In this document: positions 1-64,000 of the stretch, piece by piece
How the letters are laid out: every line of letters starts with the position of its first letter
How positions within the stretch are numbered: position 1 is the stretch's first letter
Assembly (NCBI GenBank): GCA_023802575.1
Contig: GCA_023802575.1_3947.1
DNA: 64,000 nucleotides
Strand: one strand, 5' to 3'
Source of the DNA: a phage
Translations under genes and position numbers: made by a program
Notes under the pieces: generated by a model
What the model was told of the DNA's origin: nothing
What the model saw: only the letters and a program-made list of their open reading frames with translations
Database searches by the model: none

Positions 1-33
1 AAAAAAAAAAAAAGGCTCCCGTAAAAAGGAGCC
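1..33 (-). terminator. Rho-independent terminator (minus strand)
   Basis: Hairpin GGCTCC-loop-GGAGCC at 14-33 followed on the minus strand by a 13-nt T run (A13 on plus at 1-13); lies downstream of CDS 41..412. Confidence 0.6.
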
Positions 34-40
34 TTAAACT

Positions 41-412
41 TTATTTTTCAGTACTTTTTGTGTTCTTCTCAGTAATAGCTTGGAGGGCTGATACTGATTG
101 AGCCAGATTATTTACACTGTCAGAGAACTTATCAAGAGTTTTGGTAAGTTTTGCATTCTCACCCTTAACATTCTCTAACTGAACTTTCTGATTCTCCATC
201 CCTAACTGAATAAGTCTCATGTCAGACTGTAAATCACGAATAGCTGAATAGTTACTTTTGGTGTAATTATCTAGCTGCTGTAACTTTGTTGTGACAGACA
301 CTTCTTGCTTACCACTTGAAACCTGCATCGTGGTATACATCCCAATAACACTAAAAATACCAACTACAATTGCACCAATATTGTTTTTAAAAGCCTCTTC
401 TAGCCACTTCAT
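41..412 (-). CDS. Membrane-anchored coiled-coil protein (holin- or spanin-like candidate)
   Basis: 123 aa; N-terminal hydrophobic segment IGAIVVGIFSVIGMYTTM then long Q/L/N-rich helical region; last gene of the late operon. Confidence 0.5.
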   Translation of the reverse strand: MKWLEEAFKNNIGAIVVGIFSVIGMYTTMQVSSGKQEVSVTTKLQQLDNYTKSNYSAIRDLQSDMRLIQLGMENQKVQLENVKGENAKLTKTLDKFSDSVNNLAQSVSALQAITEKNTKSTEK

Positions 413-606
413 TTATTCTCCCCCTTAAAAGCTTTTTCTAAGTTATCTACGAACTCATCATCAATAGGTGTGTCTGTTTTACTCGCAAGGTATCTTGCAA
501 GCTTAAAGAACACTTTCTCAATCATGTATTCACTTAGAAGGGATAAAATGAGTTTCCAGAAGAAGCTGCCTAGATTTTTTAGTAGGATTGCTAGGATTGT
601 AGGCAT
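409..606 (-). CDS. Small hydrophobic protein (possible holin)
   Basis: 65 aa; hydrophobic N-terminus ILAILLKNLGSFFWKLILSLL, charged C-terminus; start/stop overlaps neighbour. Confidence 0.4.
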   Translation of the reverse strand: MPTILAILLKNLGSFFWKLILSLLSEYMIEKVFFKLARYLASKTDTPIDDEFVDNLEKAFKGENK

Positions 607-685
607 TTAATCACCTCATCAGCCAAGATGGTGAGAATACCCATAAAGAATATTAACACCATCTTAACAATCAGTCAACAAGGGA

Positions 686-3034
686 TTAAGCAGTTCTTAC
701 CCAAGCCATTAACTTGTAGAACTGGTTAGTTACACTAAATGCTGAACCAGAACCTGTACCACCAGTGTTACCACTGACTGTGTGGGTGTGAGCACCAATA
801 CCTACAGAGTGAGTATGCCCCCCAGCAGATGCAGCAGTACCACTTACAGAGTGGGTATGAACACCATCATTTTCTGTCCAACCAACATGCGTTTGAGCAG
901 AATTTGAGGAAGCAACACGACCAGATGACACGTTAGCGTTATCACCTTGTGAAATCCTGTGTGCGTGTTGCCCAGCAGATGCAGCAGTACCACTTACAGA
1001 GTGGGTGTGAGCACCAGTGTTGTTAGTGTTCTTTGTACCATAATCAAAAGATGAAGTGGTAGCAGAGAAACTGTGAGTGTGTGATGGTAAGTTACCAACT
1101 GATAATGTCACAGAATCTGAACCACCAGTTGTAGCAACATCTGAACCGTTTGCTGCTGCGATTCTGATAGTTCTACCAACACCGTTGTTAAGGTACGTCC
1201 AAGTTAACCCAGGAAGTGCCGTATTAGGGTTAACATTGCTATTAAACCAAGTTACAATACCTACTGGATAGATTTTATTAAGGTCTGTAGAGTCACTAAT
1301 TGCTGTTGCAATTTTCTGGTCAGTTTCTGCTTTAGTGTATGCACCGATATCTGAAGGCGTTGGTTTAAAATCAGTTGTGTAAATCTGTGCTTCTCCGGCA
1401 TAGTCACCATTTTTGTCATAGGCGTAGGTAAATGTTGCCAGTCCATTTGAGCCATACACGAAAGAGATTCCTCTTGCATGTGCAGCAGTCTTATTAGAGT
1501 GAGCAACATGAATTGCCAACTCTTTCAGTCCACTAGTAACAGCGTTGTTTCTGACAAAACCTGAATATCCAAGATTAAAACCTGAAGGGTTTTCAAGGTT
1601 ATCCACAGAGACAGTCATTAAGGATTGATTTAATAACTGAGTTTTAACAAAATATCTAGCGTCCAGATTAGACCAATCAGAAGGTTGAACTTGACCAGTA
1701 ATGGTTAGACTCTTATTAGCCTTAATCGCTGAAGTCATAAGAGTAATTTGAGTCCCAGAGAAGCTGTTGTTTAAGGCTACATCAGTAGAATTTGTGCCAC
1801 CTACACCTACCCACCACCTAGATACGTTCGCAGTATCAACACCACGGATATATTGTGGCTGCCCCTGTGTTAAGTTTCTCAATACTAGACCTTCATTGTT
1901 AGATACAATAGTCTGCACATTTGTGAAAGTGTTTGCCACATTAATCTTAGCAAGACTACTCAAAGTGGCTGCTGGAATGTATCTAGAATCAATGTTAGCC
2001 CAATCAGATGGTTGAACTTGACCACCAATTTGAACTGTTTTGCTCATGGTAATGGTGTTGCCTAGTGAGATTTGTGTTTTTGATAAGTAGTTATAAATAT
2101 TGACAATATTCTCATCACCGTCATTACCAATGTACCACTTATTAGCTCCGTCTGACTTTCTTGCTTGGATATACAAAGCCGCAGTTGTGTCCACATTTTG
2201 TAGAGTAATAGCATTAGCATTCTTCTTAACAACAAAGTTAGTGAAAGTATTAGAGCCACTAAATGTATTATTCCCAGCTAACTGTGCAAATCTCTGATTA
2301 GCTGCTGTCTGAGTGAAGTATCTAGCATCTAAGTTAGCAAAACTTGAAGGCTGAACTTGACCAGCAATTTGAAGAGTTCTGTTGACTGTCACCAAATTTT
2401 CTAAAATAGCAATTGAAACGTCAGATTTTACATTCTTCAATACGAGATTATTTGTACCCCTATTATCATTACCCAGATACCACCTGTTAGAGCCATCGGC
2501 ATCTTGACCACGAAGATAGAGTGGAGCACCTTGAGTGATATTCTTGACAATAAGAGCTTCATTGTCAGAGAGAATAGCTTGAGTACCTCTAAAGGTGTTA
2601 TTTGCAGCTAATCTTGAGTACCTTGCATCGTTCTCTTCATTGGTTCTCATACCAAGTTCATTAGGACTTGGTTTATTCAGAGTGTGATAAACAGTTGCTG
2701 ACCTTGAAGCATCTGCAATAGTTAGTTTAAGACCATTTGAGTTAATTTTAAAAGTTTTTAAAACATCCCCAATATTAATCTCAGAAGAACCTGTTGGGTC
2801 AAATACCGCCTTACCACCATAAAGGAGCTTGACAATACCTAAGTCACCCGTCATAGTGCTACCAGCAATCTGGACAAACCTTTCAAGTTTAAAAGATGCT
2901 AAGAAGTCTTGATAGGTCATTCGACGGTCTTCATCACCAAGCATTTCAGGTCTCTTTTTAACTCTGACATGAAGAAGGTCATCTGAACGGATTGTATCGA
3001 TTGAGTTTAGTTCACTCAACTTGTAATCTGCCAT
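686..3034 (-). CDS. Tail fibre protein (long), His-rich HxH repeat C-terminal domain
   Basis: 782 aa; three tandem ~100-aa shaft repeats ending in GQVQPSD(W/F)(A/S)NLDARYF; C-terminal HTHSVSGTAASAG HxH repeats as in phage fibre metal-binding tips; C-terminus shared with paralog 3081..4253. Confidence 0.8.
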   Translation of the reverse strand: MADYKLSELNSIDTIRSDDLLHVRVKKRPEMLGDEDRRMTYQDFLASFKLERFVQIAGSTMTGDLGIVKLLYGGKAVFDPTGSSEINIGDVLKTFKINSNGLKLTIADASRSATVYHTLNKPSPNELGMRTNEENDARYSRLAANNTFRGTQAILSDNEALIVKNITQGAPLYLRGQDADGSNRWYLGNDNRGTNNLVLKNVKSDVSIAILENLVTVNRTLQIAGQVQPSSFANLDARYFTQTAANQRFAQLAGNNTFSGSNTFTNFVVKKNANAITLQNVDTTAALYIQARKSDGANKWYIGNDGDENIVNIYNYLSKTQISLGNTITMSKTVQIGGQVQPSDWANIDSRYIPAATLSSLAKINVANTFTNVQTIVSNNEGLVLRNLTQGQPQYIRGVDTANVSRWWVGVGGTNSTDVALNNSFSGTQITLMTSAIKANKSLTITGQVQPSDWSNLDARYFVKTQLLNQSLMTVSVDNLENPSGFNLGYSGFVRNNAVTSGLKELAIHVAHSNKTAAHARGISFVYGSNGLATFTYAYDKNGDYAGEAQIYTTDFKPTPSDIGAYTKAETDQKIATAISDSTDLNKIYPVGIVTWFNSNVNPNTALPGLTWTYLNNGVGRTIRIAAANGSDVATTGGSDSVTLSVGNLPSHTHSFSATTSSFDYGTKNTNNTGAHTHSVSGTAASAGQHAHRISQGDNANVSSGRVASSNSAQTHVGWTENDGVHTHSVSGTAASAGGHTHSVGIGAHTHTVSGNTGGTGSGSAFSVTNQFYKLMAWVRTA

Positions 3035-3048
3035 TATAAATTTTCCTC

Positions 3049-3070
3049 TTAAAAGGGGCTATAAAGCCCC
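3049..3070 (-). terminator. Hairpin terminator between the two tail fibre genes
   Basis: GGGGCT-ataa-AGCCCC hairpin followed on minus strand by T run. Confidence 0.45.
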
Positions 3071-3080
3071 TGTAAAGAAA

Positions 3081-4253
3081 TTAAGCTGTTCTCTGCCATA
3101 CATACAGTACGAAGGATGGCTGTTCAATATTAACTGCCTGACCTCCACCAACACTATTTGTGTTACCACTATGTGTATGCTCAGAAGAAGAAACTGTCAC
3201 AGTACCACTGTGTGTATGTGAACCAATACCAACTGTGTGGCTGTGAGCACCAATCCCAACTGTATGGCTGTGGTTACCAGATGCACCAGATGTAACACTA
3301 AAACTGTGTGAGTGTGCGCCATCACTAGATGTCCTTGATGTCCTTCTTGCACCACCACCATCAGAGTCAGCTACAGCATTACCAGTACCATCATTTTCTC
3401 TAGGATACACGTCATGGTCATGAGTACCGTTTGTACTCGTGTTACCTGACACACTATGTGTATGGTTGCCAGTTGTGTTAGTGGCTTTTGTCCCATAGTC
3501 AAAAGAGTTGGTAGTCTTAGTCCCATAATCAAAAGCTGAAATTGACACAGTTGCATTATGAGTGTGACCACCACCACTAAGAGACACAGAGTGAGAGTGT
3601 TGAGGCATGTTATTGACTGACAAAACAACAGTTGAAGAACCAAATACAGAACCTGCTGGTCTTGTGTCAGAATCATAGCCAACCAATGCCCTACCTTTTG
3701 AGACTAACTCCCAAGTACCTCCGCAAATTAAGTATGTAGAAGGGTTTGCAGAGTTCATGGAAAGATGGATAGTACCTACTGGATAGGAAGCCTGAACAGC
3801 CTTGTACAAGTTATTTACTGCTCTTGCTGTAGCATACTTATCTGCATCTTCATTATAAAGGTTAGATGTTGTCCAGTTCTGAACATTACTCAATCCTACC
3901 TGTGCCTTAGTTGTATTGTGTGGGTTGCTCTTGTCCTGAATATGTTGCTGAACAAGGTTATTAACCTCTTCTGAAGACATAATCTGTAGATTTGCTCTTG
4001 CCTCAGCTACATTAACAATATCTGATAAGTTATTTGCAGCGACTAACTGAAGAGCATTAATAACATTATCTAAACCAATTTGTGTTTTAGTAACACCATG
4101 AGGGTTATTTCTTAGGCTTGCGTGTGGAGCAAGTAATTGCTCAAGAGTACACCTCTTATCCTCAATACCCTGCTTAAGATGGAAGATATCACTAAGGTCA
4201 ATTGGTAAAGCTGCTTGAGGCAAGGCACTAATTTGAATTTCACCTACTGCCAT
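3081..4253 (-). CDS. Tail fibre protein (short paralog), His-rich HxH repeats
   Basis: 390 aa; HSHSVS, HTHSVSG, GAHSHTVGIG repeats; C-terminal VLYVWQRTA parallels LMAWVRTA of 686..3034. Confidence 0.8.
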   Translation of the reverse strand: MAVGEIQISALPQAALPIDLSDIFHLKQGIEDKRCTLEQLLAPHASLRNNPHGVTKTQIGLDNVINALQLVAANNLSDIVNVAEARANLQIMSSEEVNNLVQQHIQDKSNPHNTTKAQVGLSNVQNWTTSNLYNEDADKYATARAVNNLYKAVQASYPVGTIHLSMNSANPSTYLICGGTWELVSKGRALVGYDSDTRPAGSVFGSSTVVLSVNNMPQHSHSVSLSGGGHTHNATVSISAFDYGTKTTNSFDYGTKATNTTGNHTHSVSGNTSTNGTHDHDVYPRENDGTGNAVADSDGGGARRTSRTSSDGAHSHSFSVTSGASGNHSHTVGIGAHSHTVGIGSHTHSGTVTVSSSEHTHSGNTNSVGGGQAVNIEQPSFVLYVWQRTA

Positions 4254-4255
4254 TA

Positions 4256-12274
<8,019 letters not shown>

Positions 12275-12275
<1 letters not shown>

Positions 12276-12514
12276 TACATTTTTCCTGCTCTTCTAAGTT
12301 CGTTGTAAGCAATTTCCTCTTTATACGACCTCTGAATTTCAAGAAATTGTCTCAATGATAATAAATCAGAGAATGTCATAGCAAAGAGTTGGTCAAGTGT
12401 TTCTTTACACCCTTCCATACCATAAATAGCAAGCACAAATTTCATCTCGTCTGCTTCTTCATAGGTTGCCTCTACAGCAGCATCAGTTAGTGGTGTCTGT
12501 AGAGTGTTACCCAT
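12275..12514 (-). CDS. Tail assembly chaperone, downstream (-1) frame segment (gpT-like)
   Basis: 79 aa ORF starting 2 nt after the stop of 12517..12915, in the -1 frame relative to it. Confidence 0.45.
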
Positions 12515-12516
12515 GT

Positions 12517-12915
12517 TTACTGAGAAGTTAGGCTTTTGAAAATGCTTGCTTCGAAAAAACTTCCGAAATTTGCCTCCAGCGCAAATGCTAAGTAATCAAT
12601 AAACTCACCGTAGTTTGCTTGGAAGTACGTATCAATATTAAGTGGGAAGTCGTCAACAGTTGCCCCTTGAAATAATAAGGTAGCCATCTCTTCAAGGTTA
12701 ATTTCTTCAATTCTGTCAAAACAAGCTTCAACAAGTTCTTTAAATGGAACCATTGGAGCTTCTTTCTTACCCTTGTCAGTCAGACTTGACAGCATCTGTG
12801 CAAAGGTTGGAACAACAATTTTACCCAACTTCATAGACATCTTAATACCATCTCTTGCCCCAAGCAGAACGATATTTACTTTCTTACCATTAATTACTCT
12901 AGATTCTGTTTTCAT
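12517..12915 (-). CDS. Tail assembly chaperone (gpG-like)
   Basis: 132 aa, between tube and tape measure; contains T-TTT-TTC heptamer near its 3' end. Confidence 0.5.
   Translation of the reverse strand: MKTESRVINGKKVNIVLLGARDGIKMSMKLGKIVVPTFAQMLSSLTDKGKKEAPMVPFKELVEACFDRIEEINLEEMATLLFQGATVDDFPLNIDTYFQANYGEFIDYLAFALEANFGSFFEASIFKSLTSQ
12553..12559 (-). other. Candidate -1 programmed ribosomal frameshift slippery heptamer T_TTT_TTC
   Basis: Minus-strand TTTTTTC in X_XXY_YYZ register of the 132-aa frame (codons AGT TTT TTC); a -1 shift reads without stop into the ATG frame of 12275..12514. Confidence 0.4.
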
Positions 12916-12943
12916 TGTGATTCCTTAATACTTTAAAAGAAAC

Positions 12944-12977
12944 AAAAAAGGGGAAGACCTTTTAAAGTCTCCCCCTT
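12944..12977 (-). terminator. Rho-independent terminator downstream of tail tube gene
   Basis: Hairpin GGGGGAGAC-loop-GTCTTCCCC followed by T6 on minus strand. Confidence 0.6.
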
Positions 12978-12987
12978 ATAGGATTTA

Positions 12988-13434
12988 TTAAACACTTGAC
13001 GCTGGAATTGTTGAAGTGTAGTCTAGCTTCTCACAACCAAAAATCCAAGTTTTAGAGTTCTGGTCACGACCAAGTTCAATCTGTGGTAATTCCTGCAACC
13101 AAGCATTAATACCAGTTGCCAGAACAGAGCCTGATGGGTCGTAGATTACGAAGTTAGAAGAGATATCTTCTTCAAGTTCCATATTGTCTTGTTTAGCTTG
13201 AATTGCAGAAAGCATCTGGTTAGAGAGAGAAGTCTGCATTAACTCAATCTCAATAGTACCTGTCTTGTCTGCATTTCTTGTCAGAGCAACTTGACCACCT
13301 GCACCTACAACTGGTGTGATAAGTGGTGATGTTCTCTGTAGACGTAAAAATGAGTCTGGGGCAAAGCCTTCAATGGCAATACCATTCCAGCTACATACAA
13401 CGTCTTTAGGGGAATATTGCTGATACATAGCCAT
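12988..13434 (-). CDS. Tail tube protein
   Basis: 148 aa ORF immediately downstream of the sheath-sized gene and followed by terminator (highly expressed pair). Confidence 0.55.
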   Translation of the reverse strand: MAMYQQYSPKDVVCSWNGIAIEGFAPDSFLRLQRTSPLITPVVGAGGQVALTRNADKTGTIEIELMQTSLSNQMLSAIQAKQDNMELEEDISSNFVIYDPSGSVLATGINAWLQELPQIELGRDQNSKTWIFGCEKLDYTSTIPASSV

Positions 13435-13449
13435 TCCAATTTACCTCTA

Positions 13450-14802
13450 TTATTCGTAAGCCACTGTACCTTTCAAGTCAACATCCAAGATAGCCCCTGC
13501 TAAGATACCTGCGAAGGTAACGTCTTTCAGGATACGAGCTTTCTTGTCTGCCAAAGCAACTTGAGAGGCTTTAGGAACATTAACTGTGTAAGATGACAGG
13601 AAGTTTCTGTTGACTGCTCTTTGCAGAGAGGTTTCAATGACTTGACGAATACGGGTAATGCCAGTATCATCATAAGTAATCTTACCACCCTTCTGGTTAA
13701 TTAGCAAGTCTCTCAGAGAAGTTTTCAGGTCTGATTCTAACCAGTCAACACCACGGACGATATCAATCCATTCCCCACCAGAAGTAATCCCTCTACGAAC
13801 CACTGGAACACCACCATCAAGGTCGATAAAGTTACAGTGACGTGCATCTAAAGCTGACTTCTGAATGCTTGTCAGAGGTCTCTTATTAGCTGGCTGTAAA
13901 GAAGCAGCTACACCAGTCAACTGAGCATTACCCCAAGCAATTGACCCTGCATCGTATGGAGCACCATAAGCAATATATGCCATCTCTGGATAATCTTCTG
14001 CCGCTGTGTGATGCCACAAGCAAACTGTGCGGGTATACATACTCTTAGCAAGCTGCGCTGGAACATCATTTGCACTGTTTAATTCTGTACCTTGTAGTGC
14101 TGCTACATCAGAGTTGGCTGTGAAGAAGATTTTCTTACGAGCCTGAATCTCAGAAGCCATTGCTAAGACAAACTGTTGAGTTCTGTCTTCTGCTGCAATG
14201 AAATACCAGTCGGTAGAATAAGCTTCAATAGCTGCCAGAGCAGTTGACGCTGTATCAGCAGTTGTGCTTGCAACAGATACAGTTTGTGCTGTAGTGGTTA
14301 CCTTCACGAAATCATTGTCACCAGCTTTGGAGATGACCATTGTGGCAGAACCGTTGCTACCAGTAACATTGACTGATACTTTATCTTTAATTGATTGGTC
14401 AGCTTCAATCTGTGTTTTAAACTGTTGTAATACCTTCTCGGCAGTATCTTCAGATTGAGAAGTGTACTGGAATGGTTGTGACATTCCTCCACCGACAGCT
14501 ACAGTAATTGAGTAGTCCGTGCTCTCAGTAACCTCATCAGGAATTGATACAGTGTACTGCATAGCGCGTCTACCAATATAAAGCTGAGTTACTTTAGGAG
14601 TCTGACTCCAAAGTTGTTTAGCAGCCTTATATGCAGCAGTATTCTCATCGAAATCTTCAGCAACTTCAGTTAAGGAAGTGTAACCACGCACTCTTTCTTC
14701 AAAGTTATCTGTTGAAGCTAAGAATAGTGGCAAACCAAAACCTTCTCTTGTAGTTCCTGCGGTGTTCAATGTAATATCTACATTAACAATTGGATTCCAC
14801 AT
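13450..14802 (-). CDS. Tail sheath protein
   Basis: 450 aa; position upstream of tube in a contractile-tail module. Confidence 0.55.
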   Translation of the reverse strand: MWNPIVNVDITLNTAGTTREGFGLPLFLASTDNFEERVRGYTSLTEVAEDFDENTAAYKAAKQLWSQTPKVTQLYIGRRAMQYTVSIPDEVTESTDYSITVAVGGGMSQPFQYTSQSEDTAEKVLQQFKTQIEADQSIKDKVSVNVTGSNGSATMVISKAGDNDFVKVTTTAQTVSVASTTADTASTALAAIEAYSTDWYFIAAEDRTQQFVLAMASEIQARKKIFFTANSDVAALQGTELNSANDVPAQLAKSMYTRTVCLWHHTAAEDYPEMAYIAYGAPYDAGSIAWGNAQLTGVAASLQPANKRPLTSIQKSALDARHCNFIDLDGGVPVVRRGITSGGEWIDIVRGVDWLESDLKTSLRDLLINQKGGKITYDDTGITRIRQVIETSLQRAVNRNFLSSYTVNVPKASQVALADKKARILKDVTFAGILAGAILDVDLKGTVAYE

Positions 14803-15402
14803 TTATTTTACCCCTTTGGAGTCTACATCTAGATGGATAGTATATTCTGGTGGCTCTTGCCCTTCTTCATAAACCAACTCACCATCAACAATGACACGCT
14901 CAATAATACTTCCACGTTCATCTTTCAGGACTGAGTTTTTTACAAGAGTTACAACAAGAGGCGCAGAATTTTCGAAATCTGTATTGAGATAAGTGTAATC
15001 GTTAGGGATTGCTCCAGTGTCTAGTACTGTAGCTCCTGTTTCTTCAAGGATTAAATCTCTGACTGAACTCATCTCTAATCTTTGTTTAAGCTCAAGCATA
15101 ATACTGTGAGCACCTTTACCATTTACCGTAATCAATACAGGAATTTGAAAAGCAATTCTGTAACAAACTACATCATCTTCAACAAACTTATCAAGAACCC
15201 AACCATAAGGTGTTGCAGCATCTTGACAATATACGGTAATAAATGGCTGGTCAGGTTTTAAACCTTTGTCATTTGAGTTATCAGAAGGGTAAGCTCTAAT
15301 TACGTTTGGTCTATTATTTTTATCACGAGCTAATCTGTGACCAATAACACCCACTAAGGTTCTGACTAGACCTTTTTCAAGTTCTGCTGTTTCTAACTGC
15401 AT
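14803..15402 (-). CDS. Head-tail joining / tail completion protein (position-based)
   Basis: 199 aa ORF between capsid and sheath genes. Confidence 0.4.
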   Translation of the reverse strand: MQLETAELEKGLVRTLVGVIGHRLARDKNNRPNVIRAYPSDNSNDKGLKPDQPFITVYCQDAATPYGWVLDKFVEDDVVCYRIAFQIPVLITVNGKGAHSIMLELKQRLEMSSVRDLILEETGATVLDTGAIPNDYTYLNTDFENSAPLVVTLVKNSVLKDERGSIIERVIVDGELVYEEGQEPPEYTIHLDVDSKGVK

Positions 15403-15778
15403 TCATTTTATCCCTTCTAATAATGATATATTCATAATGGGATGTATGGGCTAATTGCTGTGACCAATCCATAGTCATAAATACTTCATACTCATGACCA
15501 TCAATCATAACAATATCAGACTCATTCCACTCTACATCATCTGAAGTTCTAAGTTTATATGTAGTATACAGGATTCTTGTATCGGTTAGCCTAATACCTT
15601 CCGGTAAAGCAATCTGTGTACCGTTCTTTACAGAACCTTTGATATATGGCTGGATATTACCTTTACAGTTAACCTCTACAATATCTTGTGAAGCTACCCA
15701 ATCACCATCATCATTATAATAACCGTCTTCAGAGACTTTACGCTTTACTACAAAGCTGTGTCTGTTTAAGAGCCTCAT
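15377..15778 (-). CDS. Head-tail joining protein (position-based)
   Basis: 133 aa ORF. Confidence 0.4.
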   Translation of the reverse strand: MRLLNRHSFVVKRKVSEDGYYNDDGDWVASQDIVEVNCKGNIQPYIKGSVKNGTQIALPEGIRLTDTRILYTTYKLRTSDDVEWNESDIVMIDGHEYEVFMTMDWSQQLAHTSHYEYIIIRRDKMNAVRNSRT

Positions 15779-16257
15779 TTTTTAATACCCTTCTTAGTAG
15801 AAATTTTATAAGCAAGGTTATCCCTTAAGTCACCTGTCTCAACAAGAGGTGCATTAAAGCCTTTTTTCTTGACTGTGGAAGGTGCGTTAGGAGGGAGGAT
15901 AGCAGAATTACCAAAACCTCTTTTAATTGCCTTTTGAGCATTCTTTGCAAATGCTTCTAAGGTATTTGAAGGGTCTACGTTGAGACTGCTAAGTTGCTTA
16001 TATAGATTCTTCTTAGTCTGCTCTAACAAGGTCTGTCTGTTTAGCATCATAGTGATTTCAAACAACCTACGATATACTTTACCAGAAGCTGAAGGAACCC
16101 CAATAACTTCTTGTAAATACATTAAAGCAGGATAAGAAAAACCAGAGCTATGTTGACCTTGTTCTTGAAAATACCCAACTTGAGCATTAGCCGTTTGCAA
16201 GTTCTTCATAGCCCCGACTAATTTTGCTCTAGCGGGGTGAATAACCCTTTTAACCAT
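15775..16257 (-). CDS. Head completion / neck protein (position-based)
   Basis: 160 aa ORF, overlapping start/stop. Confidence 0.4.
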   Translation of the reverse strand: MVKRVIHPARAKLVGAMKNLQTANAQVGYFQEQGQHSSGFSYPALMYLQEVIGVPSASGKVYRRLFEITMMLNRQTLLEQTKKNLYKQLSSLNVDPSNTLEAFAKNAQKAIKRGFGNSAILPPNAPSTVKKKGFNAPLVETGDLRDNLAYKISTKKGIKK

Positions 16258-16706
16258 TATTCATCTCGCTCGATAATAAATACGCCATTAACACGGTTGC
16301 AGTAATCTCTGCCTTCGTATCTGGCAGCATCACCATATTCTGTGTATTTCTTGACAGAGCAAGGATTCTGACGACGCATATCAATGTCGCACTGATTAAT
16401 ACCACCTGCATAGGGTAGTCCTGAAACAGAGCTTTTAACAAGGTCGTCATAAACAGCTTTCAGAGATTTGAATCTGGAAGAGTTACGTAAATAAACACCA
16501 CCAACCTTCTCATCTCCCATCTTGGCTACTTGAAAGAGTAAATATTTAAGAGCTTTGATGGCTGCTTTCTTTTCATCCTTTCCAGATTCTAGATAGAACC
16601 ACTCTAGCACAGACTGCTCAATAAGGATTTCATCATTATTAGTGTCTGTGCAGAGGATTCTTACTCTATCAAGAGGGTTATTGGCTGGGTCGCCTGTATA
16701 ACACAT
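16257..16706 (-). CDS. Head-tail connector-associated protein (position-based)
   Basis: 149 aa ORF directly downstream of capsid gene. Confidence 0.4.
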   Translation of the reverse strand: MCYTGDPANNPLDRVRILCTDTNNDEILIEQSVLEWFYLESGKDEKKAAIKALKYLLFQVAKMGDEKVGGVYLRNSSRFKSLKAVYDDLVKSSVSGLPYAGGINQCDIDMRRQNPCSVKKYTEYGDAARYEGRDYCNRVNGVFIIERDE

Positions 16707-16726
16707 TCATAACCCTCCTAAATTTA

Positions 16727-17833
16727 TCAGCCACCTTTGGCGTCAGCACGAACATCTACCAGCAACTGAGGACGAGTACAGTATGGCAGCATGTAAGAGT
16801 GAGCTTCAAAGTCAATACCTTCGTCACGGTCTTTTTCGTATTCGAATACGTACAGTTCCTGACCAAGTGTATTTGCATAACCCATCTTAGGACATGGACC
16901 ATATGCAACTTCGAAAATGTTGTTTGCTTCACCCAGCATAGAAACGTTAGGGAAAGCATGACCAACACCAACAGTGTCTGCTACGCTGTCAATGCTCACC
17001 AGAGTGTGAACCTTACCACGCTTGTCTTTGAACTTACCGTTGTACTGGACAAACTTAACACCACCGTAGTAGAAAGTGTTCATGTGAGCCTGAACGCCGT
17101 CAGTACCACCAGTTCTCAGAGAACCAGTAATCTGCTGCCAAGCCAGTGGAGTCTGCTGTGCAAGATAAGCGTCACGAATCTTAGGATGCTTAACCAGTTT
17201 GCTGAAGAACACACGGTCAACAACTACGTGAATTTCTTCACCGTTGATTACAGTGCCAGTCTTAGCTTCGTCTTCCATGTGCATACGCAGTTCTTCAATA
17301 GAAGCGTCGATGTCAGCATTAGGGTTGTCAAGGTCGAAGTAAACAGTCTTCTTCTCAACGTCGAACTGCTTGTACAGGTCAGCGTACAGAGTACCACGAG
17401 CATCAACAACTTTACCCTTCAGAGCTTGCATAAACAGGAACTCACGAGTAATATCGAACTTGGTACGAATCTTCATCAGCTTCTTAGCACGTACTACTGC
17501 TTCAGTAGTCAGTTCGTTTGCAGTGCCTGGCTGACGTACACCCTGAATTTCATCAGGAGTGATGCTTTCAACTTCTTTGAAGTACATCATTGGGAAGCTG
17601 ATTTGACGGACACGCTCAGGTGCGCTAGTCTCTGCTTTACGGCTATCACGGTCTACCGCATCAAGCAAGCTAACATCCCAATCAGTCAAGTCCATAAGGA
17701 AAGTAGTTTGGGTGATTGGTGCTGAACGGAACAGACCTAAGTTGGAAATATACCCATAAGTATTTGGGATAGACTGGACTTCACCAGTCAGGTCAGCAAG
17801 GAAAAATCTGCTTTTTTCAGAATTAGTCAACAT
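16727..17833 (-). CDS. Major capsid protein (lambda gpE-like)
   Basis: 368 aa; follows protease/scaffold and decoration-like genes in lambda C-D-E order; C-terminal region resembles gpE family; codon usage shifted toward optimal enterobacterial codons. Confidence 0.7.
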   Translation of the reverse strand: MLTNSEKSRFFLADLTGEVQSIPNTYGYISNLGLFRSAPITQTTFLMDLTDWDVSLLDAVDRDSRKAETSAPERVRQISFPMMYFKEVESITPDEIQGVRQPGTANELTTEAVVRAKKLMKIRTKFDITREFLFMQALKGKVVDARGTLYADLYKQFDVEKKTVYFDLDNPNADIDASIEELRMHMEDEAKTGTVINGEEIHVVVDRVFFSKLVKHPKIRDAYLAQQTPLAWQQITGSLRTGGTDGVQAHMNTFYYGGVKFVQYNGKFKDKRGKVHTLVSIDSVADTVGVGHAFPNVSMLGEANNIFEVAYGPCPKMGYANTLGQELYVFEYEKDRDEGIDFEAHSYMLPYCTRPQLLVDVRADAKGG

Positions 17834-17866
17834 TGTAAAATTCTCCAGAATGTCTTATTATTGTTA

Positions 17867-18244
17867 TTACAGGCCAGTTGGTACGAAATCAATACCTTTA
17901 GCAGCCAGAGCTTTCTTGACCTCAGCAGCATCAACATCTGATTCAAGAGTAAGCAGGTCTTTCAGTTCTGCGTCGCGGTAAATACCAACGACTTTCAACT
18001 GACCGTGGTAAGACAGTTGCAGGTCTGCATAAAAGTTAACGATACATACAGAATCAGCCTGAGTTTCTTCCCCTGCTGCAACTTTAGTACCATCTGCTTT
18101 CAAAACTTCACCTACACGGTATTCTGTTGAAGCAACTGGAGTGTACTCTTTACGAGAGTGGCCTGTTGGGGTAATCTGTTCCCAAAGAATGATATCATTC
18201 AGAGGTTCTCTTTTACCTAGCTTAGTAAAACCTTCATATGCCAT
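17867..18244 (-). CDS. Head decoration protein (lambda gpD-like by position)
   Basis: 125 aa ORF between protease/scaffold and capsid genes; shares the capsid gene's codon bias. Confidence 0.5.
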   Translation of the reverse strand: MAYEGFTKLGKREPLNDIILWEQITPTGHSRKEYTPVASTEYRVGEVLKADGTKVAAGEETQADSVCIVNFYADLQLSYHGQLKVVGIYRDAELKDLLTLESDVDAAEVKKALAAKGIDFVPTGL

Positions 18245-18255
18245 TATTGTGTTCC

Positions 18256-19602
18256 TTATTTAATAAGAGATTTTAGAGCATTCTGGAGAGCCAGTTTGCG
18301 TTGTTCAGCGGTGTCTTCGGAAGCATTCTTAGCTGGTTCTTTTTCTTCTTCAACCAAATCAGCTTCGCCGTCATTACCCATTTCTTCCATAGCGTTGGAA
18401 TGTTCAAGAACAGCACCAGCAGTTTCTTTCAGCTTGGTAATTTCTGATTCTTTTTCTTCCATTGCAGAAGCATGGGACGCGATAGTTTCATTAAGTTTCT
18501 GGTTAGCACCTTCCATAGCATTCATAAACAGAACACTCAGAGGGTTATCAAGACCAGCACCTAAAATAGCTGTTGCAGCTTCTTTTGCATCAAATCCAAA
18601 AGCTTCAGCAGAAGCAGAAATCTTATTAGTCAAATCTGACAAAGCAGCTTCCTGTTCTTTAGCTTTCATTTGAGCAACCTGAAGACGCAAAGCTTCTAGT
18701 TCTTGCTTTTCTTGTTCAGTCATTTCTTCACCTGAATTGTTAACGTTTAAACTTACAGGAGTCTCTTCAGAACCTTGTAAGTAATTTAAGAAATCATCTT
18801 GAGACATGATTGAGTTAATTAAACCAAGTTCAAGAGCTTCCTGAGCAGAATAAACATTCGCCTCAGTATTCTTTACAGCTTCTTCAGAGAGATTACGCGA
18901 TTCAGCAACAAAACCTGTAAAGGTTGCGTAGGTATCATTAATTCTCTTTTGAAGTCTTTCTTTGCTTTCTTCTGAAAGTGCTTGGAATGGTGAACCCATA
19001 CCTTTAAACTCACCAGCTTTGATGACGTTAATTGTTACGCCATTCTTTTCAAATGCCTTAGTTAATTCCTGATGAACCATGATTACACCAATAGAACCAA
19101 CATCTGCATCTGGTGATGCAATAATTTCTTCAGCAGAAGATGCAAGAGCATATGCAGCGGAACAAGCGAACTCATCTACATAAGCAATAATTTTCTTTTG
19201 GCCTCTTGAAGCCATAATGTGACGTGCTAATTCAAAGCAACCTGAAGCTTCACCACCACCAGAATCAATATGCAGAACAATAGTCTTGATTGACTCATCT
19301 GCTAAAGCTTCGTCAAAGCCTCTACGTAAACCTTCATAAGAGCTTAGACCACCTGTACACATTGCATCAATGAATGTCATACGATGAGTTAAACCACCCA
19401 TAATAGGGATAATGGCAATGTCATCTTTTACTTTTAAAAGACTTCTTGCTTCACCTTTTGGTTTATCAAAGTTTACTGCTGCTTGGACATCACCCAGCAA
19501 TCTGTTATTCACATAAGTTGCTGCTGAGTGAGCTAATGATTCAGTGGCTAGTAAAGGTTGGTTGAATAATCTATCAGCAAGTCTGAAGATATTCGAACTC
19601 AT
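18256..19602 (-). CDS. Prohead protease (S49/ClpP-like) with C-terminal scaffold-like domain
   Basis: 448 aa; N-terminal peptidase region with candidate serine context EFACSAAYALASS; acidic helical C-terminal third typical of nested scaffold. Confidence 0.65.
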   Translation of the reverse strand: MSSNIFRLADRLFNQPLLATESLAHSAATYVNNRLLGDVQAAVNFDKPKGEARSLLKVKDDIAIIPIMGGLTHRMTFIDAMCTGGLSSYEGLRRGFDEALADESIKTIVLHIDSGGGEASGCFELARHIMASRGQKKIIAYVDEFACSAAYALASSAEEIIASPDADVGSIGVIMVHQELTKAFEKNGVTINVIKAGEFKGMGSPFQALSEESKERLQKRINDTYATFTGFVAESRNLSEEAVKNTEANVYSAQEALELGLINSIMSQDDFLNYLQGSEETPVSLNVNNSGEEMTEQEKQELEALRLQVAQMKAKEQEAALSDLTNKISASAEAFGFDAKEAATAILGAGLDNPLSVLFMNAMEGANQKLNETIASHASAMEEKESEITKLKETAGAVLEHSNAMEEMGNDGEADLVEEEKEPAKNASEDTAEQRKLALQNALKSLIK

Positions 19603-19613
19603 TTTTACTCACC

Positions 19614-19946
19614 CTATTTGTTTAAATCTACAGAGACTGAAGAGATAACATAGATACCTTCTTCAGCAAAGAATTGAGGTTTGCTAAGAGTACCAGTTGC
19701 CACGCATTTATCGTTAGCATCCCACAAGCTATAGTGTGAGACCGTTGCAGAAGCTGGAACAGTGATATTAACTGTGTCTTCTGAGGCAATTAAGCCATTA
19801 TCCGGTTCAGAAAAATAGATAGCCACTGGCTGAGTAACCTTATTTGCTGTAGGGTCTGCCGTTGGGTCTACATTGTGTAAAATAATAGTCGTTGGGGTTA
19901 GCGTGGCGAGGATTTTATTCTTACCATCAATAGTTAATGTTCCCAT
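19614..19946 (-). CDS. Hypothetical protein
   Basis: 110 aa ORF between portal and protease. Confidence 0.45.
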   Translation of the reverse strand: MGTLTIDGKNKILATLTPTTIILHNVDPTADPTANKVTQPVAIYFSEPDNGLIASEDTVNITVPASATVSHYSLWDANDKCVATGTLSKPQFFAEEGIYVISSVSVDLNK

Positions 19947-20446
19947 TAATTAAACCTTACTTTTTGTTTAAGGACTGTTGAATGGTTACCAGATTCATCT
20001 ACCACATTTACAATCATATCATATACTTTACCTTTGACAAGTACTTTGTAATCATTTTGTGAAAAAATGTATTCAAGTCTGTTTGTTTCTTTATTAACTG
20101 TCATTGGAGATTGAAATGCAGTATCGAGGGTAATGAAAGCGGCTTCAATGCTATTAACATTGATACGTTTATTCTCGCAGTTATATAACTTTACACCCAA
20201 AAGGCATGAACTGTCAAATGGAATTTTAACAATTTCACTACAATTTCCTGAAATAAACGGTTTTCCACTCATTGGTGCATCAAGTAACCTGCAAATAGTG
20301 AAAACGTCAGAGATTCCACCATCACTAATATAACCTGAAAGGCTGACCCTTGAGCCAGCCTCTACAGATAGCTTATCAGTAATGATAAGGACACCCCTAT
20401 ACGAATGCACTCGTGTAGCATTTGAAATAGAGATAACTTCAGCCAT
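19946..20446 (-). CDS. Hypothetical protein
   Basis: 166 aa ORF, start/stop coupled to portal gene. Confidence 0.45.
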   Translation of the reverse strand: MAEVISISNATRVHSYRGVLIITDKLSVEAGSRVSLSGYISDGGISDVFTICRLLDAPMSGKPFISGNCSEIVKIPFDSSCLLGVKLYNCENKRINVNSIEAAFITLDTAFQSPMTVNKETNRLEYIFSQNDYKVLVKGKVYDMIVNVVDESGNHSTVLKQKVRFN

Positions 20447-21921
20447 TATTTATTCGCCTTATTTGCTGTGCTTGGGTCTTTCGCTGAAGGTGTCTTTGCA
20501 GTACCTTCCCCAGCGGTCTTATAACCATCTCCTGAACGGCTTTGGCTATTTGGAGAAAGCTTTTCAGATACTGGCTGAGACTCATCAGCAGGAGGAAGAC
20601 CAATATGCTCTCTAAGTTTGTTAGATAGCTCTTTGTCAACTTCCAAAGCACCTACTGCAACAGTCTTCTGAATATAAGAACCAATTGCTTCAAGGTCTGG
20701 AGTTTCGATATCATCATATGTGATTTGTACATGTTCTTCATCATCCCACATATTAAGAGCATAAGTCTGTGCAACTAAATCACGGTTAATTACGTTCTTA
20801 ATTTGCTTCAGCAGAATATCTACTGACATTGCTAATAGGCTTGTCTTAGAATCTGCAAGAGAGAATGAACCATATTTTGATTGACCCATAGCAAGAACAT
20901 CTGACATAAATGCCATCATAATTTGCTTGGAATATCTGTCAATGATAGAACCTGTATCATACGCTTTAGCACCCTGTCTAGAAACTAATGAGAACTCAAA
21001 GATATCCTCTTTAGTATCTGGGTCGATATATCTAGGCCAGATTAAACCTGCTCTGTCATTAGCAATCATATCATTAACAACAGTTTTGCAGTATTGTACG
21101 AAAGCTTTCTTTTCAGGTTCTGCATTTTCATCCAGATAGTCTGGTGGTAAACCAATCTTTGGCATACCTACTAAGTCTCTTGAAACACCAACAGCTTCAT
21201 ACTCTTCAATCTGTACTTTATATTTCCACGGTACATAAGCATTAAGTAATGGTGAACGACCTTCTGGATTTCCATATTCATCGTCATACTTAAACAGCAT
21301 GAATTTAGCTCGTGGAAGTTTTCTTGTTAGTGGTCTTTCTCCGAGATTGATTGCTCCAGCAATATGTGAAACATTTCTCAGATTCTGTCTAACACCAGTA
21401 ACTTTTCTAAAGTCTTCGTCAAAATACCACTTATCAAGTGTTGACTGGTTTCTGATTGGTAATTTAGCCCACCCAATTAGACCATCATCAAATTTTGACT
21501 GGTACTTTCCTTTTTTACCCTGACGTTTCTTATAAACCTTTTCGTTAACACAGAACCCATAAGTGCAGAATGACATTACAGAGTTAATAAAATCTGCCCA
21601 ATCATGCTCCATGTCATCCATTAAAGAATTAAAGAAGTCTGCTCTTTCAAGCATTTTAGGGTCTTGCTCTTTCCCCTTTGGAGGTACGAATCTCCAGTTG
21701 ACTTTTCTGACAAACATCTTAATAATATTTACAGATGCTGCTACAGCAGGGTCACGCATCATTAATTGGAAAGTTTTAATACTTTCAGGGAACCTTAGTG
21801 CCTGACGAGGTTCTTCATAGATTCTTCCATTCTTAACCTTCAGACCCAAAGAACCTACTTCACCCATTCTAAATGGTGGTAAGCTTTCTTGTGTTTCTGT
21901 AATATCTGCCATTCTTCTCAC
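20446..21921 (-). CDS. Portal protein
   Basis: 491 aa ORF immediately downstream of large terminase. Confidence 0.7.
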   Translation of the reverse strand: MRRMADITETQESLPPFRMGEVGSLGLKVKNGRIYEEPRQALRFPESIKTFQLMMRDPAVAASVNIIKMFVRKVNWRFVPPKGKEQDPKMLERADFFNSLMDDMEHDWADFINSVMSFCTYGFCVNEKVYKKRQGKKGKYQSKFDDGLIGWAKLPIRNQSTLDKWYFDEDFRKVTGVRQNLRNVSHIAGAINLGERPLTRKLPRAKFMLFKYDDEYGNPEGRSPLLNAYVPWKYKVQIEEYEAVGVSRDLVGMPKIGLPPDYLDENAEPEKKAFVQYCKTVVNDMIANDRAGLIWPRYIDPDTKEDIFEFSLVSRQGAKAYDTGSIIDRYSKQIMMAFMSDVLAMGQSKYGSFSLADSKTSLLAMSVDILLKQIKNVINRDLVAQTYALNMWDDEEHVQITYDDIETPDLEAIGSYIQKTVAVGALEVDKELSNKLREHIGLPPADESQPVSEKLSPNSQSRSGDGYKTAGEGTAKTPSAKDPSTANKANK

Positions 21922-21928
21922 CTAGCTA

Positions 21929-23545
21929 TCAACGTCTAAGCCCCTCATATGGGTTTCCTCTCACTAAGTCTGTGTGAGCACCCATTGATGGTGGCTTGAA
22001 TAATTTAACTTCGTTAAGACTGTTGAAAGCATCACTGGTAGCATCCACTTGGTCATCTTTAGTTTTACCATCGCCACAAAAGCCTTCAAGTTCTTGAAAG
22101 TAAGCTTCGTTCCAACTGCCTCTCAAGACTTTTACAAGTCCAGCTTCAGAAGCAGCAGAAAACCCCGCAAATCGGGTAACTTTGTCTTTATTTGTTGGTT
22201 TAGCCCTTGCTCGATAACCTTTCTCGGCAAGTTTCCTGATGAGGGATGTTGCGTAGGATTTACCAGCAGCGCCTGGGTCTTGAGGGATAAAAATACCAGT
22301 TCGCTTGCCGTCACTTTCAGCAGTCAAATTAATTTGTGTTTCGACTCCAGAGGGTCTATCTCTAAATCTTACTACATCAATGATATAATAGCAACCGTCT
22401 TTTTTAGATTTACCCATCTTAACACCTGCTGTCCAGTCTGGGTTAGGGTTAATCTCAGATGGTAAAGTTGCTGCTAAGTCCCATGCTCTGACATCGAATA
22501 CATCTTCTGGGAGTGAATCAACAATTTCACACCATTGTCTTTGCCAATAGTTTGAACCTTCTGCACGAGCCTTCCAGTTACCGAAACGAAGTCTGGCAAC
22601 GTTTACAGGGGTGTTGTTTTCCAACTTACCACGATATTTAGGTTCCAAGAAGTCAAGGATTGGGTTATCATCAATCGTACCAGAGATGAATGTATATGTT
22701 TGAGGAATCTCAAGAGGAAACATTTCAAGAATCTTGTCTCTCTCCCAATCAGAAACCATAACACCATCATTCATTACATACCAACGAATACGACCACACT
22801 TTTCAGGGTCTGGGTAACCTTCTTCATCTAAGAATGGTTCTACCCAATCGTAAATAAAGTGGTCTCTATCTGGGTTCATAGAAATCTTCATGTATGAATC
22901 ACCTTCAGCCCCAGAACGTAGACGAGTCTGTAGGTATGAAATCTGTGAAGCAGAGAAGTGCGTACCTTCGTCAAAGTAAATAGCTGAGTATTCAATGCCC
23001 TGATGACCTTCAGCGTGCTTTTCAAGTTCTAGATAGGTAAACTTGATAGTTGCCCCAGAAGGGAATGTGATAGTCATCTTCTGCTCGTGAGGAACCCCAC
23101 CAAACTTACCAAATAGTTTCTTTGCAGCAGGCCACAAACCACCTTGTAGCTGTGTTGTATTTCTACGGAAATATACAGCATTATAATTAGGGTCGTCAAT
23201 AAACCTTAAAGAGTCCATTAACAATGCAGCAGTCTTACCAGCACCCGCAGCACCACCATAGAGAACCAAGTCAGCATTAGTATTTAAAAAGACCTCTTGA
23301 GAACCCGGCTGAGGGGCTACATAGTTCTTATCAGTCATCAATTTGAAGATAAGTCTAACTTGGTCTGGTGTGTATCTTAATAAAGTCAGAATTTGAGTTG
23401 GAAGGAATTTAGAGGGGTCTTTACCGAATGATTTGATAATTTCTTTTACTTCATCAGAAAGCCCCAACTCTCCAGCTAGGACTTTCCTAACATCTTCCAC
23501 TCGCTTCTGCTTAACAGCATTTAAGTCCATTAAGCACCTCCGCAA
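21929..23545 (-). CDS. Terminase large subunit
   Basis: 538 aa; Walker A P-loop LYGGAAGAGKTAALL in N-terminal ATPase region; first large gene of late operon. Confidence 0.85.
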   Translation of the reverse strand: MRRCLMDLNAVKQKRVEDVRKVLAGELGLSDEVKEIIKSFGKDPSKFLPTQILTLLRYTPDQVRLIFKLMTDKNYVAPQPGSQEVFLNTNADLVLYGGAAGAGKTAALLMDSLRFIDDPNYNAVYFRRNTTQLQGGLWPAAKKLFGKFGGVPHEQKMTITFPSGATIKFTYLELEKHAEGHQGIEYSAIYFDEGTHFSASQISYLQTRLRSGAEGDSYMKISMNPDRDHFIYDWVEPFLDEEGYPDPEKCGRIRWYVMNDGVMVSDWERDKILEMFPLEIPQTYTFISGTIDDNPILDFLEPKYRGKLENNTPVNVARLRFGNWKARAEGSNYWQRQWCEIVDSLPEDVFDVRAWDLAATLPSEINPNPDWTAGVKMGKSKKDGCYYIIDVVRFRDRPSGVETQINLTAESDGKRTGIFIPQDPGAAGKSYATSLIRKLAEKGYRARAKPTNKDKVTRFAGFSAASEAGLVKVLRGSWNEAYFQELEGFCGDGKTKDDQVDATSDAFNSLNEVKLFKPPSMGAHTDLVRGNPYEGLRR

Positions 23546-23551
23546 ACAGAA

Positions 23552-23752
23552 TTATTCAGAGTCTGTAGCAGTCTCTTCTCTCTTAACTTCAAACTTTGCA
23601 TCAACAGCATCAAGAAGTGCATCCATAGATGCTTCTTTAATATCAATGCCTGTTGCTACAGATAATCTGTCTGCAATTGCCATGATAGTATTCTGCATAA
23701 ATTCTAGCTTCTTATTAGCTTCATAAAGTTCTTTATAAACGGTCTCGCTCAT
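23552..23752 (-). CDS. Hypothetical small protein upstream of terminase
   Basis: 66 aa ORF; too small for a typical small terminase. Confidence 0.35.
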   Translation of the reverse strand: MSETVYKELYEANKKLEFMQNTIMAIADRLSVATGIDIKEASMDALLDAVDAKFEVKREETATDSE

Positions 23753-23974
23753 TATGTTTTCTCCAAATAATTAACCATGTTTCCCCTTAAAAAAGACGGT
23801 ACAGAGACCGTCAAGGAGAAACCACAATGTACGTCAGAGACATACTGTATAAGTCTTCTTATAAAGTATAACTCTGTAAAAAAGCCCTGTCTAAAAATAC
23901 TCTTCGGTAGCGAAAGGAAGAATACTTATAGCAGGGCATTATTATTATTTTAATTGAGAGAGAGTAAAATAACT

Positions 23975-24050
23975 TGGAGAATCCGAAGGGACTCGAACCC
24001 TTATAAACCTGTTTTGCAGACAGGCACATAGCCATTTCTGTCACGGATTC
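23975..24050 (-). tRNA. tRNA-Cys (GCA)
   Basis: Minus-strand cloverleaf read by eye: encoded CCA (TGG on plus), T-loop TTCGAGT, anticodon loop CTGCAAA. Confidence 0.65.
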
Positions 24051-24054
24051 AAAT

Positions 24055-24147
24055 TGGAGGAAGATACCAGACTTGAACTGGTACACCGATTTCTCAGCTA
24101 CTGGCAGTTTAGCAAACTGCTCCCTTACCTTTTAGGGTTAATCTTCC
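24055..24147 (-). tRNA. tRNA-Ser (GCT), class II
   Basis: Perfect anticodon stem GCAGT/ACTGC with loop TTGCTAA; long variable arm; T-loop TTCAAGT; CCA encoded. Confidence 0.6.
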
Positions 24148-24148
24148 G

Positions 24149-24883
24149 TTATTTCCGTAATGCGTTCTTCATTTCTGGTGTTGCAATAGTATCAATTACA
24201 CCAGTTTTACAAGAATCATCAAACCAGTCTGGTAAGATACCTGCTAAGAACCCATTGATATTCGTTTTAAGGTACTCTGCAATAAGAGCAGCTTCTTCTT
24301 CAATCATCTGCACAACTTCATCTGCATAAGCTGTAATCTTCGAAATACCTTCATTAATCTTACTAACAGCTTGGTTAGCTAAATCAGAAATAGTATCAAG
24401 ACCTTTGTCAATAGCGTCTTGTAAGTCACTTAATACATCATTAACACCGTCTAGTGCACTGTTAATCGTATCAATAGCTTTTTGACCATACTCTGTAGCA
24501 ACACCCATAATACCACTAAATGGTGTACAACCGACTTGTTCACCTGCTGCACCCATAACATTAGAATAACCTTTTGCTACCTGCATACGTGATGAAAACT
24601 CATCAATGGACTTTTGACCGTAATCCGTCAGCGTTTTGGTAGTTGATGTAGTGCTTGTCAGACTCGTTGTAAAGCTGTTAAGCAGAACTGTTGTAAGTCC
24701 AGCAGCAACAAGTTTATCTTTTATTGTAGGGTCTGTTACAGAGCTAATAGAGCTTACAAGTGATGTAGAGGCAGCTACGGTTCCACCGAGAACTGCTGCA
24801 CCAGTAATAAGGGGATTAGAGAACCCTTTACCAGTTTTTAAGAGATTAAAAATCTCCTTACCTTGTTCTGTCATCTCTTTCAT
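24149..24883 (-). CDS. Hypothetical protein embedded in tRNA array
   Basis: About 244 aa from ATG at 24883 (MKEMTEQGK), with AAAGGTG upstream; the longer start in the ORF track overlaps tRNA-Phe. Confidence 0.5.
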   Translation of the reverse strand: MKEMTEQGKEIFNLLKTGKGFSNPLITGAAVLGGTVAASTSLVSSISSVTDPTIKDKLVAAGLTTVLLNSFTTSLTSTTSTTKTLTDYGQKSIDEFSSRMQVAKGYSNVMGAAGEQVGCTPFSGIMGVATEYGQKAIDTINSALDGVNDVLSDLQDAIDKGLDTISDLANQAVSKINEGISKITAYADEVVQMIEEEAALIAEYLKTNINGFLAGILPDWFDDSCKTGVIDTIATPEMKNALRK

Positions 24884-24899
24884 TAAGCACCTTTGAAAT

Positions 24900-24975
24900 T
24901 GGTAGTCCAGTGGGATTTGAACCCTCTTCTCATGTTTTTCAGACACGCGCTTTAACCATATAAGCTACTTGGACT
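24900..24975 (-). tRNA. tRNA-Phe (GAA)
   Basis: U8-A9, D-stem GCTT/AAGC, anticodon loop CTGAAAA, T-loop TTCAAAT, CCA encoded. Confidence 0.7.
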
Positions 24976-24981
24976 ATAAAT

Positions 24982-25056
24982 TGGGGTGACCTACGGGATT
25001 TGAACCCGTATAGACCATGTTCACAGCATGGGTCATTACCATTTATGATAAGGCCA
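24982..25056 (-). tRNA. tRNA-His (GTG)
   Basis: Anticodon stem CCATG/CATGG, loop CTGTGAA; T-loop TTCAAAT. Confidence 0.65.
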
Positions 25057-25088
25057 CATTTAAGGACTCTCGTAAGAACCCTTAGAAG

Positions 25089-25164
25089 TGGCAGCGGCAT
25101 AAGGATTTGAACCTTAATAAGACAGCTTCAGAGACTGCTGCATTACCAGTTATGCTATACCGCT
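25089..25164 (-). tRNA. tRNA-Gln (CTG)
   Basis: D-stem GCAT/ATGC, anticodon loop CTCTGAA, T-loop TTCAAAT. Confidence 0.55.
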
Positions 25165-25169
25165 AAATT

Positions 25170-25248
25170 TGGTACTCCATATCGGATTCGAACCGATACA
25201 TAACACAGATTTTAAGTCTGGCCTCTCTGCCAATTGGAGTAATGGAGC
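25170..25248 (-). tRNA. tRNA, anticodon unresolved (possibly TAA)
   Basis: Clear acceptor and T-arm (ATCGG TTCGAAT CCGAT) with CCA; anticodon arm could not be folded unambiguously by hand. Confidence 0.45.
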
Positions 25249-25250
25249 AT

Positions 25251-25326
25251 TGGCGGGGGATGTTGGAATTGAACCAACTTCTTCGATTTCAAAGACCGAG
25301 GTTTTAACCTTGTAAACTAATCCCCT
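25251..25326 (-). tRNA. tRNA-Gln (TTG)
   Basis: D-stem GTTT/AAAC, anticodon stem TCGGT/ATCGA, loop CTTTGAA; 1-72 mismatch. Confidence 0.55.
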
Positions 25327-25334
25327 TTAAATCT

Positions 25335-25892
25335 TTACTTTCTTAGTGGATGAATAAAGAATGCCAACATAACTCTTTCCCTTGAGAATGCTCTTTCTTC
25401 TGGGACAACACTTTTTAGCTTCCACCCAATATAAATTCTCCAGTAAAACTGTTTACCAAAGATTTTAATTGATGGGATAAAAGCGAATAATCCCCAAGCA
25501 TTGCTGTTCCACATTAGGAGATAACCTGTCTGATTATCTTCAGGGTTAGAACTTACGTTGATATTACCTTTCCACTTGGTAACATCTTTTACATCTCTTC
25601 CTAATACATGGTAAGAGAAGTTATAAGCTTTGTTTCTCCAGAGCCAACCGACTCTCTGCATATAGACACCAAGCTTACCAATCCATCTAATATTAGCCCA
25701 TCTCTTAACGTGACCTTCATCACCATCAATTGGGTTGTCATAAGTTTCCATCCATCTAAATCCGAAAGGTAAGTGTCCTTTCTTCTCACTGTAAAATGGA
25801 ACTACAAAAGGTGCTAAGATAACTGCTAAGATTGCTGCAAATGGTTCTAACAAAGCTAAGAAAATCCATGAAGCATACTTCAAATATCTCAT
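25335..25892 (-). CDS. Membrane protein embedded in tRNA array
   Basis: 185 aa; N-terminal hydrophobic segment WIFLALLEPFAAILAVILAPFVV; Trp-rich. Confidence 0.5.
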   Translation of the reverse strand: MRYLKYASWIFLALLEPFAAILAVILAPFVVPFYSEKKGHLPFGFRWMETYDNPIDGDEGHVKRWANIRWIGKLGVYMQRVGWLWRNKAYNFSYHVLGRDVKDVTKWKGNINVSSNPEDNQTGYLLMWNSNAWGLFAFIPSIKIFGKQFYWRIYIGWKLKSVVPEERAFSRERVMLAFFIHPLRK

Positions 25893-25911
25893 CTAAATAG
25901 CCTCTTTAAAT

Positions 25912-25987
25912 TGGCGCAGGATAAGGGATTCGAACCCCTATTAACAGCTTCGTAGACTGTTGCTCTATCCATTTGAACTAATCCTGC
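25912..25987 (-). tRNA. tRNA-Arg (ACG)
   Basis: Anticodon stem ACAGT/GCTGT, loop CTACGAA; T-loop TTCGAAT; CCA encoded. Confidence 0.7.
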
Positions 25988-25992
25988 AAAAT

Positions 25993-26070
25993 TGGTGTTC
26001 CAAGACGGATTCGAACCGTCACTAGTACAAGGTTTGAGCTTGCATCCTCTGCCAATTGGGATACTGGAAC
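25993..26070 (-). tRNA. tRNA, anticodon tentatively CAA
   Basis: Anticodon stem GCAAG/CTTGT with loop CTCAAAC; no long variable arm, so a Leu identity is unconfirmed. Confidence 0.45.
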
Positions 26071-26071
26071 A

Positions 26072-26146
26072 TGGTACTCACTAAAGGACTTGAACCTTTT
26101 TCTTCATCTTGTAAGGGTGATGTTTTACCATATAAACTAAGCGAGT
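26072..26146 (-). tRNA. tRNA-Val (TAC)
   Basis: U8-A9, D-stem GTTT/AAAC with GG in loop, anticodon loop CTTACAA, T-loop TTCAAGT. Confidence 0.65.
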
Positions 26147-26243
26147 GTGAGAAGAGGTCTGGAGTTGTGCCGCTAACTCAACTCCGTGGAATTTGTTACG
26201 GTCTTCAGTTGACTCAAAGCGGTCTTTCACTTGACCTCTGAAT

Positions 26244-26319
26244 TGGTGCTCCCACAAGGATTCGAACCCTGATAAGTTGCTTACAAGGCAACCGTAATAG
26301 CCAATTATACGATAGGAGC
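26244..26319 (-). tRNA. tRNA-Thr (TGT)
   Basis: Anticodon stem GTTGC/GCAAC, loop CTTGTAA; T-loop TTCGAAT. Confidence 0.7.
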
Positions 26320-26326
26320 ATTAATT

Positions 26327-26401
26327 TGGAGCATCCAGAGGGAATCGAACCCTCAACCTCAGTTTGGAAGACTGTAATTTTCCCGTTTAAACTATGGATG
26401 C
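26327..26401 (-). tRNA. tRNA-Gly (TCC)
   Basis: Anticodon loop CTTCCAA; T-stem GAGGG/CCCTC, loop TTCGATT. Confidence 0.65.
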
Positions 26402-26407
26402 ACTAAT

Positions 26408-26483
26408 TGGTGGAGTCACTGAGAATTGAACTCAGTTCCCAAGTTTGCAAAACTCGAATTTTAACCATATAAACTATGACCCC
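26408..26483 (-). tRNA. tRNA-Ala (TGC)
   Basis: Anticodon stem CGAGT/ACTTG, loop TTTGCAA; T-stem CTGAG/CTCAG. Confidence 0.65.
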
Positions 26484-26489
26484 ATTGTT

Positions 26490-26565
26490 TGGTACAGGTG
26501 GAGGGAATTGAACCCATCGTCTTACTGATTAAGAGTCAGCCGCATAACCATTTTGCTACACCTGC
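26490..26565 (-). tRNA. tRNA-Lys (CTT)
   Basis: Anticodon stem GCTGA/TCAGT, loop CTCTTAA; body closely similar to the TTT isoacceptor at 27789. Confidence 0.55.
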
Positions 26566-26572
26566 ATTAATT

Positions 26573-26650
26573 TGGTAGGAGACAAGGGATTCGAACCCTC
26601 AAACACCAACTTCTAAGGATGGTAGGTTTACCAATTACCGTCAATCTCCC
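26573..26650 (-). tRNA. tRNA, anticodon tentatively TAG
   Basis: T-arm GAGGG TTCGAAT CCCTT and acceptor clear; anticodon arm fold ambiguous, candidate loop CTTAGAA. Confidence 0.4.
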
Positions 26651-26904
26651 ATTAAATCTTTTTAGAGAACTTCTAAGAACCTAAGCAACAAGGTTCCACA
26701 ACAAGCGACTAATAACCTTAGAAGCCCTCTAAAAAGACCTAAATAGGTCTTTGCATAGTCTTGTTTAATCCGGTGACTAGAACCTTTGGAGAGCTTGATA
26801 TTATCTCTTCTCCGTGACACCTACTAGGTGCTTTGACAGTGTACGACAATACACGAGGGATAAACCGACAATGCGAACAAGCATGGACGGAGTAAATCTT
26901 ATTA

Positions 26905-26994
26905 GGCGGTAAGTAAAGGAGTCGAACCCTCACCGTATCTCTACAGTGGCAACAGTTTTCAAGACTGTTTGGCTGCCATTAGCCGCTACCTACC
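26905..26994 (-). tRNA. tRNA-Ser (TGA), class II
   Basis: Perfect anticodon stem ACAGT/ACTGT with loop CTTGAAA; long variable arm; terminal CC encoded without A. Confidence 0.6.
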
Positions 26995-27007
26995 CCTAAT
27001 AAGATTT

Positions 27008-27090
27008 TGGCATGGGACGGAGGAGTTGAACCCCTTTGAAACGGTTTTGGAGGCCGTTGCTCATGCCTTAGAGTCTTAACATCGTCCCAT
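27008..27090 (-). tRNA. tRNA-Trp (CCA), atypical length
   Basis: Perfect 7-bp acceptor ATGGGAC/GTCCCAT, anticodon loop CTCCAAA; about 83 nt with enlarged D region. Confidence 0.5.
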
Positions 27091-27233
27091 ATTATAATTC
27101 GAAGCTTACCCTGTTATCTCAACACTGTCAAGCTTCTTCTCAGATTATTTACATGTTCTGGAAAACATGAGATACAGACCACCTCCCTACAGGAAGACCC
27201 ACTAAGGCCGTCTAAGTAATCTGCTAACTATTT

Positions 27234-27310
27234 GGTACACCCTACAGGATTCGAACCTGTAACTAACGATTTAGAAGACCGTTGCTCTATCCAATTGAAC
27301 TAAGGGTGCA
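27234..27310 (-). tRNA. tRNA-Arg (TCT)
   Basis: Anticodon stem ACGGT/ATCGT, loop CTTCTAA; D-arm GTTC AATTGGATA GAGC. Confidence 0.7.
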
Positions 27311-27555
27311 TTATCTTTAAAGACTCTCTTAGAAAGCCCTTAAAGATGCCCACCTTATTAATCATACCGTGGGCGAGTACGCCAAATTCTTTGATGAGGG
27401 ATTGGAAGACCTCACTGGTGTTTAGCCTATCAAGCTACTGCCAGAAAAACATTGTCGTTTGCATTTATTTTAAATTTGCAAAATAGACGCTACGCAACGA
27501 AAACTAAGGTTACTATAAAGTAGTCACATCTCAATGTCAACAACTTTATTGAAAT

Positions 27556-27631
27556 TGGTACTGGTAGGTGGAATCGAACCACCGATGTTCCCTTATCAGG
27601 GGAGTGTTATAACCTTCTTAACTATACCAGC
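27556..27631 (-). tRNA. tRNA-Ile (GAT)
   Basis: Anticodon loop CTGATAA; T-loop TTCGATT; CCA encoded. Confidence 0.65.
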
Positions 27632-27633
27632 AT

Positions 27634-45566: not shown

Positions 45567-45856
45567 GGTGCTTCCTCTTTACGTGACACTTTGCCATTTA
45601 CAGTTATCTCATAAGAATCTAGTAAATCGCTTTTAGCTTTGACAGGACTTTTAAGAGTATCATCATAGATATTAACTTGCAATACAGGTTTTTTATACCC
45701 CATGCAACTATTCCATAAGCAAATCACTACACGACGACCTTTTATTTTACCGTGTAACCATTCCATAACATCATGGCTGTTTCTTGATGTTTCAATGAAA
45801 TCAATTTTGTTGAGTAACTTGCTTAGATTTTCACGAACTTTATTTGATAATTTCAT
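45560..45856 (-). CDS. Small accessory protein
   Basis: 98 aa; overlaps downstream gene start. Confidence 0.5.
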   Translation of the reverse strand: MKLSNKVRENLSKLLNKIDFIETSRNSHDVMEWLHGKIKGRRVVICLWNSCMGYKKPVLQVNIYDDTLKSPVKAKSDLLDSYEITVNGKVSRKEEAPC

Positions 45857-45871
45857 TTTTGAATCTCCAGT
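45857..45871 (-). promoter_or_regulatory. Truncated cassette (leader only)
   Basis: CCTAAACTGGAGATTCAAAAATG without hairpin. Confidence 0.4.
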
Positions 45872-46084
45872 TTAGGATAAAATAGTAATCGTAAAATTGT
45901 AATGACCATTAAGCTGATAAGCATAACAGTTAGAGAATACACCAACTAACCGAGGTTTTCCATAAATTTTCATGCGCTCTTTAATCTCTTTGAGAGATTT
46001 CAAACCTGTAAGGTCTTTATTGAAATAGTCATCATCTGTGAACAGGACTTGTGAGGCGGTTTTCAGTTTTTGATTAATGTTCAT
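45872..46084 (-). CDS. Small accessory protein
   Basis: 70 aa. Confidence 0.45.
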   Translation of the reverse strand: MNINQKLKTASQVLFTDDDYFNKDLTGLKSLKEIKERMKIYGKPRLVGVFSNCYAYQLNGHYNFTITILS

Positions 46085-46172
46085 TTTTGAATCTCCAGTT
46101 TAGGATTTAGTGGTAAAGCTCTTTATCTGGGGCTTAAGGTATCAGCTTTTAAGCCCCCTGTAAAGTACTTTA
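46085..46172 (-). promoter_or_regulatory. Intergenic cassette, type 2
   Basis: Hairpin GGGGCTTAAAAGCTGATACCTTAAGCCCC plus leader. Confidence 0.6.
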
Positions 46173-46431
46173 TCAGATTAAATTGCCAGTTAATGATAAG
46201 TGCATTTTATAGCCTTTTTTGGTAAAGACGTTCACTTTACCGAGTGATTTTACACCTTTAAAAAGGTTGTTTGAACTGCGTTTTAAGGTTAGTTGTTTAT
46301 CAACCTTCACGCCCCACCTTACAGCAGATTGTTTTCCGTTGTCAACCACTTTCCCGCATAACTTTTTAGCCATGATACGAGCGTCATCACGAGTTTTTAC
46401 AGTAATTACAACGTTTTTGATAATAGCCATT
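46173..46431 (-). CDS. Small basic protein
   Basis: 86 aa from ATG at 46431 (MAIIKN) with GGAGAAC RBS; Lys-rich. Confidence 0.5.
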
Positions 46432-46516
46432 TTTAAGTTCTCCAATTTAGGATTTAGTGGTAAAGTTCTTTATCTGGGGCTTACTTTATCGGACTATAAG
46501 CCCCTTGTAAAGTACT
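46432..46516 (-). promoter_or_regulatory. Intergenic cassette, type 2
   Basis: As above. Confidence 0.6.
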
Positions 46517-46900
46517 TTATTTGTTAATTTTGAAGATAGTTACGTAACCATCACTACCGATTATTTGAGACGCTCCAGCTTTTTCTACTTGATAGCCCAT
46601 ATTTTCAAGATGATAAATAGCATCATCGTAACCGTATGCGCCACCCTGATAACGTCTCTTGTCACATCTTATCAGGTTTTTTCCACGTCCTGCAAGTGCA
46701 TGGAGAATGGATTTTTCACTTGAAAGAGTACCATCTAGCATTGTAGCTGTGTAATGGTTGATTTTATTCCCGTTGATATCGTACTTGAAATTAAATGAGT
46801 GAACAACAATAACGTTACCTTTAAAATTCTCATCAAGTGACTTCTCCAGTGCGTTGCGAAAGTTGTCTTTGTTCACGAATTTAGGTGCACGGTATGCCAT
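46517..46900 (-). CDS. Accessory protein
   Basis: 127 aa; first gene of the cassette array. Confidence 0.5.
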   Translation of the reverse strand: MAYRAPKFVNKDNFRNALEKSLDENFKGNVIVVHSFNFKYDINGNKINHYTATMLDGTLSSEKSILHALAGRGKNLIRCDKRRYQGGAYGYDDAIYHLENMGYQVEKAGASQIIGSDGYVTIFKINK

Positions 46901-46975
46901 TTTTGAATCTCCAGTTTAGGACTTTGTTTAGTGGGGAAGGTCATTCCCTCCCCGTTGATGCAAATACTAGATAAC
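46901..46975 (-). promoter_or_regulatory. Intergenic cassette, type 1
   Basis: CAACGGGGAGGGAATGACCTTCCCCACTAAACAAAGTCCTAAACTGGAGATTCAAAAATG. Confidence 0.6.
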
Positions 46976-47420
46976 CACGTTCAAAGAGTCAAGAAAAATT
47001 TTAAAAATATTTTTGGCAAAACTGTAATGAAACGGGCGCACACGACTACCACAAAACAGAACACAAATCAAGAATTATTTTTCAATCCGCTACAAATTTT
47101 TCTCTTGACTTTTGGGGAGAGGGGGAGTAAGAGGGGGAGAGGGGTTGGTCTGGCTGTTTATAAAAACCTACCTGCACAATTCTAAAATGATTTTTCTTGC
47201 CCGACCTGAGCGGGGTCTGCACGTTTTGAAAATGAAAAAGCTCTTTGGAGATTACCTGCACAGTTTGAAAATGAATTTTCCCTTTGGAGTTCAAAATTCT
47301 CTCCACAGATTTCTGTCCAGACTTTTACCTGCACAATTCTGAAATGAAAAAGCCCCCCTTACCTGAAAAATTTACCAGATAAGAAAGGCTTAGTCTATTG
47401 TGTATATTCTACACAGTTTC
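46976..47420. repeat. Non-coding region with purine G-tract and four direct repeats
   Basis: GGGGAGAGGGGGAGTAAGAGGGGGAGAGGGG at about 47110-47147; four copies of CTGCAC(A/G)NTT(C/T)(T/G)(A/G)AAATGA at about 47170, 47215, 47255, 47328. Confidence 0.6.
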
Positions 47421-48206
47421 TTAGTTCTTTGCGTCTAAGAAGGTAACTTCTGGTGATGAGAAGATTGCCTTAACATTCTCATCAGTTCTCGCATAAATGT
47501 AAGCATCTGCATCACTACCGAATGTCACAGCAATACGATTATTGCTCTTTGACAGGCGGGTAACTAGAGCGTTACTTAGAGACATCTTTTCAACCGGAGG
47601 GTTACTTTGATGTATCTTACCCTTTCTACGTCTGAAGAGGGTAACTGCATTATCTGTGAACACTGCTATACCTGCAAAATATTCTGGTTCACAATAGTTC
47701 TTCCAACCTGAGCGTAACTTGTGGTACATCTCACCTTCATAGACATATAAGTAAACGTCTACGCTTTTCATTACCTGATTGATGATAACGGTGACAGCTT
47801 GATGGTCAAGTCCACCGATACCTGCACCAATCATAGGTAAACCAACTTTCTTCAACTGATTAACTTCGCAGTACCTGTTAAGTTTCTTCAAAGATGACTC
47901 TAAAGCACTGTATCTGGCATCTTTACCAGTTTTAAGCTGAGTGTAGAGGTTAGCTATACGGCCTTGTTCTAAACGTGCTACAGAGATATTACCTAGTAAA
48001 TCCTCACAGGGTTTATGTCCAATGCCACCTGCGTACAAGTAAACTTCTGTGTCAGTTTCATAGGCTTTTGGGTAAAGTTTAGAAATCTTGTCAGCAATAC
48101 CTGCACCCATTAAGTTCATACAGTTGCAACCGTGTCCAATGACATCAAACTTGCCTTTATCAAAAGCATTAAAGATATCACCATTGATGATTTTTACAAT
48201 ACCCAT
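47421..48206 (-). CDS. Macro-domain protein (ADP-ribose binding/processing) with C-terminal extension
   Basis: 261 aa; N-terminal GDIFNA...DVIGHGCNCMNLMGAGIADKI matches the macro-domain N-x(n)-G-x-G-I-A signature (TARG1/DarG-like flavour); later Gly-rich loop LPMIGAGIGGLD. Confidence 0.65.
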   Translation of the reverse strand: MGIVKIINGDIFNAFDKGKFDVIGHGCNCMNLMGAGIADKISKLYPKAYETDTEVYLYAGGIGHKPCEDLLGNISVARLEQGRIANLYTQLKTGKDARYSALESSLKKLNRYCEVNQLKKVGLPMIGAGIGGLDHQAVTVIINQVMKSVDVYLYVYEGEMYHKLRSGWKNYCEPEYFAGIAVFTDNAVTLFRRRKGKIHQSNPPVEKMSLSNALVTRLSKSNNRIAVTFGSDADAYIYARTDENVKAIFSSPEVTFLDAKN

Positions 48207-48207
48207 C

Positions 48208-48408
48208 TTAACATCTCTCCCAAGATTCTTTGTCTTCAGAAGGTTTTACACGTTGCCCTTCATGGTCTACCCAGATGCACCCACAACCTTCACAGATTAC
48301 TGGCATTGCATAACCAGCTTTAAAGTCATCTTCAGTGATAAGACCTTTTAAGTCACCTGTATCACGTCCGAACATTTCAATAGAACAGTCTTTGCAGAAG
48401 TCAGCCAT
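48208..48408 (-). CDS. Small zinc-ribbon protein
   Basis: 66 aa; CKDC and CEGCGC cysteine pairs. Confidence 0.45.
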   Translation of the reverse strand: MADFCKDCSIEMFGRDTGDLKGLITEDDFKAGYAMPVICEGCGCIWVDHEGQRVKPSEDKESWERC

Positions 48409-48420
48409 ATAACATACACC

Positions 48421-48648
48421 TTATAGTTCAGTTTCTCGTAATTCTTTACCTTCATCATAGAAGCATTTATAGAATGTATCTATAGAAATTCTGGCAAAGG
48501 TAAGGTCTTCAAAGTATTCTTCTGGAGTTATACCTGTAAAACTAAAACCATCAAGATTGTAAAACGGTATTACTGTGTCATCGCTCATGAAAACACATGC
48601 AGATACGACTTCTCCAGTATCTTTGTCAATTATTTCTAGAGCTTTCAT
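48421..48648 (-). CDS. Hypothetical protein
   Basis: 75 aa. Confidence 0.4.
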   Translation of the reverse strand: MKALEIIDKDTGEVVSACVFMSDDTVIPFYNLDGFSFTGITPEEYFEDLTFARISIDTFYKCFYDEGKELRETEL

Positions 48649-48949
48649 AGTTTACCTTCTCAGTTAGCTCATATAAATCAACATGCTCAATACTGTCAAT
48701 GTTGATATCAATCTTTTTGAAACGTTCTATCACTTCATTGTCAGTCATCCATATCAGACACCAATGATTCTGGATGGATTCTTCAAGAAGGTCAACACAA
48801 TCTTTAAAGGTTTTTGTATCACTTCTTGTTCCTACTACTGCGATTGTTCCATATAGCCACTTACCATTGCCATAAGATACTTGTGCTACGCCAACTTCTT
48901 TACCTTTCTCGTAGTAAACGGCTACAAAGTCTCTTCCGTTAATCTGCAT
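48626..48949 (-). CDS. Hypothetical protein
   Basis: 107 aa. Confidence 0.45.
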   Translation of the reverse strand: MQINGRDFVAVYYEKGKEVGVAQVSYGNGKWLYGTIAVVGTRSDTKTFKDCVDLLEESIQNHWCLIWMTDNEVIERFKKIDINIDSIEHVDLYELTEKVNYESSRNN

Positions 48950-48951
48950 AG

Positions 48952-49221
48952 TTACTTCCTCGTTTTAAGAACTGCTAAGATTTCTTTAGAGTCTGGTAAG
49001 AACCATGTGTAGTGATTCTCTTTGATTTCTGGATGAGTGTCAACCTTTATTTTGCACTCTTTACCAACATGCTTAAGCTGCGCTGTGACACCCTGCATAA
49101 AGATATGACACATCACATTATCCATAATGGTTGGTATGAAGTCAATTCGCATATAAGTTTCTTTTGGTCGCGGTAACAGTAAGTAACCTTCTACGTAAAA
49201 AGTATCTTCATTCTCTGTCAT
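48952..49221 (-). CDS. Hypothetical protein
   Basis: 89 aa. Confidence 0.45.
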   Translation of the reverse strand: MTENEDTFYVEGYLLLPRPKETYMRIDFIPTIMDNVMCHIFMQGVTAQLKHVGKECKIKVDTHPEIKENHYTWFLPDSKEILAVLKTRK

Positions 49222-49487
49222 TGCTGTTTATTTCCTAATAAAATCATATCAATAAGGTTATTAGCTTTGATTGTGCACTGGTAAAATCCATCACGATAGA
49301 ACTCAAGGGCTGCTGCCACATCACTACCAGTATTACCTTTGATAGTAAATCTTGAATCTTCTTGAGTGTACTTATCACTCTCGCTCACTTGGGAGTTTTT
49401 GAATGTACTGTTCACTTTGTTCGTTGAACACCCTGACATAATTATCAGTAACACAAACATTATAAAACTCTGGCTTAGTTTTTTCAT
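49218..49487 (-). CDS. Lipoprotein (o-spanin-like or exclusion-type lipoprotein candidate)
   Basis: 89 aa; signal peptide with lipobox-like IIMSGC; start embedded in the 3' part of 49375..49728 in another frame. Confidence 0.45.
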   Translation of the reverse strand: MKKLSQSFIMFVLLIIMSGCSTNKVNSTFKNSQVSESDKYTQEDSRFTIKGNTGSDVAAALEFYRDGFYQCTIKANNLIDMILLGNKQQ

Positions 49488-49728
49488 ATGTTAGTACCTC
49501 TTTTGTATGCTTATTCTTAGCAAGCACATCTTTCAAATCATTTTTGTAATTGGTGCTCAGTGTAACTAACCCTTCCTGATAAGCGTCTTTAGCAACACTT
49601 ATCAGCTTCTCATTATTTAGCTCAGTTTCAGCAACTTGGTAGTCTCTGTAAGAGTATCCTCCCCAGACACCTGCCCCAACTAAGAAAACAATTATGAAAG
49701 TAGCTTGACAGAACTCTTTAAATGTCAT
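49375..49728 (-). CDS. Membrane-anchored periplasmic protein (i-spanin-like candidate)
   Basis: 117 aa; N-terminal helix FIIVFLVGAGVWGGY then charged helical region; overlaps lipoprotein gene out of frame. Confidence 0.45.
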   Translation of the reverse strand: MTFKEFCQATFIIVFLVGAGVWGGYSYRDYQVAETELNNEKLISVAKDAYQEGLVTLSTNYKNDLKDVLAKNKHTKEVLTYEKTKPEFYNVCVTDNYVRVFNEQSEQYIQKLPSERE

Positions 49729-49746
49729 TTAACAATCTCCTAAAAT

Positions 49747-49770
49747 GAAAAAGGCTCCCGAAGGAGCCTG
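49747..49770 (-). terminator. Rho-independent terminator
   Basis: GGCTCC-ttcg-GGAGCC hairpin with T5 on minus strand. Confidence 0.6.
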
Positions 49771-49780
49771 TATCTTAACC

Positions 49781-50260
49781 TTAACCGAGGACTTTAGCAA
49801 GGATATTCGCAGCCATCGAAGAAGCTTTTGCAGCAGCAACTACGCCAGCTTTGACAGTGCTATCCTTAATAGCAGATACCGTTGCAGCATCAGTAAAGAG
49901 ATAAGTGATTGTTTTGGAACCACTTGTAAAGGAAAGCATAAGAGTAGTTTCCAGATTGAAAGAGCGATACGGAGCACCTTCTTTAACGATACCTTCAGCA
50001 CCTAACTCTGAAGCCTTACCCATATCATAGATAGTCATCAGGTTTTCTTTGTGTGCAGTCGTTGAACCAACACCTTTTACGTGCTTCTTAACGTTCAACA
50101 ATGCACGATATTCACGAATGCTACCGTCAGCTTTTACATTAACAGCACGGAAAATTTTACCTTCAAAGTTACCTTGAATCATTTTACGAACTACTTCAGA
50201 TTTGTTTGCCGTATCGTCCAGTGCTACCGTAATGATATTGTTCATAAGTTCTTCTCTCAA
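49781..50260 (-). CDS. Hypothetical protein
   Basis: 159 aa. Confidence 0.5.
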   Translation of the reverse strand: MREELMNNIITVALDDTANKSEVVRKMIQGNFEGKIFRAVNVKADGSIREYRALLNVKKHVKGVGSTTAHKENLMTIYDMGKASELGAEGIVKEGAPYRSFNLETTLMLSFTSGSKTITYLFTDAATVSAIKDSTVKAGVVAAAKASSMAANILAKVLG

Positions 50261-50952
50261 TGTTTAACTAACATAGTTTTAATGTGTGGAAGGATTCTGT
50301 TTACCTTCTGAACATTATTCTCTGTATCTTCTATAAAGCATACTATATTAAAGTAAGGAAGAATGCAAGACTGAATCATCCTCACTTTCAAACTTTCTGC
50401 ACTTATAGAGTTAGTTCCAAAACCACGCATAAAAAGCAAGTAATCATGCTCTATATTGTGCCTTAAAAACATCTCAGTAGGTATTCTCTGAGATTCACCT
50501 CTTGCTGTCAAGAGTCCAACTGCTGCATGATTTGCAATTGCATCAATAATGTTGAAAACATATGTTGGTTTTGCTCTTACAGAATCAAGAAGATTAGTGT
50601 ACTGTGAGAATGACCCATCAGTCAATTCCGTTGAGCAATCTTCGTGATTAAAATTTGTAAGAACGCCATCAATATCTGCTAAGATGAGGTTACCTTTTTC
50701 TACAAGGTCTTTATTGACTATGACTAAACTATCACGCCTTACACCTATAGTTTGTCCAGTCTCTTTGTCCACAACGCTCACAATTGGTTCTGATGTATGG
50801 AACTCTTCAAGTGAACATACAACTTCTCTTGCAGTATCTTCAAAATCCCTGCACTGTTCTGGAGTCCATACACAGGAATCAAGACCTAACTCATGAGGGT
50901 GCAAGTCATAAGCATGGCACAGTACTTCATCAGACTTTCTTAATTTTTTCAT
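50257..50952 (-). CDS. HAD-family phosphatase-like protein
   Basis: 231 aa; DxDG motif in ILADIDGVLT. Confidence 0.45.
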   Translation of the reverse strand: MKKLRKSDEVLCHAYDLHPHELGLDSCVWTPEQCRDFEDTAREVVCSLEEFHTSEPIVSVVDKETGQTIGVRRDSLVIVNKDLVEKGNLILADIDGVLTNFNHEDCSTELTDGSFSQYTNLLDSVRAKPTYVFNIIDAIANHAAVGLLTARGESQRIPTEMFLRHNIEHDYLLFMRGFGTNSISAESLKVRMIQSCILPYFNIVCFIEDTENNVQKVNRILPHIKTMLVKH

Positions 50953-51478
50953 GGTTTACCTTAGAAATGTTTGTTGCAAATTCACATTGAGCAATCACTT
51001 TCATATTGTTATAGACATCTTGAGAATATTTCTTAGCTTTAGGGATTTTGTACGAATACCCAGCATTATATGATGCTAAAACTTTTTGTAAAGTCTTCTT
51101 TGACTTTGGCTGACCATGCACCTTTGTCCAAAACTCAAGTTCTTTGTGAGTTTCCTTCGCAGCATAATCAAAGTCTCTTAAGAGTTTCTTTTTAGCCACA
51201 TTAGGGCTAATTTTGTTACGCTTTACAACAGTCTTCAAGTGATTCTGGAAAATACCATAATCATGTGTCTTTTTATTCTCTACCTTCAGACCTAACTCTG
51301 ACTCTTGTAAGGCTATAGCAGCTAGAGTGATACCCCAACCTTTGCCCATGTTATTCTCACCATACTGGTAAGCTTTTAACATGTTTACTTTTTGGCTAAT
51401 TGATAGCTCTGGGCAGTCAACTGCATAAGATAAGTGTGCTGTAAACATTAAGCACAAACCTAGAATCAATTCCTTCAT
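50930..51478 (-). CDS. Lytic transglycosylase (SLT domain) with signal peptide
   Basis: 182 aa; signal-like MKELILGLCLMFTAHLSYA; SLT catalytic context AIALQESELG and YGIFQ. Confidence 0.6.
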   Translation of the reverse strand: MKELILGLCLMFTAHLSYAVDCPELSISQKVNMLKAYQYGENNMGKGWGITLAAIALQESELGLKVENKKTHDYGIFQNHLKTVVKRNKISPNVAKKKLLRDFDYAAKETHKELEFWTKVHGQPKSKKTLQKVLASYNAGYSYKIPKAKKYSQDVYNNMKVIAQCEFATNISKVNHEKIKKV

Positions 51479-51540
51479 TGGTTCTCCTGTTTAGTTTATC
51501 GTGACAACAATTATACAGCACTCTGCACAAAATACAAATA

Positions 51541-51566
51541 AAAAAGGCCGCCGAAGCAGCCTTTTA
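51541..51566 (-). terminator. Rho-independent terminator
   Basis: Minus-strand hairpin GGCTGC-ttcg-GCGGCC followed by T run. Confidence 0.5.
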
Positions 51567-51578
51567 AGAAATTACTTA

Positions 51579-52688
51579 TTAGATTTCACGTTTACGTTGA
51601 GAGATGAGTTCACCAGCAGTGCCAACGATAACATGTAGAGCTTCAGTCTTGCCATCCCATGCTTTCAGAACATTACGCTGGCTATCAACGATAGCTGCAA
51701 CTTCATAACGTGATGAACGCATTTTCATATCATTGTAATCAGTTGGAACAGATACAACATCTCGTGGGTGGACACGAACTTTCAGGATTGTATCACCTGA
51801 GAAGCTACGAACATAATCCCAAGCACCAACATGAAGACCTTGAGAGCAAGTCACGTTACGGTTATTATCAACCATCCAACGTGGCATCTCTACAATGTTA
51901 CCCAAATCGTTAGGAACTTTGTAGGTGTGGGAGTCAACCAGCTTACCTTCACGAGTAGAGACTTTCTTCCAACCAATGATGTAACCTTCTTCATCAATTT
52001 CAACATCAAGGTGAGATACAAATCCCCAAAGTTGTTCTACAGAATCTTTAGATGGGTTTTCCATCAGTTTTTCGAAGAACATTACAAGTCGTTCAAAACC
52101 TTTATCACCAGTTTTCATCATGTGAAGAATACGGTCAACCAGAGTAGAACGCATCTCAACAGCACCGTAGAATAGCTTGTCGCCTTTGATTGTGATAGCA
52201 CCCTGAGTGAAGTTTTCGATAGACTTACGAATGTTCATCAGTTCAAATGCTTTCTTGAACTCACCTTTCACAACATGAACTACAATCTCTTGATAGTTCG
52301 GATGAGTAGACTCAACAATTTCAGATTCTGAACCATAAGTCATAATTACAGAATCACCAGTAATCATGTACTCAATCTTGTCATCTTTCTGCATAGCTTC
52401 GTGCAGTTTATTTACTGGAGCTTTCTGTACAGTGTCTTTAACGACCTTTTCAACTGGTTTGCCAGCTTTCTTTTTAAAGGTCTTAGCAACTTGCTTCAAA
52501 GTCTTCGTAGCTGGTGTAGAAGTTGCCTTTTTATTCCCTTTTAGGGTTGCTTCATGACGCTCTACAGCACGACCAACTGAACGGGTTGAGGTGTTAAATT
52601 TCTGTGCAATAGCTGTTTTGGTCAGCTTACCTTCTTTTACCAGTTTGTAAATTTCTGCGTCAATCTGTGCTTTAGTTTTAGTAGTCAT
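51579..52688 (-). CDS. rIIB: rIIB-like protein
   Basis: 369 aa; blocks VDRILHMMKTGDKGFERLVMFFEKLMENPSKDS, CSQGLHVGAWDYVRSF and VHPRDVVSVPTDYNDMKMR match my recollection of T4 rIIB; immediately downstream of rIIA-like gene. Confidence 0.7.
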   Translation of the reverse strand: MTTKTKAQIDAEIYKLVKEGKLTKTAIAQKFNTSTRSVGRAVERHEATLKGNKKATSTPATKTLKQVAKTFKKKAGKPVEKVVKDTVQKAPVNKLHEAMQKDDKIEYMITGDSVIMTYGSESEIVESTHPNYQEIVVHVVKGEFKKAFELMNIRKSIENFTQGAITIKGDKLFYGAVEMRSTLVDRILHMMKTGDKGFERLVMFFEKLMENPSKDSVEQLWGFVSHLDVEIDEEGYIIGWKKVSTREGKLVDSHTYKVPNDLGNIVEMPRWMVDNNRNVTCSQGLHVGAWDYVRSFSGDTILKVRVHPRDVVSVPTDYNDMKMRSSRYEVAAIVDSQRNVLKAWDGKTEALHVIVGTAGELISQRKREI

Positions 52689-52739
52689 CTTATTACTCTC
52701 TCTCTCGTTAGTTAATCAATCAATTTGTGAGGCTATTCT

Positions 52740-52760
52740 AAGGGGCTTTTAAGCCCCTTG
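52740..52760 (-). terminator. Hairpin downstream of rIIA-like gene
   Basis: AAGGGGCTTaaaAGCCCCTT; no clean T run. Confidence 0.35.
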
Positions 52761-52769
52761 TCAAACACT

Positions 52770-55136
52770 TTAATCGTAAATTGTTGTACCTTCTGGAACA
52801 CACTTCACATCAAAGCCTAAGAACTTACTCACTTCAATAGGTGACACTTTATTCCAATCTAAATGAGAAAGCAAGAAGTTTTCTTGTTTTCTTTTTGAAA
52901 GGTAGTTTGTCACCTTAATGACCATGCGGTCACCAGCTTTCTTAATTTTCTTGTACAGCTTTGTATCATTGTCAAGGCATTCTTTCAAAGTTTGCAATCT
53001 ACTAACAGTGTAAGTGTATGCAAACGGTGCAGCAACGTATTGGATTTTACCGAACATTGCCTCTACAGCCTCTTCATTACCTTCTAGGAAGATAGTTTTG
53101 TTTGTATCCCGTGAATAGCAATAACCACGAGAAATCTTCCTATTATTGAATGTAAAGTTTCTGGCAATAATCCAGCTACTTGTAAGGTCAAGAACACCAT
53201 TCATGTAGATGCGTGTCATATACCTGTTATGATTAATCCAATGAACATCAGTTAAGCTGTCGTTCAAGAGCTTCTCATCTACTTCAATCCAGTCTTCTGG
53301 TATCTTTTTCCAATTTGCTTTTCGGAAAACATAAACTGTCTTTCCAATAACATTAGCAACTGACTTAGCTACATCTTCTGGAGATGAGCAAAAACATCTA
53401 CCATCAACTGTGTCACCAACTGCCTTAATATAAAGCTGAGGTTCTTCAATTGTGTCTAAGTCTTCTGACACCTCTTTGTATGAAGCTACAGATTCTGCTG
53501 GAACAGCTTTCCATAGTTTTACAACACCTCTCACAGCCTCTTTACGCTGATAATGATGCTCCTTATCAGACATTTTCACAATCTTTAACAAGCTTTTATC
53601 AAGTTTGTGTAGATTGATTAAATCATCTAACTCTTTTTCAGTCGAGAATACAAACACAATACCATTGTATCTGTGGAACAGGCCTGACTCGTTAGCGTAG
53701 TCTCGACATGCACCACGCAAGATTTGATTTCGTCCTACAGTCTTCTCAGTGCCATTTTTATTGCGACGGTCATTAATCACGAACAAAAACTGTTCAATTT
53801 GGCTTTTACGCATTGCACCAAAGATATTGAACATACTTGCCTCTTGAGTGTAGGAAAGTGCTGTTGCACGAATCTTACTCTCTAAAGAGTTGAACTTGAC
53901 ATAAGCAACTGGGTCATAAAGGTAATCTACTTTAGGGATGTTGTTTCCGTTCCTATCAACCTTAATATTACCTTTACCGTCACGCTCATAAATGACTGAG
54001 CCGTCTTCTGCGTAGATAATCCCGCGACGAATGTTTAGCAACTCTTCTTCCAGAGAATCAAGCTTAACGCCTCCCCACTCTAGCTTTGGACACACAGCAT
54101 TAAACATTTCTCGTGAGTTCAAACGCAACTCAGCATAAGCCTGTGCAGCATCCATGAGTGTGGGCTGATTGTTAATCTTTTTGATAACATCCTTTGTAAT
54201 GGCTTCAGTTATCTTTTTAGTAGCCTCAATGATAACATTTTTTGTCGTGTCATTCATCTGCAATGCTTCACGAGAAGCTGCAATAGCAACTGAACCAATA
54301 GGCATGTAGATGTTTACAAGGTCTACGCTCCTACGGAAAAACTCTGGCAATACTTTGAAGAAATCATCGCCAAGTAATGCTTCCATATTAACAGGGTAGG
54401 CAATGTTACCCATCACCACATTAAACTCTGTCCTGTTATCACTAGAACGCCAGCTGTGCTTATGAATCATGGCATCATAAACACCTTCTTCACGGGCAAT
54501 GACGTTCATATCTGCTAATACATCGTTGTACTCAATATTACTTTCTGGTTTTACAGTGAAGTATGAGTACACATTCCCAGCTTCTTCAAAGAACTTTGAG
54601 ATACGGTGGTCAGCAACTGCCACACGTACAGCTAAACCATTAGGTTCTTTTGTTGGGTTAGTTGTCAGCTTAGTTACTTGAGGGATACCATTCTCAAGAT
54701 AAACAGAGTACTTATTAACAACACCGTCAACATAACTAGATACTGTGAATGACTGAGCAATTGCAAATGGTGACTTTGAGCCGATACCCATTGCACCAAT
54801 GTAGTCATTAGAGTCGTTCTTCGTAGAAGCTCCATAGTTTAGGTACAGACTCATAACTTTATCATGAGTCAATCCAGTTCCAAAATCACGAACTTCGAAG
54901 TAAGGCTCAAAACGAGTAGGTAAATGCACATGGAATGGGATGTTCTCTTTTCCAGCTTCTTTCTGAGCATCCACTGCGTTACATGACAGTTCACGAATCA
55001 CTGCCCTTTCTTTAAAGGTGTATACACCAGAACTCAAAAGGCTGAACATCTCAGGTGTCATTGTAATCTGTGCTTGAGACGTCTCTAAAGAAGTTGAACT
55101 CTTAATCACTTCTGCGTGGTCATTTACCATGCGCAT
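52770..55136 (-). CDS. rIIA: rIIA-like protein with N-terminal GHKL-type ATPase domain
   Basis: 788 aa; N-box-like ELSCNAVDA and G-box-like DFGTGL...GAMGIGSKS; upstream partner of rIIB-like gene. Confidence 0.65.
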   Translation of the reverse strand: MRMVNDHAEVIKSSTSLETSQAQITMTPEMFSLLSSGVYTFKERAVIRELSCNAVDAQKEAGKENIPFHVHLPTRFEPYFEVRDFGTGLTHDKVMSLYLNYGASTKNDSNDYIGAMGIGSKSPFAIAQSFTVSSYVDGVVNKYSVYLENGIPQVTKLTTNPTKEPNGLAVRVAVADHRISKFFEEAGNVYSYFTVKPESNIEYNDVLADMNVIAREEGVYDAMIHKHSWRSSDNRTEFNVVMGNIAYPVNMEALLGDDFFKVLPEFFRRSVDLVNIYMPIGSVAIAASREALQMNDTTKNVIIEATKKITEAITKDVIKKINNQPTLMDAAQAYAELRLNSREMFNAVCPKLEWGGVKLDSLEEELLNIRRGIIYAEDGSVIYERDGKGNIKVDRNGNNIPKVDYLYDPVAYVKFNSLESKIRATALSYTQEASMFNIFGAMRKSQIEQFLFVINDRRNKNGTEKTVGRNQILRGACRDYANESGLFHRYNGIVFVFSTEKELDDLINLHKLDKSLLKIVKMSDKEHHYQRKEAVRGVVKLWKAVPAESVASYKEVSEDLDTIEEPQLYIKAVGDTVDGRCFCSSPEDVAKSVANVIGKTVYVFRKANWKKIPEDWIEVDEKLLNDSLTDVHWINHNRYMTRIYMNGVLDLTSSWIIARNFTFNNRKISRGYCYSRDTNKTIFLEGNEEAVEAMFGKIQYVAAPFAYTYTVSRLQTLKECLDNDTKLYKKIKKAGDRMVIKVTNYLSKRKQENFLLSHLDWNKVSPIEVSKFLGFDVKCVPEGTTIYD

Positions 55137-55164
55137 AATACTTTCCTCTTAGTTTACTGTTAAA

Positions 55165-55341
55165 TCACTTATTAAACATTTTACCAGAACCGCCACACAT
55201 AGGGCAACAACCTGCTCTTGTATAACCTTCCCCATTACAGAAGTCACATTTTTTGTGTTCTGCATAGTACTTGCAAAGAAGGTAAACGAACACTGCTACA
55301 CTACCAAGTGACAGTAAAATTTCTATCCAATATGCTTGCAT
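55165..55341 (-). CDS. Small membrane-anchored zinc-ribbon protein (not in ORF track, under 60 aa)
   Basis: 58 aa read from minus strand: MQAYWIEILLSLGSVAVFVYLLCKYYAEHKKCDFCNGEGYTRAGCCPMCGGSGKMFNK. Confidence 0.4.
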   Translation of the reverse strand: MQAYWIEILLSLGSVAVFVYLLCKYYAEHKKCDFCNGEGYTRAGCCPMCGGSGKMFNK

Positions 55342-55658
55342 GACTCACCTCTCATATTTTTGTAAAGGATAAAGCTTCTGTCATGAACGATACTTGTAGA
55401 TACTGCAAAGTTACTTTCAAGCATCTGTTTGTTTGGATTGTAGAAGCTTTCTTTAAACTCGTCAAGTGCAAACTGGTGATGTTGTGGAAGACCTTTTACA
55501 CAAACCTTTATTGTGATTGCTGCTGCAACCTTTCCAGTCAGTTCTTCTTTAGCTGCTACTAAAATTTTGTTGAGGAACTTATGGCCATCTTCAGGCTTCT
55601 TGATGTTCTCCCAACGTTCTTCTAAGATAATGTTGATGTTCATTTCTTTGATTTTCAT
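55323..55658 (-). CDS. Hypothetical protein
   Basis: 111 aa. Confidence 0.5.
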   Translation of the reverse strand: MKIKEMNINIILEERWENIKKPEDGHKFLNKILVAAKEELTGKVAAAITIKVCVKGLPQHHQFALDEFKESFYNPNKQMLESNFAVSTSIVHDRSFILYKNMRGESCKHIG

Positions 55659-55675
55659 AGTCTTCTCCAGAAATT

Positions 55676-55697
55676 AAAAAGGCTCCCGTAGGAGCCT
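55676..55697 (-). terminator. Rho-independent terminator after NAMPT-like gene
   Basis: GGCTCC-tacg-GGAGCC hairpin with T5 on minus strand. Confidence 0.6.
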
Positions 55698-55711
55698 CTT
55701 ATCATATACTT

Positions 55712-57493
55712 TTAAAGCTGCTTGTCAATATTATTTCGAATATCGCCAAGAGTTGTGTAGCCAAACTGCTCAGAGTCACTAAAGACTAAACGTAAAGCAC
55801 AAGCTGGATGTTCAAGTGCATCTGCAAAGCTCTGGAATCCATAGCCATCTACAGCTTTCAATTTATCACCATCCCACATAGGCGCTACACCACCAAAGGC
55901 AGACTTCTTCACACCACTATCTGTTTTAGGGTCTTTTGCAAGCATAATCTCCTTACCACCAATGCTTGCAAGAGTTGCTTTGACAGCAAATGCAAAGGTG
56001 TCACGAGTCATGTACTGGTAAGTGTAAGAGCCTACACCAAACACTACGTTAGAGCTTGCAAAACCCATTTCATACAAACGCTTCAATATTTCGTTTGCAC
56101 GTTCCAACGTGATAGAGTCACCATAAATAAGTCCGATGTGCTCATCCAGTACTTTAAAACCTTTGGAGTTGATAGTCCCTCCGAAGATGTTATACAGGGT
56201 CTTAATAGCTCCATCAATCTCTGCTACAGGACGTGTTACAACGTTTGCAGAACCAACCATATAAGCATTCTTCAGCAGTACTGTATCAGCAACTTCAAAG
56301 TCTTCTCGGTCAACAACCATTTCGTAGCCTTCTGACAGTAGCCATCCAGCAATACCATAGTTGATGTTTTCAAGCTTCATGTTCAGAACAGATTTCAGCA
56401 TTGTATCACTAGCTTCCAGCTTGCTAAGATGTTCATAATAAGCCTTCTTAGCACATTCTAAGTGGATTGCTTTATAACCTGTGACAATATGCACAGGGTC
56501 TCCAGAGTCAGGACGAATTACCAGCTTGCCGTCACGTTCCATAATCTCTTTACGGAGTTCTGGCAGTATCACTGATACAGTTCTCCAGAAGTTATAAGTA
56601 TCTGAAACAATACTTGCAATACCCGTTGGGTAAGTTTCTGTTAAGAAACGACGGAAGGTTTGTAACTCACCTTTAAAGCGTCTTTCTTCTTCAATCAATT
56701 CGTTACCACCTTCCCAAGCAATGTTTGCACACATTACAGAGTGCTCAGTGGCTGGTACAGAGCTACCAATATCAGAGACTGGGTAAGACTGTCCGTAGAT
56801 GCGTTTAGCTGTATATACGGCAGGGAAGCTATCAGTTCCTTTAAAGCTGGTCAAGTGGCCTACAGCATTAAATGCGTCATCAGTAAAGCCGGACATACCA
56901 CGCATAGCAAAGTCATGGCACTGATAAGGCAAATGCAAGTCGTTATCACAAGTAAGGTCAGCCCACTTCTTACAGATACGTTTGTAGTGCAATGCAATAG
57001 TTGCAATGGTACAAGCCTTCCAAATCTCAGCAGAGAAAGCATCTTCCAGATAACCTGCTACCCAATGGAAACCTGAAACAGTGTTCTGGAAAACAATCAT
57101 TGGGACACGCATAGGGACAACTGTGCCTTCTTCTACAGCGTATACTTCAACTGGTAGATAACCTAAGTCGTGAAGTGCTTCCCAATGCTCTCGACCGATA
57201 GCATCTTTACCAAGAACACCATTCATGACTTCTAAGATTTCGTCAATTGTTTCTTTTTTATCACGTTCAAAGAAAGTGGCATTCCAGTGGTCTATCAAGT
57301 AATCTTTAACAAAACGTTGAATACCAAAAGCCGCTACACCGTCAATTGCTAAAGGGCTGTTAAACCATTTATCACTACGTGGTGTCAGGTTGAACATCAA
57401 GTACTCTGTTGCGCTAGGATACTGGTAAACATGACCAGATTTGTAAGCATCTGCATTTAAACCTGCTGGTACTGCATAAAGTGATTTAGTCAT
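55712..57493 (-). CDS. Nicotinamide phosphoribosyltransferase-family protein (NadV/Namat-like)
   Basis: 593 aa; N-terminal NADAYKSGHVYQYP matches NAMPT signature (human TDSYKVTHYKQYPP); later SSVPATEHSV matches VPAAEHS. Confidence 0.8.
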   Translation of the reverse strand: MTKSLYAVPAGLNADAYKSGHVYQYPSATEYLMFNLTPRSDKWFNSPLAIDGVAAFGIQRFVKDYLIDHWNATFFERDKKETIDEILEVMNGVLGKDAIGREHWEALHDLGYLPVEVYAVEEGTVVPMRVPMIVFQNTVSGFHWVAGYLEDAFSAEIWKACTIATIALHYKRICKKWADLTCDNDLHLPYQCHDFAMRGMSGFTDDAFNAVGHLTSFKGTDSFPAVYTAKRIYGQSYPVSDIGSSVPATEHSVMCANIAWEGGNELIEEERRFKGELQTFRRFLTETYPTGIASIVSDTYNFWRTVSVILPELRKEIMERDGKLVIRPDSGDPVHIVTGYKAIHLECAKKAYYEHLSKLEASDTMLKSVLNMKLENINYGIAGWLLSEGYEMVVDREDFEVADTVLLKNAYMVGSANVVTRPVAEIDGAIKTLYNIFGGTINSKGFKVLDEHIGLIYGDSITLERANEILKRLYEMGFASSNVVFGVGSYTYQYMTRDTFAFAVKATLASIGGKEIMLAKDPKTDSGVKKSAFGGVAPMWDGDKLKAVDGYGFQSFADALEHPACALRLVFSDSEQFGYTTLGDIRNNIDKQL

Positions 57494-57509
57494 CTTTTAA
57501 TCTCTCTTA

Positions 57510-57531
57510 AAATGGGGCTTGGAAGCCCCTA
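57510..57531 (-). other. RNA hairpin between the two NAD-pathway genes
   Basis: GGGGCTTCCAAGCCCC followed by ATTTTAA on minus strand. Confidence 0.35.
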
Positions 57532-57538
57532 TAAAGTT

Positions 57539-58435
57539 TTAATCAAGGTTTGCTACAGTAACTTGGCTATAATGTGTTAAGCCACGGTCTTTAGCTTCCC
57601 CTAAAGAGTTTGTAGTGTAGATATGGTCAATACCATTGTCAAGAAGGTTTTCAACATCTTTAGAGAAGATACCATGTGTTACATAGAGTTCCACTCGTTT
57701 TGCACCTGCTTCACGAAGATGTTTAGCTGCTTCTATGAAGGTTCGTCCTCCATCACAAATATCATCCAGAATCATGACGGTTTTATCTGTCAAATCAACA
57801 TCGTCAAGGATTCGCATACCAGTGATTTCACCAGTCTTGAGGTTGCGTACTTTAGACATTGTGATATATGGTTTATCCACCTCTTTAGCGGTTTCTGCAA
57901 CCTTCTTAGCAGCACCTGCATCTGGGGCCACTAAGTAATCAACCAGTGGGTCATTTGCATAGTGGACTGCAATCTCCTTTTGAGGAATACTCTGGAAGCA
58001 GTTAAACAGGTTATCTGGAACGTAACTGTGAGGGTCAACTGCACAGACTGCACCAAACCCCATTGCATTAACCTGTTTAGCAAAAACCTTCAAAGCTGCT
58101 GCATCGCCTTTAAACATGTGACGGTCATATCGTGCATTTGGTAAGTAGTAAAAGATGACAGTCTTTAAAGCATAATCATGAGGAATTAAATCATCAATTG
58201 CTTCTTTAGCAAGTGCTACAGCAAACAATGTGTCTTTATCATAACCTTTTACAATCATAATCACATTGTTGATGGATGATGCAGCATAAGCAGTAAAATC
58301 AACAAACTCTGGTGAAAAGTGTCCACCAATCTCACCAGAAGGAAATTGGATGATGTTAAACTCTTCTTCATGAGTTCCTTTAGTTGGTGAATGAACTGTA
58401 ACACGTATAGATGTTTTCATAATTTTCTCTCTCAA
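57539..58435 (-). CDS. Ribose-phosphate pyrophosphokinase-family protein (Prs/Adps-like)
   Basis: 298 aa; PRPP-binding loop VMILDDICDGGRTF; adjacent to NAMPT-like gene. Confidence 0.7.
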   Translation of the reverse strand: MREKIMKTSIRVTVHSPTKGTHEEEFNIIQFPSGEIGGHFSPEFVDFTAYAASSINNVIMIVKGYDKDTLFAVALAKEAIDDLIPHDYALKTVIFYYLPNARYDRHMFKGDAAALKVFAKQVNAMGFGAVCAVDPHSYVPDNLFNCFQSIPQKEIAVHYANDPLVDYLVAPDAGAAKKVAETAKEVDKPYITMSKVRNLKTGEITGMRILDDVDLTDKTVMILDDICDGGRTFIEAAKHLREAGAKRVELYVTHGIFSKDVENLLDNGIDHIYTTNSLGEAKDRGLTHYSQVTVANLD

Positions 58436-58710
58436 TCAAAAGTTACGTTAGTTACTGCCATTGCAGACTTGCATTTCACAGGGTCTACAACGTGATAAAG
58501 TACACTACAGTTTCCTGTACTATCTGGCACAGGCTTTACCCATTGCTGTTTGACAGTTGGTTCTCCTAAGTCTTTGTAAGAACCATCTGTATAATTATTT
58601 ACCATCTCAAGTGCAATTGGCTCTGGGACATGACCACGTATCATGTACATTTCACAACCATTACCACCTTCACTGACTAATGATAAAATCTCCCACTTTT
58701 CTTTAGCCAT
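58432..58710 (-). CDS. Hypothetical protein
   Basis: 92 aa. Confidence 0.45.
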   Translation of the reverse strand: MAKEKWEILSLVSEGGNGCEMYMIRGHVPEPIALEMVNNYTDGSYKDLGEPTVKQQWVKPVPDSTGNCSVLYHVVDPVKCKSAMAVTNVTFD

Positions 58711-59218
58711 TGTAAGTTGCCCTATAAACTATCTCGAACTTCAACAGGAGAGATATTGCCAAATCTGTATAGTTGTTGTCAAGCACATCTGGCATATTAT
58801 TTTTGATATATCTCTCTTGCTCTTCATAGGTCATCTTAGGGGTACTTAAAAGACTATCTCCTTGCTTCTGGTTATCAGCTTTAGTCTGAATAAACCAGTT
58901 TGTACAGTGATGTTCACCACCTTTTGTAACAGGTTTGTGGTGGCCTAATGTGAAGGATTGACTGCCTGTGTATCTGCAAAGTTTATTGAGTACTGTAATG
59001 GTGTTCTTCACAACAAAACATTCATACAGGTTGTCTATGGTGTAGTGTGGGGAATATCGAAATAATGCTCTTTCACGAGTACTCTCACGATTCCAGAGAA
59101 TCATGTGATTGGAGTTGGAAGGGTCGTATTGGTGGGAGTCAATGAACTCTTGACGTTCCTCAAAACTGAGTCTTAACACTGACATTGCAGCAGAACGTTT
59201 CAGATTTGACAGATACAT
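58703..59218 (-). CDS. HNH endonuclease-like protein (tentative)
   Basis: 171 aa; LGHHKPVTKGGEHHCTNWFIQTKADNQKQGD resembles H-N-N HNH core. Confidence 0.4.
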   Translation of the reverse strand: MYLSNLKRSAAMSVLRLSFEERQEFIDSHQYDPSNSNHMILWNRESTRERALFRYSPHYTIDNLYECFVVKNTITVLNKLCRYTGSQSFTLGHHKPVTKGGEHHCTNWFIQTKADNQKQGDSLLSTPKMTYEEQERYIKNNMPDVLDNNYTDLAISLLLKFEIVYRATYNG

Positions 59219-59231
59219 ATTATCTCCAAAA

Positions 59232-59257
59232 TAAAAAGGGAACCTTTACAGTTCCCT
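59232..59257 (-). terminator. Rho-independent terminator
   Basis: GGGAAC-tgtaaag-GTTCCC hairpin with T5 on minus strand. Confidence 0.55.
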
Positions 59258-59269
59258 TATAGTATCTGC

Positions 59270-59590
59270 TTACTGAGCTACTTTCAAGATTCTTGTGAAT
59301 GGAATTTCACTTTCTTCCATTAACTCTTTAGTTTCTTTGGTAACTTTCACAAAGTTATCTAGGCAGATAATCTTCTTATCTTTCTTGCTATAGGTTAATT
59401 TAACCTTTTCAATATCTTTCTCAGAGCTTTTCTCTTCATTGAAGAGTTTTACAGCCTCTTTGAATGGGAGATATGAGCCATCATTATCACTAATGAATCC
59501 TGTACCACAATAGTAGGAGTTATGCTCTCTAGCCATAAACTGGCACAGTAAGAAAATCTGTAATTTACGAGTGTTATAAACTTTGCTCAT
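59270..59590 (-). CDS. Hypothetical protein
   Basis: 106 aa. Confidence 0.45.
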   Translation of the reverse strand: MSKVYNTRKLQIFLLCQFMAREHNSYYCGTGFISDNDGSYLPFKEAVKLFNEEKSSEKDIEKVKLTYSKKDKKIICLDNFVKVTKETKELMEESEIPFTRILKVAQ

Positions 59591-59592
59591 GA

Positions 59593-59859
59593 TTATTTAG
59601 CCTTCTTATTACGTTTACGGTTACGAGCTTTCTTAGCTGCTCGTTTAATAGCTGCTGCACCAGACGGACGGTGGGCTTGTTTCTTACCACCTTTGCCACG
59701 GCCTACATAGATGTAAGGCTGCTGTTCAATTTGGCTTGTAAGAACCTGTGCAACCGCTGAAGCATCTACACCGACCTGCTTTCCAGTCATAGAAACAATT
59801 GCTGCTGCTTTTGCCAGTGCCTTCAAGAATCCGGCTTTCATATTACCTAAAATTCCCAT
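59593..59859 (-). CDS. Small basic protein
   Basis: 88 aa; highly basic C-terminus. Confidence 0.45.
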   Translation of the reverse strand: MGILGNMKAGFLKALAKAAAIVSMTGKQVGVDASAVAQVLTSQIEQQPYIYVGRGKGGKKQAHRPSGAAAIKRAAKKARNRKRNKKAK

Positions 59860-59955
59860 TTTTAGTCTCTCTCATTAAAGTTTAATGCAGAACTTATGAA
59901 GTTCTTCTTCAGTGATACCAATTGGAGTTATACCTTAATCCATTTGCCAGAATAA

Positions 59956-60441
59956 TCATTCTGCTCGCCATTGGCAATCACCTTGCCACCCATACTCTTT
60001 TCTCCAGAGGTTTTGGTTATCAGAACCACGATATGGTTTAACTGTTGGTTTAGATGAATCATACTTACCATCAATCACCACGTCAACATATTTCATCACA
60101 TCAAGGTGAATTTTTTCATGTAACTGAAAACCTGTCCAGAGCCAGATAGATTTTTCTGGGTAAACGGTTTTAATACGTTTGCATATGTTGGTAACCTCTT
60201 GAATGTTTCTATCATCCAGAGGTTCTCCACCAAGTATTGACAGCCCACTGATGGCATTATCATCCATTAACTTAATGATGCCGTAGAGGTTTGCATAAGT
60301 AAACACTTTACCGGCATTAAACTTCCAAGACTCCCTGTTAAAGCAGCCTTCACAGTGATGCTTACAACCAGCTACGAAGAGGCTTACACGAACCCCTTCA
60401 CCATTAGCTGTGTCAAATGGTCGAATCTCCATGTAATTCAT
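59956..60441 (-). CDS. nrdG: Anaerobic ribonucleotide reductase activating protein (radical SAM)
   Basis: 161 aa; CKHHCEGC (Cx3Cx2C) cluster motif; overall resemblance to T4 NrdG; same strand as nrdD. Confidence 0.85.
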   Translation of the reverse strand: MNYMEIRPFDTANGEGVRVSLFVAGCKHHCEGCFNRESWKFNAGKVFTYANLYGIIKLMDDNAISGLSILGGEPLDDRNIQEVTNICKRIKTVYPEKSIWLWTGFQLHEKIHLDVMKYVDVVIDGKYDSSKPTVKPYRGSDNQNLWRKEYGWQGDCQWRAE

Positions 60442-60450
60442 CTAGTTACC

Positions 60451-60750
60451 TCACCAATACATATAAGTGTTCTTAGCGGCTTTCTTTGGAGACTTACTAT
60501 CAATGTCAAAGTCTTCATCTAAGAAGGATGTCTTAGAAAGCTGCCTGATTTGTGTTCTTGTAAGACGTTTAGTAGCCTCCTTAATCTCTCTACAAGGCTG
60601 GCTTGTGAAGTCATAAGAGCCACCTTTTCTGGACATCATATCAGAATGGAAGTAGACATCTGAAGCATTTTCTCTGTTACGTACCTCATTTCTCCACTCA
60701 TAGAGTCCATGAACGTTCTTCAAACCTTTTCTTCGAATTGTTTTACTCAT
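60451..60750 (-). CDS. Hypothetical protein
   Basis: 99 aa. Confidence 0.45.
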   Translation of the reverse strand: MSKTIRRKGLKNVHGLYEWRNEVRNRENASDVYFHSDMMSRKGGSYDFTSQPCREIKEATKRLTRTQIRQLSKTSFLDEDFDIDSKSPKKAAKNTYMYW

Positions 60751-61142
60751 TCAAACACCACCTGACAAGGAACCTGTTTAGTAATAAACTCTTCGCAGTG
60801 CTCTTTAATGAAGTTTTGTAATGGCACACAGTCTTGTGCACAAGTCATTAGCATAATGTACTCTGGATTCATAATATTTTCAAGACTGTAGAAGACAACA
60901 TCGTCAGATAGCTCGTGACCATCTTCTTCAGACCAAGTTCCAGTGACTACAGCTAATTTGTCAAGTAATTCATTAGGCAAAGCTACACCATCTTCTACGG
61001 AATCACTTAGAACGTTGTCACCAACATACAATGTGAAGGTCGTATGAAATGTTGAGTATTTTACGTGATTCTTTTCGCAAGAGCCACACTCTGAGGCGTA
61101 ATCTTTAATCCACTCTAATTGTTTTTGGCTTAACTTAATCAT
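60747..61142 (-). CDS. Hypothetical Cys-containing protein
   Basis: 131 aa. Confidence 0.45.
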   Translation of the reverse strand: MIKLSQKQLEWIKDYASECGSCEKNHVKYSTFHTTFTLYVGDNVLSDSVEDGVALPNELLDKLAVVTGTWSEEDGHELSDDVVFYSLENIMNPEYIMLMTCAQDCVPLQNFIKEHCEEFITKQVPCQVVFE

Positions 61143-61354
61143 AATTTGACCTTAGTTGGTATTGCAGAAAATGCAATAGTTAACCCTAAAAATGGTTTGA
61201 AGCATGACCACAAATCCATCTGACCCTGATATGAAAACTCCCATTGTGGGTCTGAGAAACCCCATACTGTGACACTAACCCCAATGAAGAATACCGCTAT
61301 ATGCAGTATGGGTATCGACACCTTTAAAAGCTTAGACATAATTAATTCCACCAT
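61139..61354 (-). CDS. Small membrane protein
   Basis: 71 aa; hydrophobic core ILHIAVFFIGVSVTVWGF. Confidence 0.4.
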   Translation of the reverse strand: MVELIMSKLLKVSIPILHIAVFFIGVSVTVWGFSDPQWEFSYQGQMDLWSCFKPFLGLTIAFSAIPTKVKL

Positions 61355-61725
61355 ATAGTTTTCCCATTATCACATGTGTAAAGATATTCTACAGAAGTTT
61401 GTGGAACAAGTATAGTGGTACTCCCACTAAGCACGCTCACAAAATAAGTGACCTCACGGTTTTGAGAGGTTTTTACACAATTGTTTGCATCCATCCATGC
61501 CATTACCTTATACGAATCATATACAACAAAAGCACAAAATATAAGGAATACCACTACCATAGCTTTAAAGATAAACTCAGGCCAAAAATCTGAGCAAATA
61601 ATGTCTTTAAAACGCATGACACCGATAATGATTAATATGATGAGACATGCAAGGCCACAAACTGCTACATAAAGCCACAAGTCCATGATACAACTCCAAT
61701 AAAAAAGGTGATGTAAGCCTATCAA
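61342..61725 (-). CDS. Membrane protein
   Basis: 127 aa; two hydrophobic helices. Confidence 0.45.
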   Translation of the reverse strand: MIGLHHLFYWSCIMDLWLYVAVCGLACLIILIIIGVMRFKDIICSDFWPEFIFKAMVVVFLIFCAFVVYDSYKVMAWMDANNCVKTSQNREVTYFVSVLSGSTTILVPQTSVEYLYTCDNGKTIWWN

Positions 61726-61748
61726 GACTCACACCACCATGTCAAGTT

Positions 61749-64000: not shown

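Follow-up and report, generated by a model that had tools for sequence, protein, structure and literature searches.

Phage tail assembly chaperone pairs made by −1 frameshifting were reportedly recognized as a class by Xu, Hendrix and Duda in 2004. Phage lambda has a non-contractile tail and carries the heptamer G_GGA_AAG. Its chaperones gpG and gpGT are made from one start, by a −1 slip that occurs at low frequency close to the 3′ end of the gene; the shared N-terminal domain binds the tape measure protein, the −1 encoded domain binds the tail tube protein, and neither chaperone is present in the virion (PMC5009743). The E/E+E′ pair of P2 involves a −1 shift at TTTTTTG, located toward the end of its short gene, with no downstream hairpin (PMC3091744, citing Christie 2002 and Xu 2004). 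Among the sequences most prone to shifting in Escherichia coli are UUN codons in the A site and all-pyrimidine heptamers; U_UU.C ranks second among the tetramers, and U_UU.U_UU.C, which is under-represented in genes, yields >0.1% shifting without stimulators (PMC4066793). An upstream Shine-Dalgarno–like sequence boosts shifting to the −1 frame in dnaX and, by one estimate, in 56% of insertion sequence (IS) elements (PMC5009743); such elements have been searched for 6 to 17 nt upstream of heptamers (PMC4066793).

The described systems closest to the locus considered here are those of the Felix O1–like phages Mushroom, Moogle, Mordin, Michonne, and Mijalis, which have the same genes, the heptamer T_TTT_TTC, and an FF/R junction. 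The genome announcements of Moogle and Mijalis mention the frameshift (PMC4319497, PMC5543628), and a 2025 paper reports a GTTTTT motif that is invariant across 231 Andersonviridae phages (PMC12846349). The phage considered here very probably makes a long chaperone form by such a −1 slip; the feature is well conserved but ordinary, and is already annotated and published for close relatives. Biological understanding is little altered by it, this being the standard way for long-tailed phages to set the ratio of two chaperones.

Gene order and protein families at the chaperone locus

The window, i.e., the whole 64,000-nucleotide stretch of phage DNA that was analyzed, is 96 to 98% identical to Felix O1–like myophages such as VpaE1, ULIM3, and SUT_S720 over the 5 kb around the chaperone locus, where 298 phage records match. 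The taxonomy is Felixounavirus, subfamily Ounavirinae, family Andersonviridae. The genes of the locus, in minus-strand order, are as follows:

14802..13450, minus strand: tail sheath gene (ORF list)
12988..13434, minus strand: tail tube gene, 148 aa, directly upstream of the chaperone gene (Pfam KPP10_Orf10; phrog_280)
12517..12915, minus strand: short tail assembly chaperone gene (TAC-N; equivalent of lambda gpG and P2 gpE), 132 aa, zero frame (Pfam, PHROG)
12514..12275, minus strand: 79-aa “T-like” ORF, −1 frame (phrog_4963)
10044..12275, minus strand: tape measure protein gene, 743 aa (Pfam TMP_3; phrog_4036)

Both small ORFs lie between the tube and tape measure genes, which is the location characteristic of the class. 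P2, like this phage, has a contractile tail and the order sheath, tube, chaperone, tape measure. The relatives of the tail tube gene are labeled as virion structural protein.

The 132-aa protein matches the Pfam family PF21822 Phage_TAC_15 (E = 1.7e-19, 71 bits against a cutoff of 22), unlike the chaperone of lambda, and in PHROGs it matches the tail assembly chaperone family phrog_1613 (E = 2.9e-48) and also phrog_3840. The 79-aa part matches another tail assembly chaperone family, phrog_4963 (E = 2.8e-55); it matched no Pfam family, the lambda T family included. No solved structure in the PDB is related by sequence to the fusion of the two parts. Both proteins are identical to those of Felix O1, ORF158 (AAQ14792.1) and ORF159, which the Felix O1 record leaves unjoined. 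The arrangement of the locus and the family membership of the short protein are direct observations. A preliminary description of this DNA had likened the arrangement to lambda G/GT, and this comparison is supported by the gene order, by the Phage_TAC_15 and PHROG matches, and by a heptamer conserved in all relatives examined (see below).

The candidate slip site and the predicted 213-aa fusion

The following elements define the candidate frameshift site:

12553..12559, minus strand: slippery heptamer T_TTT_TTC in X_XXY_YYZ register, codons AGT TTT TTC for S119, F120, and F121 (read from the sequence)
12520..12595, minus strand: 76-nt overlap in which the zero and −1 frames are both open and in which a slip would have to fall (frame analysis)
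12275..12553, minus strand: predicted −1 extension, RSKHFQKPNFSVN followed by the 79-aa ORF, with C12553 re-read as the first base of CGA (frame analysis)

The 3′ end of the short gene reads GCG CTG GAG GCA AAT TTC GGA AGT TTT TTC GAA GCA AGC ATT and continues TTC AAA AGC CTA ACT TCT CAG TAA AC ATG GGT. The heptamer is separated from the zero-frame TAA (12519..12517) by 33 nt, and the distance from its first T to the stop is 40 nt, in agreement with the earlier claim of an in-register T_TTT_TTC about 40 nt before the stop of the 132-aa ORF. The −1 frame opens at 12595 and meets its first stop at 12277..12275, a run of 106 codons ending at the start of the tape measure gene, so that a −1 slip would indeed enter the frame of the 79-aa ORF without meeting a stop, as had been proposed. 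The fusion coding sequence, join(12915..12553, 12553..12275), would give a product of 213 aa, close to the “about 200 aa” of the preliminary description. It would consist of residues 1 to 121 of the short chaperone (ending GSFF), the linker RSKHFQKPNFSVN, and the 79 residues that begin MGNTLQ. Compared to the fusion of Mushroom, it differs at two residues (S5F and G49D).

The seventh base of the heptamer is G in P2, whereas it is C here; the products are of 91 and 142 aa there and of 132 and 213 aa here; and the P2 shift was proven by experiment, whereas the fusion described here is predicted from sequence.

To judge how readily such a site arises, in-register X_XXY_YYZ heptamers were counted in those 65 ORFs of the window that are 100 aa or longer. 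There are 55 in 16,050 codon positions (0.0034 per codon), giving a chance expectation of ~0.09 canonical heptamers in the 25-codon overlap. T_TTT_TTN occurs in register a single time in these 16,050 codons, at the chaperone site. The occurrence of the heptamer in a single genome is only suggestive; its conservation in relatives lifts the site beyond chance.

A second heptamer, A_AAT_TTC (12571..12565, minus strand), also lies in register within the overlap, 12 nt upstream, yet it is poorly kept and was rejected as a conserved functional site. In the closest cluster, which has 36 members, it occurs only in this window and in one other locus (L027); most members have AAC TTC. A few metagenomic loci among the distant relatives (L065, L075, and L077-L081) have an equivalent A_AAT_TTY 12 nt before the T6 site. 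A slip at A_AAT_TTC would likewise give a 213-aa fusion, with two of the four junction residues changed (RKFF for GSFF). The +1 frame was discarded as well: Beyond the stop it is open for only 3 to 42 codons, and it lacks conservation.

Conservation of the heptamer among relatives

We assembled 86 related loci: 14 annotated relatives and 72 IMG/VR contigs found with the chaperone alignment. The annotated relatives were Felix O1, Mushroom, Moogle, Mordin, Sf17, SUSP1, SUSP2, Hafnia phage SarahDanielle, Erwinia phages Ep030 and Pistou, Salmonella phage PMBT37, Alteromonas phage PT11-V22, Pectobacterium phage phiTE, and the rV5-like FV3. Clustering at 60% identity reduced the 86 loci to 21 clusters, with protein identity to the query reaching down to ~23%.

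T_TTT_TTN is found in register within the overlap of the zero and −1 frames in all 86 analyzable loci, and hence in 21 of 21 clusters; the 72 IMG/VR loci were retrieved with a peptide pattern over residues 111 to 120, which makes the Ser/Cys-Phe part of this agreement partly ascertained, while the synonymous choices and F121 are free of that effect. In all 85 related loci examined, no stop interrupts the −1 frame until shortly before the tape measure gene. Past the zero-frame stop, this frame extends for 70 to 89 aa in the annotated relatives and for 37 to 91 aa in those 69 IMG/VR loci in which it ends within the contig.

F120 and F121 are invariant in the chaperone protein alignment. The codon that precedes the Phe pair is AGT, TCT, or TGT, ending in T in 21 of 21 clusters, and F120 is encoded by TTT in every cluster; at the nearby F117, TTC predominates. 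Across clusters, the heptamer ends in C, T, A, or G, with A or G turning Phe into Leu. Because the synonymous positions are fixed and the last base is free, the alignment shows strong selection on the slippery heptamer itself rather than on the protein.

The heptamer is part of a longer conserved element:

12534..12562, minus strand: 29-nt block AAGTTTTTTCGAAGCAAGCATTTTCAAAA, covering the heptamer and 19 nt past it; no other stretch of the locus is as well conserved (alignment)

This block is the longest identical run in comparison with the Erwinia and Hafnia phages, whose nucleotide identity over the whole locus is 56 to 59%. Dual coding in both frames may account for its conservation, and it is also conceivable that the 19 nt past the heptamer could act as a second, sequence-specific element rather than being a by-product of dual coding.

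Probable frameshifting and alternative explanations

With high confidence, we interpret the locus as a programmed −1 ribosomal frameshift that yields two tail assembly chaperones from one start codon. The majority of ribosomes would reach the TAA of the 132-aa gene and release the short chaperone. In a minority, the slip would occur while UUU in the P site and UUC in the A site are each paired with tRNA-Phe: The two tRNAs would move back by one base onto U_UUU_UU and re-pair, CGA would be read next, and −1 reading would continue through the 79-aa ORF to give the 213-aa long form. The upstream GGAGG may aid the slip, with no conserved downstream hairpin taking part. We infer the occurrence of the slip, its frequency, and the roles of both proteins. 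The logic is shared with lambda, from which the roles of the two chaperones are taken. If the two products act as do lambda gpG/gpGT and P2 gpE/gpE+E′, the tape measure protein would be coated by their common N-terminal domain, and the tail tube protein would be recruited by the C-terminal domain encoded in the −1 frame; the slip frequency would set the short-to-long ratio, and neither protein would be part of the virion.

If the 132-aa and 79-aa ORFs were instead two separate genes, the latter could be made from its own ATG by termination-reinitiation, and no fusion would be needed. This ATG (12514) lies 2 nt past the zero-frame stop (TAA AC ATG), the corresponding distance is 2 to 8 nt in Mooglevirus and Suspvirus, and most database records give separate coding sequences, all of which would suit such a scheme. 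However, there is no Shine-Dalgarno sequence ahead of the ATG (CCTAACTTCTCAGTAAACATG), and the start is not conserved in distant relatives. In 38 distinct sequence contexts that were checked, a start near the zero-frame stop is mostly absent outside Felixounavirus, Mooglevirus, and Suspvirus. In the Hafnia, Erwinia, Alteromonas, and phiTE phages and in many metagenomic relatives, the first possible start is located 38 to 125 nt past the zero-frame stop; in the Hafnia and Erwinia phages, it falls inside or past the conserved CPxT..AV motif, and in the record of Erwinia phage Pistou no gene is called at the downstream ORF. Judging from these sequences, the C-terminal domain is, across the family, reachable only via a change of frame. 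Two separate genes would also leave unexplained the invariant in-register heptamer and the unbroken −1 frame upstream of the ATG. We therefore consider this scheme very unlikely as a full explanation, and re-initiation at the 79-aa ATG could occur in Felixounavirus alongside the frameshift.

Transcriptional slippage, in which RNA polymerase adds one U at the T6 run, would lead to the same 213-aa protein. The site is homopolymeric, with a T7 run in 6 of the 21 clusters, and the protein products would be identical, such that protein sequence cannot separate the two mechanisms. What distinguishes them is the run length and the pattern of conservation. The run is just 6 nt long, while known bacterial cases involve ~9 A or T (PMC5009743). 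Conservation is specific to the register: The preceding wobble T is fixed in 21 of 21 clusters, and the seventh base is T in only 6. Selection on run length would be equally satisfied by NNN TTT TTT, yet this form never occurs without the preceding T. Since the run is short and the conservation register-specific, transcriptional slippage is disfavored, and we assign it very little probability.

A chance T run near the end of a gene in an AT-rich genome (39% GC, with the expectation of ~0.09 heptamers in the overlap given above), adjoined by a small −1 ORF, is refuted by the conservation data, as the only in-register T6N in 16,050 codons is kept in 21 of 21 diverged clusters with its synonymous choices fixed and lies within the longest identical run shared with phages that are 56 to 59% identical overall.

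Candidate stimulators of the slip

In the preliminary description, a search for a downstream stimulatory structure was proposed; single-sequence folds, a consensus fold of nine relatives, and Rfam revealed none that is conserved. The 63 nt downstream of the heptamer fold with −3.4 kcal/mol (z = +1.15), which is worse than shuffled sequences, and neither a stem-loop nor a pseudoknot was found 5 to 9 nt past the heptamer, where dnaX- and IS-type signals carry their 3′ structure. When 113 nt downstream were folded, z was −1.83, with a hairpin starting ~38 nt downstream; Mordin lacks this hairpin. The consensus fold of nine relatives, at −2.2 kcal/mol overall, contained only a weak upstream helix and a distant downstream helix of 4 bp, and the Rfam search returned three chance-level matches, far below gathering scores. 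The strong 3′ stem-loop of dnaX, its A_AAA_AAG heptamer, and its ~50% shifting do not apply here.

Upstream of the heptamer, one element was noted:

12573..12577, minus strand: Shine-Dalgarno–like GGAGG (CTG GAG G), candidate 5′ stimulator, 13 nt to the heptamer (putative role, from codon bias)

GGAGG here includes the Glu codon GAG and the G that follows it. GAG followed by G is present at the same Glu codon, with the same 13-nt spacing, in 15 of the 19 clusters that bear this Glu (15 of all 21), and AGGG is present in two more. Elsewhere in the same genes, Glu is encoded by GAG in 42% of cases, and in 26% when the next base is G. Taking one representative per cluster and treating clusters as independent, the enrichment has a binomial P of 1.4e-3 against the 42% and 1.7e-6 against the 26%. 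The GAGG element overlaps a conserved Leu-Glu-Ala/Val motif, and it is absent in four clusters; the Hafnia, Kolesnikvirus, and Certrevirus clades and one metagenomic lineage lack it. GGAGG was rejected as the ribosome-binding site of an internal start, there being no ATG, GTG, or TTG at a usable distance in the −1 frame.

As in dnaX, where a Shine-Dalgarno–like element lies upstream of the heptamer, GGAGG may be a stimulator of the slip, a hypothesis that here draws on the codon bias. In the Phage_TAC_15 family, i.e., in Ounavirinae, Vequintavirinae, and their metagenomic relatives, the GAGG spacing may be held by synonymous choice, and clades without GAGG may, on the dnaX-like reading, have lost it. 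It is a tentative proposal, which we regard as possible rather than probable, that throughout this family an internal Shine-Dalgarno sequence replaces the downstream structure, with the 19-nt element and phage tRNAs as further possible factors. The conserved upstream Shine-Dalgarno–like element is the one detail of the locus that may be new. Proof that such an element stimulates the slip in a phage tail chaperone gene would modestly extend current knowledge of frameshift signals.

The window also carries 26 phage tRNA genes in a cluster at 23975..28986 on the minus strand. Genes for tRNA-Phe(GAA) and tRNA-Arg(ACG) are found at 24900..24975 and 25912..25987 (minus strand). The former tRNA reads both slip codons and the latter reads CGA, the first −1 codon; the two could tune the ratio of short to long chaperone.

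Existing records and annotation

A joined “tape measure chaperone” coding sequence is present in GenBank for Salmonella phage Mushroom and Citrobacter phages Moogle and Mordin. The FF/R-junction fusions that we rebuilt match the deposited proteins AJF40599.1/YP_009600435.1 (Mushroom), AIW03804.1/YP_009145710.1 (Moogle), and ALA06885.1 (Mordin) exactly. The phages with deposited fusions are ~80 to 98% identical in nucleotide sequence at the locus (Mushroom 98%, Mordin about 81%). Among the 13 annotated relatives whose records were inspected, the ORFs are joined in these three, all Center for Phage Technology records, and are kept split in Felix O1 and the other RefSeq entries inspected. The 213-aa fusion of the window had no exact match in the protein collection searched. 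In the literature searched, we found no published experiment (fusion peptide, reporter, or mutant) for Ounavirinae or Vequintavirinae phages. In the cryo-EM paper on the virion of the Felixounavirus Bas63, the word “chaperone” is confined to the reference list, which would agree with both products being missing from the mature virion; the main text on gene essentiality in Bas63 contains no reference to the chaperone either. The practical value of the present analysis is one of annotation: The joined 213-aa product should be annotated.

In records of near-identical phages (LR597658.1 and OQ871557.1), gene names are displaced by several genes or wrong and should not be propagated. LR597658.1, for example, names the chaperone “Hc1 head closure protein,” the 79-aa ORF “Tc1 tail completion protein,” and the tape measure protein “Tail sheath protein.” A 132-aa chaperone of the Phage_TAC_15 family is also deposited under Staphylococcus hyicus (WP_252560994.1), from contigs of up to 47.6 kb. 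This record probably represents phage contamination of the assembly rather than a real host.

Two further features flank the chaperone genes. The ATG of the tape measure gene shares one base with the TAA of the −1 frame (TAATG, 12275, minus strand), an overlap that suggests coupling of tape measure translation to frameshifted or re-initiating ribosomes. In the interval that separates the tail tube gene from the chaperone gene, a strong hairpin resembling an intrinsic terminator is located at 12938..12977 (minus strand), with a 13-bp stem containing six GC pairs followed by TTTTGTTTCT; the Mordin record annotates a terminator at this place too. Such a hairpin would leave the chaperone and tape measure genes less transcribed than the sheath and tube genes.

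What the first reader, a model, noticed from the sequence alone, without database searches (positions are those of the whole stretch)
46976..47420. Purine G-tract and four direct repeats between the macro-domain gene and the accessory island
A 38-nt purine run with five G4-5 blocks is very unusual in this AT-rich genome and could form G-quadruplex or triplex structure. It is followed by four spaced copies of CTGCAC(A/G)NTT(C/T)(T/G)(A/G)AAATGA. The plus-strand ORFs called here are repeat-derived. The position at the head of the cassette island suggests a regulatory or recombination-associated element.
Basis: seen in the sequence. Interest (0 to 1): 0.5.

Follow-up and report, generated by a model that had tools for sequence, protein, structure and literature searches.

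The report
Conserved repeat array in Felix-O1-like phages
The gap after the macro-domain gene of this Felix-O1-like phage holds a terminator, four copies of an 18-bp two-part motif and back-to-back promoters; this module is conserved across the whole phage subfamily, while the eye-catching G-rich tract is only the replaceable spacer of one of those promoters.

Summary
The window is a Felixounavirus (96% identical to phages bumzen and UAB_Phi87). The 520-bp gap 46901-47420 is non-coding and as conserved as the adjacent macro-domain gene.

The four repeats are real: 4 found against 0.07 expected, and nowhere else in 64 kb. Their core, TGCAC-N7-AAATGA, is the best-conserved feature across four Ounavirinae genera. 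It is exact in 170 of 181 units and always lies just downstream of the macro-domain gene.

The G tract is real but mis-described. It is 31 nt with one T and four G-runs, and it is the only canonical G4 motif in the window. It is not conserved. It fills the 17-nt spacer and discriminator of a candidate plus-strand sigma-70 promoter, TTGACT-17-TAAGAG. About 40% of relatives carry an unrelated T-rich spacer of the same length with TAGCCT. Erwinia relatives have a near-consensus promoter firing into the repeats.

I found no conserved ORF, no RNA structure, no Rfam match and no host or plasmid homologue. The locus is not the terminal repeat, which lies 7 kb away.

Best reading (about 0.4): iteron-like protein-binding DNA sites inside a short promoter-driven non-coding unit. 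Main rival (about 0.3): a plus-strand repeat-bearing non-coding RNA. The function is not established.

The parts
47350..47391 (-). Rho-independent terminator ending the early operon that includes the macro-domain gene. It has a 17-bp stem with an 8-nt loop, followed by TTTCATTTCA.
   Evidence: scan. (dominant hairpin in the minus-strand fold). (compensatory CG<->GC and UA->GC/AU changes, and U-G pairs that exist only on the minus-strand RNA). Annotated as a terminator in wV8 and AYO145A.
47330..47347 (.). It overlaps the T-tail of the terminator.
47257..47274 (.).
47218..47235 (.).
47173..47190 (.). This unit and its flank, GGTCGGGCAAGAAAAATCATTTT, are nearly identical in Erwinia phages.
47114..47144 (+). 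G tract and only canonical G4 motif in the window. It occupies the spacer, overlaps the -10 hexamer, and covers the discriminator and first transcribed bases of the candidate plus-strand promoter.
   Evidence: unique quadruplex motif. (an allelic, non-homologous replacement in relatives).
47105..47133 (+). Candidate sigma-70 promoter firing into the repeats: -35 TTGACT 47105-47110, 17-nt spacer, -10 TAAGAG 47128-47133, then a GGGGA discriminator.
   Evidence: TTGACT is present in 42 of 47 unique sequences and the spacer is always 17 nt. The -10 hexamer is TAAGAG in 23, TAGCCT in 15, TAATAG in 2, TAGTCG in 1 and TAGTCT in 1. Erwinia phage M7 has TTGACG-18-TATACT in the same orientation. It is not called by the consensus scan because position -7 is G.
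47043..47071 (-). Candidate second minus-strand promoter: TTGATT-17-TAGTCG. It sits back-to-back with the plus-strand promoter, with 34 bp (47072-47105, i.e. up to the start of the plus -35) between the two -35 hexamers, inside a block conserved between genera.
   Evidence: Read from the sequence and alignment A1. Moogle has TTGACT-17-TAGTTG and Mordin has TTGACT-17-TATTCG. This is inferred only.
46964..46992 (-). Early-type promoter of the first cassette gene: TTGACT-17-TAGTAT with an A/T-rich upstream element.
   Evidence: Conserved in alignment A1.
46933..46960 (-). Leader CATCAAC plus hairpin GGGGAGGGAATGACCTTCCCC, followed by the GGAG ribosome-binding site (46909-46912) and ATG (46898-46900). 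It is one of five copies heading cassettes in the island.
   Evidence: 5 copies, 0 expected. Annotated as DR_6 in wV8.

Best explanation
The gap is a conserved control module of the subfamily Ounavirinae. In transcription order on the minus strand it contains three parts.

(1) A strong intrinsic terminator that closes the early operon ending in the macro-domain gene.

(2) Four direct copies of a roughly 27-bp asymmetric site. Each site has an A- or T-tract of about 5 bp, then TCATTT, then an A/T-rich spacer of exactly 7 bp, then GTGCA, then a genus-specific tail (GGTA in Felix and Moogle types, TAGG in Erwinia types).

(3) Back-to-back sigma-70-type promoters. One drives the cassette island. 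The other fires back into the repeats.

I read the four repeats as iteron- or operator-like binding sites on double-stranded DNA for one sequence-specific protein. That protein is probably phage-encoded, because the tail of the site co-varies with phage genus. It would contact two successive major grooves about 12 bp apart. The inward-facing promoter transcribes through the protein-DNA complex.

The most likely role is a unique cis-acting nucleoprotein site. My first choice is a transcription-activated origin-type element. My second choice is a gate or insulator between the conserved early operon and the variable cassette island.

The G tract is simply the spacer and discriminator of the inward promoter in one of two alleles. 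It may tune that promoter, but it is not the conserved functional feature.

Shown: the anatomy, the conservation, the non-coding status, the promoter geometry and the terminator.

Inferred: that the promoter fires, that a protein binds, and what the complex does.
For: The repeats are unique in 64 kb and far above chance.

The same array is found in Felixounavirus, Mooglevirus, Suspvirus, Kolesnikvirus and a more divergent contig. It is always directly downstream of a macro-domain gene homologue, down to 41% amino-acid identity.

The core is exact in 170 of 181 units from 47 unique arrays, while the flanks and the 7-nt spacer vary.

The spacer length within the unit is invariant and the spacer is A/T-rich. 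The 5-nt tract 5' of TCATTT is either an A-run or a T-run. These are equivalent for duplex DNA shape but not for single-stranded RNA.

Nucleotide identity of the gap to other genera is 0.77-0.80. This equals or exceeds the macro-domain gene (0.75) and far exceeds its third codon positions (0.59-0.63).

No frame is conserved.

No RNA structure is detectable. Fold z-scores are 0.01 and -0.81, and the RNAalifold consensus is -1.6 kcal/mol.

Promoter geometry is conserved across non-homologous spacer alleles. Erwinia phages have a 10-of-12 consensus promoter aimed at the array.
Against: No binding protein is identified.

Unit-to-unit spacing (37-75 bp) is irregular and not helically phased, unlike classical iterons.

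The region is not a helix-stability minimum; the least stable DNA is at 39-40 kb. GC skew shows no switch here. No initiator gene is adjacent.

The -10 hexamers TAAGAG and TAGTCG lack the critical T at -7, so promoter activity is unproven.

A conserved promoter aimed at a non-coding stretch that ends at a hairpin is also the classic signature of an RNA gene.

Some natural isolates carry only three intact units.
Confidence: 0.4

Rival explanations
1. Non-coding RNA gene. The plus-strand promoter makes an RNA of about 250 nt (320 nt in Erwinia phages). It consists of four modules, UGCAC-N7-AAAUGA, and ends at or reads through the shared hairpin. The RNA would act as a multivalent decoy or sponge for an RNA-binding protein or nuclease, for example as an antitoxin mimic, or as an antisense regulator of the 3' end of the macro-domain gene.
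For: The layout of promoter, repeats and hairpin matches a small-RNA or type III antitoxin locus (the ToxI layout is described in PMC3475682).

Promoter geometry is conserved, and Erwinia phages have a near-consensus promoter.

There is no conserved ORF.

Unit lengths of 37-45 nt are in the range of type III antitoxin repeats.

Every unit contains AAAU. From my own memory, this is the ToxN cleavage motif.

The neighbourhood is an early accessory region next to a macro-domain gene.
Against: No conserved RNA structure was found.

The units share only a bipartite core rather than being near-identical.

A-run and T-run interchange makes little sense for RNA recognition.

The terminator is built for the opposite strand. 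Its U-G pairs become C-A mismatches on the plus-strand RNA.

There is no Rfam hit even at E<=10.

There is no similar sequence in 5,426 E. coli genomes or 72,556 plasmids. No enterobacterial hit was found for the two-unit motif in 185,579 species genomes.
Confidence: 0.3
2. The G tract is a G-quadruplex or triplex structural switch and is the main functional element.
For: It is the only canonical quadruplex motif in 64 kb. G-rich versions are kept in Felix O1, Moogle and SUSP1. It lies on the non-template strand across a promoter.
Against: 17 of 42 unique relatives with this promoter replace it with a T-rich, non-homologous spacer and keep everything else. Erwinia phages have only three G3 runs. 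Conservation tracks the hexamers and the 17-nt length, not the G runs.
Confidence: 0.05
3. The units are tandem minus-strand promoters, or UP-like RNA polymerase docking sites, of a phage-specific class that boost cassette expression. TCATTT would sit near -30 and GTGCAGG would abut a TAnnnT hexamer.
For: After GTGCA the bases tend towards GG-TA-nnn-T: T 76%, A 68% and T 59% at the relevant positions. Units B and D resemble the UP-element consensus, which I quote from my own knowledge. The orientation is the same as the downstream genes.
Against: The motif occurs nowhere else in 64 kb, so it is not a promoter class. Unit C lacks any -10-like hexamer. In Erwinia phages the TA is shifted by 2 nt. 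The one near-match at 51541 places GTGCA in a different register relative to its TATAAT.
Confidence: 0.08
4. The repeats are inert scars of repeated cassette gain and loss at the edge of a shuffling island. They would be recombination junctions without a function of their own.
For: The island is built from repeated promoter-hairpin cassettes. Sub-segments of the gap exist as alternative alleles. One metagenomic contig is fused to host mukB inside the array.
Against: The core is exact in 94% of units across genera whose macro-domain proteins share only 41-60% identity, while adjacent bases are free to vary. That pattern indicates purifying selection. There are no matching copies at the other island border.
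Confidence: 0.07

Closest known systems
Iteron arrays of lambda-type and plasmid theta origins (ori-lambda with four O-protein sites; F, P1 and R6K Rep iterons)
   Same: Both have four to five direct copies of an asymmetric site of about 18-22 bp. Both have A-tracts beside each copy, occur once per genome, and have nearby transcription directed through or towards the array.
   Different: Spacing here is 37-75 bp and unphased, rather than about 22 bp. There is no adjacent A/T-rich unwinding element. No initiator gene was recognised and no DnaA boxes are present. There is no sequence similarity.
T4 oriF/oriG and the T7 primary origin (a promoter plus a downstream element, primed by the transcript)
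   Same: In both, a promoter fires into a short non-coding stretch in a virulent phage that encodes its own replisome.
   Different: Those origins rely on an easily unwound A/T-rich element and carry no repeated bipartite motif. The G-rich, R-loop-friendly segment seen here is present in only one allele.
ToxI and phage pseudo-ToxI type III antitoxin repeat RNAs (PMC3475682)
   Same: The layout of promoter, direct repeats of about 36-45 nt and a stem-loop is shared. Both are found in a non-coding gap of a lytic myovirus.
   Different: The repeats here are not near-identical. There is no Rfam match and no cognate host array or toxin was found. The hairpin is optimised for the opposite strand.
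PeSL (promoter-early stem-loop) cassettes of T4-type phages. This comparison rests on my own knowledge of Arbiol et al. 2010 and was not re-read here.
   Same: The adjacent island is built from repeated sigma-70 promoter plus hairpin modules that head small variable genes. The locus studied sits at its upstream border.
   Different: The four-repeat array is not one of those modules. It is unique, lies upstream of them and has a different motif.

Membership tests
G-quadruplex-forming sequence | Four runs of at least 3 G separated by loops of 1-7 nt | tested here: met
   47114-47144 is the only such motif in the window.
G-quadruplex-forming sequence | Conservation of the G-runs in orthologous loci, if the motif is functional | tested here: not met
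   17 of 42 unique relatives carry a T-rich spacer instead.
G-quadruplex-forming sequence | Folding in vitro (circular dichroism, melting, K+ dependence) | not testable with these tools
   This needs an oligonucleotide experiment.
Sigma-70 promoter (the plus-strand candidate at 47105-47133) | A -35 hexamer close to TTGACA and a 16-18 bp spacer | tested here: met
   TTGACT with a 17-nt spacer, invariant in 42 unique sequences across two non-homologous spacer alleles.
Sigma-70 promoter (the plus-strand candidate at 47105-47133) | A -10 hexamer with A at -11 and T at -7 | tested here: inconclusive
   TAAGAG lacks T at -7, whereas the alternative allele TAGCCT has it. Erwinia phages have TATACT. 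The consensus scan does not call it in the window.
Sigma-70 promoter (the plus-strand candidate at 47105-47133) | A mapped transcription start | not testable with these tools
   No transcript data for any Ounavirinae were found in the paper library.
Iteron-type replication origin | Several direct repeats of a 17-22 bp protein-binding site | tested here: met
   Four 18-bp cores with conserved flanks. The protein binding itself is not tested.
Iteron-type replication origin | An adjacent A/T-rich DNA-unwinding element | tested here: not met
   The least stable 100-bp stretch in the gap (window size for the stability scan) ranks about 12,000th of 63,900 positions. The minima lie at 39-40 kb.
Iteron-type replication origin | A cognate initiator gene at or next to the origin | tested here: inconclusive
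   The neighbours are a macro-domain gene, a 66-aa CxxC protein and variable cassettes with no Pfam match. Coenus has no initiator annotated in the first 50 kb examined, which covers the array and its neighbours; the remaining ~35 kb was not examined.
Iteron-type replication origin | Replication starts there | not testable with these tools
   This needs marker-frequency or 2-D gel analysis.
Type III antitoxin / pseudo-antitoxin RNA | A tandem array of near-identical repeats of about 34-45 nt | tested here: not met
   The units share only an 11-base bipartite core. Spacing is 73/39/45, and only Erwinia phages are near-tandem at 37-39.
Type III antitoxin / pseudo-antitoxin RNA | Sequence similarity to a host antitoxin array, or to a known family | tested here: not met
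   Rfam gave nothing at E<=10. E. coli genomes and plasmids gave no match. Species-representative genomes gave no enterobacterial hit.
Type III antitoxin / pseudo-antitoxin RNA | A promoter upstream and a terminator downstream on the repeat strand | tested here: inconclusive
   A promoter candidate is present. The hairpin is weakened on this strand by C-A mismatches.
Rho-independent terminator | A G+C-containing hairpin followed by a U-tract, with the structure conserved | tested here: met
   (17 pairs plus a T-tail). (compensatory changes in 5 of 9 consensus pairs).
Direct terminal repeat / packaging end of Felixounavirus | Identity with the experimentally determined 608-bp terminal repeat of UAB_Phi87 | tested here: not met
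   The published repeat (PMC4837284, Fig. S1) maps to window 39581-40165 at 88% identity, 7 kb away from the array.

The most novel reading that the evidence does not exclude
The locus may be a phage gene for an unstructured non-coding RNA with four modules, transcribed antisense to its neighbours. The RNA would act as a decoy or antitoxin against a still-unidentified host RNA-targeting or abortive-infection system. With the adjacent macro-domain gene it would form a conserved counter-defence pair at the head of the accessory island. This would be a second, independent and subfamily-wide case of RNA-based counter-defence after pseudo-ToxI.
Probability: 0.1. Interest if true: 0.8.

Novelty: new member of a known kind. 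Interest (0 to 1): 0.45.

Why it matters
Felix O1 and its relatives are classical typing and biocontrol phages. Their origin of replication, their temporal control of transcription and their non-coding elements are all unknown (PMC3185647).

This gap is annotated in GenBank either as nothing or as up to five spurious 'hypothetical proteins'.

The analysis gives a concrete target for finding the origin, a new regulator or a counter-defence RNA. It shows a unique array of bipartite sites under selection as strong as that on the neighbouring gene. The array is tied to a conserved inward-facing promoter. It is present in every genus of the subfamily examined.

The work also corrects the tempting G-quadruplex reading.

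Tried and rejected
1. Genome terminus or terminal repeat. This was suggested by the roughly 600-bp non-coding size. It is rejected because the published UAB_Phi87 repeat is a different sequence that maps to 39581-40165.

2. Protein-coding on either strand. Rejected on non-triplet spacing differences between genera, a 2-nt deletion in wV8, and no third-position pattern in the variable bases.

3. Known RNA family. Rfam at E<=10 gave only noise.

4. Structured RNA. Fold z-scores are 0.01 and -0.81, and the alignment fold is -1.6 kcal/mol.

5. Host or plasmid cognate array. None was found. The hits in genome, viral and metagenome scans outside Ounavirinae were coding repeats or unrelated tandem repeats.

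6. Origin signals. There is no GC-skew switch and no helix-stability minimum.

7. Matches by eye to DnaA, IHF, CRP, LexA, NtrC, marbox, sigma-54 and sigma-E consensus sequences. None fits in sequence and spacing. These are my own comparisons from memory, not tool results.

8. Expansion of the array in the evolved VpaE1 lines. The longer match is only extra cassette genes.

9. Literature search. No transcript map, origin or non-coding RNA has been described for this group.

10. A fifth unit at 51541. It is an ordinary terminator-plus-promoter junction with a chance partial match.

Full report
**Identity and setting**

The window is a Felix-O1-like myovirus of the genus Felixounavirus. The 631 bases around the finding match 238 phage records. 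They are 96% identical to phages bumzen, UAB_Phi87 and others.

All genes in this part of the window lie on the minus strand. The finding sits in a 520-bp gap, 46901-47420. On one side is a 261-aa macro-domain protein gene (47421-48206; Pfam Macro, E=3e-7). On the other is the first small gene (46517-46900) of a run of small variable genes. In wV8 these genes are separated by annotated direct repeats DR_1 to DR_9.

**Checking the observation**

There is no other match in 64 kb even with two mismatches. Chance expectation is 0.07.
- The G tract is real but was overstated. It is 31 nt (47114-47144), is interrupted by a T, and has four G4-5 runs. No pure purine run of 20 nt exists in the window. 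It is, however, the only canonical quadruplex motif on either strand.
- The ORFs called across the repeats are artefacts. They are annotated as up to five 'hypothetical proteins' in some records. Unit spacing is 73/39/45 in Felixounavirus, 75/41/45 in Mooglevirus and Suspvirus, and 37/37/39 in Erwinia phages. wV8 also has a 2-nt deletion between units. The most variable base within a unit falls on what would be a second codon position.

**Anatomy, read in the direction of transcription (minus strand)**

1. Directly after the stop codon of the macro-domain gene comes a 17-bp hairpin with a T-tail, at 47391-47350.
   - Its stem contains U-G pairs that exist only in the minus-strand RNA. On the plus strand it breaks into short helices.
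   - Related phages show compensatory changes in the stem.
   - It is therefore a genuine terminator for the early operon.
2. The four repeat units follow. The first overlaps the T-tail of the terminator.
3. Next comes the C-rich (plus-strand G-rich) tract.
4. Then a roughly 100-bp block that is highly conserved between genera.
5. Then a clear early-type promoter, TTGACT-17-TAGTAT, with an A/T-rich upstream element at 46992-46964.
6. Then a leader hairpin that recurs five times in the island.
7. Finally the ribosome-binding site and the start codon.

**Conservation**

A sensitive search finds the gap in 289 phage records. These include Citrobacter and Shigella phages of Mooglevirus and phage SUSP1 at 72-77% identity. 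A 100-bp core, the repeats, is also found in Erwinia phages of Kolesnikvirus.

In every case the gap lies directly after the macro-domain 'phosphatase' gene.

Against Mooglevirus and Suspvirus, the gap is 77-80% identical in aligned positions. The macro-domain gene is 75% identical, and its third codon positions are 59-63% identical. The non-coding DNA is therefore constrained at least as strongly as the coding DNA.

Within the gap the most conserved element is the repeat core. It reads TCATTT-N7-GTGCA on the minus strand and TGCAC-N7-AAATGA on the plus strand.

Exact-pattern scans of viral and metagenome collections recovered the array only from contigs of Ounavirinae size and content. Each has a macro-domain gene homologue immediately upstream, down to 41% protein identity. 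One divergent 88-kb contig has five units.

Over 47 unique arrays, 170 of 181 units detected with up to two mismatches have the exact core. A few isolates have one mutated or deleted unit.

**What the G tract is**

On the plus strand the tract lies between TTGACT (47105-47110) and TAAGAG (47128-47133), which are exactly 17 nt apart. It continues as a GGGGA discriminator.

In 42 of 47 unique related sequences TTGACT is present with a 17-nt spacer. Of the other five, four are Erwinia-type sequences and one is the mukB-fused contig L036. Two unrelated spacer alleles exist:

| Allele | Spacer | -10 hexamer | Unique sequences |
|---|---|---|---|
| G-rich | G-rich | TAAGAG | 23 |
| G-rich variant | G-rich | TAATAG | 2 |
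| T-rich | T-rich | TAGCCT | 15 |
| T-rich variant | T-rich | TAGTCT | 1 |
| T-rich variant | T-rich | TAGTCG | 1 |

Within each allele the spacer varies while both hexamers stay fixed. The distance from the -10 to the first repeat is 39 bp in both Felixounavirus alleles. This is the pattern expected of a promoter, not of a quadruplex element.

The upstream context, AAATTTTTCT-TTGACT, mirrors that of the cassette promoter on the other strand (inverted repeat I3).

In Erwinia phage M7 the corresponding inward-facing promoter is near-consensus: TTGACG-18-TATACT, 10 of 12 positions. It lies 34 bp back-to-back with the minus-strand promoter.

Two caveats apply:
- TAAGAG lacks the T at -7, and the simple scan does not call it.
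- No transcript map exists for this group.

A second possible minus-strand promoter, TTGATT-17-TAGTCG at 47071-47043, lies back-to-back with the plus-strand one. It has the same odd G at -7. I infer it from the alignment only.

**What the repeats are not**

- They are not the genome end. The sequenced 608-bp terminal repeat of UAB_Phi87 (PMC4837284, Fig. S1) maps to 39581-40165.
- They match no Rfam family even at E<=10.
- Neither strand folds better than shuffled sequence.
- 26 aligned sequences give no consensus RNA structure, at -1.6 kcal/mol.
- Nothing similar exists in 5,426 complete E. coli genomes or 72,556 plasmids. A two-unit pattern finds no enterobacterial genome among 185,579 species representatives.
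- There is no GC-skew switch and no helix-stability minimum at the locus.

**DNA site or RNA?**

Three features point to recognition of duplex DNA:
- The core is bipartite with an invariant 7-bp, A/T-rich spacer. This places the two conserved blocks about one helical turn apart.
- The 5-nt tract next to TCATTT is an A-run in some units and a T-run in others. These are equivalent for DNA groove geometry but very different in RNA.
- The units share only this core and are otherwise free to vary, like operators or iterons and unlike antitoxin repeats.

The tail after GTGCA differs by genus: GGTA in Felix and Moogle types, TAGG in Erwinia types and the divergent contig. This suggests a co-evolving, phage-encoded partner rather than a host factor.

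Against this, the layout of promoter, roughly 250 nt without an ORF, then a hairpin is what an RNA gene looks like. It also matches the ToxI layout (PMC3475682).

I therefore rank the readings as follows:
- Protein-binding DNA sites inside a short transcribed non-coding unit: about 0.4.
- A repeat-bearing non-coding RNA: about 0.3.
- Tandem phage-specific promoters, inert recombination scars, and a G4 switch: each below 0.1.

**Function**

A unique cis-acting array that is transcribed from a dedicated promoter most resembles a transcription-activated origin. Ori-lambda has four iterons and needs nearby transcription. T4 and T7 origins are a promoter plus a downstream element.

However, several defining features of such origins are not met. 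There is no unwinding element, no initiator nearby, and the spacing is irregular.

The alternative is a nucleoprotein gate or insulator between the conserved early operon and the variable, strongly promoted cassette island.

I cannot decide between these with sequence alone. The experiments that would decide are listed under the decisive next steps.

**Verdict**

- The G-quadruplex interpretation is not supported as the conserved function.
- The repeats are a genuine, subfamily-wide, unannotated non-coding element of unknown function. It is built from known kinds of parts.
- Interest is moderate. It would be high if the RNA counter-defence reading or the origin reading were proven.

Noticed in passing
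window 39581-40165 (minus orientation): [quoted passage not shown] The window therefore spans the physical genome end. The surrounding 38.9-40.5 kb is the least stable, most A/T-rich DNA of the window. It is full of TGTTAAGA-type repeats that include the heptamer ATCTGTT.
   Followed up: partly
window 40945-46960, minus strand: There are five copies of the leader (C/A)ATCAACGGGGAGG(G/C)AAT(G/A)ACC hairpin. Those checked are preceded by an A/T-rich element and a TTGAC(A/T)-17-TAnnnT promoter, and head small variable genes. This is a promoter-plus-stem-loop cassette system like the PeSL modules of T4-type phages. It corresponds to DR_1 to DR_9 of wV8.
   Followed up: partly
L036 4213-4487 (IMG/VR contig IMGVR_UViG_3300045988_004180, 89 kb): In this Felixounavirus contig the array breaks off inside unit D's flank. 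It continues into sequence that I recognise as E. coli mukB (it encodes [22 protein letters not shown]). The two sequences are joined at a 10-bp microhomology, CCCGACCTGA. This is either an assembly chimera or a real illegitimate recombination with host DNA.
   Followed up: no
window 47043-47048 and 47128-47133; relatives and L137: Several conserved promoter-like elements in this gap have -10 hexamers of the form TAnnnG (TAAGAG, TAGTCG, TAGTTG, TATTCG), paired with perfect -35 spacing. This is odd for sigma-70 and could mark a class that depends on an activator or on a modified polymerase.
   Followed up: no
window 48208-48408, minus strand: A 66-aa protein with two CxxC pairs (CKDC...CEGC) is encoded immediately upstream of the macro-domain gene. 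It keeps this position in Felixounavirus, Mooglevirus and Suspvirus. It has no Pfam match. It could be a zinc-ribbon nucleic-acid or polymerase binder and is a candidate partner for the repeats.
   Followed up: no
L113 440-1170 (divergent 88-kb contig): Here the macro-domain protein is only 148 aa and is preceded by a Dam-like methylase. The array has five units in a 2+3 arrangement. It is followed at once by a block of TTAACA/TGTTAA repeats reminiscent of the terminal-repeat region, before the next early promoter.
   Followed up: partly
window 51478-51580, minus strand: This is a compact terminator (GGCTGCTTCGGCGGCC plus a T-run) followed by a promoter (TATAAT) junction upstream of the 182-aa gene. 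It carries a one-mismatch copy of the repeat core, TTATTT-N7-GTGCA, in a different register. I judged it a chance match.
   Followed up: yes

What the first reader, a model, noticed from the sequence alone, without database searches (positions are those of the whole stretch)
47421..48408. Phage macro-domain protein with an extra C-terminal domain, coupled to a zinc-ribbon mini-protein
The N-x-x-G-x-G-I-A type motif (HGCNCMNLMGAGIA) and Gly-rich loop indicate a macro domain, which binds or hydrolyses ADP-ribose derivatives. In a lytic phage that also carries an NAD+ reconstitution module and an ART-fold candidate, this points to reversal of host ADP-ribosylation or destruction of an ADP-ribose-derived signal. 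The roughly 100-aa C-terminal extension has no motif I recognise.
Basis: partly seen in the sequence, partly recalled or inferred. Interest (0 to 1): 0.6.

Follow-up and report, generated by a model that had tools for sequence, protein, structure and literature searches.

The report
Phage macrodomain enzyme with orphan tail domain
A Felix O1-type phage encodes an ADP-ribose-removing enzyme related to a T4 protein that defeats the bacterial DarTG2 defence. It carries an extra fast-evolving C-terminal domain of unknown fold found only in this phage subfamily, while the neighbouring zinc-ribbon gene appears to be an unrelated passenger.

Summary

- **Closest studied relative:** T4 Tk.4 (AdfM), 34% identical, E 5e-23. 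T4 needs it to resist DarTG2.
- **Active site:** the Lys of TARG1, DarG and PhiKZ AdfM is an invariant Gln here. SCO6735 has the same Gln and cleaves thymidine-ADP-ribose on DNA.
- **Best reading (about 0.5):** an anti-DarT2 DNA de-ADP-ribosylase.
- **C-terminal domain:** an orphan. It has no Pfam or PDB match and occurs only fused to this macrodomain in Ounavirinae. It evolves about twice as fast as the macrodomain, so I infer a binding module.
- **Cassette exchange:** the gene is swapped between otherwise 95-100% identical phages.
- **Zinc-ribbon gene:** it abuts the macro gene, but it is common in T5-like and rV5-like phages without a macro neighbour, and its alleles reassort independently. 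It is not a functional pair.
- **Rival reading:** an accessory role for the phage's NARP1 NAD+ pathway.

Verdict: a new variant of a known kind, of moderate interest.

The parts
47421..48206 (-). Gene for the 261-aa two-domain protein (Tk.4/AdfM-type macrodomain plus C-terminal domain), stop codon included
   Evidence: ORF list. phrog_335 E 7e-110 over residues 1-260. 258 phage records cover at least 80% of it. AF2 pLDDT 90.2, pTM 0.88.
47736..48206 (-). Macrodomain, residues 1-157. Family-invariant residues include H25, N28, D52, N86-L-Y-T-Q90, P124 and G127-A-G-I130.
47937..47939 (-). Codon CAG for Gln90, at the position of the catalytic Lys of TARG1 (K84), DarG (K80) and PhiKZ AdfM (K78)
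   Evidence: HMM alignment NLYTQ versus YLITK. BLASTP versus PhiKZ gp104 aligns T-Q with T-K. Gln is also present in BT1257/2afc. SCO6735 Gln85 is essential for dT-ADPr hydrolysis (PMC9411070).
48093..48134 (-).
   Evidence: Translation. Aligns to TARG1 HCISEDCRMGAGIA. Conserved in T4 Tk.4 as HGCNCFHTMGSGVA.
47424..47735 (-). C-terminal orphan domain, residues 158-261: one helix, six or seven beta strands, one helix. Only P174, G179 and Y236 are (nearly) invariant.
48208..48408 (-). Upstream 66-aa CxxC...CxxC zinc-ribbon mini-protein (phrog_2210). Adjacent, but judged not to be part of the functional unit.
   Evidence: phrog_2210 E 2.8e-41. Four invariant Cys. 836 phage records including T5-like and rV5-like phages; the two contexts inspected have no macro neighbour. 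Independent allele assortment.
48215..48221 (-). GGGAGAG ribosome-binding-like run inside the end of the zinc-ribbon ORF, 8-14 nt before the macro ATG
   Evidence: Read directly from the sequence. Function inferred.
47350..47391 (-). Intrinsic-terminator-like hairpin (17 pairs, then a T run) 30 nt after the macro stop codon. The macro gene would then be the last gene of its leftward transcription unit.
   Evidence: Terminator scan. The hairpin is conserved in L003 although the gene before it is only 42% identical.

Best explanation
The gene encodes a member of the T4 Tk.4 (AdfM) family of phage macrodomain proteins. This is a Gln-type branch of the TARG1/DarG/ALC1-like class.

Proposed mechanism:
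- The protein is made from the early, leftward transcription unit.
- It binds ADP-ribose attached to thymidine in single-stranded phage DNA, a modification added by host DarT2-type toxins using NAD+.
- It hydrolyses the ribose-base bond. Gln90 positions the distal ribose and an activated water, as proposed for SCO6735, rather than forming the covalent Lys intermediate used by TARG1.
- This restores DNA that can be replicated and transcribed.

The C-terminal domain (about 100 aa) is specific to Ounavirinae and is not catalytic. It is a fast-evolving binding module that increases potency or targeting. The most likely partner is a variable host protein such as the DarT toxin itself (the logic of DarG's second domain), or alternatively DNA or the replisome.

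Shown here: macro fold, family membership, the Gln at the catalytic position, the restricted distribution and fast evolution of the C-domain, and cassette exchange of the gene. Inferred: the substrate (DNA-thymidine-ADPr), the catalytic mechanism, and any role of the C-domain.
For: - **Homology to T4 Tk.4.** 34% identity, E 5e-23, over the whole macrodomain, with shared HGCNC, MGxGxA, NLYTQ and IGAGIG motifs.
- **Experimental anchor.** tk.4 was the single T4 gene depleted on a DarTG2 host. A clean deletion sensitised T4 to DarTG2 (bioRxiv 10.1101/2025.11.20.689424).
- **Gln at the catalytic position.** Gln90 is invariant in 26 family members. It sits where TARG1 K84 and PhiKZ AdfM K78 lie. SCO6735 has Gln85 there, Q85A is inactive, and the enzyme cleaves DarT-made dT-ADPr and protects from DarT (PMC9411070). 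The best structural neighbour, BT1257, also has Gln.
- **Signs of an arms race.** In L003, L040 and L041 the flanking genes are 95-100% identical while the macro protein is 42% identical, with the nucleotide breakpoint at the macro start codon. The C-domain diverges faster than the macrodomain in 135 of 136 pairs.
- **Dispensable in the laboratory.** The Bas63 gene annotated 'putative phosphatase' has positive fitness scores in PhageMaP, as expected for a conditional anti-defence gene.
Against: - No experiment exists for any Ounavirinae macro protein. PhageMaP did not include DarTG.
- The T4 evidence is genetic only and comes from a preprint. Hydrolysis of DNA-ADPr by a Tk.4-type protein has not been shown.
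- At 34% identity, substrate specificity within macrodomain families can differ.
- The catalytic Lys of DarG is absent.
- T4 Tk.4 works without any C-terminal domain, so that domain is unexplained by this model.
- The C-domain shows no similarity to the DarT-binding part of DarG. The HMM matches stop at about position 155.
- In some Vibrio phages the homologue lies inside the NAD+ reconstitution operon, which points to small-molecule chemistry instead.
Confidence: 0.5

Rival explanations
1. NAD+/ADP-ribose small-molecule housekeeping linked to NARP1. The macrodomain acts like Poa1p. It would convert ADP-ribose-1''-phosphate, or another 1''/2''-substituted soluble ADPr derivative, back to free ADP-ribose. 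Candidate substrates include products of ADPR-PP or ADPR-cyclic-phosphate breakdown, O-acyl-ADPr from SIR2 effectors, and glycocyclic ADPr signals. The released ADP-ribose would feed the phage Adps/Namat pathway or destroy a defence signal.
For: - The phage carries NARP1 about 7.5 kb upstream in the same orientation.
- ADPR-PP decays to ADPR-cyclic-phosphate during Bas63 infection of SIR2-HerA cells.
- In Vibrio phage K470 the homologue lies between, and overlaps, the adps-like and namat-like genes.
- A published survey predicted mostly soluble substrates for phage macrodomains (PMC9503650).
Against: - T4 has Tk.4, and its demonstrated phenotype is anti-DarTG2.
- From memory, not checked here, T4 carries no NARP1.
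- Only 3 of 50 macro-only IMG/VR loci have Adps/Namat homologues within 6 kb.
- Poa1p has Ser, not Gln, at the key position.
- Opening the cyclic phosphate would need a 2H phosphodiesterase, which was not identified.
- Deleting genes 79-80 alone accounts for the published NARP1 phenotype.
Confidence: 0.2
2. Protein (or RNA) de-mono-ADP-ribosylase. The enzyme would remove ADP-ribose from phage or host proteins or RNA that were modified by host ADP-ribosyltransferase effectors or by a phage-encoded ART. The C-terminal domain would select the target.
For: - TARG1 and SCO6735, members of the same structural class, also de-modify proteins.
- TARG1 is the best PDB sequence match (E 5.5e-15).
- A fast-evolving C-domain would fit recognition of a variable protein target.
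Against: - The TARG1 Lys84/Asp125 dyad used for Glu/Asp-ADPr is absent. Here the positions are Gln90 and Gly131.
- No ART was verified in this phage.
- The only phenotype known for the family concerns a DNA-modifying toxin.
Confidence: 0.12
3. Non-catalytic binder. With the class Lys replaced by Gln, the protein would act stoichiometrically, as an ADP-ribose or ADPr-signal sponge, or as a direct inhibitor that binds DarT or another NAD+-using effector. The C-terminal domain would provide the interface.
For: - Catalytically dead SCO6735, DarG and TARG1 mutants still inhibit DarT by interaction.
- DarG neutralises DarT partly through a second, binding domain.
- The C-domain has only structural-type invariant residues (Pro, Gly, Tyr) and evolves fast.
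Against: - Gln at this position is catalytically required in SCO6735, not a sign of inactivity.
- Strict conservation of H25, N28, D52 and Q90 across very distant phages is typical of an enzyme.
- T4 Tk.4 lacks the extra domain yet protects.
Confidence: 0.08

Closest known systems
T4 Tk.4 = AdfM (anti-DarT factor macrodomain), Tevenvirinae
   Same: Same macrodomain family: 34% identity, E 5e-23, across the whole domain. The family motifs HGCNC, MGxGxA, NLYTQ (Gln instead of Lys) and P-x-IGAGIG are shared. Both are dispensable early-region genes of large lytic myoviruses of enterobacteria. The family occurs in 2861 phage records.
   Different: Tk.4 is a bare 155-aa macrodomain, whereas this protein carries an extra 104-aa C-terminal domain. 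That domain is found only in about 258 Ounavirinae records. The macro part is basic here (pI 8.3) and acidic in T4-like proteins (pI about 5). The anti-DarTG2 phenotype is shown for T4 only.
Chimallivirus AdfM (PhiKZ gp104) and bacterial DarG2 macrodomain (PDB 5m3i, 5m31, 7omu)
   Different: Identity to PhiKZ gp104 is only 25%, E 2e-5. Their FPTK catalytic Lys is Gln here (a MAFFT alignment places it one column off). The score against the DarG equivalog model is 49 bits against a 250-bit cut-off, and there is no match to DarG's DarT-binding C-terminal half. No darT gene lies nearby.
Streptomyces coelicolor SCO6735 (PDB 5e3b) and Bacteroides BT1257 (PDB 2afc/2fg1)
   Different: Both are cellular single-domain proteins, and SCO6735 is DNA-damage regulated. 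Neither has the C-terminal domain. The direct residue-by-residue alignment to SCO6735 was not displayed, so the equivalence is transitive through TARG1 K84.
Human TARG1/OARD1 (PDB 4j5r, 2lgr)
   Different: The TARG1 catalytic dyad Lys84/Asp125 corresponds to Gln90/Gly131 here. TARG1 is a eukaryotic single-domain enzyme.
Yeast Poa1p, ADP-ribose-1''-phosphate phosphatase (PDB 6lfq-6lfu)
   Different: Poa1p has Ser where this family has the invariant Gln (LFTS versus NLYTQ). It is more distant than Tk.4. No phosphatase activity has been shown for any phage member.

Membership tests
Macro domain superfamily (Pfam PF01661) | Significant match to the family HMM above the curated threshold | tested here: met
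   30.8 bits against a 22-bit cut-off, E 3.1e-7, residues 25-141.
Macro domain superfamily (Pfam PF01661) | Three-layer alpha/beta/alpha macro fold | tested here: met
Macro domain superfamily (Pfam PF01661) | ADP-ribose binding or hydrolysis | not testable with these tools
   Needs biochemistry. Only the Gly-rich loops MGAGIA and IGAGIGG are seen in the sequence.
T4 Tk.4 / AdfM family | Full-length macrodomain homology with the family-specific motifs (HGCNC, NLYTQ, IGAGIG) | tested here: met
   BLASTP E 5e-23, 34% identity over residues 3-157 against 2-152. The motifs are invariant in alignment A1.
T4 Tk.4 / AdfM family | Protects the phage from DarTG2 | not testable with these tools
   Shown genetically only for T4. 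DarTG was not in the Bas63 PhageMaP screen.
DarG antitoxin (NCBIfam NF048014, PADLOC DarG) | Whole-protein score above the equivalog cut-off | tested here: not met
   49.4 bits against a 250-bit cut-off. Only profile positions 4-155 of 338 match. PADLOC matches positions 5-147 of 329.
DarG antitoxin (NCBIfam NF048014, PADLOC DarG) | Catalytic Lys (DarG K80, TARG1 K84, PhiKZ AdfM K78) | tested here: not met
   Invariant Gln90 lies at that position.
DarG antitoxin (NCBIfam NF048014, PADLOC DarG) | C-terminal DarT-binding domain and an adjacent darT gene | tested here: not met
   The C-domain alone hits nothing in NCBIfam or PADLOC. The neighbouring genes are phage early genes.
Gln-type ALC1-like macrodomains (SCO6735, BT1257) | Gln at the catalytic-Lys position | tested here: met
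   Q90 aligns with TARG1 K84, and SCO6735 Gln85 is stated to be equivalent to K84. BT1257 shows ...IGQ... aligned to a family member's ...YSQ....
Gln-type ALC1-like macrodomains (SCO6735, BT1257) | Hydrolysis of thymidine-linked ADP-ribose on ssDNA | not testable with these tools
   Needs an in vitro assay with DarT2-modified oligonucleotides.
Poa1p-like ADP-ribose-1''-phosphate phosphatase | Sequence and structure similarity, and the same active-site residues | tested here: inconclusive
Two-gene module 'zinc-ribbon mini-protein plus macro' | Conserved co-occurrence and co-variation of the two genes | tested here: not met
   The Zn-ribbon family is in 836 records, most of them T5-like or rV5-like; the T5-like and rV5-like contexts inspected (one each) have no macro neighbour. 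It is absent next to the distant two-domain homologues L004 and L005. Alleles reassort independently.
PQQ/BamB-type beta-propeller repeat (considered for the C-domain) | Significant profile match and a propeller-blade fold | tested here: not met

The most novel reading that the evidence does not exclude
The Ounavirinae-specific C-terminal domain is a new fold-level module that binds the DarT2 toxin, or another variable host ADP-ribosyltransferase or NADase effector, directly. The protein would then neutralise the defence in two ways: stoichiometric inhibition plus enzymatic erasure. That would be a convergent, non-homologous re-invention of the two-domain logic of bacterial DarG. The rapid divergence and cassette swapping of the gene would reflect matching to different toxin variants.
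Probability: 0.15. Interest if true: 0.6.

Novelty: new variant of a known kind. Interest (0 to 1): 0.4.

Why it matters
DarTG systems are widespread in E. coli, Salmonella and mycobacteria, and Felix O1-type phages are used for Salmonella typing and biocontrol. If this protein is their anti-DarT2 factor, it helps explain their broad host range. It would also show that the Tk.4-type macrodomain, present in about 5.6% of sequenced phages, is a general counter-defence.

The Gln-for-Lys active site links phage enzymes to the SCO6735 mechanism, and so offers a second, Lys-independent chemistry for DNA de-ADP-ribosylation. The orphan C-terminal domain and the allele-swapping hotspot give a tractable handle on how such enzymes are tuned in an arms race.

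If the gene instead services NARP1, it would add a salvage step to a newly discovered NAD+ pathway.

Tried and rejected
2. **C-domain homologous to DarG's DarT-binding half.** There was no HMM match.
4. **Zinc ribbon and macro as a module.** Rejected.
5. **Zinc-ribbon protein against PDB sequences.** Nothing found.
6. **afdb50 fold search.** The library was not available. BFVD returned only the family itself.
7. **Plasmid tblastn to fetch a DarG for comparison.** It returned only phage-plasmid-type macro proteins and a Bacillus SLOG-macro fusion.
8. **The search for related loci with the five-sequence alignment A6.** It failed for lack of a conserved stretch; A1 worked.
9. **Guessing the Bas63 accession (MZ501085).** The guess was wrong. 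The identity of Bas63 'gene 95, putative phosphatase' with this gene therefore rests on the annotation label and gene order only.
10. **Rfam scan of 46400-48600.** Nothing found.
11. **Neighbourhood link to NARP genes.** Found in a Vibrio phage but in only 3 of 50 diverse loci.

Full report
**What is there.**

The coordinates hold two abutting ORFs on the minus strand. One encodes 261 aa (47421..48206) and the other 66 aa (48208..48408). They are separated by TAA-G-ATG, and a GGGAGAG run lies 8-14 nt before the downstream ATG.

The window is a Felix O1-like phage. The 2-kb region is 99.7% identical to Escherichia virus TH10 and about 93% identical to wV8 and many other Felixounavirus genomes. 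In those records the 261-aa gene is already labelled 'macro domain protein', 'putative phosphatase' or 'O-acetyl-ADP-ribose deacetylase'.

**The macrodomain.**

- Pfam Macro is matched above its gathering score (30.8 against 22 bits, E 3.1e-7, residues 25-141).
- phrog_335 covers the full length (E 7e-110).
- The DarG models of NCBIfam and PADLOC match the N-terminal 155-165 residues at E about 1e-13. This is far below the equivalog cut-off, and the DarG C-terminal half is not covered.
- An AlphaFold2 model built on 26 homologues is confident (pLDDT 90.2, pTM 0.88).

**Active site.**

In the family alignment the invariant residues include H25, N28, D52, the run N86-L-Y-T-Q90, P124 and G127-A-G-I130.

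The HMM alignments to TARG1 pair NLYTQ with YLITK. TARG1 Lys84 therefore corresponds to Gln90, and Asp125 corresponds to Gly131. BLASTP against PhiKZ gp104 (AdfM) pairs T-Q with the T-K of its FPTK motif. A MAFFT alignment places this one column off, so I rely on the pairwise and HMM alignments.

The class-defining Lys is therefore absent. This is not a sign of inactivity. SCO6735 of Streptomyces coelicolor has Gln85 at the same position, the Q85A mutant is dead, and the enzyme cleaves DarT-made thymidine-ADP-ribose on DNA and protects cells from DarT (PMC9411070). BT1257, the best structural neighbour, also has Gln there, whereas Poa1p has Ser.

**Closest characterised relative.**

T4 Tk.4 is 34% identical over the entire macrodomain (E 5e-23) and shares all the family motifs, including NLYTQ.

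A 2025 preprint reports that tk.4 was the single T4 gene depleted in a transposon library grown on a DarTG2 host. A clean deletion sensitised T4 to DarTG2, and the authors named the gene adfM (bioRxiv 10.1101/2025.11.20.689424).

A second, DarG2-like phage macrodomain, also called AdfM, was shown biochemically to remove DarT2 modifications from DNA in chimalliviruses (PMC13309987). It is only 25% identical to the protein here and retains the Lys. The window protein therefore belongs to the Tk.4 lineage, not the DarG2-like lineage.

The Tk.4-type macrodomain is very common. tblastn finds it in 2861 of 50,697 phage records, including T4-like, Vi1-like, rV5-like, Vibrio and Aeromonas phages.

**The C-terminal domain.**

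- **Structure.** Residues about 158-261 are predicted as a helix, six or seven beta strands and a helix. The prediction is the same in the full-length model and in isolation.
- **Narrow distribution.** A profile search of 1.84 billion representative proteins found it only fused to this macrodomain, or as gene fragments of such fusions. The remaining hits were weak multi-stretch matches to PQQ/BamB propeller repeats, which do not stand up.
- **Restricted to one subfamily.** Only 258 phage records cover at least 80% of the protein, and every full-length context inspected is Ounavirinae-like.
- **Not universal even there.** Some Ounavirinae-like contigs carry the macrodomain without the extension (L042, L043, L048, L049).
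- **Sequence conservation.** Only Pro174, Gly179 and Tyr236 are (nearly) invariant.
- **Rate of change.** Mean pairwise identity is 29.8% against 57.8% for the macro part. The C-domain is the lower of the two in 135 of 136 pairs.

I infer a non-catalytic, fast-evolving binding module. Its partner is unknown.

**Gene exchange.**

In contig L003 the eight upstream genes are 95-100% identical in protein to the window, and the zinc-ribbon protein is 100% identical. The macro protein is only 42% identical. Nucleotide identity falls from 93-98% to 40-73% exactly at the macro start codon, and similarity reappears at the terminator hairpin, near the end of the aligned stretch.

Two complete IMG/VR genomes show the same pattern (L040, L041). 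The gene is thus an exchangeable cassette in a conserved backbone, which is common for counter-defence loci.

**The zinc-ribbon neighbour.**

The 66-aa protein (phrog_2210) has four invariant Cys, arranged CxxC...CxxC. It occurs in 836 phage records, most at 60-80% identity. In the T5-like phage inspected it sits among tRNA genes, and in the rV5-like phage inspected it ends an operon; neither has a macro neighbour.

It is absent beside the distant two-domain homologues. Its alleles assort independently of the macro alleles: L027 has Zn66 at 72% with macro at about 92%, while L040 and L041 have Zn66 at 98-100% with macro at 42%.

Tight spacing and overlaps are the rule throughout this gene cluster. 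I therefore regard the adjacency as ordinary operon packing.

**Context.**

The gene is the last in a leftward unit: Adps-like, Namat-like, rIIA, rIIB, lysin, HAD/PNKP-like, spanins, small ORFs, Zn-ribbon, macro. It is followed by a 17-pair terminator hairpin at 47391..47350.

The Adps-like and Namat-like genes correspond to Bas63 genes 79-80, the experimentally defined NARP1 pathway (bioRxiv 10.1101/2024.02.11.579819).

In PhageMaP, the Bas63 gene annotated 'putative phosphatase' (gene 95) has positive fitness scores in the conditions shown in the retrieved passages. On that scale a score below 0 means essential, so the gene is dispensable. DarTG was not among the systems tested. The identification of gene 95 with this gene rests on its label and on gene order.

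**Mechanism I commit to (confidence about 0.5).**

The protein is a Tk.4/AdfM-type ADP-ribosyl hydrolase. It removes DarT2-type ADP-ribose from thymidine in phage ssDNA. It uses the Gln-dependent, water-activating chemistry described for SCO6735. The C-terminal domain adds binding affinity or specificity.

- Shown: fold, family, the Gln substitution, the domain's distribution and rate of change, and cassette exchange.
- Inferred: substrate, chemistry and the role of the C-domain.

**Rivals.**

1. *NARP1-linked small-molecule role (0.2).* The family resembles Poa1p. ADPR-PP decays to ADPR-cyclic-phosphate in Bas63 infections. In Vibrio phage K470 the homologue lies between the adps-like and namat-like genes. 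Against this, only 3 of 50 diverse loci show such a linkage, Poa1p lacks the Gln, and the phenotype shown for T4 Tk.4 is anti-DarTG2.
2. *Protein or RNA de-ADP-ribosylation (0.12).*
3. *A non-catalytic binder or sponge (0.08).*

**Novelty.**

The macrodomain call is already in public annotation, and a function for the family has been proposed. What appears undescribed is the following:

- the Ounavirinae-specific orphan C-terminal domain;
- its fast evolution;
- the cassette swapping of the gene;
- the placement of the family in the Gln-type (SCO6735/BT1257) branch rather than with DarG.

This is a new variant of a known kind, of moderate interest.

**Limits.**

- No biochemical function was tested.
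- The SCO6735 equivalence is transitive through TARG1.
- The AF2 coordinates could not be inspected for the interface between the C-domain and the active site.
- afdb50 was unavailable.

Noticed in passing
window 48208-48408 (-); L006:2501-2701; L007:2501-2698: The 66-aa CxxC...CxxC mini-protein is 65-77% identical across three unrelated phage groups (Felix O1-like, rV5-like and T5-like), in 836 records in all. In the T5-like phage inspected it sits among tRNA genes. Conservation this high in a protein this small, across such different phages, suggests an important but unknown host target.
   Followed up: partly
window 46901-47420: This roughly 500-nt non-coding stretch lies after the macro terminator. 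Read on the minus strand it holds four copies of TTTTCATTTTCAnAAnTGTGCAGGTA, at 47353-47326, 47280-47253, 47244-47217 and 47196-47169. A sigma-70-like TTGACT-17-TAGTAT (46992..46964) follows, ahead of the next gene. The repeats are probably a regulatory or promoter array. There is no Rfam match.
   Followed up: partly
window 55712-58435 (-): An Adps-like gene (57539..58435; Pribosyltran/Pribosyl_synth) and a Namat-like gene (55712..57493; NAPRTase/NAMPT_N) form the NARP1 NAD+ reconstitution operon defined experimentally in the related phage Bas63 (genes 79-80).
   Followed up: yes
L003:6001-6780; L040 and L041:6001-6774, against window 47421-48206: This is an allele-replacement hotspot. The macro gene is only 42% identical in protein, while eight upstream genes are 95-100% identical. 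The breakpoint is at the macro start codon, and similarity reappears at the terminator hairpin.
   Followed up: yes
L008:2669-5622 (Vibrio phage K470): A Tk.4-type macro gene ('phosphatase') is wedged between, and overlaps, a ribose-phosphate pyrophosphokinase-like gene and a nicotinamide phosphoribosyltransferase-like gene. These resemble Adps and Namat. The arrangement suggests a link between this macro family and NAD+ reconstitution in some phages. In IMG/VR, L073, L074 and L085 show looser linkage, and 47 of 50 other loci show none.
   Followed up: partly
L042, L043, L048, L049 (84-88 kb IMG/VR contigs): These Ounavirinae-like phages (rIIB 43-58% identical) have a macro gene that is 37-45% identical but lacks the C-terminal domain. 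The domain was therefore gained or lost within the subfamily.
   Followed up: no
L004:5810-6001: In a distant Ounavirinae-like contig, the small gene immediately upstream of the macro gene is a different, non-homologous CxxC...CxxC protein of 63 aa. It may be coincidence, or a recurrent pairing of small zinc-binding proteins with this locus.
   Followed up: no
plasmid hits H114-H120 (Bacillus thuringiensis, about 235-kb plasmids): A Tk.4-like macrodomain (32% identity) lies inside a gene annotated 'SLOG family protein'. This is a macro-SLOG association of the kind predicted to process soluble ADP-ribose derivatives.
   Followed up: no
window 50257-50952 (-): This 231-aa protein has no Pfam hit here, but its homologues in related contigs carry weak HAD_PNKP matches. 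The order rIIB, lysin, HAD-like protein is conserved across Ounavirinae-like contigs (L003, L004, L005, L011).
   Followed up: no

Follow-up and report, generated by a model that had tools for sequence, protein, structure and literature searches.

The window, as we call the whole 64,000-nucleotide stretch analysed here, very probably carries two unrelated features 1.2 kb apart. One is an overlapped two-component spanin of the JH2/Felix O1 type and the other is a separate, predicted Sec-exported GH23 enzyme of the T4 Vs.1 type. Judged by its sequence, the window is a Felix O1-like myophage genome with the spanin genes and the SLT gene in the early-region arm. Sequence comparison places it in Felixounavirus, with 99.3% identity to Escherichia virus TH10 and 96–97% identity to wV8-type genomes of the genus. 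Neither the spanin pair nor the SLT gene is unusual; both are conserved in this phage group. The original prediction listed a 117-aa anchored protein, an 89-aa lipoprotein and an SLT-domain reading frame, and all three are present on the minus strand:

49218–49487, minus strand: predicted o-spanin lipoprotein precursor, 89 aa (lipobox, phrog_4180 and tblastn)
49375–49728, minus strand: predicted i-spanin, 117 aa (open reading frame, hydropathy, phrog_1152 and JH2 family)
50930–51478, minus strand: predicted secreted GH23/SLT-type lytic transglycosylase-like protein, 182 aa (motifs and T4 Vs.1 homology)

The lipoprotein and i-spanin reading frames have 113 nt in common. Their starts are 241 nt apart, so the lipoprotein gene lies in the +1 frame relative to the i-spanin gene, in agreement with the out-of-frame overlap proposed earlier. 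The description of the arrangement as embedded does not hold. The lipoprotein gene continues 157 nt past the i-spanin stop codon, which together with the 113 shared nucleotides makes the architecture overlapped.

The i-spanin shows a transmembrane anchor at about residues 6–24 (Kyte-Doolittle maximum), with Lys4 on its N-terminal side. Cys7 is inside the membrane segment and Cys92 is periplasmic, in the motif F-x-N-x-C; Cys92 is invariant in the alignment, Kolesnikvirus homologues included. The protein matches phrog_1152, an 'Rz-like spanin', at 2e-41. It is present in 402 phage records, Kuravirus among them, and its identity is 95–97% to most Felixounavirus copies and about 30–35% to Kuravirus (phiEco32-like) copies. 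The C-terminus in the window reads …PSERE, where the usual ending is …PSK, and so has two residues more. An AF2 monomer model is all-helical at low confidence (pLDDT 49), suggesting only weakly a helical or coiled-coil periplasmic domain. No T4-type late promoter (TATAAATA) was found by eye in the sequence 5' of the i-spanin gene.

The lipoprotein contains the lipobox I-M-S-G/C20 (MKKLSQSFIMFVLLIIMSG/C20-S-T). Ser and not Asp occupies position +2, a predicted signal for outer-membrane sorting. The lipoprotein signal thus bears out the original prediction, as does the remark about proline: the 89-aa precursor has none, and the proline-rich or penta-proline stretch of lambda Rz1-type proteins is absent. 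The mature part of 70 aa has one cysteine, Cys71, which is invariant in alignments including the Kolesnikvirus homologues, and the lipobox is kept in every full-length homologue and in Erwinia phage Roscha1. A ribosome-binding site, AGAGG, lies 9 nt upstream. The protein matches phrog_4180 at 1.7e-50 and, weakly, phrog_456 ('Rz-like spanin') at 7.9e-5. In tblastn it is 95.5% identical to the phage JH2 copy, and each of the 361 matching phage records keeps the reading frame open across 80% or more of its length. An exhaustive HMMER search returned 4 representatives among 1.8 billion proteins, with no link to other o-spanin families; the small number is probably due to overlapping o-spanin genes being rarely called. 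Many gene callers shorten the protein to 73 or 68 aa, by which the lipoprotein signal is lost, and the call should start at Met1.

On the basis of its topology, the layout of its genes and the family they belong to, the overlapping pair is assigned as the two-component spanin of this phage, in the JH2/Felix O1 family. An N-terminal transmembrane domain, a lipobox without Asp at +2, the gene architecture and the periplasmic cysteines can all be read from its sequence. The spanin reading of the original prediction also agrees with the phrog_1152 match and with the annotation of relatives (JLBYU32, fjerdesal and others) as i-/o-spanin. SpaninDB lists Felix01, wV8 and JH2 as overlapped spanins, in i- and o-spanin families that carry the name 'JH2' (Kongari et al. 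2018, PMC6139136), and Moogle and UAB_phi87 are further members (PMC6139136). The pair is already catalogued; the JH2/Felix O1 genes are the same, with the same overlapped architecture and position downstream of rIIB, and differ trivially. A literature search found no report of lambda Rz/Rz1 complementation or other experiment on JH2-family spanins. Erwinia phage Roscha1 (Kolesnikvirus) keeps both frames at about 30–35% identity and retains the lipobox as well as the two periplasmic cysteines, and the pairing with an anchored partner is also kept in Kuravirus-type phages. The retention in Roscha1, the open frame in all 361 records and the uniqueness of the lipobox frame in the window speak against a chance overlap. 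The invariant C-terminal segments of the spanin partners are …FYNVCVTDNYVRVFNE and …LEFYRDGFYQC…NNLIDMILLG.

By analogy with the lambda and T4 paradigms, the i-spanin would be held in the inner membrane by its N-terminal anchor, and the o-spanin would be lipidated at Cys20 and sorted to the outer membrane with Ser at +2. The periplasmic domains of the two proteins would reach through the murein mesh and bind one another, while each spanin may homodimerise via its single conserved periplasmic cysteine (Cys92 and Cys71). Once a holin-released GH24 endolysin destroys the murein, the spanin complexes would be free to collapse and would fuse the inner and outer membranes, completing lysis.

The pair is of the same class and topology as lambda Rz/Rz1 and P2 LysB/LysC, that is, a type II inner-membrane protein and an out-of-frame outer-membrane lipoprotein encoded on shared DNA. 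P2 LysB/LysC is also overlapped, whereas lambda Rz/Rz1 is fully embedded. Lambda Rz1 is 40 aa long with a penta-proline stretch, in contrast to the proline-free 70-aa mature o-spanin in the window. Unlike the lambda and P2 spanins, the window pair is outside a holin-endolysin cassette, and there is no sequence similarity to them. T4 PseT.3/PseT.2 resembles the window pair in several respects. In both phages the i-spanin has 117 residues, the o-spanin is without a proline-rich region and has a mature domain that is probably folded, and the spanin genes stand well away from those for holin and endolysin; they belong to an early-gene region and have a PseT-type phosphatase gene close by. However, the T4 spanin genes are 'separated' and those in the window overlap; PseT.3 has no periplasmic cysteine and PseT.2 has two, while the window partners have one each. 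A sequence relation to the T4 spanins was considered and rejected: BLASTP against PseT.3 and PseT.2 gave nothing beyond the signal peptide, and the likeness is organisational only.

The other lysis genes of the window are located elsewhere:

33779–34243, plus strand: predicted GH24 endolysin, 154 aa, with no signal or anchor (phrog_7 endolysin, 1.4e-57)
41–412, minus strand: putative holin, 123 aa, with a single N-terminal transmembrane segment (phrog_4038, unknown function)

The GH24 endolysin starting at 33779, named in the original prediction, is real, and its equivalent in Felix O1 is gp35 (PMC3185647). It is the muralytic enzyme after which the spanins are expected to act. Several relatives name the 41–412 region 'holin' or 'putative holin', by annotation only. 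The putative holin (0.04–0.4 kb), the endolysin (33.8 kb, opposite strand) and the spanins (49.2–49.7 kb) are neither adjacent nor one cassette, and the Felix O1 paper likewise states that there are no holin-lysin cassettes (PMC3185647). Lysis genes are simply dispersed in this genus, as in T4. The lipoprotein gene is the sole convincing lipobox reading frame in all six frames of the 64-kb window. With no other spanin or lipoprotein candidate there, the pair is not a second spanin set, and the earlier wording of a 'second' lysis cluster falls away with this and with the dispersal of the lysis genes.

Judged by its sequence, from which we also infer its activity, cleavage and expression time, the SLT protein is a genuine GH23 enzyme with a signal peptide and a homologue of T4 Vs.1. 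The signal peptide is predicted at residues 1–19 (…LSYA/VD), and signal peptides occur in all compared homologues (Ounavirinae, T4 and Kuttervirus). The catalytic motifs are E59-S60, G75-I-F-Q78 and S136-Y137-N138-A-G140. The E-S, G..Q and Y-N-x-G elements are invariant in 12 close-to-distant homologues and in the T4 and Kuttervirus homologues. Cys22 and Cys165 are conserved; this pair is kept in Ounavirinae copies, while T4 Vs.1 is without it. Pfam SLT (PF01464) scores 19.4 bits against the window protein (E 7.9e-4; gathering cutoff 21.3), and four distant homologues have a precomputed PF01464 match. A PDB sequence search gave nothing at E ≤ 1, so fold comparison was used. It placed the protein in the lysozyme-like GH23 fold. 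Neither fold nor motifs tell lytic transglycosylases and g-type lysozyme-like hydrolases apart. NCBIfam gave noise only for all five proteins of the region.

BLASTP aligns residues 2–155 with T4 Vs.1 at 32% identity (E 3e-16). The two proteins are similar over nearly their full length (182 aa in the window, 181 in T4) and share the signal peptide and the E-S, G-x-F-Q and Y-N-x-G motifs. Their neighbours differ: regB and vs for T4 Vs.1, rIIB and a HAD phosphatase for the window gene. tblastn with the SLT protein matches annotated vs.1 in RB69, AR1, 44RR2.8t, CC31 and RB43, and the family occurs in roughly 2,100 phage records from T4-like, Vi1-like and Felix O1-like myophages. EtgA and IagB/VirB1-type enzymes, which are small 'specialised' lytic transglycosylases with signal peptides, and E. 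coli MltE show only 13–20% identity. Unlike the secretion-system enzymes (EtgA, IagB/VirB1 type), the window protein is phage-encoded, has no secretion-apparatus context and is not known to have a partner. It is not among the virion proteins given for Felix O1 (PMC3185647). Because the SLT protein is a GH23 enzyme with a signal peptide, the phage has genes for two proteins of muralytic fold, one being the GH24 endolysin and the other the Vs.1-like enzyme, consistent with the two muralytic activities that had been proposed. The Vs.1-like enzyme most likely cuts the glycan strands of murein in the periplasm while the infected cell is still alive, and would be an accessory murein-remodelling activity rather than an endolysin.

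The intervening DNA and the region upstream of the SLT gene contain the following features:

49752–49769, minus strand: terminator-like hairpin, AGGCTCC-TTCG-GGAGCCT plus a T run, between the 159-aa reading frame and the i-spanin start
49781–50260, minus strand: open reading frame, 159 aa (TTG start) or 154 aa (ATG at 50245) (phrog_2267, unknown function, 4.2e-50)
50257–50952, minus strand: HAD-type phosphatase, 231 aa, motif D-I-D-G-V-L-T (phrog_3970, 4.4e-134)
51510–51537, minus strand: sigma-70-like promoter candidate, TTGTAT-N16-TATAAT, upstream of the SLT gene, read from sequence
51542–51565, minus strand: terminator-like hairpin that follows rIIB and delimits the SLT-phosphatase-159-aa block on its 5' side (annotated as a terminator in AYO145A)

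The SLT gene heads a block of three genes, followed by the HAD phosphatase gene and the 159-aa reading frame, between two terminator-like hairpins. Its end overlaps the phosphatase start by 23 nt. The counterpart of the 49752–49769 hairpin is annotated in phage AYO145A as a rho-independent terminator, and the equivalent promoter site is annotated there too, with 3 mismatches; the promoter candidate in the window fell under the threshold of a consensus scan. Both intervening genes (50257–50952 and 49781–50260) are predicted to be cytoplasmic. The 159-aa reading frame has no membrane segment, no Pfam or NCBIfam match and no demonstrable part in lysis. The HAD phosphatase resembles the phosphatase half of T4 PseT only, in a BLASTP alignment limited to the surroundings of the DxDGT motif, and has no P-loop. 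With a phosphatase gene, another gene and a terminator-like hairpin in between, the SLT and spanin genes belong to different predicted transcription units, so the 'cluster' amounts to neighbouring genes rather than a cassette. Of the earlier statement that an SLT enzyme with its own signal peptide lies nearby, the enzyme and its signal peptide stand, while the two genes and the hairpin had been left out.

Outside the window the two features are found apart. In T4, vs.1 is at 62 kb and pseT.3/pseT.2 at 135 kb, 73 kb away. Locus L006 has the SLT and HAD phosphatase genes, but no spanin gene was found up to 5 kb away from its SLT homologue. In L007 the SLT gene is followed by an unrelated lipoprotein gene and a u-spanin-like reading frame is elsewhere, and no SLT-spanin linkage was seen in Kuttervirus. 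The order rIIB, SLT, phosphatase and, further on, spanins is common to Felixounavirus and Kolesnikvirus; a loose functional link would fit this order as well. In a crude RT-PCR of Felix O1, ORF 3 (SLT), ORF 14 (i-spanin) and ORF 35 (lysin) all fall into the '25 min' class, so the SLT gene may be co-expressed with the lysis genes.

One could propose, along the lines of the 'second' lysis cluster of the original prediction, that the SLT enzyme and the spanins form one accessory lysis module, in which the transglycosylase pre-digests or loosens the murein and speeds lysis or spanin action, or bypasses the holin-endolysin route. Both components are envelope-directed, 1.2 kb apart on one strand and in an order kept in two genera, the SLT catalytic motifs are invariant, ORFs 3, 14 and 35 of Felix O1 share a time class, and a lysis role was suggested for Vs.1 by Nolan et al. 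2006 (PMC1524935). We consider such a module unlikely. The hairpin and two cytoplasmic genes intervene, the SLT gene overlaps the phosphatase start and not a spanin gene, and the homologues are unlinked in T4 and L006. T4 e mutants carry vs.1 yet do not lyse, so a Vs.1-type enzyme is insufficient for lysis. T4 Vs.1 also does not replace gene e, which counts against reading the SLT protein as a secreted or SAR-type endolysin, true or redundant, that is activated by membrane depolarisation. An N-terminal hydrophobic segment joined to a muralytic fold, and the name 'putative lysin' in some relatives, would fit such an enzyme. However, its N-terminus is of the classic n-h-c type with an A-x-A-type cleavage site (S-Y-A/V) and does not look like a SAR segment, which would be rich in Gly/Ala and weakly hydrophobic. 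The phage already has a conventional GH24 endolysin, and the SLT gene lies next to rIIB, preceded by the sigma-70-like promoter candidate and in the company of genes with early T4 counterparts. This makes a SAR-type endolysin very unlikely.

For the 89-aa lipoprotein, the original prediction had offered an exclusion factor as an alternative. It would then act in superinfection exclusion or receptor masking, like T5 Llp or Cor, with the overlap being incidental. The protein lacks proline and resembles neither lambda Rz1 nor T4 PseT.2, its gene lies in the early-region arm and not beside the endolysin, and its mature domain, apparently folded, shows very high conservation. Against this, the overlapping anchored partner is always present, down to about 30% identity in Kolesnikvirus and in Kuravirus-type phages, and each partner keeps one invariant periplasmic cysteine, a spanin hallmark. 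The window holds no other spanin candidate. The T4 spanins are also early-region genes and also have no proline-rich region, and the T4 o-spanin family nevertheless complements lambda Rz/Rz1, so the missing proline is not disqualifying (PMC6139136). We regard an exclusion lipoprotein as extremely improbable.

Returning to the preferred reading of a spanin pair and a separate Vs.1-type enzyme, the window shows only that the latter is intact, conserved and, by prediction, exported. Nolan et al. (PMC1524935), going by the domain match only, suggested that Vs.1 has 'some role in cell lysis', and this 2006 remark was the only statement found in the literature on the function of Vs.1 or the Felix O1 SLT protein. 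A more general idea is that the Vs.1 family is a pre-lysis 'murein conditioner' that opens or thins the sacculus in the living cell. We hold it as tentative and rather doubtful. If true, spanin complexes might thread through the murein, lysis of highly cross-linked (stationary-phase) walls could possibly be fast, and lysis timing or lysis inhibition might be affected. The question belongs to the whole Vs.1 family, kept by several large virulent myophage groups, and is not a discovery at this locus.

For the window itself, the main value is in settling the annotation. Some relatives name the SLT protein 'putative lysin'; the label should read T4 Vs.1 homologue, not endolysin. HAD_PNKP is found in the matching position in L006 and Roscha1, and the 'polynucleotide kinase' of relatives is the phosphatase domain only.

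The 117-aa protein (i-spanin; 49375-49728, minus strand) contains a single hydrophobic segment at residues ~6-24, and the remainder is hydrophilic. The N-terminus of the 89-aa protein (o-spanin; 49218-49487, minus strand), MKKLSQSFIMFVLLIIMSG/C, is a standard lipoprotein signal, and Ser follows at +2. This is the only convincing lipobox ORF in the 64-kb window in a six-frame scan covering every start codon. Because Ser at +2 predicts the outer membrane under the Lol sorting rule, the o-spanin is predicted to localise there. The two starts are 241 nt apart, which puts the o-spanin in the +1 frame, and an AGAGG ribosome-binding site precedes its start by 9 nt, within the i-spanin frame. The out-of-frame overlap of the original prediction is therefore present and spans 113 nt, but the o-spanin gene runs 157 nt beyond the i-spanin stop, so that the architecture is overlapped rather than the embedded one that had been proposed. 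At the i-spanin 3' end (49375-49383), the protein in the window ends …KLPSERE (117 aa), while all 8/8 aligned homologues, mostly 115 aa, end …KLPSK; the 117-aa form is also common in Felixounavirus records (tblastn).

The assignment of the pair as spanins holds well. The i-spanin matches phrog_1152 'Rz-like spanin' (2e-41), the o-spanin matches phrog_4180 strongly (family label 'unknown function') and phrog_456 'Rz-like spanin' weakly, and many GenBank relatives label the two genes i-spanin and o-spanin. Kongari et al. 2018 (PMC6139136) describe a 'JH2' i-spanin family that includes Felix01, wV8, FO1a, UAB_phi87, Moogle and JH2 together with phiEco32-type phages, as well as a 'JH2' o-spanin family, and class Felix01, FO1a and UAB_phi87 as overlapped. 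Our i-spanin tblastn matches in Kuravirus agree with the phiEco32-type members. The o-spanin shares 95.5% identity with its phage JH2 counterpart (tblastn) and is thus already catalogued; judged by sequence, the overlapping pair is a known spanin family. The absent proline in the o-spanin is no obstacle, because the T4 o-spanin family, with predicted secondary structure and no proline-rich region, still complements lambda Rz/Rz1 (PMC6139136). No sequence similarity of the pair to T4 PseT.3/PseT.2 was found.

The o-spanin frame is intact in 361 of 361 matching phage records and the i-spanin is found in 402 (tblastn). Cys92 of the i-spanin and Cys71 of the o-spanin are invariant in alignments of Felixounavirus and Mooglevirus. 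Erwinia phage Roscha1 (Kolesnikvirus) has the same arrangement at ~30-35% identity, a 118-aa anchored protein overlapping a 91-aa lipoprotein ORF, and keeps the lipobox, one periplasmic Cys per partner and the C-terminal motifs. In Roscha1 the o-spanin ORF (L010 7243-7518) is unannotated and its partner is labelled 'hypothetical protein'. Elsewhere gene callers very often place the o-spanin start at Met17, giving 73 aa, or further in, giving 68 aa, with loss of the lipoprotein signal (protein clusters P0026-P0039); one cluster of such truncated calls has 303 member sequences. By analogy with the lambda and T4 paradigms, each partner would be anchored in one of the two membranes and the complex would form across the murein mesh, the single Cys of each giving covalent homodimers. 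Upon removal of murein by the endolysin, the inner and outer membranes would fuse.

The region 49000-51700 is fully covered by 256 phage records (megablast); the top match is Escherichia virus TH10 (99.3%), followed by wV8-type Felixounavirus genomes (96-97%). The minus strand carries every gene between ~46.5 and 55 kb.

Genes and signals around the spanin pair in transcription order, with the endolysin last
52770-55136, minus: rIIA, first in transcription order
51579-52688, minus: rIIB (phrog_609, 1.8e-89)
51565-51542, minus: terminator-like hairpin between rIIB and the SLT-like gene
51537-51510, minus: promoter-like site TTGTAT-N16-TATAAT, read from sequence; annotated promoter in phage AYO145A
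50930-51478, minus: SLT-like gene, downstream of the promoter-like site
50257-50952, minus: HAD phosphatase gene ('polynucleotide kinase' in other records)
49781-50260, minus: 159-aa ORF, no assigned function
49769-49752, minus: second terminator-like hairpin, between the 159-aa ORF and the i-spanin gene
49375-49728 and 49218-49487, minus: overlapping spanin pair, then a series of small genes
33779-34243, plus (strand opposite to the spanins): endolysin (phrog_7, 1.4e-57)

The SLT-domain protein with a signal peptide is recognizable as predicted. It scores 19.4 bits against Pfam SLT, just under the 21.3 threshold, and a PDB sequence search was empty. In an alignment of 12 homologues (to 30% identity) E59, S60, G75, Q78, Y137, N138, G140 and Y151 are kept, which correspond to the E-S, G-L-M-Q-like and A-Y-N-x-G motifs that mark family-1 lytic transglycosylases. 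With its n-h-c layout and a small-x-small cleavage site, the N-terminus MKELILGLCLMFTAHLSYA/VD resembles a typical Sec signal peptide and is unlike a SAR anchor. Cys22 and Cys165 are conserved in Ounavirinae, compatible with a periplasmic disulfide. BLASTP aligns the protein with T4 Vs.1 over nearly its full length (32% identity, E 3e-16). The family occurs in 2,125 phage records (tblastn), including annotated vs.1 of RB69, AR1, 44RR2.8t, CC31 and RB43 and Kuttervirus phages, and catalytic motifs and signal peptide are common to the Ounavirinae, T4 and Kuttervirus homologues. On these alignments it is a Vs.1 homologue, in a known, functionally uncharacterised family; we found no functional study of Vs.1 or the Felix O1 SLT protein in the literature, and wider interest is limited to the role of these widely conserved secreted enzymes. 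The SLT protein is missing from the set of virion proteins that mass spectrometry detected in Felix O1 (PMC3185647). On metagenomic phage contig L007 (6001-6878), the N-terminal region of a distant homologue (P0018) is longer, and a hydrophobic segment lies far inside it; the stop of the homologue's gene is overlapped by the start of a 100-aa lipoprotein gene. A 131-aa ORF on that contig (11776-12171), with a lipobox and a C-terminal hydrophobic segment, looks like a unimolecular spanin.

The evidence says that the SLT gene and the spanins do not form one cassette. Two cytoplasmic-type genes and a terminator-like hairpin separate them, and the SLT gene is paired instead with the HAD phosphatase gene, whose start its 3' end overlaps by 23 nt. 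In the metagenomic relative L006 (37% identical) the two genes also overlap, and no spanin pair lies within 5 kb of the SLT homologue; in Roscha1 the two genes are adjacent. In T4, a long distance separates vs.1 (62 kb) from pseT.3/pseT.2 (135 kb), and in Kuttervirus the neighbours of the SLT homologue are unrelated. T4 gene e mutants fail to lyse though vs.1 is present, so a Vs.1-type enzyme is not a sufficient endolysin. Against this, Ounavirinae genomes share the order SLT … spanins, and in crude RT-PCR of Felix O1 the SLT, i-spanin and lysin genes (ORFs 3, 14 and 35) share the 25-min class; these two points leave room for a loose functional link, which we consider quite improbable.

Nor is a second lysis cluster supported. 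The six-frame lipobox scan gives no other spanin candidate in the 64-kb window, and the endolysin lies apart from the pair, as originally predicted. A 123-aa protein at 41-412 (minus strand; phrog_4038, 'unknown function') combines a lone transmembrane segment at its N-terminal end with a large C-terminal domain, the same single-TMD topology as T4 holin T; several relatives label this region 'holin', by annotation only. According to the Felix O1 genome paper (PMC3185647), phages of this type lack holin-lysin cassettes. With no other spanin candidate, and with endolysin and putative holin elsewhere, the pair is the one spanin locus of the phage in a dispersed T4-like lysis layout.

The 50257-50952 product carries the HAD phosphatase signature DIDGVLT only, without a P-loop, and aligns with T4 PseT only around the phosphatase DxDGT motif. 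A 261-aa Macro-domain protein (47421-48206, minus strand; PF01661, 3.1e-07) is labelled 'putative phosphatase' in relatives; the T4 macro/A1pp-type phosphatase tk.4 is two genes away from vs.1. Together with its neighbours, this protein gives the early arm equivalents of a number of genes from the T4 early region: rIIA, rIIB, vs.1, the phosphatase half of pseT, a Macro protein like tk.4, and the spanins.

Between 40896 and 46959, intergenic gaps of the minus-strand small genes contain 6-8 copies of a 40-70 nt element (repeat families D2/D3, found on both strands). On the minus strand it reads as a GC hairpin GGGGAGGGAATGACCTTCCCC, then ACTAAA..AGTCCTAAACTGGAGATTC(A/T)AAAATG, ending at the gene start, and resembles a repeated cassette made up of terminator, leader and ribosome-binding site. 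Within the ~520-nt gap at 46900-47420, which has no plausible minus-strand gene, a 34-nt repeat, CTGCACGTTTTGAAAATGAAAAAGCTCTTTGGAG, occurs three times at 47217-47362 (spacing 39 and 73 nt); the gap might serve in regulation or encode a small RNA.

Follow-up and report, generated by a model that had tools for sequence, protein, structure and literature searches.

The locus lies on a contig of a Felixounavirus, a FelixO1-like coliphage with about 95% nucleotide identity to phage fjerdesal. The extent examined (the window) is a 64-kb stretch of a phage genome of ~87 kb. Two adjacent and intact genes, adps and namat, are encoded here in the same orientation on the minus strand. The Prs-like adps is the transcriptionally upstream gene and is separated from namat by a spacer of 45 nt. 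The features of the locus are as follows.

55677..55700, minus strand: terminator-like hairpin directly 3' of namat, found by consensus scan (10-bp stem with 5 GC pairs, then TTTTTAATTT)
55712..57493, minus strand: namat, putative nicotinamide ADP-ribose transferase (NAMPT-like, 593 aa), assigned by orthology to Bas63_0080
57501..57507, minus strand: predicted namat ribosome-binding site AGAGAGA, after the intercistronic hairpin
57514..57529, minus strand: hairpin GGGGCTT-CC-AAGCCCC (GGGGCTTCCAAGCCCC), then ATTTT, between adps and namat
57539..58420, minus strand: adps, putative ADP-ribose pyrophosphate synthetase (Prs-like, 293 aa), assigned by orthology to Bas63_0079
58432..58710: 92-aa gene, a co-transcribed small neighbour
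58703..59218: 171-aa gene, a co-transcribed small neighbour

An earlier note on this DNA had described a 593-aa ORF with a NAMPT N-terminal signature and, upstream of it, an adjacent and co-oriented 298-aa ORF with a PRPP-binding loop. The 593-aa ORF indeed carries DAYKSGHVYQYP at aa 15 and VPATEHS at aa 246, and the loop (VMILDDICDGGRTF) is found at aa 220 of the 298-aa ORF; the arrangement of the two genes is also as described. The 298-aa reading frame exists at 57539..58435, but its length has to be corrected. It opens mechanically at a TTG. The ATG at 58420, which gives 293 aa, is almost certainly the true start of adps, because this codon is preceded by GAGAGAG and because annotated lengths are 293-294 aa in Bas63 and in the nearest full-length database homologues.

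Both ORFs match PHROG families (phrog_448, E=7.6e-201, and phrog_619, E=8.7e-97) and contain Pfam domains (NAPRTase and Pribosyltran/Pribosyl_synth). These matches indicate that they are real genes and not chance ORFs. Plus-strand ORFs within adps and namat, such as 55808..56335 (175 aa), run antisense to strongly conserved coding sequence. The 3' end of the transcription unit probably coincides with the terminator-like hairpin at 55677..55700, as judged by pattern match.

The intercistronic hairpin, which the earlier note had called stable, folds at -13.6 kcal/mol in its 66-nt context (z = -2.4 versus shuffles). Its stem is identical in Bas63 and SUSP2, where the loops vary; this invariance across the three sequences leaves no room for a covariation test. 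The hairpin is absent from Erwinia phage Fifi318 (Kolesnikvirus), in which 14 nt separate the two genes. With only 4 T, the hairpin was not picked up by the terminator scan. A known RNA element was considered and rejected, since all matches from an Rfam scan by E-value over 54500..60000 scored far under the gathering thresholds.

Gene order in the window is that of Bas63 (Escherichia phage JohannRWettstein, MZ501086), a phage of the same genus: nrdG, small genes, the 171-aa gene, the 92-aa gene, adps, namat and rIIA. The flanking genes are the same, but the small gene bas63_0081, which lies downstream of namat in Bas63, is missing from the window. Namat is 98% identical to Bas63_0080 (580/593 residues) and equal to it in length, and Adps is 78% identical to Bas63_0079. 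We estimate with a probability of roughly 93% that the locus is the core two-gene operon of NAD+ reconstitution pathway 1 (NARP1), orthologous to bas63_0079-0080. The module is already known, and the window belongs to the type lineage of NARP1, being a close relative of Bas63. The NARP1 preprint by Osterman et al. reportedly appeared later in Nature, in 2024.

Deletion of bas63_0079-0080 in Bas63, itself a Felixounavirus, led to the discovery of NARP1, and 97% of Adps-clade genes have a Namat gene within ten genes (bioRxiv 10.1101/2024.02.11.579819). The locus shows the arrangement by which NARP1 is recognised, a Prs-like gene next to a NAMPT-like gene on the same strand of a phage genome. We assign the Prs-like protein to the Adps clade on the basis of identity, bit scores, equivalog cut-offs and the entry of fjerdesal in the supplementary tables of the discovery paper. 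Fjerdesal carries the same adps allele; its near-identical protein stands in the Adps table with the Namat-neighbour flag 'Yes', and its Namat is marked 'Adps-associated'.

Public records of such phages label the two genes 'ribose-phosphate pyrophosphokinase' and 'nicotinamide phosphoribosyltransferase', which implies NMN salvage. In such a pathway, the Prs-like enzyme would make PRPP from ribose-5-phosphate, the NAMPT-like enzyme would make NMN, and host NadR or PncC/NadD would finish NAD+, raising NAD+ supply during infection. This reading agrees with the Pfam, PHROG, NCBIfam and GenBank annotations. Both proteins were compared with the respective families, as the earlier note had proposed.

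Adps shares the PRT-type fold family with E. coli Prs (b1207, a class I ribose-phosphate diphosphokinase), as well as RxDR, the DPH histidine (H131), the KxR loop and the PRPP-type loop DD-x-x-D-x-G-x-T with D219-D220. The catalytic KxR loop is kept as K190/R192, and K190 (S-K-V-R) aligns with the catalytic lysine K162 of the Adps of Bacillus phage SPbetaL1 (H-K-Q-R), the equivalent of K197 of B. subtilis Prs. However, the protein is only 29% identical to E. coli Prs over 195 aa, is 22 aa shorter and does not have the C-terminal helix. SPbetaL1 Adps matches it at 100 bits, E. coli Prs at 62 bits. None of the NCBIfam Prs equivalog cut-offs was reached (for example 92 bits versus 297), and the best of these models, PRK00934, gave 104.8 against a cut-off of 296. 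The only Prs model passed is the broad TIGR01251 subfamily model (124.5 versus 113). Pfam search found no match to the N-terminal domain PF13793 (Pribosyltran_N). Because the equivalog cut-offs failed and PF13793 gave no match, Adps is, by profile, not a canonical Prs.

In Namat, the comparison turns on an adenine 'selectivity clamp', which sets Namat apart from NAMPT (PMC12774641). Three elements of the protein are of particular relevance.

56000..56032, minus strand: selectivity-clamp helix motif (SCH) GSYTYQYMTRD, aa 488-498, from the translation
56213..56476, minus strand: predicted lineage-specific insertion subdomain, aa about 340-427, between the RPDSGDP strand and the GAIKTLYNIFGG helix
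57365..57376, minus strand: selectivity-clamp loop (SCL) S40-D41-K42-W43, from the translation

The best PDB sequence matches of Namat are the SPbetaL1 Namat structures 9w5w/9w5x (E about 5e-128; PMC12774641). Its AlphaFold2 model has a pLDDT of 92.3, and in Foldseek the top matches of this model are 'Namat' crystal structures with a TMt of 0.94, ahead of true NAMPTs, which suggests a shared fold. The window and SPbetaL1 have in common the two-gene operon, its order and the SCH motif, at identities of about 43% for Namat and 36% for the aligned part of Adps. The SPbetaL1 genes overlap, leaving neither spacer nor hairpin between them.

Every residue that contacts NAD+ in the SPbetaL1 Namat crystal structure is conserved in the window Namat. 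D15, Y17, F195, R198, D221, H251 within ATEHS, R327, D329, G458-D459 and R497-D498 are present. The NAMPT-like catalytic core, in SPbetaL1 numbering Phe189, Arg192, Asp215, the catalytic His, Arg306 and Asp308, is represented by F195, R198, D221, H251, R327 and D329. The published SCH consensus is GS-X-Phi1-X-Phi2-X-Phi3-TRD, with X aromatic (PMC12774641), and GSYTYQYMTRD fits it. As a NAMPT control we used NadV of Citrobacter phage Miller, which lacks a Prs-like neighbour and has GGGLLQEVTRD at this position; Aeromonas phage CC2 was dropped as a NAMPT-only control because a Prs-like gene lies nearby.

The third SCL residue may be Arg, Lys or Tyr, and if it is Lys or Tyr, stacking on the adenine falls to the fourth residue, 'e.g. 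Bas63 Namat' (PMC12774641). The SCL of the window is identical to that of Bas63, and its K42 aligns with SPbetaL1 R40. Since the third position is Lys, W43 is the predicted adenine-stacking residue, in contrast to SPbetaL1 with its Arg40.

The experimental literature on the orthologues likewise speaks against ordinary salvage. Purified SPbetaL1 Adps converts ADPR and ATP to ADPR-PP and gave no product in a Prs-type assay. SPbetaL1 Namat forms NAD+ from ADPR-PP and nicotinamide, prefers ADPR-PP over PRPP, and makes only NAD+ when offered both together. The reactions of NARP1 have also been demonstrated with the enzymes of P. foliorum and DyoEdafos. Bas63 without genes 79-80 is about 20-fold sensitive to SIR2-HerA, ADPR-PP is seen only in defence-carrying cells infected by the wild-type phage, and experiments with Bas63 delta-79-80 showed that the rescue by NARP1 from NAD+-depleting defence is independent of host NadR/PncC (bioRxiv 10.1101/2024.02.11.579819). 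Plain salvage is thus very unlikely: the genetics and biochemistry of the orthologues and the clamp motif, which true NAMPTs do not have, argue against it, as do the scores of the Prs-like protein far under the curated Prs thresholds. The NARP1 assignment, to which the earlier note had given preference over salvage, draws support from the Bas63 lineage, the orthology, the clamp and the fjerdesal entries. Namat does make NMN from PRPP in vitro (PMC12774641), so it may contribute to ordinary salvage on the side.

By analogy with these orthologues, we infer both enzymatic reactions and the anti-defence phenotype for the window genes as follows. During infection, a host NADase (SIR2-HerA/Nezha, type I Thoeris, DSR, SEFIR or a similar system) would split NAD+ into ADP-ribose and nicotinamide. 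Adps would transfer pyrophosphate from ATP to the free ribose of ADP-ribose, the substrate of Adps orthologues in place of that of Prs, yielding ADPR-PP. Namat would then exchange the pyrophosphate of ADPR-PP for nicotinamide and form NAD+ directly. In this way, NAD+ would be rebuilt without an NMN intermediate, an NMN adenylyltransferase or a host salvage enzyme. The in vitro data on Adps come from the SPbetaL1 enzyme, Bas63 Adps never having been purified, and the protein encoded by the window allele diverges by 22% from that of the tested Bas63 allele, with the differences concentrated in the N-terminal 180 residues.

Another route to NAD+, used for example by vibriophage KVP40, is NARP2. 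In it, a NAMPT and a phage NMN adenylyltransferase (NMNAT) convert PRPP, nicotinamide and ATP to NAD+. The window does contain a NAMPT-family gene, and the phage genome extends beyond the window by about 23 kb. KVP40 and true NAMPT/NadV proteins (human NAMPT, Haemophilus ducreyi NadV 9ke8, Miller NadV) share the NAMPT fold and catalytic core with Namat, and NARP2 shares its purpose. However, these enzymes have no adenine clamp (GGGLLQ..TRD versus GSYTYQYMTRD in the window). They work on PRPP, yield NMN and depend on an NMNAT. The earlier note had seen no NMNAT, and the searches bear this out for the 64-kb window. When all six-frame segments of 50 aa or longer were searched by phmmer with E. 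coli NadD and NadR, the best E was 0.49, and a motif scan of the six frames found no (H/T)xGH nucleotidyltransferase motif. The inspected part of the syntenic Bas63 region has no annotated NMNAT either. With an adps gene adjacent and a Namat that groups with Adps-associated Namat and not with the Adps-less clade, a pathway of the NARP2 type is extremely improbable.

The NARP1 operon could in principle be extended, with the 92-aa gene, the 171-aa gene or the Namat insertion adding an activity comparable to Adpp in NARP1-AP or to RyDEP. Known operons recruit accessory genes, among them the Macro-domain gene Adpp (15%) and RyDEP, and the 92-aa gene ends only 11 nt before the adps ATG. The core Adps and Namat pair is shared with NARP1-AP (Adps-Adpp-Namat, Vibrio phage Gary) and with the RyDEP NARP1 of mycobacteriophage DyoEdafos, but in the window neither a Macro-domain nor a RyR-domain gene occurs within or next to the operon. 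Pfam found neither the Macro domain of Adpp, an ADPR-1P phosphatase, nor the RyR domain (PF02026) of the glycosidase type in the three neighbouring ORFs of 92, 171 and 111 aa, and the two small neighbours have no other Pfam domain. We rejected the 92-aa gene as a conserved NARP1 partner, as its product is not similar to that of the positionally equivalent gene in the Kolesnikvirus operon of Erwinia phage Fifi318. Furthermore, the phenotype of Bas63 results from deletion of genes 79-80 alone.

The earlier note had rightly put the extra length of Namat at about 100 aa (593 aa versus 491-497 aa for SPbetaL1 Namat and bacterial homologues). It is explained by two insertions common to all Ounavirinae Namat proteins, one of about 72 aa and the other of about 17 aa. 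Bas63 shares these as well as the hairpin between the genes. The net insertion of about 72 aa falls in the subdomain at aa about 340-427, which is confidently folded in the model; a structure search detected no structural relative, and the subdomain is not discussed in either NARP1 paper. SPbetaL1 Namat has neither insertion and is nevertheless fully active. An additional activity at the locus is therefore improbable, and we favour the core NARP1 operon.

The correct annotation of the two genes would be an anti-defence NAD+ reconstitution pathway, as opposed to the NMN salvage implied by the public labels. A Felixounavirus of this kind is predicted to withstand defence systems that split NAD+ into ADP-ribose and nicotinamide. 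Protection has been shown against SIR2-HerA for Bas63 and against type I Thoeris for NARP1 from other phages (bioRxiv 10.1101/2024.02.11.579819). The phage is predicted to be still sensitive to aRES-type systems, which act by NAD+ phosphorolysis, since it has no Adpp phosphatase. The locus raises no new question about NARP1 itself; its value lies in predictions for phage therapy and host range from annotation.

Within the operon, a difference from Bas63 lies in adps.

57900..58470, no strand assigned: mosaic block, in which the 5' two-thirds of adps represent a different allele from Bas63, from sliding nucleotide identity

Nucleotide identity to Bas63 is 67-77% in this block and 90-97% in its flanks. 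At the protein level, Adps is 68% identical over codons 1-180 and 95% identical in the C-terminal third. Positive selection on the block was considered and ruled out, as dN/dS over codons 1-180 is 0.17 with dS saturated at 1.3. These values point to an old allele under purifying selection that was brought in by recombination. It is conceivable, though unlikely, that the Namat subdomain has a role beyond catalysis (ADP-ribose-gated firing, docking of Adps or a shield against a host counter-measure) and that the adps alleles are adapted to different host pressures. Among phage records, the distribution of adps identity is bimodal, and two deeply diverged N-terminal adps alleles segregate within Felixounavirus.

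On sequence comparison, the locus is the orthologue of the type example of NARP1 (NAD+ reconstitution pathway 1), in which Adps and Namat convert ADP-ribose and nicotinamide to NAD+, and because that pathway has been published and structurally characterised, the system is already known. NARP1 was defined through deletion of genes 79-80 in the BASEL phage Bas63 (= JohannRWettstein), which also belongs to Felixounavirus. The deletion mutant plated ~20-fold worse on SIR2-HerA cells, and in Bas63 infections ADPR-pyrophosphate (ADPR-PP) was found only where wild-type phage met defence-carrying cells (Osterman et al., bioRxiv 10.1101/2024.02.11.579819). Of the homologous Bacillus phage SPbetaL1 proteins, Adps turns ADP-ribose into ADPR-PP at the expense of ATP, and a Prs-type assay of it yielded no product; Namat converts ADPR-PP and nicotinamide to NAD+, with ADPR-PP preferred over PRPP (bioRxiv 10.1101/2024.02.11.579819). 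For the window locus, both reactions and the protection against host defence are inferred from these orthologues. The supplementary tables of the same paper already contain adps and namat of phage fjerdesal, the Adps flagged with its Namat neighbour and the Namat flagged as 'Adps-associated' (bioRxiv 10.1101/2024.02.11.579819). Over ~90 residues compared, fjerdesal Adps and window Adps differ once.

Genes of the locus and the tRNA cluster
55323..55658: ORF of 111 aa downstream of namat
55712..57493, minus strand: namat, 593 aa (ORF call)
57539..58435, minus strand: adps as called mechanically, 298 aa, TTG start, directly upstream of namat in transcription (ORF call)
57539..58420, minus strand: adps as corrected, ATG start at 58420 (ribosome-binding site and homologue lengths)
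58432..58710, minus strand: 92-aa gene, phrog_4726, ending 11 nt short of the adps ATG
58703..59218, minus strand: 171-aa gene, phrog_3500, weak HNH-like match, upstream of adps
23975..28986, minus strand: 26 tRNA genes covering most amino acids, typical of FelixO1-like phages

The window fits a FelixO1-like myovirus, judging by its database matches, its tRNA cluster and the rIIA and nrdG genes that border the locus. A 4.3-kb query around the locus matched 259 phage records, nearly all Felixounavirus (hosts Escherichia, Salmonella and Shigella), with Escherichia phage fjerdesal as the best nucleotide match (95.7%). The window and Bas63 share the gene order nrdG, small genes, 171-aa gene, 92-aa gene, adps, namat, rIIA. 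This synteny, the orthology with Bas63 and the clamp motifs of Namat all bear out the NARP1-type module proposed in the earlier note.

The earlier note had described adjacent, co-oriented Prs-like and NAMPT-like genes, and both are present in this arrangement. The NAMPT-like protein carries the N-terminal signature DAYKSGHVYQYP at aa 15 and VPATEHS at aa 246, and the PRPP-binding-loop peptide VMILDDICDGGRTF lies at aa 220 of the 298-aa ORF. Family matches are far beyond chance for both the 593-aa ORF (PHROG 'nicotinamide phosphoribosyl transferase', E=7.6e-201; Pfam NAPRTase, E=1.7e-34) and the 298-aa ORF (PHROG 'ribose-phosphate pyrophosphokinase', E=8.7e-97; Pfam Pribosyltran/Pribosyl_synth, E ~1e-10 to 1e-11). 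The Prs-like ORF thus stands, with a revised start: the ATG lies five codons inside the TTG-started frame and is preceded by GAGAGAG, and Bas63 Adps and the closest full-length homologues are annotated at 293-294 aa, so that the ATG is almost certainly the true start.

Namat differs from NAMPT by a two-part adenine 'selectivity clamp', consisting of a helix that carries GS-X-Phi-X-Phi-X-Phi-TRD, where X is aromatic, and a loop with one additional stacking residue, for which a Lys-then-stacking-residue arrangement is given in Bas63 Namat (PMC12774641, a 2026 structural paper). The window Namat is identical to Bas63_0080 (MZ501086) at 580 of 593 positions without gaps, and has both parts: GSYTYQYMTRD at aa 488-498 and S40-D41-K42-W43, of the Bas63 type. 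All NAD+-contact residues of the SPbetaL1 crystal structure are conserved or conservatively replaced, and the mutationally validated F189, D215 and R306 correspond to F195, D221 and R327. A control NadV without a Prs-like neighbour, from Citrobacter phage Miller, reads GGGLLQEVTRD, which resembles mammalian NAMPT. Searches with an AlphaFold2 model of Namat (25 homologues, mean pLDDT 92.3) returned the two Namat crystal structures as best PDB matches (TMt 0.94), above Haemophilus ducreyi NadV (HdNadV) and mammalian NAMPTs; a PDB sequence search gave the same ranking (Namat 431 bits, HdNadV 352, human NAMPT ~140).

To our knowledge, no sequence signature for Adps has been published, and clade affinity was therefore used as the test. 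Window Adps shares 229 of 293 residues with Bas63_0079, and its Blast scores fall from Bas63 Adps (479 bits) through Aeromonas phage CC2 (139) and SPbetaL1 Adps (100) to E. coli Prs (62). In the family comparison suggested in the earlier note, every NCBIfam Prs equivalog stayed far under its cut-off (e.g. 92 bits vs 297), only the broad subfamily model TIGR01251 was passed, and the N-terminal Prs domain PF13793 was not detected by Pfam. K190 is the counterpart of SPbetaL1 K162, the catalytic-loop lysine mutated in the discovery paper.

An NMN adenylyltransferase, which the earlier note had not seen, was found in no frame of the 64-kb window, which argues against NARP2, the NAMPT plus NMNAT pathway. 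Pfam detected no Macro or RyR domain in the neighbouring small genes, and the locus is therefore assigned to core two-gene NARP1 rather than to the NARP1-AP or RyDEP-extended forms.

The window departs from Bas63 at two points. Nucleotide identity falls to 67-77% across ~57,900-58,470, the 5' two-thirds of adps, against 90-97% in the flanks, and by this pattern the interval is a mosaic block. Felixounavirus holds two deeply diverged adps allele groups (~155 records at 90% or more, ~91 at 60-80%), whereas Namat is at least 95% identical in 208 records. The commoner allele is that of the window; the other is that of Bas63, the phage tested. Across the divergent block dN/dS is 0.17 with dS saturated, which points to old, functional alleles exchanged by recombination, both under purifying selection. 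Secondly, bas63_0081, a small hypothetical gene of 345 nt directly downstream of Bas63 namat, is absent from the window (~55661); SUSP2 also lacks a gene of this size there.

The extra length of the NAMPT homologue pointed out earlier is real, and two insertions account for it:
aa 259-275: ~17 residues, after HSVMCANI
aa ~340-427: net ~72 residues, a subdomain specific to Ounavirinae, between the RPDSGDP strand and the GAIKTLYNIFGG helix

Both occur in Bas63 Namat and in the ~590-610-aa Namat proteins of Ounavirinae down to 46% identity (Felixounavirus, Suspvirus, Kolesnikvirus, Yersinia and Pectobacterium phages), whereas neither is present in SPbetaL1 Namat or in the 496-aa homologues from bacteria. 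Insertions unrelated to these are found at the same site in other phage lineages, which makes it an insertion hot spot.

Predicted transcription signals
59258..59236, minus strand: terminator-like hairpin ahead of the 171-aa and 92-aa genes
57614..57642, minus strand: sigma-70-like promoter match, TTGACA-17-TACACT, 10/12, inside the adps 3' end (consensus match only)
57514..57529, minus strand: adps-namat hairpin GGGGCTTCCAAGCCCC, then ATTTT (fold)
55701..55728, minus strand: sigma-70-like promoter match, TTGACA-16-TATGAT, 11/12, at the namat 3' end before the downstream small genes (consensus match only)
55700..55677, minus strand: stronger terminator-like hairpin after namat (terminator scan)

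The stable intergenic hairpin reported in the earlier note is present, with a GC stem of 6-7 bp (-13.6 kcal/mol in a 66-nt context, z = -2.4). An identical stem occurs in Bas63 and in the more distant SUSP2, the loop being variable; Erwinia phage Fifi318 lacks the hairpin and has an adps-namat gap of only 14 nt. It failed the terminator scan, having only four U after the stem, and matched nothing in Rfam. It may act as a leaky attenuator, or affect the stability or processing of the mRNA, and so set the ratio of Adps to Namat. The promoter match in the adps 3' end could drive namat alone. Since a terminator-like hairpin precedes them, the 92-aa and 171-aa genes may share a transcript with NARP1; Fifi318 has no counterpart of the 92-aa protein.

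Namat-like 496-aa proteins with a GSYTYQYNTRD clamp are encoded on Klebsiella, Cronobacter, Kosakonia, Phytobacter and Superficieibacter chromosomes, and the same five genera have Adps-like proteins of ~285 aa (matches taken irrespective of gene adjacency or prophage location). These would fit the 'bacterial NARP1' reported for Paenibacillus. In the T4-like Aeromonas phage CC2 (1410..5512), six small genes (~1.8 kb) lie between the Prs-like and NAMPT-like genes and the clamp motif is degenerate (GSWGFLKNSSRD), an arrangement that may represent a looser or divergent NARP1.
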